52,500 nt of DNA, from the IMG/VR virus record IMGVR_UViG_3300025138_000057, positions 1 to 52,500 of that record; one strand, given 5' to 3'. Below the pieces are notes generated by a model that saw only the letters and a list, made by a program, of their open reading frames with translations, had not been told where the DNA came from and ran no database searches. The stretch is from a virus (lineage: Duplodnaviria > Caudoviricetes). Shown here one piece after another: positions 1 through 52,500 of this stretch (position 1 is its first letter; each line of letters begins with the position of its first letter). The position numbers were made by a program, and so were the translations under genes.

Positions 1-133
1 GTATCCACTGTTGGTCTTTAAATTTGACGTTTTTATTTAAACCTTTAGAAGATTTAAATTTATTTAAATCAAACTTGCTCTTAATCTCGGCAGACACTGC
101 TGCCGAGAGAGACTTTGATATTTTTTTTGCCAT
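1..133 (-). CDS. 5' part of a gene truncated by the window edge; probable RecA/UvsX-like recombinase
   Basis: ATG at 133, open to the edge (MAKKISKSLSAAVSAEIKSKFDLNKFKSSKGLNKNVKFKDQQWI...), starting 2 nt after the SSB stop. Function is inferred from context only; no Walker motif lies in the window. Confidence 0.45.
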   Translation of the reverse strand, partial: MAKKISKSLSAAVSAEIKSKFDLNKFKSSKGLNKNVKFKDQQWI

Positions 134-135
134 AT

Positions 136-966
136 TTAGAAAGGAAGATCATCTGGTTCATTACTTTTTTTATCATCAAATAATGAATCAAATTGATCTA
201 CTTTACTTTGTTTAGCTTTTGTAGTATCTAAACTAAAATTAGTTGAAGGTTGTGTTTCAACAGGTGCTATAGCTGCTTCTTCGTTATCATCATCTTCAGG
301 TGATAACCATTTTTCTAATGCTACCTTCATTTCATCAAATGAATAACGTTTAAATAAATCTCCTTTAGGATTAGGTTGTTCGTTTGTCCATTTTTCTACT
401 AATGCAGCATCTTCACTAAGTGGTGATGTTTTTAATCTTACTCTAACTGATGATTTGTTATAAGGGGTACCTGTTGCTTCCGGTCCTACTGTTTCTACTG
501 TAAGATCTCTTCCACCCACAATATCAGTATAATCTCCAATTTCATCATCAACTGCAAGAGCTAATAATTCTTCATATACTAATTTTCCAAATTGCCATAG
601 TCTAACTCCTTTATCTTCTTCTCCACGTACTACAACGGGAACAAAAATACGGTTTTTAGCATCTAACTTTTTAGCAAGTACATAATTTTCTTTATTATAT
701 TCTCCTTCACGTAGTTTTCCTGCAAATAAAGCAATTGGGTCTTTCTCTCCAAAATTTGTTGGTGAAATCATAACCTTATTTGTAATCCCATAATAGAACT
801 TAAGTTCTACAAAGGGGTTTGAAGAATCAAACGCTGATGGTACAATTCTAATTTGTTGTTTACCTATTGTAGGTTTCCAATAAATTAATGAGTAATCGGT
901 TTTTTGACCACCCTGTGGTTTTGATTGGAGGGTATCCAATTTCTGTTTAAGTTTTGATAAATCCAT
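136..966 (-). CDS. Single-stranded DNA-binding protein, T4 gp32-like
   Basis: WKPTIG..IRIVP, VVVRGEEDKGVRLWQFGK, DYTDIVGGRDL motifs and an acidic C-tail ending DDLPF. Confidence 0.8.
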   Translation of the reverse strand: MDLSKLKQKLDTLQSKPQGGQKTDYSLIYWKPTIGKQQIRIVPSAFDSSNPFVELKFYYGITNKVMISPTNFGEKDPIALFAGKLREGEYNKENYVLAKKLDAKNRIFVPVVVRGEEDKGVRLWQFGKLVYEELLALAVDDEIGDYTDIVGGRDLTVETVGPEATGTPYNKSSVRVRLKTSPLSEDAALVEKWTNEQPNPKGDLFKRYSFDEMKVALEKWLSPEDDDNEEAAIAPVETQPSTNFSLDTTKAKQSKVDQFDSLFDDKKSNEPDDLPF

Positions 967-1006
967 AAATGTAACTAATTTTAATTATAACTGTTTATAT
1001 GTAACT

Positions 1007-1038
1007 CTAATATACGAACTAATATTTGGGGATCCAAA
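1007..1038 (-). promoter_or_regulatory. Bacteroidota sigma-type promoter (TTTG-N20-TATATTAG) upstream of SSB
   Basis: Minus strand TTTG gatccccaaatattagttcg TATATTAG, against the Bacteroidota -33/-7 consensus TTTG-N19-21-TAnnTTTG. Confidence 0.7.
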
Positions 1039-1506
1039 TTATAATTCAATAATTTTGTAAATTTTTGTATTTAATTGATTTAACTCATTATGTTGAGTAA
1101 GTAAAATACAATTTCTATAATGTTGCCAATCAATTTTATAGCTAGTATCAACAACACCACCATTAAGCTTTTTAATAAGTTCATTTAAAGCATTAATAGT
1201 GTATAAGGTATTAGATTCTTTTTTTCTGTGTACTAATATAGTATTTTCGGGTATAGTTCCAATATTAGCTTGTTCAACATTATAGGTAACTACGTATTCA
1301 TCCTTTCCTACTATTTCTAAAACAAACATTTTATTATAAATTATACTATATCTAGTTTGTATATCTGTAAGTAATGCATCCAAACCTTCCAAGTCTGTAA
1401 AAGTGCAAAATAATTTATTATTCAAATCGCTTAAGTTTTGGATGTTACTTATAACATCATAATTCGCGTTATACGTATTAAATTTTTTATTTAAAGTTGT
1501 AATCAT
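1039..1506 (-). CDS. Hypothetical phage protein (155 aa)
   Basis: Intact ORF overlapping the polymerase stop; HRKKESNTLYTINALN segment. Confidence 0.7.
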   Translation of the reverse strand: MITTLNKKFNTYNANYDVISNIQNLSDLNNKLFCTFTDLEGLDALLTDIQTRYSIIYNKMFVLEIVGKDEYVVTYNVEQANIGTIPENTILVHRKKESNTLYTINALNELIKKLNGGVVDTSYKIDWQHYRNCILLTQHNELNQLNTKIYKIIEL

Positions 1507-2755
1507 AACCTTCTATTTCTTTTATATTCAATTTATATTTCGTGAAAATATCTCTAATTTCATCCATTAATTCTGTCTCTTCCTCATCCCAGTCAAATAA
1601 AAATGAATCATAAGTATATAAAACTAGTTTTGTCTTACATCCCCGTAATATACAAAATATATCCCACAATATCAAAATATTTTGAGATGTTTCCATATTT
1701 TGTAGTACATAATTAAATAACTTTTGAGGGTTCATTTCCCCCAAATTTTCCTTTGTATATACAAAATTTGATATAGGACATTCTATAAACCCTTTTTCAT
1801 TAAATTTACTCCAAGTTTCGTTTACAAACCCTTCAATCCTTTTAAAGAATTCCAGGCTTCTATAATTTTTAAATACGCCTCCGTAAAGTTGTTTGAAAGT
1901 AAGCTCTTTTGCCTTTTTATAGTCCACTTTATATAAGGAAGCAAAATGAGAGTGAATATCACTAGTGGGAAAAGTATAATTAACGAGACGAGCAACCAAA
2001 CTAGGATGGTAAGCACTAATGTCAATTTCCACAAATTTATTATTACGTGGAATAAAACTTTTTCTACATCCATTTTCTTTATTAAGTGCTGCATAATTTA
2101 CATTTTTAAATTTATTTGAGGGTCTTGTTGTTGTTGTTTTTAAGTTATACTGAGTGTAGACTGATTTATTATCAACGGGATAAAAGTATTTTTCGAAGGT
2201 TTTATTATGTATTTGTATTCCACTTCTCTCGATAGCGTTGAATACCACGGATACTTTACTGTTATAGAATTCATAATATTTTATTTTTTCTCTGTTAATA
2301 TTCTCTTTTAGATCTCTAAAAATCGTTTCACATAATTCATAATGTTTAACAATAGGTATAATTAAATTTAACTCCGGATTATCTTTATGTTGTCTATAAT
2401 ATAAATCATGTGTTTGTGTTGTAGGTCGTATATATGTAGTAGGGGGTGGATTAATGTCATAAAGAGTTTTGATTGGAAAATAATGTAATATCTCTTTTTT
2501 ATCACGACAATATAATATATCAAACTTATTTAGTAAATCGTTTATACACGTGTTTAACGCATTCAAAGATTCACTATGCGTAATACATACCATAAAGCCT
2601 TTACTCGCTTCAATCGGTCTAATATACACTAAACTTACATGATTTAGTACAGGGTGTATTGTATCATTATAAGGTATTACCTCAATGAAAGCCTTTTTAT
2701 AACCACTATTTATTAAAACATTTAACTGTTCCTCGTTTTCTACAAGCCAGTACAT
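1487..2755 (-). CDS. Compact, divergent family A DNA polymerase-like protein
   Basis: TTTTRPS..VNYAAL (TxTGRLSS..PNLQ-like), motif A EIDISAYHP, motif B KAKELTFKQLYGG, motif C YTYDSFLFD. Confidence 0.75.
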   Translation of the reverse strand: MYWLVENEEQLNVLINSGYKKAFIEVIPYNDTIHPVLNHVSLVYIRPIEASKGFMVCITHSESLNALNTCINDLLNKFDILYCRDKKEILHYFPIKTLYDINPPPTTYIRPTTQTHDLYYRQHKDNPELNLIIPIVKHYELCETIFRDLKENINREKIKYYEFYNSKVSVVFNAIERSGIQIHNKTFEKYFYPVDNKSVYTQYNLKTTTTRPSNKFKNVNYAALNKENGCRKSFIPRNNKFVEIDISAYHPSLVARLVNYTFPTSDIHSHFASLYKVDYKKAKELTFKQLYGGVFKNYRSLEFFKRIEGFVNETWSKFNEKGFIECPISNFVYTKENLGEMNPQKLFNYVLQNMETSQNILILWDIFCILRGCKTKLVLYTYDSFLFDWDEEETELMDEIRDIFTKYKLNIKEIEGYDYNFK

Positions 2756-2778
2756 ATAACCTTTTTATTTCCGTAACG

Positions 2779-3609
2779 TTAATAACCTCCTCCACCACCT
2801 CCAAATGATCCTCCTCTTACTATTGAAGGAGTATAAGTATTTGAACCAGTTGTTGGAGGGGAAGCAACATAATCTAAATAATCATGTGGGTAAGAAACAT
2901 GTTTAGCACCCACCATAGGTCCTTTACTAGGATGAATATGATAAGGCCCAGTATAAGGTCTGCCCGTTTTTCTATTTATAAATTCACTACCATCGGTATT
3001 TAAGTCTTCTTTTATTTTTTCTCCTTTAAAGTATTCAGTATAATTGTTTTGAAAGTATTTTACTACACCCGGAATTTTTAAATTAGTTAAAGTTTGAAAA
3101 TTTTTATCAGATGCAAATTTACGGTTTCCTGAAATTACCCATTCAAATTGAAATGGGGTATAAAGTTGATATTGGGTACCTGCGGAGTTATTTATTAATG
3201 CTGAATAAGTTGATTTATTTATTTCTATAAAAATTAGTTCATTACTTTTTTTGCAGAAATATCTTATTACTTTACCATTCTGGTAATCATTGTCCGTTAT
3301 TTGGAGAGGAGTAAAAATAGGGGGTTGTGAATCTAATGCTTTATATACTTGTGTTCCTTTTGCTGTTTTTAAATAGCTATCCGAAATAAATACCTGAGTG
3401 TTTTTTAATGGTTTATTTATTTCTTTATTTATATTTGAGGGAATTATTAATAATAAATTAGGTTTATCTTGTGGTGATTTACCAGTATAATATTTTCCAT
3501 CCGAAGTTTTAAAATAATGTCCAGAAAATCCATTACCATTTTCTTCATATACAAATTCCCCAGGGTTTGCATGTAAATTAATTTCTATTTGTGATTTTGG
3601 AAAGTACAT
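2779..3609 (-). CDS. Hypothetical protein, probably tail/baseplate associated
   Basis: Last ORF of the tail block; His-rich C-terminal motif YTGPYHIHP..GPMVGAKH..PH. Confidence 0.6.
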   Translation of the reverse strand: MYFPKSQIEINLHANPGEFVYEENGNGFSGHYFKTSDGKYYTGKSPQDKPNLLLIIPSNINKEINKPLKNTQVFISDSYLKTAKGTQVYKALDSQPPIFTPLQITDNDYQNGKVIRYFCKKSNELIFIEINKSTYSALINNSAGTQYQLYTPFQFEWVISGNRKFASDKNFQTLTNLKIPGVVKYFQNNYTEYFKGEKIKEDLNTDGSEFINRKTGRPYTGPYHIHPSKGPMVGAKHVSYPHDYLDYVASPPTTGSNTYTPSIVRGGSFGGGGGGY

Positions 3610-3628
3610 TTAAAGTTATATTTAATGG

Positions 3629-6600
3629 TTAAAAATAATCTGGTATATATTCCGGGACTTGATTAGAATAATATATTCTAGTTTTAATTAAAGCTATTAC
3701 AACATCTTTTATTGTATGATGAGCAGTATCATTTCCACCATAATAACTTATATTTCCTATTCCGTTAGCTACATATCCAACTTCTGCTCCACCACTTTTT
3801 TTAATAGTAGGGATTGATGCAAATTCTTTAGCTAGACTTGTAATAGCAATTTCTAAATTTAATTTTGATGCTGCCACACCACTACCTATATTAGTATTTT
3901 TTATATATTTTCCTACTCTTTCTCTTTTACTAAAAATTAAATATTCAAATAGTTTTTCTTGTACTTCCGGAGTATATCTATCACTTAACTCAACACCATC
4001 TGTGTTTCTTACTGCTAACTTTAAAGTATCAGGAATAAATTGATATTTACCTGTAGCCCATATGGCCCCACTTCTTTCAACTTCTAATTGATTTTGAGTA
4101 ACATCACTTCTAATTTGGCCTCTATCTAATATTTCTTGGATTGTTAATTTTGTTACATCTAAATCCGTTCTTACTGCAAAATTATTATTTTGGTCGTTTG
4201 GATTATTTTTAAATAAAAAGTTAGATATTGTATAATCTCCACCAAAACTTTCTCCTTTTGCTATTAAATCTTTTAGTAGTTCTAATGGATCATCAGGTTG
4301 GTTTTCAACTTCTTCTAGTTGATTATCTGTTGGTATACCATCCCCATCCTTATATCGTTTAAAGTACTTAAGATCTAAATCGGGGTATGAAAAACTATTT
4401 ATTTTAGTTGTCCAATCATTATCGGATATATTATGATTTACTTGTTTAATAATATACTCAAATTTTCCCTGTTTATATTGATAAGGTAAAAAATCTTGGC
4501 TTAAATTTAATCTATTATAAATTTTAATTCCACCTATTCCCTCTAAAGTTAAATCAAAAGAAATAGGGATAAAACCATTATAGCTTAAAGGTGGATATCC
4601 TAATTTAGCACCCGCACTTGCTCTTTTAGAAAGTACTTGTTTCCATAAAGATTTACCTAAGTTTATATAACCAGGATCGCATGCGAAATACATAGAATCT
4701 ATATAAGAAATCATTTTATTTTTAACCGCTGAGCTTAAATTATTCTCATAACCTTTAGAAGTTTGCCCCCCAATAGAATATGCTACATAAGTTCTCCAAT
4801 CTAATGAAGGTTGAATTATAGATTTTTGTCTAAGGTTTCTCGTTACTTGATTATTATGATTAACTGTGTCATCAGAAAAAGCTTGTTCTACAAATTCATA
4901 CGCATAAACATTCCAATACCATTTTCCATTATAATAAACTGTTTTTCTTATAGGATTATAAAGGATTCCTGTCACGACACCACTAATAACATTATAATTT
5001 GTAACAGCATTTACGATTGTTGTGCCTAAAGAGCTGTAGTCTTTCCAATGGGTAGCTAATCTCTTTTTATATTCTTTAATATTTTTTGATGTAGATATTT
5101 CGTAAGGTTTTTCATTAATTATTATATCATTTAAATATCTATTTTTTAAACCTCTATTCCAATATTGTAAACCTGCTCCTTCATAATTTTTAGGAATATT
5201 ACCTTCTCTAACTGCCCCAATAGCTAAAGTACTTGATAATTTACTATCTATAAAAGTATTTAAAGATAAATCTCTTACAAAATTACTAGTATTATCATCT
5301 TGATTGTAACCATATATATTAATATAATTTTTTTTCTCTAAAGGTGGTTTTTCTCTTACTAAAGGATTTAAATCTACAAGTTTTATAATTTCTCCATCAT
5401 CAATAATAGGTTCTAATTGAACTGTATTAGCGAAAGCCCCATTTATTTCATTACATAATTCAGTTAAAAAAGTAAATAGACTTATAGCTCCAGTATTACG
5501 GTCGATATTATTTTCAAATATTTGATATAAACATTCATAATTGATGTATAAATTCATAAGTCTACCGTATACAACATGGTTTCTTCTATTAGCTTTTAAT
5601 TGAATTACAAATTTTTCTAGGGGATATATAGCTCCGGAATCAGCCCCTTGAAAATTTTCATCAGTACGTTCAGCATCACTTCCCCCCTCTACACTAAATT
5701 CAGATTTAATAAATAATCCTCTTCCTGGGTCTTGTTTTGCATGCCAATAATAATCTTCAGGAAAACAGTTTGTCATATCATGGATACAAACTCTTGGATC
5801 TAAAGAAAACTGATCGTCCTGGAGGGATATAAGGTTTGTTTCTTCATCTGTATCTATTCTTAAAATAGGATCTGAGACTTTTTCACATGGAGCCACATAG
5901 GGTATTACTCTTTCCTGAAGTTCATCTAAAAAGTATCCTAAACGAATAAAATTTCGGTATTTTATAGGACATTGATTAGTTCTTTTTTGCGCCGCAGCAA
6001 AAAGATTTGGATAAGGATTTGTAGTAGTGTTTGGTCTTGTTGGACCTGTGGTTGAATATATTGGGATTCTATAAAGATTTTTATTTTCATAATTTATAAA
6101 ACTTTCTGTTCTAACAGTGTTCCATAGCCAAAAACATATTTCATTATCTCTAAATTTATTAATTTTATTTTCTGATAATAATCTATTATATACTTGTTGA
6201 GAAGTTTCTCCTTCTCCTGAAGATAAATCTGTTGCAACGAACTTAGCTCCTGTTTTATCTCCAACAGGAACATTAGCTTTTAGAGATTCAATTACATCTC
6301 CAACACTATACATTTCTAAGACTACATCATAGCTTCCATCTGGGTTAAAAGACCATTGATAATTTGTAACTCTACCTACAAACCCATCATAATTAGCTTT
6401 ATATTTTTCTTTATATATATTAACAAAGTTATATAATTTTAAAAGAGAAGTACATTCACCTTGATCAAACCAGTAATCTTCAATTACAGTATTCATGGTT
6501 TTTTTAAGGGTATTTTTATCTTCATAATATTTATCCCAACCCCATTCTAACATCATTATATACCCTAATCTAAGATATAATAATTCTATAACATCTAATT

Positions 6601-7210
6601 GAAATTTATTAAAAGCTTTAATTGTTACTGTAGCTTTTTTAATAGAGCCCCTATTTAAACATTGGATTTCAGCAGATTCTATTCCAGGCATAGGTTGCAA
6701 CCCAAATTCTGTACCTCCTAAACCATATGCTTTTCCACTATTCCAAAATCCTTTTTTTTTAGATACTCCCTGTCTAAACTGATAAGAGCCTGGTTGGTCG
6801 ACTATTGGAGATTGTGTAGTTTCATCTATTTCATACTCACCATCTTTCATTTTTAATGTTGAGGGGTTTAATTTAGATAAACCATTAAATAATACTGCTT
6901 CTTTGGCTAATTCAATACCACTATAATTAGCTCCAAGACCTAAATCTATAAGCCTTTGTTCTCCACTTTCAATTTTTTTAGAATCTACAATATTATATCC
7001 ATCCTCATCTTGAGTTGTTATGATACCATCACCAATAATTCCAACACCTGAGGCAAGTTTTACCCAAGCATTTCTTCCATTTTGATATATTTGTGATCCT
7101 TGTGTTCTAGGGTCGGAGGAGTCATACCCCTTACCAGCAATAGATTGTCTAGCTTTAATTTGTTTACCTACAAATTCATCAACTTCTTCTCCTATTATAT
7201 TTCCAGTCAT
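3629..7210 (-). CDS. Baseplate hub-like protein with C-terminal lysozyme/lytic transglycosylase domain
   Basis: 1193 aa after the LysM gene. Hub-like PMPGIES..LEWGW..YDGFVGRVTNYQWS and IKQVNHNISDNDWTT segments; C-terminal IAKGES..ATGKYQFIPDTL..EFASIP resembles lambda-type lysozymes. Confidence 0.7.
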   Translation of the reverse strand: MTGNIIGEEVDEFVGKQIKARQSIAGKGYDSSDPRTQGSQIYQNGRNAWVKLASGVGIIGDGIITTQDEDGYNIVDSKKIESGEQRLIDLGLGANYSGIELAKEAVLFNGLSKLNPSTLKMKDGEYEIDETTQSPIVDQPGSYQFRQGVSKKKGFWNSGKAYGLGGTEFGLQPMPGIESAEIQCLNRGSIKKATVTIKAFNKFQLDVIELLYLRLGYIMMLEWGWDKYYEDKNTLKKTMNTVIEDYWFDQGECTSLLKLYNFVNIYKEKYKANYDGFVGRVTNYQWSFNPDGSYDVVLEMYSVGDVIESLKANVPVGDKTGAKFVATDLSSGEGETSQQVYNRLLSENKINKFRDNEICFWLWNTVRTESFINYENKNLYRIPIYSTTGPTRPNTTTNPYPNLFAAAQKRTNQCPIKYRNFIRLGYFLDELQERVIPYVAPCEKVSDPILRIDTDEETNLISLQDDQFSLDPRVCIHDMTNCFPEDYYWHAKQDPGRGLFIKSEFSVEGGSDAERTDENFQGADSGAIYPLEKFVIQLKANRRNHVVYGRLMNLYINYECLYQIFENNIDRNTGAISLFTFLTELCNEINGAFANTVQLEPIIDDGEIIKLVDLNPLVREKPPLEKKNYINIYGYNQDDNTSNFVRDLSLNTFIDSKLSSTLAIGAVREGNIPKNYEGAGLQYWNRGLKNRYLNDIIINEKPYEISTSKNIKEYKKRLATHWKDYSSLGTTIVNAVTNYNVISGVVTGILYNPIRKTVYYNGKWYWNVYAYEFVEQAFSDDTVNHNNQVTRNLRQKSIIQPSLDWRTYVAYSIGGQTSKGYENNLSSAVKNKMISYIDSMYFACDPGYINLGKSLWKQVLSKRASAGAKLGYPPLSYNGFIPISFDLTLEGIGGIKIYNRLNLSQDFLPYQYKQGKFEYIIKQVNHNISDNDWTTKINSFSYPDLDLKYFKRYKDGDGIPTDNQLEEVENQPDDPLELLKDLIAKGESFGGDYTISNFLFKNNPNDQNNNFAVRTDLDVTKLTIQEILDRGQIRSDVTQNQLEVERSGAIWATGKYQFIPDTLKLAVRNTDGVELSDRYTPEVQEKLFEYLIFSKRERVGKYIKNTNIGSGVAASKLNLEIAITSLAKEFASIPTIKKSGGAEVGYVANGIGNISYYGGNDTAHHTIKDVVIALIKTRIYYSNQVPEYIPDYF

Positions 7211-7221
7211 AACTTATATTT

Positions 7222-7560
7222 TTAATATCCTCCATTTCCTGGGGTATTTAATGATATATTTTGATTATTTAACTTATTAAAATTACTAATAATATTACTT
7301 ACATTAAATGGTATTCTAATTTGAGCACCCGGGGATGGGGTTAAAGAATCTTGTCTTAAAAAAGGATTAGCAACTGCTATTATCCACCATAAAGAAGAAT
7401 CTTTATAATATTGTTGTGCTAAAATATCTAATCTATCCCCAATAGTAGTATAAACATATATATCATTTCTTCCAAGGGGAATGTCAGGATATTTAGTGTT
7501 AACATAATATCTTTTTCCCTTATTTGTTCTTATTCTAGGTATGTCATTATATCTTGCCAT
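7222..7560 (-). CDS. LysM/Tail-X-like baseplate protein
   Basis: GDRLDILAQQYYKDSSLWWIIAVAN..PGAQIRIP. Confidence 0.8.
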   Translation of the reverse strand: MARYNDIPRIRTNKGKRYYVNTKYPDIPLGRNDIYVYTTIGDRLDILAQQYYKDSSLWWIIAVANPFLRQDSLTPSPGAQIRIPFNVSNIISNFNKLNNQNISLNTPGNGGY

Positions 7561-7562
7561 AA

Positions 7563-9515
7563 TTACGCTAATTCCGAAGTATCTATATCTGATGTTATAT
7601 CTAGTGGGTTAAAGGGTTGTTCAGATGGGTATAGTAAATTTACCGCATTATCCAAATCACTAGTTTCATTATCTATTTCTTTTTTTATTTCTACTTCAGT
7701 TTTTAGATCAGGATTACCTCCTAAAGAAAAATATCCTGACTTAGCATCTGTGCCAGGTATATAATTTCTGTTAATTCTACTATTTTTTCCTTTACTTTTA
7801 TTAGGTATTGAACTTTCAGATCCATCTTCTGGGTTTCCATAGTTATCTAAAACTACATTGTCATTACCCATATGAACAGAATTTCTAAGTTGAATATATC
7901 TTTCAGGTCCAAAGGAACTAATCCAATTTTCTGCATTATCAACTTCAGCTCCACCCCAAGAAATTTTATCTTCAGAGAATTGATTTTGTTGTACTCTAGG
8001 AGTAAATTCATGTATTGGTATAAATTGAAATCCAGTAACTCTAATCATATGGGGCATTTCTTTTACATCATTTGTTGAATATACTCCATCAGCTAATTTA
8101 GATTTATCAAAGGTTGTTGGTATAGCAATTTCCCATGGGGATTCTGCTGGTACCCCATAATTAAGTGATGTTATAATTCCGGTTTGTTCGGATAAATAAC
8201 CTCCTACTGTTAATGTAACTAAATTTCCTCGCATATACCCGGTATCTGAGAAATCAGGTGTAAGTACTGATGCTAAGTAATTTAATTTTTGGTACATTGG
8301 GATTAATTCCCCTCTAGATTGAGCAGCAACTGTCCATCCTAAATTAATTTGTCTATCAAACCCATTATATCTATAGAATTTTTCACCTCTACCCATATAA
8401 CTAACGTCATTCCATTGAGCAGAATAATTATCCTCCATATTATCTAAAAATGCTCTAAAATGAATATAAGTTTTTTTACTAGGTTGGTCATTATCTATCA
8501 CACCAATTCTAAATTTAACTAAATCATTTTTAACTGGAGAAAGAGTTGCATGGTCACTTTTATATAAGGGCATGGCATTAATTTTATCCAATGGCATATT
8601 CCTTCCATTTTTTCCCTTAGTATAATTACTTCTATTACCTCTTTTACCTGGGTCTCCTAAATTAACTCTTTTTTCTATATTTTTATCAGTATAATTTACT
8701 ACTACACTGGGGATATTTGAATTATTTACATTTGGGGGACTTAAATATTTTCTAAAATCCTGCTTTATTATGCTATCCGTATTAAGAGAAGTATGTTGAT
8801 TTGCAATTAAAGAATAATCCCAAGTAACATAATTATATTTTTGAAATTGGGGGTAAGAGTTATATGTTTTTGATCTACCTGATGCTAAAGAAGTATTTTC
8901 TACTCGTTTAATTCGTGTTCTTCCTATTCCTAAAATAGAATTAGGTCCTCCCCCATAAGAAAATAAAGTAGTATCATTACTATTTAGTTTGTTATTAAGT
9001 AAATCTTTTATTTTACTTCTTTCTCTTTTAGGATTTAATCCTGGGTTTCTATTTCTTTTAGTATAACGTTCATACATAGGAAGACCTAAAGGATCTAAGA
9101 AATTAAATATTCCCGTTGGGTCTATACCTTGTTTATTTAAGTGAACTCCAAAAGCATTACCTGCTGCTTGAAGTAAGGTTGAAGTAGGTAAATAAGCACC
9201 TTCATTTAAAATAAATCTGGGTACTGTTTCTACTCCTATTCTAGAAAGTAAATTTTGTTTAGCTGTAAAAAGAATACCTGCTGGGGATTTTGTATCAGCA
9301 AACATTTTGGTTAATCTAGATACATCCTGTATACTTCTTGCTGGCGCAAGTGTTCCTCCCCTTAATAAAAAATCTGGTCCTAATGGGTCTACTACACCAG
9401 AACCCTCTCCGGGTATAGGAGTTTGAATGTAGGGTTGACCACTATCGCCCCCATCTTTTCTATCTCTACCATACCTTAAGGATTTAAGATCAGTTGTTAA
9501 CGTTAGAAGAGCCAT
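7563..9515 (-). CDS. Tail tube initiator/baseplate-junction-like protein
   Basis: Lies between tape measure and LysM genes; FRAFLD..YSAQW..YMGRGEKFYRYNGFDRQI..GIITSL segment resembles tube-fold baseplate proteins. Confidence 0.55.
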   Translation of the reverse strand: MALLTLTTDLKSLRYGRDRKDGGDSGQPYIQTPIPGEGSGVVDPLGPDFLLRGGTLAPARSIQDVSRLTKMFADTKSPAGILFTAKQNLLSRIGVETVPRFILNEGAYLPTSTLLQAAGNAFGVHLNKQGIDPTGIFNFLDPLGLPMYERYTKRNRNPGLNPKRERSKIKDLLNNKLNSNDTTLFSYGGGPNSILGIGRTRIKRVENTSLASGRSKTYNSYPQFQKYNYVTWDYSLIANQHTSLNTDSIIKQDFRKYLSPPNVNNSNIPSVVVNYTDKNIEKRVNLGDPGKRGNRSNYTKGKNGRNMPLDKINAMPLYKSDHATLSPVKNDLVKFRIGVIDNDQPSKKTYIHFRAFLDNMEDNYSAQWNDVSYMGRGEKFYRYNGFDRQINLGWTVAAQSRGELIPMYQKLNYLASVLTPDFSDTGYMRGNLVTLTVGGYLSEQTGIITSLNYGVPAESPWEIAIPTTFDKSKLADGVYSTNDVKEMPHMIRVTGFQFIPIHEFTPRVQQNQFSEDKISWGGAEVDNAENWISSFGPERYIQLRNSVHMGNDNVVLDNYGNPEDGSESSIPNKSKGKNSRINRNYIPGTDAKSGYFSLGGNPDLKTEVEIKKEIDNETSDLDNAVNLLYPSEQPFNPLDITSDIDTSELA

Positions 9516-9527
9516 TATAATAAAACT

Positions 9528-9719
9528 CTATCCGTTAGTATTATCAGTAGCGTTATCTAAGTTTACTCCACTAGGGATATTAAGTAAGTATTGACCCTTT
9601 GCAAATGTGTTGTTAATTGGTGGGGTAGTACCATCTCTTAAAGGAGCTGTTGGTAATTGACCATTCAATTGACCATCTAATTGGGTTCCTTGATTTTGCA
9701 TCATATTAAAAAGTGACAT
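9528..9719 (-). CDS. Small hypothetical protein (63 aa)
   Basis: Fills the gap on the coding strand and is preceded by an ATATTTATA motif. Confidence 0.6.
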   Translation of the reverse strand: MSLFNMMQNQGTQLDGQLNGQLPTAPLRDGTTPPINNTFAKGQYLLNIPSGVNLDNATDNTNG

Positions 9720-9763
9720 AATTTAAAGTTTTAAGTTATTATTTTATTATAAATATTAATTTT

Positions 9764-12034
9764 TTATTGTATTTGACGAGAATTTAAAGAAATTCCAGTT
9801 CCAATATTAGTACTATCTATTTTAATGGTACCTTTTGTATTTACTAATTGACCTAATAGAACATTAGTTGTTTTTAATTCTCTTGATACTGTATCATTTG
9901 ATGTACCAAGAGAGGTTGATAACATTGAATCTCTACCAGCTGGAGGAGAATATATGTCTCCCATTGCTGAAGAATTATTTCCACTATTTATGTTTTGCCC
10001 ACTAACTCCTCTGCTTACATCAGATGCCGCCCCTAATATACCACCTATTATTGCACCAGGTGGTCCACCTATAAGTGCTCCTGTTGCTATTCCTGATATT
10101 GTTCCCATTATAGGGCTTAATAGTTTAGTAATTCCCCCTATTATATCAAAAACAAACCCTAACACTTCTAATAAAGGAGTAAATGCCGCAACAGCATCTA
10201 CTAATAAATCCTGTAGTTTTTCTAAAGTTTTATTAAATTTATCAGCTGCAGTTTGTGATTCTAATCTTTGTGCTAAATCTTCTTTACCTAAAGCTCTTAA
10301 TTCTTTTGCAGATTTATTTTGGATTTCTTGTTGGGCTAATAAATCTGAAGCTGCGTCTCTTGATAAACCAAAAGCTGCTGCTAGCATTTCTTGTTCAATA
10401 CGACCCATTTTACTAAATTCAGTAAAACTACCTAATTGTTTAGTTAATTCTTCGGCTAATTCTCCTAACCTATTTTCATTAGCTAATAATCTTGCTCTAC
10501 TAAATTCTAATTGCCTCCCAGTTACTACTTGGGCTCCTAATTCTGCTGTGATAGAAGATTCAAAATCTACTAAAGAACTTGCTATACCATCTACTACACT
10601 TAAAGAAGTACCTAATAATTTAGCTTTGGTTACTGCTGATGCTATTTCTTCATTACTACCCGCAAAAGATACTCTAATAGCATTAGAAACTTTAGCTACA
10701 TCTTCTAATATTTGTCTATTATCAAACTGTATTCCATTTTGTCTTTGAAGTTCATAACTAGTACCTAAAATAGTTTTATAACTATCTTTAAAGTTTTCAC
10801 CATTAATTTCAGCATTTGCAGCTAACATATTAGCTGCTTCAGCACTTATTCCTACTACTTCTGTTAATTTAGTAGCAGTAACTAAAGTTTGGTCAGAAAA
10901 ATTAGTTATAAAACCAAATTGTTTGTTTAGCGCACTAAAAGTTTTTAATAATTTGGAAGATGTAATATTAATATCACCCGTAGAGACAGCTATGTTTGAG
11001 AATCTATTTCTTAATTCTGTAGCCTCCATCACATTAAGTGATAAAGATTTTTGTAATTCTACTACTTGTTTATTTGCTTGGAATAAAGCAATAGCTATAT
11101 TTAAGGGACCTAAAAGCTGTTTTAAAATAGGACGTAAAGCTTTTAACCCAGCTAAAAATACACTAGAACCTTTTGCTGCCTTACCTAATATTGGTGGGAT
11201 TTGATTTGCTAATAAAGTATTAGCTCTTCTAGTAGCTGCAGTACCTGCTAATATTTTTCCATTTTTATCTAAAAATTTACTTTCTAAACCTAAAGATTTT
11301 ATTTTACTACGGGTTAGTCCATCAGCTTTTGAAAGAGATTGTAATGATTGTTTTTCTAGATTAAAAGTACCTAATTGAGCTTGGTATTTATCATTTTCTA
11401 ATTGGACATTAATTTCATTATCTCTAGCTTGTTGTTTAGCTGCATTAGCAGCTTCTTGAAATCCAGGTGCTATTTTATTTAAACCTGGGATAGCTTTAGC
11501 TACATCACTAAGACCACTAAATATTTTTACCCCAGAATTTTTATTAATTTTATTCTGAAATTTTATTGCGTCCTGTAGTCCTTTATTAAAAACTTCTTGT
11601 TGAGAAATAGTATTATTTAAAACACCTAAATTTTCTCCCTGTAAATCCCCAAATTGTTGGACAAAACCAAGATTTCTAAATAATTGATCTCCTCTATTTT
11701 GAAGATTTATTATTTCTTTAGCACTAAGTTCATTATTTCCTCTTTGAACATCTAAAAATTTATCGGCTACTCCTACAATACCTTTTAATGAGGATTTGGA
11801 TAAATTTAAGAAATAATTTTGTTTAGTAAGTTCTGATACACTATTTTTAAATGAATCAGAAATGAAACTTAAATCACTATTTATAGCAACAAGCTCAGAT
11901 TTTAACCCTCTTAATGCTACTCTAGCATCTTCAATTTCATTAGCTAAAAAAGATTTAGTTGAAGTTTTACCTAATTGATCCCGTAGATCAGCAATGTCCT
12001 TATTTAATTTTCTTATTTCGTCAGATGCAGCCAT
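9764..12034 (-). CDS. Tape measure protein
   Basis: 756 aa, Ala/Leu/Gln-rich helical sequence with a Gly-rich hydrophobic C-terminal stretch; follows tube and chaperone genes. Confidence 0.8.
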   Translation of the reverse strand: MAASDEIRKLNKDIADLRDQLGKTSTKSFLANEIEDARVALRGLKSELVAINSDLSFISDSFKNSVSELTKQNYFLNLSKSSLKGIVGVADKFLDVQRGNNELSAKEIINLQNRGDQLFRNLGFVQQFGDLQGENLGVLNNTISQQEVFNKGLQDAIKFQNKINKNSGVKIFSGLSDVAKAIPGLNKIAPGFQEAANAAKQQARDNEINVQLENDKYQAQLGTFNLEKQSLQSLSKADGLTRSKIKSLGLESKFLDKNGKILAGTAATRRANTLLANQIPPILGKAAKGSSVFLAGLKALRPILKQLLGPLNIAIALFQANKQVVELQKSLSLNVMEATELRNRFSNIAVSTGDINITSSKLLKTFSALNKQFGFITNFSDQTLVTATKLTEVVGISAEAANMLAANAEINGENFKDSYKTILGTSYELQRQNGIQFDNRQILEDVAKVSNAIRVSFAGSNEEIASAVTKAKLLGTSLSVVDGIASSLVDFESSITAELGAQVVTGRQLEFSRARLLANENRLGELAEELTKQLGSFTEFSKMGRIEQEMLAAAFGLSRDAASDLLAQQEIQNKSAKELRALGKEDLAQRLESQTAADKFNKTLEKLQDLLVDAVAAFTPLLEVLGFVFDIIGGITKLLSPIMGTISGIATGALIGGPPGAIIGGILGAASDVSRGVSGQNINSGNNSSAMGDIYSPPAGRDSMLSTSLGTSNDTVSRELKTTNVLLGQLVNTKGTIKIDSTNIGTGISLNSRQIQ

Positions 12035-12058
12035 ATAAAATTATATGTTATAAATATT

Positions 12059-12085
12059 AAAAAAGGCAACTATTTATAGTTGCTC
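12059..12085 (-). terminator. Intrinsic terminator overlapping the stop of the frameshift ORF
   Basis: Minus strand GCAACTA-TAAA-TAGTTGC followed by CTTTTTT. Confidence 0.6.
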
Positions 12086-12363
12086 TTTCCTTTATATTCC
12101 TTAGAAACATTACTAAATGCGGGCGCATTTACTTTACCATCTGCGTTTATTAGCGTAGTTTTATTAGGGTCATTCTTAGGTTTATTAACCTCGTCATAAT
12201 AATCTTTTATTTCTTTAAATACAAAATTTCTTAAAAAGATAGGTAAATCATAAACATCAACCCATGAATATCCTCCATTCCCATGGAATACTATTTCATG
12301 TATAGCTTTATATAAATTTCTCCTAGTTTGAGGTGCTGTTTCAAGCGTCAGGCCAAAAAAACC
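12070..12363 (-). CDS. Start-less 97-codon ORF; C-terminal extension of the tail assembly chaperone by programmed frameshift (G/GT-like, gp51-like)
   Basis: Not in the ORF track. Reads GFFGLTLETAPQTRRNLYKAIHEIVFHGNGGYSWVDVYDLPIFLRNFVFKEIKDYY...SNYK*. No in-frame ATG/GTG/TTG; overlaps the chaperone end at GGG TTT TTT TGG. Confidence 0.75.
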   Translation of the reverse strand, partial: GFFGLTLETAPQTRRNLYKAIHEIVFHGNGGYSWVDVYDLPIFLRNFVFKEIKDYYDEVNKPKNDPNKTTLINADGKVNAPAFSNVSKEYKGKSNYK

Positions 12364-13066
12364 CTATCCCTATAGGGATATCTACCTCCTCTCCGCTATC
12401 CAAAGTATAAGATAAATCTACATCTGGTTGGGTTTTTTTAATATGATCTCTAAATGCTCTAGAGTCAATAGCTAAAAAATAATTATCTACAAAATCTCTT
12501 ATAGATTTTCTTTCTGTTTCTCCATCAACGGATTGAATCATATATTTTAAGCGGGTTGATAATTCGGGGGAAACATCAGGATTAATCTTTTTTAAGCCTT
12601 CAATTTCATTAGAAACTTTATCTTCATCATGACCATCTAATATTTTATAAGTAATATTATTTTCACTATTAGGCAAGGTAAAAGAAAATTCATTTATTCC
12701 CTTTTTATATAGGGATTCATCAAAAATTTTATTATCTATTTTTGATAAATCAATATTTTGTTGTTTTCCTTTATAATTGAAACTATAGTTTTTACCATAT
12801 CCTAAAACACGGGCAGCTACTAGTAGAGCATTTTTATCTCCTACTATTAGATCTTTAATTTTTATTTTAGATACTACCATAGATTCTAGTAATTTATCTA
12901 AAACAGTACCTTTTGCAATATAATTTTGATTAGTTAAAATATCTTCTTCCTTAGCGGTCATATATTTTATTTCTACTTCACCTTTAGATAAAGGATTATC
13001 TTCAGGATATATTAATCCTTTAGAGGGTAATTCTATTACTTCTGTTGGGAATTTAAATTCGGCCAT
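12341..13066 (-). CDS. Tail assembly chaperone / T4 gp26-like baseplate hub assembly protein
   Basis: ELPSKG..Y, MTAKEEDIL, GDKNALLVAAR, ending GFFWPDA; between tube and tape measure genes. Confidence 0.75.
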   Translation of the reverse strand: MAEFKFPTEVIELPSKGLIYPEDNPLSKGEVEIKYMTAKEEDILTNQNYIAKGTVLDKLLESMVVSKIKIKDLIVGDKNALLVAARVLGYGKNYSFNYKGKQQNIDLSKIDNKIFDESLYKKGINEFSFTLPNSENNITYKILDGHDEDKVSNEIEGLKKINPDVSPELSTRLKYMIQSVDGETERKSIRDFVDNYFLAIDSRAFRDHIKKTQPDVDLSYTLDSGEEVDIPIGIGFFWPDA

Positions 13067-13113
13067 AATCTTTATTTAATTAAAACGTTTTTATCGTTGA
13101 TACATATTAATGT

Positions 13114-13139
13114 AAAAAAAAAGCTTGGCAAAGCCAAGC
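13114..13139 (-). terminator. Intrinsic terminator after the tail tube gene
   Basis: Minus strand GCTTGGC-TTT-GCCAAGC followed by T9. Confidence 0.85.
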
Positions 13140-13168
13140 AATTTTCTGAGGTATAAGGGGTAAAGTTT

Positions 13169-13657
13169 TTAGAAGTTCAATACACAATAATCTGGTTGAA
13201 CTGTCAATAATAATTCTTGGGCACTATTTTCAGTATCCCAATTAAAATCTCCAAAGTTAGCTTCAGTAATTAAAGCTCCCTTAATAATCCATTCCGAAAC
13301 TACATCACCAACAGGTCCTAGTACGTTCATAGTTAAATCTTTTTTATAGAAATCACTATAACCATCTCTACCAGTTACTGATTCGTGGTGTAAACGTACC
13401 CATTCCATTATGGCTTGGGCACCTGAAGGGGTAACAGGATCAAATAATGTAAATTGTATTTGTCCCCAAACAGATTTACCTTTTACATAACGTTGTACGT
13501 TAATATGATTTAAAGGTACTACTCCTTGGGTTAATGTTACTGCTCCTACACCTTTTACCATGAATGCTGGGAAACCATCTATCAGCATTAAGAATCTATT
13601 CTTTTGTTTTGGTTCAAAAGGTGTAAAAAATATTTCGTTTGGGGATATAATTGCCAT
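13169..13657 (-). CDS. Tail tube protein (T4 gp19-like)
   Basis: FEPKQKNRF, YVKGKSVW..TLFDP, YKKDL..LGPVGDVVSEW; directly after the sheath gene. Confidence 0.85.
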   Translation of the reverse strand: MAIISPNEIFFTPFEPKQKNRFLMLIDGFPAFMVKGVGAVTLTQGVVPLNHINVQRYVKGKSVWGQIQFTLFDPVTPSGAQAIMEWVRLHHESVTGRDGYSDFYKKDLTMNVLGPVGDVVSEWIIKGALITEANFGDFNWDTENSAQELLLTVQPDYCVLNF

Positions 13658-13703
13658 TTTTATTTATGTTTTTATCTATTATAAATATTTATCTTTTTAG
13701 TTT

Positions 13704-15725
13704 TTATGATGGAAAAGTAGCTCCAGTTGGTAATACATTGAAATCTAATATTATAAATTCAGCAGTTCTAGTTGGTTGTAAGAATATTTGTCCTACTAAC
13801 TCATTTCTATCTACTACATCTGGTGTATTATTAGTTTCATCCATTACTACTCTAAAAGCAAATAATCCTTGTCTTTGTTGAACACTTTCTAAATACGGAT
13901 TAACTTGTGTTAAGAAATTGTTTCTAGTAGCTAAACTGTTTTGTTCAAATACTAAATTATCAGCAATTTGTGAAATAAATGATTTAAGAGAAATTAATAA
14001 TCTTCTAACATTTATTCTATCTAATGCACTAGCTCTTTTCTGTAACGTTTTCTGACCAAATATTACAACTCCTCTTCCTGGGAATGTAGCAATAGGATTA
14101 ATATTAGCTTCATATAAAGCATCACGGTTTGATGTTGTTAATCTTCTTTCAGCTCTAACAACTTGTCCCATTCCACCTCTAGTAATACCTGCGGGTGCGA
14201 ACCATGGGTCACTTGAAGCATCTGTAAATGCATACACTCCAGGAACCATTGTTGAAGCGGGAACAAAAACTAATTCATTACCTTCCGTTTCAATTACTTG
14301 TAACCAAGGCCAATATGTTGCAGCATAACTATTATCAAATGATGCTACTCTTGAAATTACTCCATTAATTTGAGTATTATAATCTACTAAATCAATTATA
14401 GCCATATTGTCTCCTCTACTAAGGGCATTTTGAACTACATTAGTAATTTGAGCAGAATGTTGTGATTGTAGTAAACCTGGTACTGTTATTAAATTATATT
14501 TATATTCATCTACATTAGATAATAATGAGATTGCATCGTTATAATCTGAGCCTATTAATCCTTGAGTATCCGTAGAATTAATATCTTTATAATAATTAGC
14601 AGCTCTACCTACTGGTATATTAGAACCAACAGCTCCATCAAATGAACCTGATTGTACTAATGGAAAAGATCCTGTAAATTCATTTTTTGGATTGCCCGCA
14701 TTATCAAAATATTTAGGAGTTCTTTTATTTACTGATTTTACTCTTATATATTTTGAAATATTAGGGAATGAACCCGTTGATTGTATAAAATAGTCAGTAC
14801 CATCTTGAACTAAATTATAATTAACATCACCAATAACTTTTGGTAAATAATTAGATGAGAATGGGTCTAAAGATAAGTTATTATACGATTCTAGTACTAC
14901 TTTTTCATTATTTTTATCATCACCTCTACGTACTAGTAAACTAAATTGGCCTGAACTAGTATTTACACTAGATACTTCCCATCTTACATTATCTTTAGAA
15001 CCGGATCTTAAAGCACCGCTTCCTATTTCTCCAGCAACAAAATTATTCATTATACCACCTTCAGAAATAGTTTCAATTTCAAATGAACTAGTGACATTAA
15101 AAATAGCATTATTAGGATCACTTGGTAAAGTAATAGTTAAATCAGAACCTGAAGTTGCACCCATTGAACCTGAAAATATTGTATAAACATCTCCCGGAGC
15201 ATATCCTGAACCTGGGTTATTGCCTACAGTAATAGAACTAATTGTACCACCTGGATTACCAGATAATACTACTGTTGCTGTAGCACCCGTTCCGACACCA
15301 TCTGAAGATGTAAGTGGAACATTAGCATGAGTTGCGTTACTACCACTCTCAATACCCGACCCAAAAGAAGTAAGTACTGCAGCAGCTGCAAAAGGATCAC
15401 CTCCTATACTTTGAGCACTTGAAGCAGTTGCTTCACTAAAAGAACCACTAGTAACACGAGTTACGGTTAAAGTAGTTCCTCCGTTTTGAAAATAATTATT
15501 TGCTGAAATAGAAGTTAGGTAAGAATAAATTCTTGATCCACTTTCTAATCCTCCACCAAAAATAGATAAATAGTCACTGTATGAACTAACTATTGTTGGT
15601 ACTTCTACTGGTCCTTTTACTGTAGGCCCTACAATAGCTGCTCCTCTTTGTTGAGGTTGACCCGTTATAAACGATTGGTCATTTTCTCTTGCTAATACAC
15701 CTGGAGATAATATAGTCTCTGCCAT
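13704..15725 (-). CDS. Contractile tail sheath protein (T4 gp18-like)
   Basis: SPGVLAREND N-terminus, PWFAPAG, INPI, GQKTL, RINVRRL, PTRTAEFI. Confidence 0.95.
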   Translation of the reverse strand: MAETILSPGVLARENDQSFITGQPQQRGAAIVGPTVKGPVEVPTIVSSYSDYLSIFGGGLESGSRIYSYLTSISANNYFQNGGTTLTVTRVTSGSFSEATASSAQSIGGDPFAAAAVLTSFGSGIESGSNATHANVPLTSSDGVGTGATATVVLSGNPGGTISSITVGNNPGSGYAPGDVYTIFSGSMGATSGSDLTITLPSDPNNAIFNVTSSFEIETISEGGIMNNFVAGEIGSGALRSGSKDNVRWEVSSVNTSSGQFSLLVRRGDDKNNEKVVLESYNNLSLDPFSSNYLPKVIGDVNYNLVQDGTDYFIQSTGSFPNISKYIRVKSVNKRTPKYFDNAGNPKNEFTGSFPLVQSGSFDGAVGSNIPVGRAANYYKDINSTDTQGLIGSDYNDAISLLSNVDEYKYNLITVPGLLQSQHSAQITNVVQNALSRGDNMAIIDLVDYNTQINGVISRVASFDNSYAATYWPWLQVIETEGNELVFVPASTMVPGVYAFTDASSDPWFAPAGITRGGMGQVVRAERRLTTSNRDALYEANINPIATFPGRGVVIFGQKTLQKRASALDRINVRRLLISLKSFISQIADNLVFEQNSLATRNNFLTQVNPYLESVQQRQGLFAFRVVMDETNNTPDVVDRNELVGQIFLQPTRTAEFIILDFNVLPTGATFPS

Positions 15726-15784
15726 CTTTATGTTTTATTTTAAAAATTTATTTTGTTATAAATATGACAACCCTTAGTAAAAAA

Positions 15785-16039
15785 CTATTTTGATTTAGTA
15801 AATTCTCCTGTTTCTAGGTTAATATTACCTTCACCATATTCTTTTTGTAATTTTTTGCCTATTTTATCTTGTTCCTCCTGCAAATCCGCTAATTGGGTAA
15901 GAACTTCACTTCTTTGTCCTTCTACTATAGCTTTTTGAAAATCAACTTGACCTAGGACAAAAACTAGTTCATTGCTTGATTTTTGATAACTTTTTAATTG
16001 ACTTAATGTTTCTTCTGATAACTTAATGACTTCACTCAT
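15785..16039 (-). CDS. Small coiled-coil protein (84 aa)
   Basis: Coiled coil ending KEYGEGNINLETGEF; has its own ATATTTATA motif. Confidence 0.7.
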   Translation of the reverse strand: MSEVIKLSEETLSQLKSYQKSSNELVFVLGQVDFQKAIVEGQRSEVLTQLADLQEEQDKIGKKLQKEYGEGNINLETGEFTKSK

Positions 16040-16085
16040 GTTTTTATTGTTTGATGTTTATAAATATATATTTTTACTTTAAAAA

Positions 16086-16961
16086 TTATTGTTTGTTTAC
16101 TGATTCTATGATTTTATTTATATTAAATATTTCTCCTAGATCATTATAGGCAATAGACGAAACATCTTGCGCTAGGCCAAATGGTTGGTATATTGCTTGT
16201 TGATCTTGGGGTGTTTTTGTAAAAGGATTCGCTAAAATATTATCATGCATTTTATAACCAAATATTTCAGGTTTAGTTGTAACCCAACAAACTGTAGATT
16301 TTTTATTTACTGATGCTGATAAATGTTGAGCAAAAGAATCTATTAATAAACGTTTAGTAGATAGTTTTAATAAAATAGCTATACTTCTAAAACCATCTAG
16401 TGCTTGCATAGTGTCGGGATAAATTTTCTGATCCTGTCTTTTTATATGTACTATTGTATAATCATTTTTATAATAATTGATTAATTCTAATATTGTAGGT
16501 TCAGGTAAATCTCTTGTCCATGAATATTGAAATCCTTGTTCTGCTGGGCCTCCATTAGTTTGTAGGGCTAAGATAGGCTTATCTACTTGGTAAAATGGGG
16601 TAAAATAATCTATCTCGGGTTGTGTTAAATAAATTTCTGGTTGTTCTCCCCCATAGCTTAATCCATAAATTTTACACCATACTCTAAGTAATTGATGTTT
16701 TTCTAGGATAAAATCACTATTACGATAAGGATCCTCTATAAAAACTTTACATTCTTGGTTTTTAATATATTTAGGATACATACCATTAATTTGGTCTGTT
16801 CTATAAACTTTTGTAATAAGGGGATTATTTAAAAATACATCTGGGTAAGCCGTTACAATAAATAAGTTTGCATTTTTGTAACGTTTTTTTATGACTTTTA
16901 CCATTGCAGTAGCCATAATAGATTTTCCTAGACCCCCGTCTATTTGAAATATAATATTCAT
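16086..16961 (-). CDS. GT-B glycosyltransferase (GT9/heptosyltransferase-like)
   Basis: N-terminal GGLGKSIMAT (GxGD-like) and C-terminal IDSFAQHLSAS (DSgxxHlAaa-like). Confidence 0.7.
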   Translation of the reverse strand: MNIIFQIDGGLGKSIMATAMVKVIKKRYKNANLFIVTAYPDVFLNNPLITKVYRTDQINGMYPKYIKNQECKVFIEDPYRNSDFILEKHQLLRVWCKIYGLSYGGEQPEIYLTQPEIDYFTPFYQVDKPILALQTNGGPAEQGFQYSWTRDLPEPTILELINYYKNDYTIVHIKRQDQKIYPDTMQALDGFRSIAILLKLSTKRLLIDSFAQHLSASVNKKSTVCWVTTKPEIFGYKMHDNILANPFTKTPQDQQAIYQPFGLAQDVSSIAYNDLGEIFNINKIIESVNKQ

Positions 16962-16980
16962 AACTATTTAATTAAAAGAT

Positions 16981-17316
16981 TTAGTTGTCCCAAGGCATAC
17001 CGTAAGAAGATGTTACATTACTAACTGCTATTATGTTAGAAGCAATTGATGAAGATAATTCTTCTTGTATTTCAGTAACTTTACTAGATCCTAAATCAGT
17101 TTGAACCCACCCCATAACAATTTCTTCTGTTAAGTCAGCATAGGGAACAAAATCCTTATCTGATGGGTCTCCTGTTATAGACATTTCATCTAATTTTCTT
17201 GAACTAAATTCTCCTTCACTACCTGAATAGTGTGTAAAGCATCCATAATCAATATCATATACTACCCCATTTGAGGTGTTATGTTGCATGTTAGTAATTC
17301 TCCAAGTATAATTCAT
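16981..17316 (-). CDS. Small tail-fibre-associated protein (111 aa)
   Basis: YTWRI..FVPYADLTEEIVMGWV..GMPW pattern typical of small phage fibre-associated proteins. Confidence 0.6.
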   Translation of the reverse strand: MNYTWRITNMQHNTSNGVVYDIDYGCFTHYSGSEGEFSSRKLDEMSITGDPSDKDFVPYADLTEEIVMGWVQTDLGSSKVTEIQEELSSSIASNIIAVSNVTSSYGMPWDN

Positions 17317-17375
17317 AGTGTATTGTATTGTGTTATTTTATTATAAATATATAGAACTTAACCAATAATAAAGAA

Positions 17376-17407
17376 CTAATATATAAAAATTAATTTAAAT
17401 ATCCAAA
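17376..17407 (-). promoter_or_regulatory. Bacteroidota sigma-type promoter (TTTG-N20-TATATTAG)
   Basis: Minus strand TTTG gatatttaaattaattttta TATATTAG. Confidence 0.7.
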
Positions 17408-17412
17408 TTATT

Positions 17413-18471
17413 TTAAAATTTAAATTCATTTATATTATCTGAGTTTCTTTTTATATTAATTGCTTTACATGATGGAAAAGGGTTAGAATTAGCAAAGTCG
17501 TTAATTATAGTTCTTTTTGAATGATTTAATCCCATAATTAATTTATCGTAAGGTATTTCTTTTTTAAATAACTCTACTATAGTTTCTTGTTCGTACTCTT
17601 CCGGTCGGCTAGTGGTTAATACTATTTGAGTAGTGTCTTTATTATACATCTCTCTAAGCCATTTTATATTATTAACTAAAGGTTTTCCATTTCCTATATA
17701 TGGTGGAAATTTGTATGAAGTATTTTCTATTAACGTACCGTCTATATCTACAAATAAAGTATTGTATGTAGATTTATACCTATTCCAATCTTCTACAGTA
17801 CCCCAATCTTTATATTCTGAACAAGGTTGACCATAGAATACCTTATCGTTTAACATCATATTATAAATAATATTACTTACATAACATTCACCTTCTAAAT
17901 CCTTAATTTCTTCAAAGCTATCTATAAAATCTTTAGAAGAATTAAAAGAATAGCCTCCAATTGAAAAAGTAGGGCTAATGATAGACTTTTCAACTATGTT
18001 AGTAATAATATTATTTTCATCTAATTTAATGTAGCTTTTATTACTTGGATTTATATTATTAGTTTTATGTAGATTATAGTAACTTACTTTATTAACAGTA
18101 TCTATAAACTCACACTTAAAGTAATTATCAGAATCTTTAACAGTAATAAATCCATGTATATCATTCTCTATTATTGCTTTATAAACAGTTTCTGATTGAG
18201 ACGATGTTTCTTTATCTAGGTATATTAATTCAGTTTTATTTAGTAAATTTAAATCATTTAACTCTTGTTTAAATCCTTTTTCAAAACTATACTCATCTTG
18301 GTGCTTTTTTAAAGCAACAAAGTAAATTTTATCAAAAAATTCTAGATTAATGCCCCGTATGCTCTCTATCCCCATAAACAGTCCACTTTTAGGATGAGTC
18401 AACATCCATTTAGGTCTGGTATTAGGAAATCTAGAAGATTTACCTGCTATAGGAATTATTAAACTCTTCAT
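17413..18471 (-). CDS. Sugar-nucleotidyltransferase fused to a HAD phosphatase (capsule biosynthesis BcbE/BcbF-like)
   Basis: IIPIAGKSSRF..PKWML NTP-transferase motif, DWGT, then HAD motif FVDIDGTL and LTTSRP. Confidence 0.8.
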   Translation of the reverse strand: MKSLIIPIAGKSSRFPNTRPKWMLTHPKSGLFMGIESIRGINLEFFDKIYFVALKKHQDEYSFEKGFKQELNDLNLLNKTELIYLDKETSSQSETVYKAIIENDIHGFITVKDSDNYFKCEFIDTVNKVSYYNLHKTNNINPSNKSYIKLDENNIITNIVEKSIISPTFSIGGYSFNSSKDFIDSFEEIKDLEGECYVSNIIYNMMLNDKVFYGQPCSEYKDWGTVEDWNRYKSTYNTLFVDIDGTLIENTSYKFPPYIGNGKPLVNNIKWLREMYNKDTTQIVLTTSRPEEYEQETIVELFKKEIPYDKLIMGLNHSKRTIINDFANSNPFPSCKAINIKRNSDNINEFKF

Positions 18472-19276
18472 AATAATTTGAATTAGTTATAAATTTATCT
18501 AAAATTAATTTTTGTTTTTTTGTTTTCAAATAAGGTTCTATTCTTAACCAATTTAATATAGTAATAATTTTTGTAAATTCCAAATCATAGTAATTATTAA
18601 ACTGGGAGTATATCTTATCCCATAGGTATTTAAAACTCTGCCTTATTCTCAGGTTACTTTCATTAATATCTAATACCCAACCGTGTTTTAAGTCTTGTTG
18701 CAGCTTTACTAAGTCTACTATAATAGTGTCTATGTAAGAATCTAAAAAATCTATACAACATACCCTACCTTTAAAAAAGATCATATTAGCAACAGAAAAG
18801 TCACCATGACATGAGCTTTTAGGTATGTTATTAAAAGTAGTTTTATTGCAAATATTTTCTAAAAAAACTAAATAATTTTTATATTTAGAATTAGTTTTTA
18901 AGCTTTGGGTTTTATTTAGTATTTTATTTTTAACTTCGGTTGGGTCCCAAAATTGTGAAGTACTAAGTAAGTTTTTCATATATAAAGATAGAGAGTAAAA
19001 TATTGAATCTAAATCTTCTTTACTACACTTACTAAAAAACTCTTTATAACTTTCCCCTGGGATATATTGCATATCGAAGTATTGATTATTGTAACCTAGT
19101 ACTGAGGGAGTAAAAAGAACATTATCTTTATTTATACTACCAAATTTAATTTGCTTATCGATCTGAATCTTAAATCTTTCAGTAAAGCTGCCAGTTGGGC
19201 AATATTTTCTAATAACTTTACCGGATATTAACTTTAATTCTGATCCGGAAAGTCCTATATTAATATCCGTCTTCAT
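18440..19276 (-). CDS. APH/choline-kinase-like phosphotransferase
   Basis: GLSGS P-loop-like, CHGDFSVANM, CIDF. Likely start at ATG 19276 (ORF track extends to 19333). Confidence 0.75.
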   Translation of the reverse strand: MKTDINIGLSGSELKLISGKVIRKYCPTGSFTERFKIQIDKQIKFGSINKDNVLFTPSVLGYNNQYFDMQYIPGESYKEFFSKCSKEDLDSIFYSLSLYMKNLLSTSQFWDPTEVKNKILNKTQSLKTNSKYKNYLVFLENICNKTTFNNIPKSSCHGDFSVANMIFFKGRVCCIDFLDSYIDTIIVDLVKLQQDLKHGWVLDINESNLRIRQSFKYLWDKIYSQFNNYYDLEFTKIITILNWLRIEPYLKTKKQKLILDKFITNSNYYEEFNNSYSR

Positions 19277-20663
19277 CCCACCTTTCTTGATGTATGTTAT
19301 ATTGATCATCGTAGGGATACTTTTTCCATCCATACTTATTCCACTCCAACTCTATACCTTCTTTAGGAAAAGATTTAAAAATTTTCTTAGTTATAGACTC
19401 ACTTAATTCTAATGCTTCACTATAGTTAGTTGAGTTATCGTAGAGATATTCATCTGGTTTTAGTAGCCATTTTTTAATTCGTTCATCAAAGTTAGAGCAA
19501 TAGTGACTTCCTATATAAGATTCAGTTCTAATATAACAATCGTAATATTTCCAGTAATCCTCTCTTTTCATATTTACTTTATCTTCTATTCCTAGATCTT
19601 CTAAAGGAGTATCAAATAAGTCTAATAAATCTTCTCTATTACCCCAAAATATATGATCTCTAGGGTGGAACGGAAATGCATAAAAATTACCTGCTGTTAA
19701 TATTCTATTCTTAGGACGAGATTCATCGTTTTCAAAATTTAATACTTTTTGGTTATTCTTTAAAAAGAAGTTGTACATATTAATCATGCTTTGGTGATCA
19801 TATCTTTGATCATTACGCATCTTAATAGCAAATTCAGTAGTAGAATATTTTAATCCATTATAAGAAGAGACGATTTGTAAATTTCTATTTCCAGTACCAT
19901 TTACCTTTGGGTAATGATTCTGAATATAAGAGATACGTGGATTATTATTTACTGGGGTATTATCATCTACCCAACAAGATATAATAACTTTATTTATAAA
20001 GTTTAATTCTAAATAATGCTTTGCTGTTTCCAAAACATAATCTGAGTATTTACCCTGTAGTATTATATCTAATTTTTTACCATCATGATTGTTTATTTCT
20101 AAACCAAAATGATCTATATTTTCTTTGGCAAGTTCTTTATATCTACCGTATATATCTGATCTATTATAAAGTTGTAACCAAAGTTCTTTACATTGTTCTC
20201 TCTGTCCTACATACCAACTACTAAAAGCCTTTTGCATTGGTAATGCAAAGTCACCAGGATATGTTATGTCAGTCCTTAATTTAGGTAAATTAAAATTACA
20301 TAATTCTAAACCTGTACTAGCGTAGTAGTAACACTCTTTCCACTCTTTTTCAGATTCGTGTAAAGTACTTAAGAGGTAGTAAGCTTCAGGACGTTTTGGG
20401 TGTTGAGTTATTGCTGTTAATAATTGCTGTTTTTCAAACCAAGGTCTTTTTTTAGTTTTATGCATCATTAACCATGTCTTAATAAGACATTCATAAACTA
20501 AATCTCTATCCTTAGATAATTCAGCACATCTTAAATAAAAAGATAATGCTGCTGCATTTTGGCCTGCTTTCTCATATTCGTATGCTAGCCAGTAGTTATT
20601 ATCCGGTTTAGTAGTATCTTCTAGATACTTATTTAATAAAGGTATAATATTATTTTCTACCAT
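19260..20663 (-). CDS. TPR-repeat protein fused to a WavE-like (GT-A-like) LPS synthesis domain
   Basis: N-terminal TPR (AALSFYLRCAE, PKRPEAYY); C-terminal IILQG, IISCW, NRNLQIVSS..GL, AIKMRND, FHPRDHIFWG. Confidence 0.7.
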   Translation of the reverse strand: MVENNIIPLLNKYLEDTTKPDNNYWLAYEYEKAGQNAAALSFYLRCAELSKDRDLVYECLIKTWLMMHKTKKRPWFEKQQLLTAITQHPKRPEAYYLLSTLHESEKEWKECYYYASTGLELCNFNLPKLRTDITYPGDFALPMQKAFSSWYVGQREQCKELWLQLYNRSDIYGRYKELAKENIDHFGLEINNHDGKKLDIILQGKYSDYVLETAKHYLELNFINKVIISCWVDDNTPVNNNPRISYIQNHYPKVNGTGNRNLQIVSSYNGLKYSTTEFAIKMRNDQRYDHQSMINMYNFFLKNNQKVLNFENDESRPKNRILTAGNFYAFPFHPRDHIFWGNREDLLDLFDTPLEDLGIEDKVNMKREDYWKYYDCYIRTESYIGSHYCSNFDERIKKWLLKPDEYLYDNSTNYSEALELSESITKKIFKSFPKEGIELEWNKYGWKKYPYDDQYNIHQERWDEDGY

Positions 20664-22413
20664 ATTCTATATAAACGTTTAGTTGAGCTCCTCCTTGATT
20701 ATTCCAACTAAAATCTTTTAACCATTGATTATCTGACATTTTAGAAGTAACGTTATTTCCTTGTCTATCTTCTATAATATAGGTTGCTCCATCAATAAGG
20801 TACTTATCTTTAAATTTATAAAAATTATCTAGAGCATCTGGGATTCCCCATAAATGAAATTCACCTGCTATTTTCTTAACGTTATTATAAATCCAATCAA
20901 AATTATCTTCTGTAAAAACTGAGTATTCTCCTCCTTCACAGTCACATTTTAAAAAATCTATTTTTTTAATTTTATATTTTTCTATAAAGTTTGTAAATGT
21001 AATCGTATCAAAAGTTGAACTAGCATTATCATATATGTTTATATCATCGTCTTTCTGTAATACTACTTTATCTTCTTTATAATTTCCTATTCTATAATTT
21101 ACTATGTCTACTTTATTACTCTCCCCAATATTTTTAGTTAAAGTTGGGAGGAGTAATCTTGAAGGTTCGATGCTGTACAGATGTTTAATATTTTTCTTTA
21201 AAGCAAGGTAAGAAAAAGCTCCAACGTTAGCTCCTATGTCTACTACTACATCTCCTTCTTCTACTTCATTATATTTTTGATAGATATTGTCTATAAAAAT
21301 TTCTTGATTAATAATTTTAGACAAATAAGGTTCATTAAATTCCCAACTAAACTCTTTATACTTGCAATCAAATTTAGTATCTTTATCTAAATCTACATAA
21401 GTAAGTAAATCTAAAACTTTATTTGGCATTTTAAGAATATAAGCTGCATTGTCTTGATATCCAAATGAAATTAAAAGGTCATTTTCTTTTTTTGCTAAAC
21501 CACAACAAAACTCAATTTGAGTATCCATAAACTTAAAAGGTTCTGTTATTTTTACTAAATTCCAATTTTTATCCCAGAATAAAAATCTATGGTAATATTT
21601 AGCATCTTTTGTATCACCCTCATTAATCCAATAATCACATTCGTGTATAATTGCTAATTTATAATCTCCGTAATTAATAACCTGTGAACCTCCTCTAATA
21701 TTTCTTATATTTGGGATTGTATAGCTCCTATTAATTACTGTTTGGCTAGATATAGTATCTAGTTTACCTTCAGCTACTGTTTGTTTTGTAATATTGGTAG
21801 GATCTACTTTTATAATCTCTAAAGGATTTGACCATCTTATATAATGGTAAGGCATATCTAAAATGGGCATCCAATTTTTTTCAAGGTGTGTATGAGGATC
21901 AACTTCAATTCTTAATCTAGAAACTTCTCTACATTCTTCTGAGTTATAAGAAAGTTCGCATAATTCCATTCTACCTTCACCATCATCTTTAACATCCCTT
22001 CTAACCCCAGATACGTAAAGTTTATTATCCCACCTTACTACCCTAGAATCTTCTAAACCTATGAATTCCCAAATAGGTTTAATATCGTGTTCCGAAGTAT
22101 CTACTTTAATAAAATCTTCTATAAAGAGTGTATCAGGGTCAATTTTACATATATAGTTACCTGTTTTAAGACTAATATCATCTTCAGGATTTAAGTAAGC
22201 TAAACACCCCCAACCACTATAGTATTTTTGTTGGAATTCACTATGGTATAGAGTATAATGTACGTGTCTAAGATTTAAAAGTATATCTCCGTTGGTGTCT
22301 ATAAAAATAGAAGAATTACATAAACCTGTACCGTCAATTAAATCCCCAGGTATAATTGAAGGAGATAACTTACCTCCATTATCAATACATAACTTAGAAA
22401 GATTCCTAATCAT
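20650..22413 (-). CDS. Five-bladed beta-propeller (GH130/GH43-like) fused to an FkbM-family O-methyltransferase
   Basis: NSSI, GLEDSRV, EKNWMP, RGGS, EFCCG, SFGYQD; then VVDIGANVG..IEPS and IDFLKCDCEGGE. Confidence 0.8.
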   Translation of the reverse strand: MIRNLSKLCIDNGGKLSPSIIPGDLIDGTGLCNSSIFIDTNGDILLNLRHVHYTLYHSEFQQKYYSGWGCLAYLNPEDDISLKTGNYICKIDPDTLFIEDFIKVDTSEHDIKPIWEFIGLEDSRVVRWDNKLYVSGVRRDVKDDGEGRMELCELSYNSEECREVSRLRIEVDPHTHLEKNWMPILDMPYHYIRWSNPLEIIKVDPTNITKQTVAEGKLDTISSQTVINRSYTIPNIRNIRGGSQVINYGDYKLAIIHECDYWINEGDTKDAKYYHRFLFWDKNWNLVKITEPFKFMDTQIEFCCGLAKKENDLLISFGYQDNAAYILKMPNKVLDLLTYVDLDKDTKFDCKYKEFSWEFNEPYLSKIINQEIFIDNIYQKYNEVEEGDVVVDIGANVGAFSYLALKKNIKHLYSIEPSRLLLPTLTKNIGESNKVDIVNYRIGNYKEDKVVLQKDDDINIYDNASSTFDTITFTNFIEKYKIKKIDFLKCDCEGGEYSVFTEDNFDWIYNNVKKIAGEFHLWGIPDALDNFYKFKDKYLIDGATYIIEDRQGNNVTSKMSDNQWLKDFSWNNQGGAQLNVYIEYGRK

Positions 22414-22414
22414 A

Positions 22415-23008
22415 TTATCTGTAATGAGAACCTCCTACCCAAAGTACAAAAGATTTTCTAATTCCTTTAGTAACAGGTGTAACTCTATGCATCATATAAG
22501 AAGGAAAAATAAATACTGATCCTGCTCCTTTATAAGCAGTAGTAGCATTTTCTTCTGAGCCTCCAGTCCATAAGTCTAAATTACCGCCTTCATATTCATC
22601 TGTATCAGAAAGTTGAACAGTAATAGATACCTTACGTTTAGAAAGTATACCTGGTCCTATGTCTTGGTGCCAAGTATAATGTCCTTTATCTTTAGCATCG
22701 TATTCTGTATATTGAATTAATTCAGGGATTGAATGAAGATCAAAATCCCACAGTACATCATTAGCTTCTACAACTAAATTAGATAGTTTTTCGTATAACC
22801 AGTGCCATTCTATATTTTGTGGAATCCATCTTACTTTTGAAGAACGAATATCATCTTTACCACCTCCTACAGTAGTAGCTTTAGATTCTTCTAATGATTT
22901 AATTCCTTTAGCAATTTTTGCTAATTCTTTTTTATCAAATCCTTTCTCGTAAAAGTAGTAATTTTGAGCGTCTGTTTCTTTTTGGTCAAAGTTGTAACTA
23001 TTGTGCAT
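22415..23008 (-). CDS. 2OG-Fe(II) oxygenase (prolyl 4-hydroxylase/PKHD-like)
   Basis: YTWHQD (HxD), YEGGNL, FPSYMMHRVTPVTKGIRKSFVLW. Confidence 0.9.
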   Translation of the reverse strand: MHNSYNFDQKETDAQNYYFYEKGFDKKELAKIAKGIKSLEESKATTVGGGKDDIRSSKVRWIPQNIEWHWLYEKLSNLVVEANDVLWDFDLHSIPELIQYTEYDAKDKGHYTWHQDIGPGILSKRKVSITVQLSDTDEYEGGNLDLWTGGSEENATTAYKGAGSVFIFPSYMMHRVTPVTKGIRKSFVLWVGGSHYR

Positions 23009-23048
23009 GTGTATGTATTTTAAAAATTCAATCGATTAATTTATATGT

Positions 23049-23080
23049 CTAATATATGAAAACTATTTAAAGTTTCCAAA
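23049..23080 (-). promoter_or_regulatory. Bacteroidota sigma-type promoter (TTTG-N20-TATATTAG) heading the enzyme operon
   Basis: Minus strand TTTG gaaactttaaatagttttca TATATTAG. Confidence 0.7.
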
Positions 23081-23097
23081 TTATTTTTATTTTTCTA

Positions 23098-23856
23098 TTA
23101 TGCTCCTGATACTTGTTTTATATTAGCTGTTGCTACACCTGTAATTTTAGATATATTAGTAGATGCTACACCTAATACGTTATTACCATAACCATCAAAA
23201 TAGTCTATAACTATTCTCATTCTTTTGCCGTATGAATCACTTGTCCCATTTATAAACCTTATTCCATTATAAGCAGAAGTATTAAGAGCAGGTGATTCTG
23301 CTTCAAAATCATAATCATAATTCATAAACACAATTTTAAGAATATTGTTTGAATTAGCATCACTGACTGCAGTAGAATTTAAATCTATATCAAAGGTGGT
23401 TGTAGTACTTGTAGTAGTAGGCCACGCTGGAATGGTTGATTCTGAGGTAGCATGTTGAACTGCTGAATATGCAGTAGTAGTGTAATCATTAAAATCACTA
23501 GCCTGGTATGTGGTACCATTAAGGGGTGCTGCATTTGATTTTGCTACTATTGCATTTCCAGTAGAAAGGCTATAGGGGAGAAGTCGTAAAGTTATAGCAG
23601 TAATATTACCTTGAGCTTCAGATGGTATCGAAAATTGTGCAAATGTTCTAGTGGCTGTTCCTGAATTCCCACTTCTACCAGGTCCATATTGTGCAGCGAT
23701 TGCAGTAGATTTAGCTGATGTTCCTGTACCTGTTAGGTTAACATTAGATACAAAAGTAGCAGTAGAAGCATCTTGGACATCGTTTTCCCAGTCGCTTGTT
23801 GTTGCGGTTTTTGTAAGTTGACCTAATGCGGTTCTAAAAGCTTCTACTTGTGGCAT
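23098..23856 (-). CDS. Thr/Ser/Ala-rich virion-like protein (252 aa)
   Basis: Beta-rich composition; C-terminal short repeat VLGVASTNISKITGVATANIKQV. Confidence 0.6.
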   Translation of the reverse strand: MPQVEAFRTALGQLTKTATTSDWENDVQDASTATFVSNVNLTGTGTSAKSTAIAAQYGPGRSGNSGTATRTFAQFSIPSEAQGNITAITLRLLPYSLSTGNAIVAKSNAAPLNGTTYQASDFNDYTTTAYSAVQHATSESTIPAWPTTTSTTTTFDIDLNSTAVSDANSNNILKIVFMNYDYDFEAESPALNTSAYNGIRFINGTSDSYGKRMRIVIDYFDGYGNNVLGVASTNISKITGVATANIKQVSGA

Positions 23857-23859
23857 AAT

Positions 23860-24423
23860 TTAAAACTGTTTTTTAGGTAAACTGTAATGTTTATAATTAA
23901 AATAAGAATTTGCAGGAGGGTCGACTGGTATAACTTCATATACTACATCAGGTATTTCAAAAAAGTTTCTGGAACCCGACATCCCGTTCCACCATGTAGC
24001 AACTCCTCCTGATTTAGTTAGACTCGCTAAAGAGGAAGAAAAGTGGGCTAAATCTTTATCTCCAAATGTATCGTAAAATACTCCATCGTAAGTAGATAAT
24101 TTACTTAAATTATCATACCAACTACCGGTAACTATACTAACGTTACTCTTACCAGAAGCCCATGACTGTGCTTTTGGAATAATATCCGGATGATTTTCTA
24201 TTATAGTATGAGAATTAATAGAATGAGACTGTATATATCCTGCTGATATTCCCATACCAAATCCTATTTCTAAAATATCACCGCCATTTTTAGTAGCATA
24301 TGCTGCAGATGCAGACATTAGAGAATCTTCCCAATCCATCATTACTTCAGTTTCAACTGAGGTAGAACCTGTGTAATATATCTTATCAGATGTAAAAGTA
24401 AGACTTTGTGATGTATATAACAT
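23860..24423 (-). CDS. SAM-dependent methyltransferase, guanidinoacetate N-methyltransferase/RMT2-like
   Basis: VMMDWE..M, ILEIGFGMGISA, HTIIE, YDGVFYDTF. Likely start at 24423 (ORF track 24453). Confidence 0.8.
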   Translation of the reverse strand: MLYTSQSLTFTSDKIYYTGSTSVETEVMMDWEDSLMSASAAYATKNGGDILEIGFGMGISAGYIQSHSINSHTIIENHPDIIPKAQSWASGKSNVSIVTGSWYDNLSKLSTYDGVFYDTFGDKDLAHFSSSLASLTKSGGVATWWNGMSGSRNFFEIPDVVYEVIPVDPPANSYFNYKHYSLPKKQF

Positions 24424-24434
24424 ATTATTTATTA

Positions 24435-29597
<5,163 letters not shown>

Positions 29598-29598
29598 T

Positions 29599-29650
29599 TA
29601 TTACGGTTGGTTACTAGAAATATTCTAGCCCACTTCCTTTACGGACCTAT
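29599..29650 (-). promoter_or_regulatory. Candidate structured 5' leader RNA of the collagen fibre gene
   Basis: GC-enriched intergenic island with hairpins TCC-GTAAA-GGA and CTAGAA-TAT-TTCTAG. Confidence 0.5.
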
Positions 29651-29666
29651 AATACAATGATAAATA

Positions 29667-29921
29667 TTAAGATTTTTTCTTTCCTCGATTCTGTTTTTTA
29701 ATAGTTTCGGGGTCACTTTGAATGGCTTTTTCTAAGGCATTTTGTTTTGAAAATTCTTCCTGTTTTATGTGATTTTCTATGGTTTGAATTTGACTTGCAA
29801 CTTTATGTTGTAATAAAGCAATAAAAGAAGCATCAATACCACTAATAGGGATGTAGTCTAGAGACTTACGTAAAGCTTTAATCTCTCTTAGGGAGAGATC
29901 ATCTATAGAGAATATTATCAT
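29667..29921 (-). CDS. Small helical protein, possible fibre chaperone
   Basis: 84 aa ORF between fibre genes. Confidence 0.6.
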   Translation of the reverse strand: MIIFSIDDLSLREIKALRKSLDYIPISGIDASFIALLQHKVASQIQTIENHIKQEEFSKQNALEKAIQSDPETIKKQNRGKKKS

Positions 29922-30178
29922 AATTTCATATTTTTAGTTCTTAAATCTACAAAATGTTTTTGAAGTTTCAAAGTTAAATTATAAAGAATTTCTACATATT
30001 CTCCTTTAAATAAACCATTTTTTATAGTAACTAAGATAAATTCTAATTCTTTTTCTGAAAGTTCTATTTTTGTTGTTAAAAAATCAGAAGAGGAAGACTC
30101 TTTTTTTTGAGCCTTTCCCCCTAATTCTAAATTTCCTGCTTTAAATGACATAAACTTTTTTAATATTTTATAAAACAA
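29918..30178 (-). CDS. Small helical protein, possible fibre chaperone
   Basis: LSEKELEFIL..IKNGLFKGE; likely start at ATG 30151. Confidence 0.6.
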   Translation of the reverse strand: MFYKILKKFMSFKAGNLELGGKAQKKESSSSDFLTTKIELSEKELEFILVTIKNGLFKGEYVEILYNLTLKLQKHFVDLRTKNMKL

Positions 30179-30191
30179 TTTTTTTTAATTT

Positions 30192-31598
30192 TTAAGAATA
30201 AATATAAATATCTGAATTATTAGCAACAAATATATTTCCTTTTTTATCATATCTAGCAGGTGCATCATCTGGATCGTCAGTTGAACCTTCTACTACAGCT
30301 GAAATAAATGCCTCTGGGGTATATGCTGTATCACTTGCGTCAAATGCTGATTTTAATCCCCAACGTGTTGTACCGGAATCAAATGCAAATAATTCACCTA
30401 CTGCATTTGCAGCTTGTTGTATTACTATACCACCATCTCCTACACTAGTTGAACCAGAAGCCATTAGGATAAATCTATCTTTAATAGCTAATTCTTCATT
30501 ATGTTGGAAAGAAGCTGTACCTTGTACTATTAAGTTTCCTGTTAAAATTTCATTACCCGTTACTGTTAAAGTAGTACCATCAAATGTAAGATTAGCTTCA
30601 GCATTCATTGCATCAGCACCTGTTGCTGTTACAACTCTGTTATTAACACCATTAGTTAAAAAATCAGATACATCTACCGAGATCGAATCTGCGGCAACAT
30701 CAATACCAGTACCTGCACCAACTGCTAAAGCTGAACTATCACCTCCTGTTAAACCATTTCCCGCTATTGATGAAGAAATTTGTACTGGTGTAATCTTACC
30801 ATCTGCTACTTTAATACCTCCTGAACCTACAGCAATTGTATCACCGTCAGCTTGAACAGCTACTTGGGCTGTTGAAGAACCATCATAAGTAAAATCAGCA
30901 ATACCATTACCATCTGTTAAATCTGGTAAGTTAGTTGTACCTGTAAAAATACCAGTATAAGAACCACTAAATGAACCTGTAAATTGATTAGTACCTGCAA
31001 TACCTAATGAAGAAGAGATTGCAGCTGAGTCGATACCACCATCTTTTATACTAATAGTTCTAGCAGCACTACCATTGTATGTTGTGCCTGAGTCTAATTG
31101 TAGAGATACATTATCAACTGTTAAATTATTTAAGTTACTACCTAAAGCTACACCTGAAATAGTATTATTTTGAATATTAGTACCATTAATTTGAGCTGAA
31201 CCTGAAACTAGTCCAGAAGGGATACTTGCTAAAGAACTAAATGGATATCCAGTAGCATCTGATAAATTAAATGCTGGTGTAGAATCTGATGCTCCTAGAT
31301 CTAATGATACTCCACCAAAACTAACAGAATCATTTGCTAATGAAGTATTAGGAATTGCGGATAATGTAAAAGTTGCTGTTCTTGTTCCTGCATTAGCACT
31401 AATTTTTAAACCTGCTCCCGAACCTGAAATAATGTTAAAGGATCCAGTTGTAGCATTTGCTAATATGTCTGTACCACCAAAAGATCCAGTAGAAAAACCG
31501 TTTGGTACTGATAAAGTTCCGGAGGTTAAGAATCCTGCATCATTTGCGAATTGCGATACACCAGATCCTGATATCGCGAGTTTTTTCCAAGTTGCCAT
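30192..31598 (-). CDS. Fibre/virion structural protein (468 aa)
   Basis: G/S/T-rich; N-terminus MATWKKLAISGS resembles the collagen fibre N-terminus; shares the [13 protein letters not shown] module. Confidence 0.75.
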   Translation of the reverse strand: MATWKKLAISGSGVSQFANDAGFLTSGTLSVPNGFSTGSFGGTDILANATTGSFNIISGSGAGLKISANAGTRTATFTLSAIPNTSLANDSVSFGGVSLDLGASDSTPAFNLSDATGYPFSSLASIPSGLVSGSAQINGTNIQNNTISGVALGSNLNNLTVDNVSLQLDSGTTYNGSAARTISIKDGGIDSAAISSSLGIAGTNQFTGSFSGSYTGIFTGTTNLPDLTDGNGIADFTYDGSSTAQVAVQADGDTIAVGSGGIKVADGKITPVQISSSIAGNGLTGGDSSALAVGAGTGIDVAADSISVDVSDFLTNGVNNRVVTATGADAMNAEANLTFDGTTLTVTGNEILTGNLIVQGTASFQHNEELAIKDRFILMASGSTSVGDGGIVIQQAANAVGELFAFDSGTTRWGLKSAFDASDTAYTPEAFISAVVEGSTDDPDDAPARYDKKGNIFVANNSDIYIYS

Positions 31599-31639
31599 TT
31601 ATATAAATTTTTTTAAATTATTGTTTATTATACATATTA

Positions 31640-32023
31640 TTAAGATGATACTCCTATCCAAAATGAATCAGAGTTGTATATAATACCCCCAGCTACTGCT
31701 GTGGGTCTAGAAGCATATTCTATTAGTTGTAAAACCCCTGCACTATTTACTTTTATACCTTGATCAGTATTAGCATTTTTTATTAAAAGCAAATCACTAC
31801 TAGTAGTATCTCTTATCTCAAATCTAGAAGTACCAGCGGCTCCTCCTACTGCTAAATTAATTCCATTAAATTGTAATTGTGCTTCACCGTTAATAATTTC
31901 ATTATTTCCAGTAGCAGTTAATACAAAATTATCAACATTATTAGAAATAGTTATCCCACTACTACCCCCCGTAGAAGAATAAGCTCCAACTTTTAATTGG
32001 TCTACAAATCTTACATTAGCCAT
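31640..32023 (-). CDS. Small fibre-like structural protein (127 aa)
   Basis: Contains a VLTATG..INGEAQLQFNG module and a C-terminal PTAVAGGIIYN..FWIG. Confidence 0.65.
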   Translation of the reverse strand: MANVRFVDQLKVGAYSSTGGSSGITISNNVDNFVLTATGNNEIINGEAQLQFNGINLAVGGAAGTSRFEIRDTTSSDLLLIKNANTDQGIKVNSAGVLQLIEYASRPTAVAGGIIYNSDSFWIGVSS

Positions 32024-32026
32024 TTT

Positions 32027-33013
32027 TTAACTTTTTAATTCTCTTCCTGCACTTATATCTTGTACATCGGAAACATTACCTTTTACTTCTCTTTTTATTC
32101 TTGTTCTACCATCTTTAAGTTTTCTTACATCTGGATCAAATATATCTGAATTTGATACTGTTTCCATTTGAATAATAATTTTAGATTTAGAATTATATTT
32201 TTTCATTGATAATAAATCTTTTTGGATTACGTCAGGGATAATATATCCTCTTAATCTTATATTAAAAGTTCCTGTTACTAATCTATCTTGTCCTGTTGTT
32301 AGTTCTGTAGCCGTAGTAAAACTATCTATAAATGCTCTAAATTTAAATCTTTCTGGGTCACCCCAATAAGAATCAGAAGCATATTCTACAGATTCAATTA
32401 TCTTATTAAGTTGTTCCATATAATAAGTTTGAATAATGCAACTATAAGATAAAGTTACATAATCAGGTACAACTACTGTATGATATTGTTTAACTGGTGT
32501 TCTATTATTTAATACAGAAAAATTAGAATAAAAATTCTTTGGATTAAATTCTTTTTGAAAAATCCCATATAAATTAGGACTATTAGCATCTAATTTATTA
32601 TATACTGTTCTATCTTTATCTATAGTATCTCTTTTTATTACTATAATAGGATACATTACTGCTCCACTCTTATCTCTATAGTATCCATCTTTTTGAAATG
32701 ATTTCCACCTTTCAGGGGCACCATAAATTATAGGTACATTTCTTCTAATTCCATTTTGGTATACAAAGGGTTGGATAACATTCTTAAAATAAAAAAACAC
32801 AGCTTCATCTAAATCCTTTATTCCTATAGAAAAAGGTTTTGAATTATCTCCTTTAAAACTTAATTTTTCAGACCTATTAAAATTAATACCTGTTTCATTT
32901 TCATTAGGGTTAATTTTATCATTAGGATTACCCCTAACAGCATCAAAGGGTTTTTGAAGATTTTTACTAATCTCTTTTTGAGTTTTTGGTATGGGTTTTC
33001 TATATTGTGCCAT
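32027..33013 (-). CDS. Tail terminator/sheath stabiliser-like (T4 gp15-like)
   Basis: VPIIYGAPERW, PIIVIKR, VPDYVTLSY..EQLNKIIE; follows the neck genes. Confidence 0.65.
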   Translation of the reverse strand: MAQYRKPIPKTQKEISKNLQKPFDAVRGNPNDKINPNENETGINFNRSEKLSFKGDNSKPFSIGIKDLDEAVFFYFKNVIQPFVYQNGIRRNVPIIYGAPERWKSFQKDGYYRDKSGAVMYPIIVIKRDTIDKDRTVYNKLDANSPNLYGIFQKEFNPKNFYSNFSVLNNRTPVKQYHTVVVPDYVTLSYSCIIQTYYMEQLNKIIESVEYASDSYWGDPERFKFRAFIDSFTTATELTTGQDRLVTGTFNIRLRGYIIPDVIQKDLLSMKKYNSKSKIIIQMETVSNSDIFDPDVRKLKDGRTRIKREVKGNVSDVQDISAGRELKS

Positions 33014-33561
33014 TAAAATCTTTCTTTATAAGGTGATATAGCTACTTTATCAGCAGGTATATAATAAGTATTACAAATTATTGATAAATTAGTACCAAAT
33101 TCTTCTAATCCAGGATTAAGTGGATTTTCATTATTAGGATAACTTGGATTTTTACCTGTCCAATACTGGTTAGATATTGTACTTTCTACCCCATAGTATC
33201 TTTCTTGATACAAAATAATATCTCCAACTCCTGGGACTACTTCTGCATTTGGATTCCCATCTGGGTAACCTGGTCCAACACCTTTTAAATCGTCTCTTAA
33301 AAATGAAAAGCTAATACCCTGTTGGAAGCTTACTTCTTCGGATGATATAGGATATTGTTGATCCTGTCTATCAATCAAACAATTAAAAATAAAAGGTCCA
33401 TTATAAAATTTTTCACCTGCTGCTTCTCCGTATAAATTAACTTTAGTTTCTTCTAGTTTAAATTGATAAAAAGAAGCTTGTTGGGTAATTATATTACCCA
33501 TTAATTCTCTATTTAGGTTCCTAACTAGAGATACATCTCTTTCTCCACCAAACATTGCCAT
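33013..33561 (-). CDS. Neck/head-closure protein (T4 gp14-like)
   Basis: NLYGEA..K, P.VGDII.Y; adjacent to the gp13-like gene. Confidence 0.65.
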   Translation of the reverse strand: MAMFGGERDVSLVRNLNRELMGNIITQQASFYQFKLEETKVNLYGEAAGEKFYNGPFIFNCLIDRQDQQYPISSEEVSFQQGISFSFLRDDLKGVGPGYPDGNPNAEVVPGVGDIILYQERYYGVESTISNQYWTGKNPSYPNNENPLNPGLEEFGTNLSIICNTYYIPADKVAISPYKERF

Positions 33562-33562
33562 A

Positions 33563-34714
33563 TTAACCTATATATATTGTATAAGGAACTTGTTGTAATT
33601 CCACTTGTTTAAATTCAGCTTCTTGTGCTCTTCTTTCTAGTAAAGATTTTCTAGATGTTTCATCAAGGTATGTTCTTAGTCTTTCTAGTAATGCTATTTT
33701 TTCTGTTGTTGCCGCTGCTAATAAATCTGATTGATTTAATGTTACATCAGCATTAGGGATAGGTATTGTACCATATTTTCCTCTTACATACCCCAACATT
33801 TCTTTAGCTAAAGCTAAAGTATATTCAAATATCCATTGACGTCCTACTGAATTGATTTGGGTGTAAGTAGGATTTTCGTATGGAGTATTAGATACATTAG
33901 TTACCTTGCTTGTAGTTTGTTGTATACTATTAGATATTCTTTCATCTCTTTTAATATATTCAAAAAATATACTACCATTTGATCTATCTGGGATAGGAAA
34001 TATTTTTAATTTATTATTTTTAATTTCAAAACTGTAATTTGATCTACGAATAGTATCACTCATTTCAATTTGTTGGATTATAGCTAAATCATAATTAAGT
34101 GGCATCATTAAAAAGTTAATAGCTGGACTCATTCCTCCAAATCCAAAACTTTCCATCATATTCATTTGACCCATTCCTGTTCCTACATAAGGATCATAAA
34201 ATTTAACTATTGCTGGTGGGGCTTGGTAAAAAACTTTTTTAATTTCAATTCCATAATCTCCATCTACTCCATTGTCACTAGCCCACTGTTTTAAATCGTA
34301 GTTCTGGTTGCTTGCTGTAACCGCTATAGACCCTGTATAGTATGGTACATTTCCTCCAGTACCCGCTTCAACACCGTATTGTTCCGTTAATCGGACAATA
34401 GATTCAAAATTAGGGGTTATAATAGCATTATTTAAATCGGCACTAGTAGAAGCACCTTCTAAAGATAGTTGATTATCTCTAATTTTATAAGCATATAATT
34501 CATTTCCATAAGTAGTTACTGCTTCTTCAAAGGCAGCATAAAAACTAATTTCTTGTAATTCTACATCAACTATTGGATACCCTAATCTACGGGCACAAAA
34601 AATTGCTACCTTATCTGCATCTTCTCTAAATTGAATATCTGTATCATAGAACCCAAAAGGTGTTTCTCCTATATCAAATGATGAACTACCAGGCCAAATA
34701 GGTATGTTTGCCAT
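33563..34714 (-). CDS. Neck/head-tail adaptor protein (T4 gp13-like)
   Basis: RRLGYPIVDVEL, WIFEYTLALAKEMLG.VRGKY..IP...VTLN. Confidence 0.85.
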   Translation of the reverse strand: MANIPIWPGSSSFDIGETPFGFYDTDIQFREDADKVAIFCARRLGYPIVDVELQEISFYAAFEEAVTTYGNELYAYKIRDNQLSLEGASTSADLNNAIITPNFESIVRLTEQYGVEAGTGGNVPYYTGSIAVTASNQNYDLKQWASDNGVDGDYGIEIKKVFYQAPPAIVKFYDPYVGTGMGQMNMMESFGFGGMSPAINFLMMPLNYDLAIIQQIEMSDTIRRSNYSFEIKNNKLKIFPIPDRSNGSIFFEYIKRDERISNSIQQTTSKVTNVSNTPYENPTYTQINSVGRQWIFEYTLALAKEMLGYVRGKYGTIPIPNADVTLNQSDLLAAATTEKIALLERLRTYLDETSRKSLLERRAQEAEFKQVELQQVPYTIYIG

Positions 34715-34753
34715 ATCTTATTTTTATTATAAATATGAAAAAAAACCTAATTA

Positions 34754-37700
34754 CTATTTTTTAATCACTAAATATCCGGAATTACCTGATGGAGTACTAC
34801 CTGAAATCCAAACTTGTCCTACTGCTGATGGTTCTGATGTAGGTAGGTTTGCTAGTATAACACTATTATTAGTTCCTGTAGAACCTGTAGAGAAGAAATT
34901 ATTTACAAAAGTAGTTTCTCCTGCACTAGAGGTTATTTCACAACCTAATATAAAACTATAACCATGAGTTAGTTTATTACAAATACCTCCTAAAATAGAT
35001 GAATGTCTTACTCCGGAACCTGTGATTACATTTCTTTGTCCACCTAAAATTGAATTACCTACTCTATCTGTAGCAGTATCTATTGTATTTTCTAAACCAC
35101 CACCTATACTTGATCGTGTTGAACCCTTAATAAAGTTATTACAACCACCTAAAATAGAAGAATCAGATGATATACTACCTGTATTTCTACACCCTCCTCC
35201 TATGAATATAGCTCCACTACCAGTTATACAATTAAAATTACCTCCTGCTATAGAGTGTCCATTTCCTCCTATTATACAATTTCCACCACCACCTCCGATA
35301 GAAGCATTTAAAGATCCAGTAATGTGTACACAATTTCCACCTGCTATTGTATTAGTTGTAAGGGTTACGGAATTATGACATATAGAATTGCACTTACCAC
35401 CACCTATGGTTGATGCACCTCCACCACCGTGAATTTGGTTACCACGTCCACCTCCTACAAATGAACAAGGAGAACAAACTTCATTACCTACACCTCCTAC
35501 TATAGCAGCACAGTTACAAGATACTAAATTTAAACATCCACCTCCAAGGAAACTAAAACAGTGATTTAAACAATTATCTTTTCCACTTACTATAGCTGAA
35601 CACTCACCAGAAATAGAAACTTGGTTATTACACCCACCTATAATTACACTAGTTGTACCCCCAGCATGGTTTCCTCTACCACCACCTATAAACGAATAAC
35701 TTCTTGATACACAGTTGTCATATCCGCCTACTAATGTCCCAGCAAAAGCTCCTTGTACACAGTTATCATATCCTCCTCCTATAAATGCACAGGAGGCACC
35801 ATTTAATTTGTTTTCTCTACCACCTCCAATAAAACTATTTGTACCAGTATTAAAAATAGTATTTAAACAACCACCTCCAATATAACTTAAATCCATTGAA
35901 GCAGTATTTTGATTACCTCCTCCTATAGTAGTAAAGTTTCCTGTATTTTGAAATGAACCAGTGGTTGGAATAATATTATCTGAAGTAGAACCACTAGTAT
36001 ATGGTTGGTGTAAATTACCACTGTCGGCTGATCCAGTATCAACTGTAAGGTTAAATGTATTACCATTACCTTGTGTAAAAGTTAAGACATTACCAGAAAC
36101 AGAACCTGTGGTCATAAAAGAACCTGTGTTGATAGAACCGCTTCCTCCACCTGCTACTGTTACACTTTCAGTTGTACCATCGCCTTGATGGAATGTAATT
36201 GTATTTGATACTACAGAGGATGAAATATAGAACGAACCTGTATTTAAAGTTATCCAATTAATTCCTACACCTGTTGATGAAAGTAATTGAGTAGATGTAC
36301 CTAGGTCTGCACTTGAATCTCTTAAACCACCGCTTATAAAAATATTATTTACGTGAGTTGTACAATCATAGCTTGAAGTTAAGCATGATCCTATAATATA
36401 AGCATCATCGTGAGACATACTATTATGTTGTCCCCCTAAAATTGTACTATAGCAACTAGAACCACTAATAAGACTACAAAAACTATTATAAATGGAACCA
36501 TATTTATTGCTACAATTTTGATTATGACTTCCTCCTATAATAGTCTGATGGCTTTGCTGATCCCATGTACCACCACTAAATCTATCACTTACGTTTAAAT
36601 TACAATATCCTCCTATTATATTACTTAACTTTGAACCAGAAGTACAATTATACATCCCTCCTACCATTAAATCATGGCTAGGTCGGTCTCCAACTAAATC
36701 ACTCCAATATGTACCTACCATTGTATTTCTCCATCCATTTCTGGCCTCAATCAAGTTCATAGTTCCTCCAAATACTGCATTGTCACTACCTCCTATACAA
36801 TCTAAAGTGTAACCATTTGGGTGATTTAAGCAATGGAGAAATCCACTATTTAAGTTATTTATAGTATATCCTCTTATACAGGTCCACTCTGCTCCTATTA
36901 TCCTAGCTGAATGAGAATCACATATCTTATTTAATGTCCCTCCATAAACATCTGAACCAACAGATCTATATACATCAGCTCTACTATTAAATACAGTATT
37001 GCCTATTCCACCACACATCCTTACATTTTCGCCAAAATTAATTCTATTACTTTTATTTGTAGCATTTGTAGAGTTTGAATACGTATTAGTTACATCAAAT
37101 ACCTGGGTATTTGTTGGGTATAGAGTTCTAATTTTACTTTGCACAGAATTTAAAATCATGCTTCCATCTGCATTACTACCACTACCTGGGTATGTATTGA
37201 GAGAAGAAATACAAGAATTAAAACTATTACCTATCATTACATTACCACCTGCAGTACCTTTTATTTTAGATTGTATACTATCTAATACTCTATTATAGGC
37301 ATTTGTTGAACCAGGTTCAAAACTATCATTGTTCTGTTCCGATAGTACTATACAATTACTATAACCTCTAATGCAATTTCCCCTATTATTAAACCTATGT
37401 CCTGGTGTCCATGTGCTAGGGAAATTAGTACAACCTTGTAATATAGCAGATCCCGTAAAAGTGGTGGTTTGAATTTTATTAAAATATCCCTCTATAAAGG
37501 AATTATAAGAATTGCGAAGAGTATTTCCAAATCCCATAATTGTTGAACCTACACTAGATGTTATTTTATTACTTAATGCACCATATATAGAATTTAGCCC
37601 TGTACTACCTGATGAAAATACAGTCTCTGTACCCGATATAACTAAAGGGTATTGATGATTAGGGGTGGGTTCCTGACTATTATCACCAATATAACTTCTC

Positions 37701-38263
37701 CAACTATTATGTATTTGATTACTAGCCCCAAAACCAATAATAGAATAATCTTGGCGTTGGGATATAACATTAGAAGTACCTCCACCTATAGTAGCCATGC
37801 AACTTCCTGTAATATGATTAAAACGTCCACCACCTATAAAACTACAGCTACTACCAGTTGGAATTGAAGATCGCACAGATGAGGTTATACTATTTTTACA
37901 CCCTCCTGCTATAGTAGAAAATTCACCATGAGCAATATTAGAACCCGAAATTGGTTTTATAGAGGCTTCTGGAATATCATATTGGTATGGTGCACCGGGT
38001 ACTACAACATGTCCTTCATCATTTAAACTTAATGATACTTGTTCAGATCCACTTACAAAAATTATGGAACTAGAAGATACATATAATCTATCCCAAGGTT
38101 TTTCAGCACTACCTAATTCCGAGCCTGATGCCTTAGGTAATAAACTACCAGATATAGTTAAAGAACCACTTATTTCATGTGATCCTGTTAAAAATCTAAA
38201 ATTGCCATCTGCTTCTTCTATTGTTAATGAAGAACCTTTTATATCTCTAAATGTTAATCCCAT
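34754..38263 (-). CDS. Large Cys/Gly/Ser-rich repeat fibre or adhesin-like protein (1169 aa)
   Basis: Dozens of (I/V)GGGxxN repeats, many with Cys; C-terminal LPTSEP..GQVW. Confidence 0.75.
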   Translation of the reverse strand: MGLTFRDIKGSSLTIEEADGNFRFLTGSHEISGSLTISGSLLPKASGSELGSAEKPWDRLYVSSSSIIFVSGSEQVSLSLNDEGHVVVPGAPYQYDIPEASIKPISGSNIAHGEFSTIAGGCKNSITSSVRSSIPTGSSCSFIGGGRFNHITGSCMATIGGGTSNVISQRQDYSIIGFGASNQIHNSWRSYIGDNSQEPTPNHQYPLVISGTETVFSSGSTGLNSIYGALSNKITSSVGSTIMGFGNTLRNSYNSFIEGYFNKIQTTTFTGSAILQGCTNFPSTWTPGHRFNNRGNCIRGYSNCIVLSEQNNDSFEPGSTNAYNRVLDSIQSKIKGTAGGNVMIGNSFNSCISSLNTYPGSGSNADGSMILNSVQSKIRTLYPTNTQVFDVTNTYSNSTNATNKSNRINFGENVRMCGGIGNTVFNSRADVYRSVGSDVYGGTLNKICDSHSARIIGAEWTCIRGYTINNLNSGFLHCLNHPNGYTLDCIGGSDNAVFGGTMNLIEARNGWRNTMVGTYWSDLVGDRPSHDLMVGGMYNCTSGSKLSNIIGGYCNLNVSDRFSGGTWDQQSHQTIIGGSHNQNCSNKYGSIYNSFCSLISGSSCYSTILGGQHNSMSHDDAYIIGSCLTSSYDCTTHVNNIFISGGLRDSSADLGTSTQLLSSTGVGINWITLNTGSFYISSSVVSNTITFHQGDGTTESVTVAGGGSGSINTGSFMTTGSVSGNVLTFTQGNGNTFNLTVDTGSADSGNLHQPYTSGSTSDNIIPTTGSFQNTGNFTTIGGGNQNTASMDLSYIGGGCLNTIFNTGTNSFIGGGRENKLNGASCAFIGGGYDNCVQGAFAGTLVGGYDNCVSRSYSFIGGGRGNHAGGTTSVIIGGCNNQVSISGECSAIVSGKDNCLNHCFSFLGGGCLNLVSCNCAAIVGGVGNEVCSPCSFVGGGRGNQIHGGGGASTIGGGKCNSICHNSVTLTTNTIAGGNCVHITGSLNASIGGGGGNCIIGGNGHSIAGGNFNCITGSGAIFIGGGCRNTGSISSDSSILGGCNNFIKGSTRSSIGGGLENTIDTATDRVGNSILGGQRNVITGSGVRHSSILGGICNKLTHGYSFILGCEITSSAGETTFVNNFFSTGSTGTNNSVILANLPTSEPSAVGQVWISGSTPSGNSGYLVIKK

Positions 38264-38274
38264 TGTTTATGTTT

Positions 38275-38670
38275 TTAAGTTGTTTGGAATGGTATTGATC
38301 CATTTTTAAATCCTATTTCATCAAATGATCCCGTAGTGAGTATTTGTTCACTATCAAATTGCTGTGTAACAAAAGTAAATGGATACTTACTAGTAAAATA
38401 ATATTCGCTAACAGATGAAGTAAAATCATTATTCATTGTATTAGCACCACCTGTACCATCATTAGATAATTGAATTTTTGGGGAATCAAATACTTCTTCT
38501 AAAAATATAATTGCGGATCCTGTATGGTAAAAATTTCTTGCCTCATTAGGTCCTGAATCTGATGCTGTGTATATATAATGACCAGAAGAAGTCATTTGAT
38601 TAAATATTTCTTCACTCAATCCTGAAGAGGAAGTATCTTTTGTAAATGAATCTAAGCTAAAATATGGCAT
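38275..38670 (-). CDS. Hypothetical virion protein (131 aa)
   Basis: S/T/F-rich ORF with an upstream ATATTTATA motif. Confidence 0.6.
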   Translation of the reverse strand: MPYFSLDSFTKDTSSSGLSEEIFNQMTSSGHYIYTASDSGPNEARNFYHTGSAIIFLEEVFDSPKIQLSNDGTGGANTMNNDFTSSVSEYYFTSKYPFTFVTQQFDSEQILTTGSFDEIGFKNGSIPFQTT

Positions 38671-38715
38671 ATTCCTATTGTTTTATTATAAATATTCAAA
38701 AAAATTATTTTTATC

Positions 38716-38988
38716 TTAAGATAATGATCCCGATCTCCATCCTCCTCCTACATAGGCATAGATAAAGTGATTACTTCCTGATGCAGCAAATCTAAATGTT
38801 CCTTCTGTAGCAGCCGAACCTGTAAAATCAAAAGGTAATGATGAAGTTGGGGCTACTAAAGTACCTGAAATGCTTTCAACTGTTAAAGATCCGCTTATTT
38901 CATGTGAACCCGTAAAGTGTCTAAAGTTAGCATCTACTTCATTATTAGTTAGAGCTGATCCTTTTATGTTTCTAAATGTTAATCCCAT
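38716..38988 (-). CDS. Small virion protein sharing its N-terminal module with the 1169-aa protein
   Basis: MGLTFRNIKGSALT..DANFRHFTGSHEISGSLT. Confidence 0.7.
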   Translation of the reverse strand: MGLTFRNIKGSALTNNEVDANFRHFTGSHEISGSLTVESISGTLVAPTSSLPFDFTGSAATEGTFRFAASGSNHFIYAYVGGGWRSGSLS

Positions 38989-39010
38989 TTTTTTATTTAT
39001 TAATTATTTT

Positions 39011-39496
39011 TTATGATGATCCTACAAAAATATCTAATTGTATATTAGCAGTATCTGCTTTAGCTTTTATTACATCTATAGTAGTAAATGATGAAAAATA
39101 CTGTTCATCTAAATACCCTACTTGTACATAATCCTGTGAATTATTACTATCAAAACTAGCATTAGCAAACATCATAGATTTTCCAGGATCCAATTTAAAT
39201 AATGCATTATCCAAATCAGTTTTTATTAAATAAAGAGTACAAAAATTAGTAGAATCTATATTTGTAATTCTTATATATTTTACTGCATCTCTAACAAAGG
39301 AACCTGCTGTTTGTTTTTCTTCTGAATCTACAAATCTTAAAATTTCAATCCCAGTTTCTTCAAATGTTGTGGCTATAGTATCAACTCTATGAGTAATTTG
39401 GTTAACATCCGTAATAATTTTATTATTAAAGGTATTAACTTTATTTCGATTTGGTAATGTAATAGATTCCTGGATCGAGATATTTAAATCCGCCAT
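39011..39496 (-). CDS. Hypothetical virion protein (161 aa)
   Basis: VKYIRITNID motif; beta-rich; upstream ATATTTATA motif. Confidence 0.6.
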   Translation of the reverse strand: MADLNISIQESITLPNRNKVNTFNNKIITDVNQITHRVDTIATTFEETGIEILRFVDSEEKQTAGSFVRDAVKYIRITNIDSTNFCTLYLIKTDLDNALFKLDPGKSMMFANASFDSNNSQDYVQVGYLDEQYFSSFTTIDVIKAKADTANIQLDIFVGSS

Positions 39497-39523
39497 AATT
39501 ATGTTTTATTTATAAATATTAGA

Positions 39524-40261
39524 CTAGTTCTTACTATTATAAATATATGAACCTGAAGTAGTAATACTTGCTCCCTTATCAATAGCTTCATTATAATAAT
39601 CTAATAAATCTTCAACAATTTCATTTCTATGATTAGTTACTAATGTAATTGCTTCTAAATTTTTAATTTTTCTAGCTGCTGTGTATAGGAATTTAAAACC
39701 AGAATCTGCTTTCTTTTTTAAATCAGTTTGATAGGCATCACCACATATCATCATTTTACTTCTTAAACCAATACGGGAAGTAATCATTTCCATTTGTTCA
39801 TGGGTAACATTTTGAGCTTCATCAACTATAATCATTGAATCCATAAATGTTCTACCTCTCATAAATGATACAGGTACAATTTCTATTTTACCATCATTAA
39901 CTAATTTTTCAATTTTAACTTTATCATATAAAGCAAAGAAATTTTGATAAATAGGTTGAACCCAGGGATCCATCTTTTCTCTTAAGTCACCAGGTAAAAA
40001 TCCTATTTCTTCTTTTGATACAGTAGGTCTGGTTATTATGATTTTATCATATTGTCTTCGTAATAGACCATCTAGGGCAACATTACATGCAAGTAATGTT
40101 TTTCCACTACCTGCACCCCCTCCCAAGAGGGTAATTGTATTTTCCAGGATGTGTTTTTTAGCGTCTTTTTGTTCATCATTAAGTTGAAGTTTGAACTTAA
40201 TTGGGTTTTTAGGAATTCTCTTAGGACGATAAACATCGTCCGTATGGGGTTTACTTGCCAT
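39524..40261 (-). CDS. phoH: PhoH-family ATPase
   Basis: GGAGSGKT, ITRP, GFLPGD..EK..PW, FMRGRTF, VDEAQN, TSRIG, CGD..QTD, HRN. Confidence 0.95.
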   Translation of the reverse strand: MASKPHTDDVYRPKRIPKNPIKFKLQLNDEQKDAKKHILENTITLLGGGAGSGKTLLACNVALDGLLRRQYDKIIITRPTVSKEEIGFLPGDLREKMDPWVQPIYQNFFALYDKVKIEKLVNDGKIEIVPVSFMRGRTFMDSMIIVDEAQNVTHEQMEMITSRIGLRSKMMICGDAYQTDLKKKADSGFKFLYTAARKIKNLEAITLVTNHRNEIVEDLLDYYNEAIDKGASITTSGSYIYNSKN

Positions 40262-40403
40262 AAATTCTTGAAATTAGGGATTACACGTTGATTGAATAAA
40301 ACCATTGTAAATACGTTAAAATACATTAAAATTTTAATATAGCTATATAATGAGATAAATATAGTTTTAATATAACGCATTTTATTATACATATTAAAAA
40401 CAT

Positions 40404-40429
40404 AAAAAAACCCGGCATAAAGCCGGGTT
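40404..40429 (-). terminator. Intrinsic terminator after the major capsid gene
   Basis: Minus strand AACCCGGC-TTTAT-GCCGGGTT continuing as a T-run. Confidence 0.85.
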
Positions 40430-40457
40430 AATTTATTAAGTATTAGTTAAGCTCTAA

Positions 40458-42122
40458 TTATAGAGTATCTAATCCTTTACACTTAATCAATCCATAAAAT
40501 TCTGGTCTAACCATCTTCTTAGCATATCTAGTCAAGAGACCTTTACGTGGAGTAAATGTTTCTGGATCATATACTAATGGAGTCATGATTAATGGAATAT
40601 ATGGAGCGAATACAGCACCAGCTTCTAAGAACTGAGATCCTCTAAATCCTAATAGGATTTGATTTTCTGTCATGTATGGGTTCTTATAAACTTTTTGTCT
40701 GCTATTTAAAGCACCAACTTTCTGTACACCAAATGCGTAAGTTGATTTAGCAGTATCGCCATCTGAATCAGCAGCAAATCCTGGAATGCTTTCTAGGACT
40801 GTACCAATAGTTGGAGAACATACTAAGAAATTAGCACCACCTCTAAGAGTTTTCTGGTGAATAATATTACTTAGTTTTTGGATTTTAGTTCCTAATGTTT
40901 GGAACCACTGTCCTTGGCTATTGTAGAAACCTAAGTCAGATACAACACCGTTAGAACCGTTGTCTACAACAGACTGGTTATTAACAGCTGACCATACTTC
41001 TGTTCCAGCAGCAGCTGAATCAATCAACATATCTAAGATTTCTAAGTCAATTTCTAATGAAATGTACTCACTTAAGATTGAAGTTAATTCTGCTTCAGCA
41101 TCTAGAGCATGATAAGCGTTAAGATCTTGAGCGAACTCAGGTGTCCAAACTGCTTTCAATTTTCTAGTTTTAGCAACGATAGCAGATGATTTCATCTGTA
41201 CGTTAATTTCTGGAATTTTAATAGGTGTGTTTTGGTCATTCAAAGTATTATTTTGATCTTCAAAATCACCTCTTGAACTATCAATTGGTTGTAATTGATA
41301 AGTTACATTTAATCCAGCAAGAACTGAACCTGCATATGATGCAGCTGTTTTACCTACACCAAGACCAAATTTAGATCCTGTTACAACAAAAGAAATGTTA
41401 GTACCATCATATTTAGTAAATCTAGCGTCAGCAATATTGTCATTTACAGATCCTGAATCTAGTACGAATGCTCTTACACCTTCTAAATCGGCATTATCTA
41501 AGCCAGAAGCTGGTACTTTAATTGTGATAAATTGACCATCAGCAACACTAGCTGAAACAGATGAATCATAATTAACATCTGATAATACAGTAGAGGCTGA
41601 AGTAGCACTTTCTACAGATGCAGTATTGTTAATAGAATAGCTGAAACGTCCAGCACCATAAAGTCCTCCTGAATCCGTATTACCGAATGGAGCATTTCCA
41701 CCTTCAGCACCATATAATGAATCGCCAATTGCTCTTGTTCCTTTTTTAGTTCCATATTGGAAATCTAAATAAAATACAAGGCCAGAAGGTAAATTCATTG
41801 GTTGTACTGATACAAATTCTTGAGCTGCGATCTGTCCGAATACTTTACGTACTAACGGAAGAGCTACACCAGCCCATTGTTCACCTGTATTCACAGCCGT
41901 TTGGCTAGAAAAGGAACCACCTGCCGTGCCTCCACCAGTTGAACTTTGTTCTACTACAAGTTGTTTAGCTTGGTTTTCAAGGATAATACCCATATTATTT
42001 TTATGGGAACCTCCTAAACCTTCTAACAAACCTGTTTTTTCCCACTTTTCAGATAGTCTAGCGGCATCGCTTTGTACTGAGTGATATGGGTTTGCACTTT
42101 CTAATAAAGTTTGTAAACTCAT
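40458..42122 (-). CDS. Major capsid protein (T4 gp23-like)
   Basis: LPLVRKVF, VSVQPMNLPSGLVFYLD, AKTRKLKA.WT.E.AQDL.AYHALDAEAEL, FAPYIPL, TPRKGLLTRYA. Confidence 0.97.
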   Translation of the reverse strand: MSLQTLLESANPYHSVQSDAARLSEKWEKTGLLEGLGGSHKNNMGIILENQAKQLVVEQSSTGGGTAGGSFSSQTAVNTGEQWAGVALPLVRKVFGQIAAQEFVSVQPMNLPSGLVFYLDFQYGTKKGTRAIGDSLYGAEGGNAPFGNTDSGGLYGAGRFSYSINNTASVESATSASTVLSDVNYDSSVSASVADGQFITIKVPASGLDNADLEGVRAFVLDSGSVNDNIADARFTKYDGTNISFVVTGSKFGLGVGKTAASYAGSVLAGLNVTYQLQPIDSSRGDFEDQNNTLNDQNTPIKIPEINVQMKSSAIVAKTRKLKAVWTPEFAQDLNAYHALDAEAELTSILSEYISLEIDLEILDMLIDSAAAGTEVWSAVNNQSVVDNGSNGVVSDLGFYNSQGQWFQTLGTKIQKLSNIIHQKTLRGGANFLVCSPTIGTVLESIPGFAADSDGDTAKSTYAFGVQKVGALNSRQKVYKNPYMTENQILLGFRGSQFLEAGAVFAPYIPLIMTPLVYDPETFTPRKGLLTRYAKKMVRPEFYGLIKCKGLDTL

Positions 42123-42148
42123 GTTTTTAAGTTTTTTTTAAATTAATT

Positions 42149-43327
42149 TTAGTTTTTAATAATTCCAGCTAATTTTTGCATACGCGCAAATGCAGCGTTT
42201 TCAACAATTGGCTGTTTTGCCTTTGGAACAACTCCTATAGCTTTAGAAGCACTACCTTTTACTTCATTAATTGATGGTTTTGTTATCCTAGATAAAATTC
42301 CTTCATTTAATGTTTCAAAAATTACTTTAGCTTCTTTTACAGTAGCAGCTTTATCAAAAGCTTTTAACACTTTAACTTTTTTGTCTTCCGACAAGTTCTT
42401 TGATTTAAAGATTTTATTAGTGTAAAGTAGTTTAGCATTTAAAAGATTAACTTCCTGAAGTTCTTTTTTAAGTTCTTCAACTTCGGTTAATATTTCAGAT
42501 ACTTCTTCTTCATTAATGGCGTAAGCAGCAGTTGATTTTCCTACCTTTTTAGGGTCTCTTTCACCTACAGCTTTGTTACGAGTTGGGTTGTTTTTTTCAT
42601 TAAAACTTACCTCGTCCATTTCTTCTAATTTTTCTTCTTTTTCCATCATAGGTTCTACTTCATCTTCCACTTCGATATCCATATCCATTTCTGATTCTTC
42701 ATCATCCATTTCCATTTCTTCTCCAGCTTCCAATTCACCAGCTTCTACCATGTCTTTAATTACATCTTCGATAAAGGATTTAAGATCATCTTCAGTCATA
42801 TCTTCTAAATCAATTTCTTCTTCTTCCATTTCGCCTTCGATTTCTTCTTCGGCTACTTCTTCAGATTCTTCAACTTCTTTAGAGTCCATTTCTTCAGATA
42901 CTTCTTCTTCAGATTCTTTTTCAGTTACTGCTTCTGATTCATTAACTTCTTCAGTTTCAGTTACTTCTTTTGATTCTTCAACTTCTTTATCAAGTTCTGC
43001 AAGTAATTCGTCAAGGTTGATTTCTTCTTCAACCTTTGTTTCTTCTTCAGTTACATCTACTTCCTCTTTTTTTATCTTATTATCTTTTTTAGATTTTATG
43101 GAGTCCATTTCTTCTTTTTTAATATCGTCTTCATCATACGTTTTACCGTATCCTTCGTCAATATCTTCTTCAGAATCTTCCATTTCTTCTAATTTAGCAG
43201 ATAACATAGATTTCAAATGAGGAGTAAATGCTTCTTCCAAAGCAAGTTTAGCATTTGCTATAGCTGTTTCTTTTACTGCTTTAGCATCAGCAATTGCTTC
43301 TTTGAGCAAATCTCTGTTGTTTGACAT
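42149..43327 (-). CDS. Prohead scaffold/core protein (gp22-like)
   Basis: Very Glu-rich coiled coil between protease and capsid genes; ends RMQKLAGI. Confidence 0.85.
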   Translation of the reverse strand: MSNNRDLLKEAIADAKAVKETAIANAKLALEEAFTPHLKSMLSAKLEEMEDSEEDIDEGYGKTYDEDDIKKEEMDSIKSKKDNKIKKEEVDVTEEETKVEEEINLDELLAELDKEVEESKEVTETEEVNESEAVTEKESEEEVSEEMDSKEVEESEEVAEEEIEGEMEEEEIDLEDMTEDDLKSFIEDVIKDMVEAGELEAGEEMEMDDEESEMDMDIEVEDEVEPMMEKEEKLEEMDEVSFNEKNNPTRNKAVGERDPKKVGKSTAAYAINEEEVSEILTEVEELKKELQEVNLLNAKLLYTNKIFKSKNLSEDKKVKVLKAFDKAATVKEAKVIFETLNEGILSRITKPSINEVKGSASKAIGVVPKAKQPIVENAAFARMQKLAGIIKN

Positions 43328-43329
43328 AA

Positions 43330-43431
43330 TCGCAAAATTTAAATTTGTGAAATACGGTTATTAGAAACCGTAATAGGGATTTATTTTTAATTCACGCTAT
43401 ATAAGGGATAGCGTATTACGGTTATACGTAT
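43330..43431 (-). promoter_or_regulatory. Structured 5' leader of the scaffold-capsid transcript with alternative pairings
   Basis: Perfect 10-bp inverted repeat (43366-43375/43414-43423), competing 7-bp stem (43353-43359/43366-43372) and inner ACGCTAT/ATAGCGT hairpin. Confidence 0.6.
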
Positions 43432-43448
43432 ATGAGTATTTTAGAAAA

Positions 43449-44054
43449 TTAACAAACAGGACAAGAACCTTTAGAACAAAGAATTTCTCGTATTATGTTA
43501 TTTATATTTGTATAATCGTAAGTAAATGTTTGTTTTCCTTCATTTATAGTACGCATAAAAGAACCTGGGTTTGAAGGGGTTGAGACAAAATCCCAACATA
43601 GTAATTCAAAGTCATCTTGTACTTCCATTACACCTCCTCTATCTTCTAAAGAACCCATTCCTCTAGATGATACACCTACAGTGACACCATTTTTTATTAA
43701 TTCTTTTAATATATTACCTGAAGGGGTAGGTAAGATTTCTATTTTACCTACTACATTGTCTTTATCCCAAAAATATTCTGTTATTAAATGAGATACATTT
43801 TGTAAGTTTATAACTGAAGATTCTGGGTGGTCTAATTCCCCCATTGAACGTCTTTCTTTAATAAGTTCATTATACTTATCCATTTCACGTTGCCATAATT
43901 CTTTAGAATAATATCTACCATTACCATTTTTTACTTCAGCAGAAGCTAAAATTCCTTCAACCATTAAATTGCCCGTTTCTTTATTAACATTTTCAGTCAA
44001 TGTAATAGGGTTATAATTTAAAGTGTGTGTTTCTATTAATAGCTTTTTGTTCAT
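43449..44054 (-). CDS. Prohead core protease (T4 gp21-like)
   Basis: NGNGRYY, GELDHP, VSH, TPSG, GVSSRGMGS, DFVSTPS. Confidence 0.95.
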   Translation of the reverse strand: MNKKLLIETHTLNYNPITLTENVNKETGNLMVEGILASAEVKNGNGRYYSKELWQREMDKYNELIKERRSMGELDHPESSVINLQNVSHLITEYFWDKDNVVGKIEILPTPSGNILKELIKNGVTVGVSSRGMGSLEDRGGVMEVQDDFELLCWDFVSTPSNPGSFMRTINEGKQTFTYDYTNINNIIREILCSKGSCPVC

Positions 44055-44055
44055 A

Positions 44056-45087
44056 TTATACTTCTTCAGTAGTTTCTACCTCATCTACCATTTCTTTTTT
44101 AGCATATTTAGTACCACAAGACTTTTCGTAAATTCTTTCCATTTTGGCTTTCTTTCTTTCCAAATCTTTGATTTCTCTCTGCATTTGTTTCATTTTTGTC
44201 TTGTCAATTAATTCGCTAAGATTTTCATCTTCATTAATTGAAGCAACTCTATCTACTTTTTCTTGGATATATTCGTGTAAATAATCTAGTTGAGCTTCTA
44301 ACTTAACAGCTTCTGCTTCTTTACCAATTTCAGCTAATTTAGTATCAATTGATTCTTTTTTAGATTTTTTAGCTTTTTTCTTTTCGATTTTTTCACCTTT
44401 AGCTACACCAGCACCAAATGCCATTTCTTCACCTTTATCTTTTTTATCTACACCTTTAGCACCTTTATCATCACGTTGAAATTCATCATAGCTCTCTTCA
44501 ACTTCTTCTTCAGCTACCATTTGATTAATAACTGCCCCTTGTTGTGAAGCTATAGAATTAGGATGTCCTGAAGTAATAACTCCTCCCATTAATGATTCTT
44601 TTACTACTTCTTTTATTTTATCAGAATACCCACTAGCAGCATATTTGCCAGATACTTCTCCTGATTTTTGTTCAGTATATCCTAAACCTTCAACTCCAAA
44701 AGCAGCATTTTTTATATAATATTGACCATCCTTAGCTAAATTTTTAGAAACCATTTCTTTAATTTCTTCCATGGATTTATCAGGATTATTTTTAGATTCA
44801 AAATAAACACCATTTAGTACTTCTTGACCGATTTGGTTATCTAAATTTTTAGTATCTTTATAATCATAATTATGATCTTCTATTTCTTCTACAGATTTAG
44901 CTACTTTTTTAGAATCTACTTTTACAGCTTCATCTTCTTTTTCTCTTTTATTTTCTTCAGCTAAAAATTCAGAAAATTTAGTTTCATAATCTGCTTTAGG
45001 TGTAGATTCTAAATTACTAATTGGTTGTAAATCTACATATCCTAAATTTTCATTTACTGATTTAAATATTTCGTTTGATTTTTTCAT
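44056..45087 (-). CDS. Acidic/Lys-rich head-associated protein (343 aa)
   Basis: E/K-rich ORF between portal and protease; KNLAKDGQYY motif. Confidence 0.6.
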   Translation of the reverse strand: MKKSNEIFKSVNENLGYVDLQPISNLESTPKADYETKFSEFLAEENKREKEDEAVKVDSKKVAKSVEEIEDHNYDYKDTKNLDNQIGQEVLNGVYFESKNNPDKSMEEIKEMVSKNLAKDGQYYIKNAAFGVEGLGYTEQKSGEVSGKYAASGYSDKIKEVVKESLMGGVITSGHPNSIASQQGAVINQMVAEEEVEESYDEFQRDDKGAKGVDKKDKGEEMAFGAGVAKGEKIEKKKAKKSKKESIDTKLAEIGKEAEAVKLEAQLDYLHEYIQEKVDRVASINEDENLSELIDKTKMKQMQREIKDLERKKAKMERIYEKSCGTKYAKKEMVDEVETTEEV

Positions 45088-45090
45088 AAT

Positions 45091-45327
45091 TTATTTTTCT
45101 AATAATGTTTCAATATCTTTAAAATAATCGCCAATTAAATCAGTTCCTATAAATACCCCAAAACTTTCTGGGGTTTCTCTATAATATTTTATAGTATTAA
45201 TTTTGCCTTGACGCAATAATTTTTTTACATTTTCTAGTTTAAACTCAAGTTTGTCAAACGCTTCAATTCTTTCTTTTTGAAATATTTCGGCCTTATCTTC
45301 TTGTTCTTTTATATTATGGTTATACAT
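45091..45327 (-). CDS. Small hypothetical head-region protein
   Basis: Likely start ATG 45327, immediately after the previous stop (ORF track extends to 45381). Confidence 0.6.
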   Translation of the reverse strand: MYNHNIKEQEDKAEIFQKERIEAFDKLEFKLENVKKLLRQGKINTIKYYRETPESFGVFIGTDLIGDYFKDIETLLEK

Positions 45328-45328
45328 A

Positions 45329-45967
45329 TTAAAAAAGCTTTTTAACTTCAAGCCCCGACCCTTTTTGTACATATGTACCATCTTTTGTTTTGGGAACTAG
45401 TTTGTATTTAAATTGTTTTACATATGCATTATCTTTAACTCCATCTTCTGTTGCCTTAGGTCCTGGACCTAATGTTGCGCCTACATCTTCTTTTGCTAAA
45501 GTATATCCTAATGCCTTATATGCTTTATCATTAGATTTTTGTCCTTTTTTTCTAAAAGCATAGGGAGTTTGATAAGCTCCAGCTCCACCAGAAGTAGATA
45601 TTTCATCAACTTCCCCTTCCATAGTCATTCTTTTATATTCGTCTGGGTATTCATTACGAAGGTGTTTTCTAATTTTATTTCTTAATAATCTAGCTTCTTC
45701 GTATATTTTTCTAAATTCTTCGTCTGATTTAGTTTTTGTATAAACTCCTTTAGCTGTTGAGACTAATTCTTCAACATCATCATTTAATTTATCAAATGCG
45801 GGTAAATCAACTACTTTCCAACCTACTTGACCCGTTTCACTATCAACGGAATTAACTACAAATTTAGTATCTCCATCTTTAGAATAAGATATATCACCAA
45901 CTTTGTAGCCACCTTGTTTAGCTAAATTGGGGGATGGTGCTTCTTTAAGTTTATACTTGTACTTCAT
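45329..45967 (-). CDS. Hypothetical head-region protein (212 aa)
   Basis: EISTSGGAGAYQTPYAF motif; overlaps the upstream gene. Confidence 0.65.
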   Translation of the reverse strand: MKYKYKLKEAPSPNLAKQGGYKVGDISYSKDGDTKFVVNSVDSETGQVGWKVVDLPAFDKLNDDVEELVSTAKGVYTKTKSDEEFRKIYEEARLLRNKIRKHLRNEYPDEYKRMTMEGEVDEISTSGGAGAYQTPYAFRKKGQKSNDKAYKALGYTLAKEDVGATLGPGPKATEDGVKDNAYVKQFKYKLVPKTKDGTYVQKGSGLEVKKLF

Positions 45968-46817
45968 TTGCTACTTTAATTTCTTTTACTAGTTCGTAAT
46001 ATTGTAACAAATCAACTAAGTTATCATTATTAACTTTAGATGTTTTAGATAATTCAACTAGATATTTAGCTACTTCTGTAATTTTAATTTGTGTAGCCTT
46101 ATCTTTAATATTTTTAGCTTGTTCGTTTAAAGTAGTCTTTAATTCATTTATTTTATCATTATAGAAATTTCTTAAACCTGGAGCAGAATCTACTGAGTTT
46201 ATGAATTCTTTAAGTACTTGTTTTTGCTTATTAGATAAATTATCATATTTACTATTAAACTTTTCTAAAAGTACTTTATAAGTAAGAATTCTTAAATCTT
46301 TATCATAAGTTTGAAATTCTTTAAGAACATCATCTTTTACTTCTTTAGTATTAATTTCGTGCTTAGTTAAATATTCTAAAATAGTTATTTTATTATCTAT
46401 AACTTGATTAATGTTAGTATTAATATCTACATTATGGCTTTCAATTAAAGTATATAATGCAGCTAATTCTTTATAACTTTTAATTTTAGCACCAAAAAAA
46501 ACATCTAAATTATAATGTTTTTTAATCTCATTAATTAAGTTGTATTTTTGTTTTTTTAATGAAGCGCGATTAAACCCTTTAGAAGATTCAAGTATAGTGC
46601 TAATTATTATATTAGCTTTTCCTTCATTTAAAACCTTAGATTTTAATATCGATTCGTATAATTTATACTCGCGACCTAAAGAAGTTTTTACGAAATATTC
46701 TTTAAGTATATTAATAGCTGGAGAATCCCCACCTTTTAATGTATCTGCAGTGATTTGACGCACCAATAGTTCAAACAGTATACCTGTATTTTTGTACTTT
46801 GAATGTTTAATTTTCAT
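45951..46817 (-). CDS. Hypothetical protein downstream of portal
   Basis: MKIKHSKYKNTGILFELLVRQIT N-terminus; helical. Confidence 0.7.
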   Translation of the reverse strand: MKIKHSKYKNTGILFELLVRQITADTLKGGDSPAINILKEYFVKTSLGREYKLYESILKSKVLNEGKANIIISTILESSKGFNRASLKKQKYNLINEIKKHYNLDVFFGAKIKSYKELAALYTLIESHNVDINTNINQVIDNKITILEYLTKHEINTKEVKDDVLKEFQTYDKDLRILTYKVLLEKFNSKYDNLSNKQKQVLKEFINSVDSAPGLRNFYNDKINELKTTLNEQAKNIKDKATQIKITEVAKYLVELSKTSKVNNDNLVDLLQYYELVKEIKVANEVQV

Positions 46818-46853
46818 CAAAAAATATATTTAGTTATAAATATGTAAAAAATA

Positions 46854-48755
46854 TTATTTCTTCAATTGGTTTTCATCTAATAATGATGAATCATCTTTAT
46901 CATGTTCGAATACTAATTGTTTTTTATTCATATTTTTAAACATATCTTTATTTTTAAGATAAGTTGTTTGGGCCTGTTCAAGTTTTAAACCAGATTTATT
47001 TGTATCCGTTCTACTATCCCTTGAATCATTTTTATCAGTATCTTTCATACGTTTTGTTCCTAATGGGTCTTTTCCAAAGTTACTATCTTGTTTCCCATGA
47101 TTAGAAATACTATCTTTAGGACGACCCAAATCAGAATCTTTATCATATCCATCAGGTACACTTCCGGGGTCAGAATACATTCTTCCTTTACCATATAATG
47201 AGGCCAAATCATGAGGAGTACCATATGATTTACCTGTTTCAACAGGATCATTTCCTTCTGATTCTATTTGTGCTAATCTGAATTTACGTTTAGCATCCTC
47301 ACGCATTAAATCTCTATATTCATCAAATTGATCTTCTGATAAATGGAAAATATTATCATAAATCCAATCTGAAGGGAGTAAACCTTCATTTTTTAATGTA
47401 GTAGCTAATTCAGTTTTAGATTTCATTAACTCAATTTTTTCTTGTTCAAATATGATAGATGGAGTTTGCATTGATAACTCAAAGTTTACTAATGCTTCAT
47501 CTCTATATCCTTGGGCATATAAATGAACAAGTGCAATTTTATTAAGCTCAGAAACCATAATACGTTGTAAACGTTCAATAGTACGAGCAAATCTAATATC
47601 TTCAGCAGCTAATGTAGCTTTACCTTCTATATTTTCATCGTACCCTAAAAAGGCTTTTGGTACTTTAAGGGCGGCAAATAATTTATCTCTTAAATATTCA
47701 ACATCTTGAATACCGTCATAATCTAAACCTTTAGTAGTATCAATTCTAGTTGTTGCATCGTTACCCCTAACTGGGATGTAAAAATCCTCCATCATATTTT
47801 GCATATTATACTTCAAATTGTACTCTCCAGTCTTTTGGTCTATATGAGGGGTACGTTTCATATTTGTAATAGTTTTCTGCATAAATGCATCTATTTCATT
47901 TGGAGGAATAGAACCTACATTCATATAAAAAATACGTTTTTCAGGTGCACGGGAAATCCTGTGGATTAACATTGCATCTTCCATTAATGTATATTGTTTA
48001 AATAATTTCCTAGCTGGTTCAATATATGAACGACCATAAGGTAAGTAATTAACATCACCAATTAGTCTAAAGTGAGCCATTTCATAATTTTCAAAATATA
48101 TCCCAGGTGAATTATCATTTCCAGCACCTGGTACATTGTACATCCCACTATTAGAATTAACTAAACCATCAGGAGAATATCTATAACGAATTTCTGCTGG
48201 GTTTTCAACATTAAATCCTTCTTGTCTTTCAATATGATATGCAGTGTAAGGGATAACATTATATACACCAAATTTTTCTGATATTTCTAATTTTAGGAAA
48301 AAATCACCATATTTAGACATTTGACGTACCCATGACCACATATTAAATTCTATATTTAATACATCATAAAATAAATTGTAAAGTATTTTTTGTATATCTT
48401 CATTAGATGATCTAATAGATAATACTTCACCCATATCATTTTTAAGAGTCGATTCATCAGCTATAATATCTAAGGCAGAAGCAATAATCGCATCTGTATC
48501 CATTACATCATATTCTGAATATAATTGTGGTCTTAAATATTGATAGTTAAAATTAAATTGTGACCCATAAAGTGAAGTAGGGCTTGTTGAAAAAATTCTA
48601 TTATATCTATCTATAAGTGAATTAGTTTGTAATTCACCACTAGATTGAATTGTATTACTGTCAATTACTTTAATTTGGTTTCCACCTGTATTACGAATAA
48701 TTACATCTGTTGAAAATAATCTTTGTAATCTACTAAATAAGCCTTTGTCTGCCAT
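46854..48755 (-). CDS. Portal protein (T4 gp20-like)
   Basis: LMEDAMLIHRISRAPEKRIFY..VG..P, EDFYIPVRG, DVEYLRDKLFAALKVP. Confidence 0.95.
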   Translation of the reverse strand: MADKGLFSRLQRLFSTDVIIRNTGGNQIKVIDSNTIQSSGELQTNSLIDRYNRIFSTSPTSLYGSQFNFNYQYLRPQLYSEYDVMDTDAIIASALDIIADESTLKNDMGEVLSIRSSNEDIQKILYNLFYDVLNIEFNMWSWVRQMSKYGDFFLKLEISEKFGVYNVIPYTAYHIERQEGFNVENPAEIRYRYSPDGLVNSNSGMYNVPGAGNDNSPGIYFENYEMAHFRLIGDVNYLPYGRSYIEPARKLFKQYTLMEDAMLIHRISRAPEKRIFYMNVGSIPPNEIDAFMQKTITNMKRTPHIDQKTGEYNLKYNMQNMMEDFYIPVRGNDATTRIDTTKGLDYDGIQDVEYLRDKLFAALKVPKAFLGYDENIEGKATLAAEDIRFARTIERLQRIMVSELNKIALVHLYAQGYRDEALVNFELSMQTPSIIFEQEKIELMKSKTELATTLKNEGLLPSDWIYDNIFHLSEDQFDEYRDLMREDAKRKFRLAQIESEGNDPVETGKSYGTPHDLASLYGKGRMYSDPGSVPDGYDKDSDLGRPKDSISNHGKQDSNFGKDPLGTKRMKDTDKNDSRDSRTDTNKSGLKLEQAQTTYLKNKDMFKNMNKKQLVFEHDKDDSSLLDENQLKK

Positions 48756-48778
48756 TGTGTGTATTATTGTTATAAATA

Positions 48779-50350
48779 TTATTTAAGAAGCCAACTAATG
48801 TCTTCTTTTCCTCCCTCTGTGTTTATATGGTAGGGATTATCATTACCACTTGAAAAATGCCCGCCTTGATATGCTGTTCTATTTACAGTTATATTATTTA
48901 ATGCATTTCGGGTTGCATCTAAACCTCTTTGTCTTAATTTTAATGCCGTATCTCTAATATACATAGCAATACCAAATGACATAACTAAATCATCATTATA
49001 GCCACCTTGGGCTTCTGCTCTTCCATTACGCCAAATAAATACTTTCATTTCCTCTATCAATCTTTTAGATTGTATTGTTACTCCCTTATCACCTATATAT
49101 TCTTGAAATTTACCTATAACCATAGGACGTGTTCTAGATGACATTGTAAAACCAGCTACCATTTTAGAGTGGTCTTGATATTTATCAAAATACGAACTAG
49201 CATTTGGGGAGTCACTCCGTTGTGAATAGTAAAGATTAGGGTAATTTCTATCTATCGCTACTTGTATAGTTGCCCACCCTATATTAGCATTTTCTATTAC
49301 TAACATAGCCTCATTATATTCAGTAGCTAAACCAACTAATAAATGTCCATATTCTTTTGTACCAATTTGGCCCTTATATTCGGCTACTTGTACATTATTT
49401 GCTACATCTATTACGTGACATGCAGAATAATCTTTTCCATCACCCCGGGATACATCGGCTACTACAATATAATCTCTTGTATAGTCGGGGGATTCCCAAA
49501 CCCATAAATTTTGATCTGCACCTCTTTTTTCTAATGGGTCTTTAATATAAGTTTTTTCATAAAAATCTATATATTCAGAATAAAATACAATATCACCTGA
49601 GGTACTAAAATCACAATCGCACTCTTGTGCCGCCATTCTAGGGTCACCTAATAATTCATCTTGTCTATCTCTCCATATTTGGTCTCTTTCAGGATGAACA
49701 AACCAAGGTAATTTAATTGGTAAAAAATCATTTTCAGATGATTCTGCTCTAGTCCATGTTTGATGAAACCAATTACCAGTACCATAAGGTGTACTTAAAG
49801 CAATACAACCACCACCCGTTGCTAGAGTTTGTTGTGCTGAAGCCCAAATTTCTCCAATATTATCAATAAATGCTGCCTCATCAATTAATAGTAAAGATAC
49901 TGCTTCTGATCTACCTGCATCACTTGAAGCTGAAGTAGCTTTAATTTGTGATCCATTTGATAATCGAAGATTTAATTTATTATTTTCAGCTGCTGTGATT
50001 TTAAGCCATGAAGGTAAATTTTCATACATGAATTTTACCTTTGTTACCATGTTTTTAGCTGTTTCTTGTTTAGTTGCTATACAAAGAATATTTTTATCTT
50101 TATAAAATGTCATCATCCATAAAGAATAACCAGCTGAAAGGGTAGATAAACCTAATTGTCTAGATTTTAATACTATAGAATAAGGATTATCCCTAAATAG
50201 CTTTAGTACTTTTTCTTGAAATGGAAATAAATTAAATTGTATGCGCCCCCTTTGTGGGTGTTGTATATAACAATATTTACGCATAAAATGTACTGGGTCT
50301 TTAGCACATTTTAAATATTCTTGGCGTATTACTTTTTTAAGATTAGACAT
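48779..50350 (-). CDS. Terminase large subunit (T4 gp17-like)
   Basis: KSRQLGLST Walker A, LLIDEAAF Walker B, STPYG, ADVSRGDGKDYS, DDLVMS. Confidence 0.95.
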   Translation of the reverse strand: MSNLKKVIRQEYLKCAKDPVHFMRKYCYIQHPQRGRIQFNLFPFQEKVLKLFRDNPYSIVLKSRQLGLSTLSAGYSLWMMTFYKDKNILCIATKQETAKNMVTKVKFMYENLPSWLKITAAENNKLNLRLSNGSQIKATSASSDAGRSEAVSLLLIDEAAFIDNIGEIWASAQQTLATGGGCIALSTPYGTGNWFHQTWTRAESSENDFLPIKLPWFVHPERDQIWRDRQDELLGDPRMAAQECDCDFSTSGDIVFYSEYIDFYEKTYIKDPLEKRGADQNLWVWESPDYTRDYIVVADVSRGDGKDYSACHVIDVANNVQVAEYKGQIGTKEYGHLLVGLATEYNEAMLVIENANIGWATIQVAIDRNYPNLYYSQRSDSPNASSYFDKYQDHSKMVAGFTMSSRTRPMVIGKFQEYIGDKGVTIQSKRLIEEMKVFIWRNGRAEAQGGYNDDLVMSFGIAMYIRDTALKLRQRGLDATRNALNNITVNRTAYQGGHFSSGNDNPYHINTEGGKEDISWLLK

Positions 50351-50351
50351 A

Positions 50352-50765
50352 TTATTTTACTAAAAGTATAGCACCTATTACAGCTACTATTCCTGCTCCA
50401 GCAGTTAATTTATTTTTTACTTTTTGTTTTTGTAAATCTATTTCTAATTTTTTAGATAATTCTTGGGATATTGATAGTTGATTAGATTTAGTAGATAAAA
50501 TAGAGTTAAAATTATTAATTTTTAATTCAAAATTAGAAATAATACTATCTTTTAAAACAACTTTTTGTTCTAATATTTTAACTTTATCAGTAGTAAGAAC
50601 TAATTCTTCTTTAGCTCCATCACCCGTAATTAAATCTTTAATTACTAATTTTACTATTGGTTTTTTTAATTGAATCGAAGTACTGTCTGTAACGTTCTGT
50701 GAAAAACCTTTCAAGCTCATTATCATTAAAGCTATCAACAGCATCAACCTTGGTATTAATTTCAT
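50352..50765 (-). CDS. Signal-peptide protein with coiled coil and C-terminal TM helix; spanin-like partner
   Basis: Hydrophobic N-terminus ending GFS|Q, coiled coil, C-terminal AGAGIVAVIGAILLVK; overlaps the upstream ORF by 128 bp. Confidence 0.55.
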   Translation of the reverse strand: MKLIPRLMLLIALMIMSLKGFSQNVTDSTSIQLKKPIVKLVIKDLITGDGAKEELVLTTDKVKILEQKVVLKDSIISNFELKINNFNSILSTKSNQLSISQELSKKLEIDLQKQKVKNKLTAGAGIVAVIGAILLVK

Positions 50766-51021
50766 ATCTTAAGTTGTTTATTCTGTTATCTTTAAGATCA
50801 AGTTGTTGATCTAATTTAGTTATTTGATTATTTAATGTGTCAATTTTAAAAGTCAATTCATCATTTTCACTATGTAACGAATCAACTTTTTGCTCTAATG
50901 CTTCTATTTTAGAATTATATTCTTCTATATATTCTTGCTTATCATTTAAAAAACTAAAGACTAGAATACAAGCACATACAATTACAAATAAGTGGTAATT
51001 CTTTTTTAACCATTTATACAT
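50638..51021 (-). CDS. i-spanin-like protein (N-terminal TM + coiled coil)
   Basis: LFVIVCACILVFSFL TM followed by long heptad repeats. Confidence 0.6.
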   Translation of the reverse strand: MYKWLKKNYHLFVIVCACILVFSFLNDKQEYIEEYNSKIEALEQKVDSLHSENDELTFKIDTLNNQITKLDQQLDLKDNRINNLRYEINTKVDAVDSFNDNELERFFTERYRQYFDSIKKTNSKISN

Positions 51022-51028
51022 AATAATT

Positions 51029-51379
51029 TTATTTATCTATAATACTTTCTAACTCTTTTTTTAATTTAGTTTTAGATTTTAATTTACTTAATATAAGTTC
51101 TTTATCTTCACCTTCTGCTTTAGAATACTTTTTAGCTAATGATTTCATCTCACGAGTTAATAAAGCTAATTCTTCAGCTGCTTTAGCTAGACTTTTATTT
51201 TTTTTAATTTCAACATCAGATGGTTCTTTATCTTCATCTTCTTCTAAACTTGCTAATTCATCCTTAAGATCTTTTACAGCAGCAGTAACGTCTTTAACGT
51301 CTTCTACTGATGGGATATCCGCTTCAAGTAATGATATAATTTCTTCTTTAATAAAGGATGCTAACTGTGATTTTTTCAT
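51029..51379 (-). CDS. Acidic/basic head-type protein (116 aa)
   Basis: MKKSQLASFIKEEI..LLEA N-terminus; upstream ATATTTATA motif. Confidence 0.6.
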   Translation of the reverse strand: MKKSQLASFIKEEIISLLEADIPSVEDVKDVTAAVKDLKDELASLEEDEDKEPSDVEIKKNKSLAKAAEELALLTREMKSLAKKYSKAEGEDKELILSKLKSKTKLKKELESIIDK

Positions 51380-51406
51380 TATAATAAGGGTTTTGTTATA
51401 AATATA

Positions 51407-51937
51407 TTAAAGCCCTGTAATATTCAATATTTGTTGAATACGTTCATCTGTAGACCCAGATATTTTTTCTAATTTACCTGCTTTATGACCATGTCTTTTA
51501 ATTAAAGTTGTAATAGTAAAATCAATTAAATCTCTATAATGTTCATCTGTTTCTCTAACTCCATTATCTTCAATATCTATTCCATAAGGAGATATATAAA
51601 AAATATAATCATATTCTCTAATAAATTCACTAGCATAGGTTTCAAATGATTCTTTATCCTGATGGTTTATAGATTTAGCATTTAAAGTAAATGCCATAAC
51701 ATCAATTACAGTTCTATCTGTAATAACATCTGTTTGTATTAATTCAGCACAACGTTCAGCTAAAAATATAGTTTGACCTTTTAATGTTGAATCAGTGTTT
51801 AATGGGATACCTTGTTCCATTAAAAACTTAGAACGTTCTGTTCTAAATATATAATCTTTAAATTGCTTTGTTTCTTTTAAAGCATTTACTAATGTAGTTT
51901 TACCTACACTCATTGTACCACATAAACCTATTTTCAT
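51407..51937 (-). CDS. P-loop NTPase/nucleotide kinase (NadR/AAA_28-like)
   Basis: GTMSVGKTT, ITDRTVID, YDYIFY, EDNGVR. Confidence 0.8.
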   Translation of the reverse strand: MKIGLCGTMSVGKTTLVNALKETKQFKDYIFRTERSKFLMEQGIPLNTDSTLKGQTIFLAERCAELIQTDVITDRTVIDVMAFTLNAKSINHQDKESFETYASEFIREYDYIFYISPYGIDIEDNGVRETDEHYRDLIDFTITTLIKRHGHKAGKLEKISGSTDERIQQILNITGL

Positions 51938-51940
51938 ATC

Positions 51941-52207
51941 TTAATTTCTATAATCTGATAGTTGATTTTTCATTGATTGGTTTTTATAAAATGGAATGCC
52001 CTCTCTTTGACGTCTTATTTCTTTCCATTCTTCTGTTGTTTTTTGTATACCATATAAATAATATTCTGATTTTTTTTCATTCCCCTCTGGAATTAAAGCT
52101 GGTCCATCCCAATTATGTAATTTGCCGTCCCATACATAAGCTATAGTCCCGTCTGCTTTTTTTAATTTTCTTGATTTTGGATATGTTTGTCCTGTTTCTA
52201 TTCCCAT
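51941..52207 (-). CDS. Hypothetical protein with an LHxxDGPA motif
   Basis: GKLHNWDGPALI..EYYLYG. Confidence 0.7.
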   Translation of the reverse strand: MGIETGQTYPKSRKLKKADGTIAYVWDGKLHNWDGPALIPEGNEKKSEYYLYGIQKTTEEWKEIRRQREGIPFYKNQSMKNQLSDYRN

Positions 52208-52224
52208 AATATTATTATTTATTG

Positions 52225-52256
52225 TAAATATACGAAATTTATACGCGTTATCCTAA
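52225..52256 (-). promoter_or_regulatory. Variant Bacteroidota sigma-type promoter (TTAG-N20-TATATTTA)
   Basis: Minus strand TTAG gataacgcgtataaatttcg TATATTTA; same spacing as the other three copies. Confidence 0.55.
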
Positions 52257-52500
52257 TTTTTTAATATATGTTCTGCAACATAAGTCCCTTGTGCACCACT
52301 TACCGTTATACCTCTAGCTGATAAAGCATCGCCTACGAAGTGTACGTTAGGGTACTTAGTGAGTGCTAAATTGGTATAATCGACAAGTGGCTCAGGTGAA
52401 AGATATTTTACTTCAGGTACATAAATACCCCAATCGTCTTTTAATGTTGGAAAAACTTTTTTCATGTCTTCAATAAAATCTAATACATACCAAAAATATG
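52253..52500 (-). CDS. 3' end of an FAD-dependent oxidoreductase (truncated by window edge)
   Basis: Frame is open to the edge; Y.PEVKY..T..PNVHFVGDAL..RGITVSGAQG is the C-terminal GD motif of FAD enzymes. Confidence 0.7.
   Translation of the reverse strand, partial: YFWYVLDFIEDMKKVFPTLKDDWGIYVPEVKYLSPEPLVDYTNLALTKYPNVHFVGDALSARGITVSGAQGTYVAEHILKN

Follow-up and report, generated by a model that had tools for sequence, protein, structure and literature searches.

A divPolA1-type family A DNA polymerase with histidine at the steric-gate position, linked to a small conserved gene in the replication module of aquatic phages

The window, by which we mean the whole 52,500-nt stretch of phage DNA that was analysed, encodes a Pol I-type polymerase without proofreading that is a member of divPolA1. 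This group was described from sequences by Yutin, Tolstoy, Mutz, Wolf, Krupovic and Koonin (Yutin et al., 2024, Virol J 21:200; PMC11348598); the text of that paper, which covers 14 divPolA1 phages, presents divPolA1 as an additional polymerase carried by large aquatic phages, with a dead exonuclease domain and a short thumb ("Thumb domain is truncated"), always found alongside a regular polymerase. Flavobacterium phage vB_FspM_immuto (hereafter immuto), the type phage of the group, is one of the phages that it names, and in a tblastn comparison the window protein is 37.2% identical to immuto gp001 across 98% of the query (E 2e-84). The two share full-length homology and equal size; both retain the palm, have a shortened thumb and carry an exonuclease domain that is dead, and the same replication genes follow downstream. 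Regular DNA polymerases are encoded by immuto and by relatives of the window phage. From tail sheath to polymerase gene, the window shows synteny with the closing part of the immuto record. There is no difference in kind from the immuto protein; the window represents a more distant lineage (37% identity, ~29% GC). The only literature that we found under the name divPolA1 is the 2024 paper and its preprint. The text of the paper mentions neither of two features of the family that we describe here, which are new with respect to that text: a histidine at the steric-gate position, and a small, highly conserved gene downstream of the polymerase gene, whose product has an invariant HRKK..NTLYT motif. 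We consider it probable that the window protein is an accessory, DNA-templated, primer-extending, compact Klenow-like enzyme with a role in short-patch synthesis, and that a separate, split family B polymerase is the replicase.

The polymerase gene (1487..2755, minus strand) is an ATG-to-TAA open reading frame of 422 aa, the length originally predicted, with an AAGG located 6-9 nt 5' of the ATG. When 7378 candidate homologs were scored, 4299 matched at E<=1e-3; these form 1067 clusters at 50% identity in the databases searched, as compared with the 14 phages of the published description (Yutin et al., 2024). Almost all homologs are 410-470 aa long, which marks the small size as typical of the family and not as the result of truncation. 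One of the relatives used as a query (P0199) matched no viral contig. Searches of the window polymerase against Pfam returned 0 families at E<=0.1, with no PF00476 (PolA) match anywhere in the window; PHROGs gave noise at most, and phmmer gave 0 hits in the PDB. The frame of the immuto homolog scores 43.9 bits on PF00476. Since these searches gave nothing for the window protein, its family identity is seen through profiles and fold alone; by the fold and profile-profile results it belongs to the Pol I superfamily despite the missing PF00476 match.

An AlphaFold model of the polymerase (pLDDT 94, pTM 0.92) has a Klenow-type fold, with exonuclease domain, thumb, palm and fingers. It superposes on the Bst large fragment with Z 27.3 (389 aa, rmsd 3.2 Å) and on Klenow with Z 23.4 (408 of 422 aa, rmsd 2.9 Å), and the same two-domain fold is shared with the Pol I large fragments as a group (Klenow, Bst LF, KlenTaq; Z 23-27 over ~390-408 residues). 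RNA polymerases appeared in a wide fold search only at Z 8-13, and none was among the best 50 matches of a Foldseek-based comparison. Their palm and fingers core does superpose on the model (T7 RNA polymerase, Z 11.9, 244 aa; yeast mitochondrial RNA polymerase, Z 13.3, ~243 aa). Judging from the model, the predicted fold is thus much closer to that of Pol I DNA polymerases than to that of T7 RNA polymerase.

The N-terminal domain (~residues 1-130; 2366..2755, minus strand) matches a 3'-5' exonuclease fold but is without the catalytic acids. Residues 1-211 of the model superpose on RNase D with Z 11.0, and the structural alignment with Klenow begins at Klenow residue 329. Conservation, here and below, was counted over 137 family representatives, taken from clusters less than 50% identical to one another. 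Within residues 1-135, the columns of E6, E62 and D100 are the only ones that are at least 80% Asp/Glu; with only three acidic columns, a DEDD tetrad cannot be conserved in this region, in keeping with the original prediction that a clear DxE motif is missing. An ungapped register anchored at Klenow 329 would place I27 and Y29 on Klenow D355 and E357, and H34, H60, K87 and D100 are nearly invariant in the domain; a local pairwise alignment of the domain with residues 324-520 of Pol I scored 29 and was uninformative. The exonuclease domain is likewise inactive in Bst LF and KlenTaq. DSSP assigns the model only two helices (135-152 and 159-178) in the stretch that separates the N-terminal domain from the palm; they make up a shortened thumb (~residues 135-190; 2186..2353, minus strand). 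The distance from the N-terminus to R211 is 210 aa, as against 339 aa from residue 329 to R668 in Pol I, and the protein is ~180 residues shorter overall than the Pol I large fragments. It also differs from Pol I in having no 5'-3' nuclease domain; in relatives, the same module includes a flap nuclease encoded by a gene of its own.

The register of the active-site motifs comes from two sequence-profile alignments together with the whole-chain structural match; the fold tools give no residue pairs. A HMMER profile of 53 homologs found Klenow in the PDB at E 8.6e-8, and hhalign aligned residues 194-420 to residues 650-925 of E. coli Pol I (Prob 94.8%, E 5e-8), with an identical motif register in both. 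Motif A, DISAYH (2006..2023, minus strand), aligns D245-I-S-A-Y-H250 to Pol I D705-Y-S-Q-I-E710, such that Asp245, present in 137/137 sequences, is the catalytic aspartate and His250 stands in place of the steric-gate Glu710. The gate position is His in 135/137 sequences, Gln in 2/137 and Glu in 0/137. The positions D245+3 to D245+6 carry no acidic residue in the family, so a register shift of one residue would still leave no acid at the gate. In motif B, YKKAKELTFKQLYG (1880..1921, minus strand), Y279xxxK283xxxF287xxxY291-G292 aligns to R754xxxK758xxxF762xxxY766-G767; Lys283 (136/137), Phe287 (127/137), Tyr291 (133/137) and Gly292 are retained, and Tyr279 replaces Arg754, a position occupied by Tyr in 88, Ile in 14 and Arg in 13 of the 137 sequences. 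Motif C, YDSFLFD (1592..1612, minus strand), aligns Y382-D383-S384-F385 to H881-D882-E883-L884, with the catalytic Asp383 in 136/137 sequences and a near-invariant Asp388 in 134/137; Ser384 replaces Glu883 of the canonical Asp-Glu pair, and this position is Ser in 100, Ala in 35, Gly in 2 and Glu in 0 of the 137.

The core features of family A (motif A Asp, motif B Lys...Tyr-Gly and motif C Asp) are therefore all present, and the enzyme shares with the Pol I large fragments the catalytic Asp pair and the equivalents of Lys758, Phe762, Tyr766, Arg668 and Gln849, the last two being R211 (137/137) and Q352 (136/137). With R211 and its companions in place, the enzyme retains, like DNA polymerases, the residues that touch the minor groove of the primer-template. 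Three nucleotide-binding positions set the family apart from those enzymes: Glu710 is replaced by His, Glu883 by Ser or Ala, and Arg754 mostly by Tyr. The original prediction had read the His, the Tyr, the altered VHDE motif and the two surviving catalytic aspartates by hand, and each of these readings holds in both profile alignments; the IHDSF that it gave for motif C of T7 RNA polymerase, like the Pol I motifs, was read directly from the sequence records.

Immediately downstream of the polymerase gene lies a small gene encoding 155 aa (1039..1506, minus strand), which is conserved at this position. Its 5' end and the 3' end of the polymerase gene share 20 nt, and a GAAGG precedes its ATG. 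The protein has an invariant HRKK..NTLYT.N..N core, as defined in an alignment of 37 sequences, and is 59% identical to immuto gp002, as compared with 37% for the polymerase. The small gene is found downstream of the polymerase gene at 169/173 loci, and at 69 loci a large uncharacterised open reading frame lies between the two. AlphaFold, given 10 sequences, predicts a mixed alpha/beta protein at low confidence (pLDDT 50.6). A wide fold search with this low-confidence model gave ferredoxin-like and ACT-type folds at a best Z of 5.3, which is within noise; the ESM Atlas gave no usable match or model, and Pfam (13 members) and a PDB profile search gave nothing significant. Predictions of a complex between the polymerase and the small protein, run without controls, scored 0.00 and 0.15 with alignments A1 and A4, as against a mark of 0.32, which argues neither for nor against a complex.

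Two identities for the small protein were considered. Its core resembles T4 RegA, whose gene also adjoins a polymerase gene, but this identity was rejected because hhalign against T4 RegA gave Prob 0.04%. The position of the small gene just upstream of gp32 suggested a UvsY-like or gp59-like mediator, for which there is no support: T4 UvsY and gp59 are helical proteins, and the small protein is predicted to be mixed alpha/beta and has no Pfam match.

The next module gene in the window encodes a gp32-like single-strand DNA binding protein (136..966, minus strand; Pfam gp32 E 4.4e-10, PHROG 1192 E 5e-16), such that the conserved replication genes expected downstream of a divPolA1 gene are represented here by the gene for the small protein and by that for the gp32-like protein. 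Relatives extend the module. Of 37 loci that extend 6.5 kb or more downstream, 35 have the order SSB, RecA-like protein, 5'-3' exonuclease, DnaB-like helicase and RNR; by content, SSB, the flap nuclease and DnaB are each found at 37/37 loci, and the RecA-like protein at 36/37.

The original prediction suggested that this polymerase may not be the replicase, and the genomes of relatives support that suggestion. The window is a whole record that is 32% complete. In 10 relatives' records, whose polymerases are 65-94% identical to that of the window, we searched for a second enzyme: six carry a split family B polymerase (open reading frames of ~580 and 320 aa) 19.7-26.9 kb downstream of the divPolA1 gene, and the four without a PolB match end no more than 21 kb downstream of it. 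All four complete or near-complete genomes that carry the family encode a regular DNA polymerase, which is a PolA in immuto and a PolB in Mel-JY01, G011 and G012. PolB is also present in 4/5 records from more distant clades, including ones that are 100% and 97% complete. In one relative, G008, exonuclease and palm parts of PolB are recognisable, and a gp44-like clamp loader is encoded close by. Judging from these relatives, the regular enzyme of the window lineage is a split PolB, unlike that of immuto, which is a PolA with intact DTE exonuclease motifs and an intact gate Glu.

We infer that the divPolA1 protein is an active, dNTP-using polymerase with an accessory role. Its 3'-5' exonuclease domain would be structurally retained and catalytically dead, its thumb shortened, and His250 would probably still act as a bulky sugar gate. 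The replicase of the genome would be the split family B polymerase, served by a clamp loader and encoded beyond the left end of the 52.5-kb fragment. The divPolA1 gene would head a probably co-transcribed module that continues with the small HRKK protein, the gp32 SSB, a RecA/UvsX-like recombinase, the 5'-3' flap exonuclease and the DnaB-like helicase. We propose that the polymerase carries out short-patch, distributive DNA synthesis on gp32-coated intermediates; it could fill gaps at Okazaki junctions in the manner of Pol I, acting with the flap nuclease encoded nearby, or extend recombination (D-loop) intermediates, or do both. Nonetheless, Okazaki maturation in T4 proceeds without a second polymerase, so the need for one here is not obvious. 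Moreover, because the whole family has three fixed substitutions at positions that bind the nucleotide, the enzyme may differ from Pol I in chemistry or substrate in a way that goes beyond gap filling, which counts against the accessory gap-filling reading.

If so, the trio of His, Ser/Ala and Tyr could reflect a different nucleotide chemistry, with relaxed or altered sugar selectivity and use of ribonucleotides or mixed nucleotides, or a primase-polymerase that starts chains de novo with the HRKK protein, as CCPol does with MP of SCCmec. We think this unlikely, and none of the three specific roles raised in the original prediction (primase-like, ribonucleotide-incorporating or modified-nucleotide polymerase) gained support from the computations. 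The gate Glu and the motif C Glu are each absent from 137/137 sequences, and YDSF resembles the HDSF of T7 RNA polymerase, with its Asp-Ser-Phe. Other features differ from those of T7-type RNA polymerases: a 53-sequence profile of the family has no similarity to the T7 gene 1 protein (hhalign Prob 0.4%), the structural match to T7 RNA polymerase is far below the Z 23-27 over ~390-408 aa reached with DNA polymerases, the N-terminal domain has a DEDD exonuclease fold rather than a promoter-binding domain, and the protein has 422 aa as against 883 aa. The gate residue is His here and Gly542 in T7 RNA polymerase, and the Phe762 equivalent, Phe287, which belongs to the deoxyribose pocket, is kept here where T7 RNA polymerase has Met. 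A histidine has, in addition, been modelled as a working steric gate at H760 of E. coli Pol III alpha, according to the text of PMC8485763.

The comparison with CCPol-MP bears on de novo priming. As described in the texts of Bebel et al. (2020; PMC7581432) and a 2022 preprint by Rice (10.1101/2022.12.02.518924), CCPol is a small family A polymerase encoded beside a small protein and a helicase, and the small partner gives it de novo DNA priming. The linkage of the small gene to the polymerase gene, with the overlap seen in the window lineage, is consistent with such a partnership, as is a 4-residue deletion at Pol I 685-688 in the hhalign alignment, in a helix that is described as shorter in RNA polymerases and CCPol (PMC7581432). 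However, the same text indicates that CCPol retains the Glu710 and Phe762 equivalents and entirely lacks an exonuclease domain, the fold of which is retained in the window protein. MP is predicted to have an OB fold (10.1101/2022.12.02.518924), whereas the small protein here is predicted, at low confidence, to be mixed alpha/beta; its gene is linked to the polymerase gene, with a large open reading frame intervening at some loci. A DnaG-like primase open reading frame is present in 4/5 records searched (3/4 from the window lineage, and immuto). A further divergent enzyme for comparison is divPolA2 of barbaviruses, for which Yutin et al. (2024; PMC11348598) suggest a possible identity as an RNA polymerase. 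Like divPolA1, it lacks proofreading and is encoded, as a divergent PolA, in addition to a regular PolB; the text of that paper sets it apart by a novel N-terminal domain, a gene context that varies and a thumb that cannot be recognised.

The gene context suggests another alternative. According to the text of Yutin et al. (2024; PMC11348598), divPolA1 has a conserved replication context, and regular DNA polymerases swap among families A, B and C and sit amid chaperonin and nucleotide-modification genes. Together with the position of divPolA1 beside the SSB, recombinase, helicase and RNR genes of the conserved module, this could mean that divPolA1 has a more central role than we propose; in the strongest form of the argument, it would be the true replicative polymerase and the "regular" family A, B and C enzymes would be accessory. 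We regard this as quite unlikely, since an enzyme with no proofreading site and a shortened thumb would have to copy genomes of ~160-190 kb, and the G008 PolB has an exonuclease domain and a gp44-like clamp loader nearby, and the immuto PolA has intact exonuclease motifs.

Alternatively, the polymerase could be a specialist for modified DNA, copying or filling DNA that carries a 7-deazaguanine derivative in place of guanine, or a lesion-bypass enzyme. Bypass polymerases are typically without proofreading, and G008 encodes a DpdA homolog (35% identity, E 2e-55) along with QueC, QueD, QueE and GTP cyclohydrolase I. Immuto DNA shows no dG peak and has fdPreQ1 in its place, as stated in the text of bioRxiv 10.1101/2023.04.13.536721; the modification is ascribed there to DpdA. 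A DpdA homolog is nevertheless present in only 1/5 further divPolA1 records and is missing from 2/4 complete genomes (the 100% complete G011 and the complete Mel-JY01), and the family substitutions fall at sugar and phosphate contacts, not at base contacts, making this reading, too, rather improbable. Lastly, a catalytically dead polymerase fold with a structural or regulatory role would suit the replacement of three canonical active-site residues and the failure of Pfam to see the protein, but it is extremely improbable, given that 133-137 of 137 sequences retain both catalytic Asp and the counterparts of Lys758, Tyr766, Arg668 and Gln849, and conservation of catalytic residues across clusters less than 50% identical is the pattern of an active enzyme.

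The phage lineage is very abundant in aquatic metagenomes, where the polymerase gene and the small gene are both found in thousands of near-identical copies. If the polymerase only fills gaps, its significance would be ordinary, as another case of phages with a T4-type replisome that also encode a repair function like that of Pol I. If instead altered chemistry or de novo synthesis were true, these genes would amount to a second system for priming or RNA-DNA synthesis, based on the Pol I fold and common among abundant aquatic myoviruses. Either way, a family in which the near-universal gate Glu of family A is replaced by His in 135/137 lineages is a natural test of sugar selection, and it may be a source of compact, exonuclease-free polymerases.

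The polymerase ORF (1487-2755, minus strand) runs from ATG to TAA, encodes 422 aa, and has AAGG 6-9 nt ahead of its start codon. The window is the entire IMG/VR record (52.5 kb; GC ~29%; completeness estimate 32%). All of its long ORFs are on the minus strand, and they include genes for a T4-type major capsid protein, portal, prohead protease, large terminase and tail sheath. The window also encodes a 1717-aa collagen-repeat protein (24435-29588; Pfam Collagen E 2e-117), with a local GC of 41-49% versus ~29% elsewhere; beyond this gene, the region 17413-29588 holds two ORFs without a Pfam family, then a 2OG-Fe(II) oxygenase, FkbM-type methyltransferase, WavE-like protein, APH-like kinase and HAD-domain protein, and may be a fibre-modification cluster. 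The polymerase protein was not recognised by Pfam or by a single-sequence PDB search. Scoring 7378 candidates gave 4299 homologs at E ≤ 1e-3; the family comprises 1067 clusters at 50% identity, and its members are almost always 410-470 aa long. Judging from these sequences, the ORF is a real gene, and its smallness a family trait.

[quoted passage not shown] In the accessible text of Yutin et al. 2024 (PMC11348598), immuto gp001 belongs to a group named divPolA1, from 14 phages of 155-190 kb, with retained palm catalytic residues, a truncated thumb, an inactivated exonuclease domain, conserved replication genes downstream, and a regular DNA polymerase (family A, B or C) always also present. 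The window protein has every one of these features that could be tested, and we are confident that it belongs to divPolA1. A literature search for 'divPolA1' returned only the 2024 paper and its preprint. The words 'steric', 'ribonucleotide' and 'histidine' do not occur in the accessible text of PMC11348598; motif alignments in its figures may show the residues described here.

A profile of 53 homologs matched the Klenow fragment (E 8.6e-8), and hhalign against E. coli Pol I (MG1655 record) aligned residues 194-420 with Pol I 650-925 (Prob 94.8%). The two alignments agree with each other, and at the motifs with the manual alignment in the original prediction: R211 = R668, D245 = D705, H250 = E710, Y279 = R754, K283 = K758, F287 = F762, Y291-G292 = Y766-G767, Q352 = Q849 and Y382-D383-S384 = H881-D882-E883. 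Database records confirmed the motifs of Pol I and of T7 RNAP, including T7 'IHDSF'. The prediction was therefore right that the steric-gate Glu710 position is His, that Arg754 is replaced by Tyr, that the motif C Glu is replaced, and that both catalytic Asp are kept. We counted residues in 137 full-length representatives (the window protein and the 136 of 150 listed homologs of at least 380 aa). The gate is His in 135, Gln in two and Glu in none; the residue after the motif C Asp (E883) is Ser in 100, Ala in 35, Gly in two and Glu in none; and the Arg754 position is Tyr in 88, Ile in 14 and Arg in 13. The catalytic Asp pair is retained in 137/137 and 136/137. Across these sequences, the non-canonical residues are a signature of the family. 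Positions D245+3 to D245+6 are all non-acidic, which means that shifting the register by one residue could not bring back an acidic gate; the gate assignment itself rests on the two profile alignments and a whole-chain structural match, a fold comparison that yields no residue pairs. As a weak lead, hhalign places a four-residue deletion between G229 and C230 (window 2065-2068 region), facing Pol I 685-688; the accessible part of the CCPol paper (PMC7581432) describes the helix there as shorter in single-subunit RNA polymerases and CCPol, giving space for the initiating nucleotide.

The fold is closer to Klenow than to T7 RNAP, the two structures that the original prediction proposed for comparison. 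The AlphaFold model (pLDDT 94, pTM 0.92) matched Bst Pol I large fragment (Z 27.3; 389 aligned residues; rmsd 3.2 Å) and Klenow (Z 23.4; 408 of 422 aligned, model 1-422 on 329-927; 2.9 Å), versus T7 RNAP (Z 11.9; 244 aligned; 3.5 Å), yeast mitochondrial RNAP (Z 13.3; 242; 3.6 Å) and N4 vRNAP (Z 8.4-8.5; 242-244; 3.6 Å); T7 RNAP has no similarity to the family sequence profile (Prob 0.4%). The N-terminal ~130 residues have a DEDD exonuclease fold (RNase D Z 11.0, model 1-211). Only three columns of this domain are at least 80% acidic, indicating loss of the proofreading tetrad, in line with the missing DxE motif noted originally; in an ungapped register from Klenow 329, Ile27 and Tyr29 would fall on Asp355 and Glu357. 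The thumb is down to two helices, and 210 residues precede R211, versus 339 for the same span in Pol I. Within residues 1-100 (window 2456-2755), H34 (131/137), H60 (134), an acidic residue at 62 (137), K87 (130) and D100 (124) are near-invariant, a set that looks like a preserved site or interface rather than mere decay.

The next gene downstream (1039-1506, minus strand; 155 aa) overlaps the end of the polymerase gene by 20 nt, with GAAGG ahead of its start. Its product is 59% identical to immuto gp002, whereas the polymerases share only 37%, and an HRKK..NTLYT.N..N core is invariant in 37 diverse sequences. Searches of Pfam, PDB profiles and predicted-model folds assigned it neither fold nor family. 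Of the 173 loci that extend 520 nt or more past the 3' end of the polymerase ORF, 169 have a homolog (the other four have <2.4 kb of downstream DNA), adjacent or overlapping in 100 and 0.95-2.6 kb downstream in 69; its usual place is immediately upstream of gp32, the SSB. In all seven of these 69 loci that were examined, the gap is filled by one large ORF of 420-770 aa, which is a further module member; six that were scanned (419-773 aa; L121 5259-7580, L141 5266-6609, L159 5207-6727, L134 5318-7216, L172 5257-7311 and L192 5326-6585, from other clades) had no Pfam match above noise. Among 37 loci, every one has SSB, flap nuclease and DnaB as neighbours of the polymerase, and 36 have a RecA-like protein.

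The original prediction also suggested that the enzyme may not be the replicase, and asked whether a second canonical polymerase is present; the remainder of this genome lies outside the record. Among relatives within the window lineage (65-94% identical polymerase), a family B polymerase lies 19.7-26.9 kb downstream in six of ten records searched; the other four hold ≤21 kb of downstream DNA. This PolB is split into ORFs of ~580 and ~320 aa, with both pieces in five of the six and only the N-terminal piece matched in G007. In G008 (L102 1494-5010), two small ORFs, of 91 aa and of 122 aa (the latter with DUF4254/DUF6165), separate an exonuclease/palm part of 581 aa from a C-terminal part of 325 aa. 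The G008 order is polymerase, small gene, gp32, RecA-like, 5'-3' exonuclease, DnaB-like helicase, RNR, 7-deazaguanine genes, PolB N-part, the two small ORFs, PolB C-part, Hsp20, GroES, GroEL and gp44-like clamp loader. Five distant-clade records yielded PolB in four, including those 100% and 97% complete, with no second PolA above threshold and no Pol III alpha. Mel-JY01 has PolB, and immuto has a regular 777-aa PolA in which the gate Glu is retained along with the DTE, ExoII and ExoIII motifs. A regular polymerase is therefore present in each of the four complete or near-complete genomes, which supports the suggestion; a sole-replicase case was not seen.

In Pol I, R668 and Q849 hold the primer-template, and Phe762 is part of the deoxyribose pocket. 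Since these equivalents and the nucleotide-binding Lys and Tyr are all retained, the protein would be an active, DNA-templated primer extender, and a catalytically dead enzyme, contradicted by this conservation, is highly improbable. Lack of proofreading and a short thumb would make synthesis distributive, and the fixed company of SSB, flap nuclease, DnaB and RecA-like protein points to action on ssDNA intermediates. We think it rather probable that the polymerase has an accessory role, in Pol I-like gap filling with a separate flap nuclease and/or in extending recombination intermediates, with genome copying left to clamp-served PolB. This reading gives no reason for three nucleotide-contact residues being fixed as non-canonical.

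Relaxed sugar selectivity, or a primase-polymerase, would fit the absence of a gate Glu, the Asp-Ser resembling that of T7 and the linked small gene, and has a precedent in CCPol-MP, as described in the accessible parts of PMC7581432 and 10.1101/2022.12.02.518924. Nonetheless, this is unlikely: the Phe762 equivalent is kept, the fold is DNAP-like, four of five records have a DnaG-like primase, His is modelled as a functional steric gate in Pol III alpha (PMC8485763, accessible text), and CCPol itself retains Glu710 (PMC7581432, same), unlike divPolA1. In immuto, gp091-gp090 (L112 / W01 104446-106150; see also G001-G003) are a DnaG-like primase gene followed by an annotated 'exonuclease' of 260 aa, a conceivable in-trans proofreader for either polymerase. 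The conserved gene context could alternatively reflect a true replicase, which is quite unlikely for an enzyme without proofreading in genomes of ~160 kb. Specialisation for modified DNA is distinctly doubtful; the accessible part of a preprint (bioRxiv 10.1101/2023.04.13.536721) reports immuto DNA with no dG peak and fdPreQ1 in its place, and DpdA and Que genes occur in G008, but a DpdA homolog is absent from complete G011 and Mel-JY01. The G008 genes (L101 15056-18918, L102 21-464) encode a DpdA homolog that is 35% identical to the immuto protein, QueC, QueD, a radical-SAM QueE-like protein and GTP cyclohydrolase I; by analogy with immuto, for which that preprint demonstrates 7-deazaguanine modification chemically, the window lineage probably has 7-deazaguanine-modified DNA.

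The window polymerase, for which we favour the accessory role, joins a published family that is known from sequences rather than from biochemistry. To what is known of that family, our analysis adds the family-wide counts of a His gate and Ser/Ala in motif C, a far larger family size, the split PolB of the window lineage, and the linked HRKK gene.
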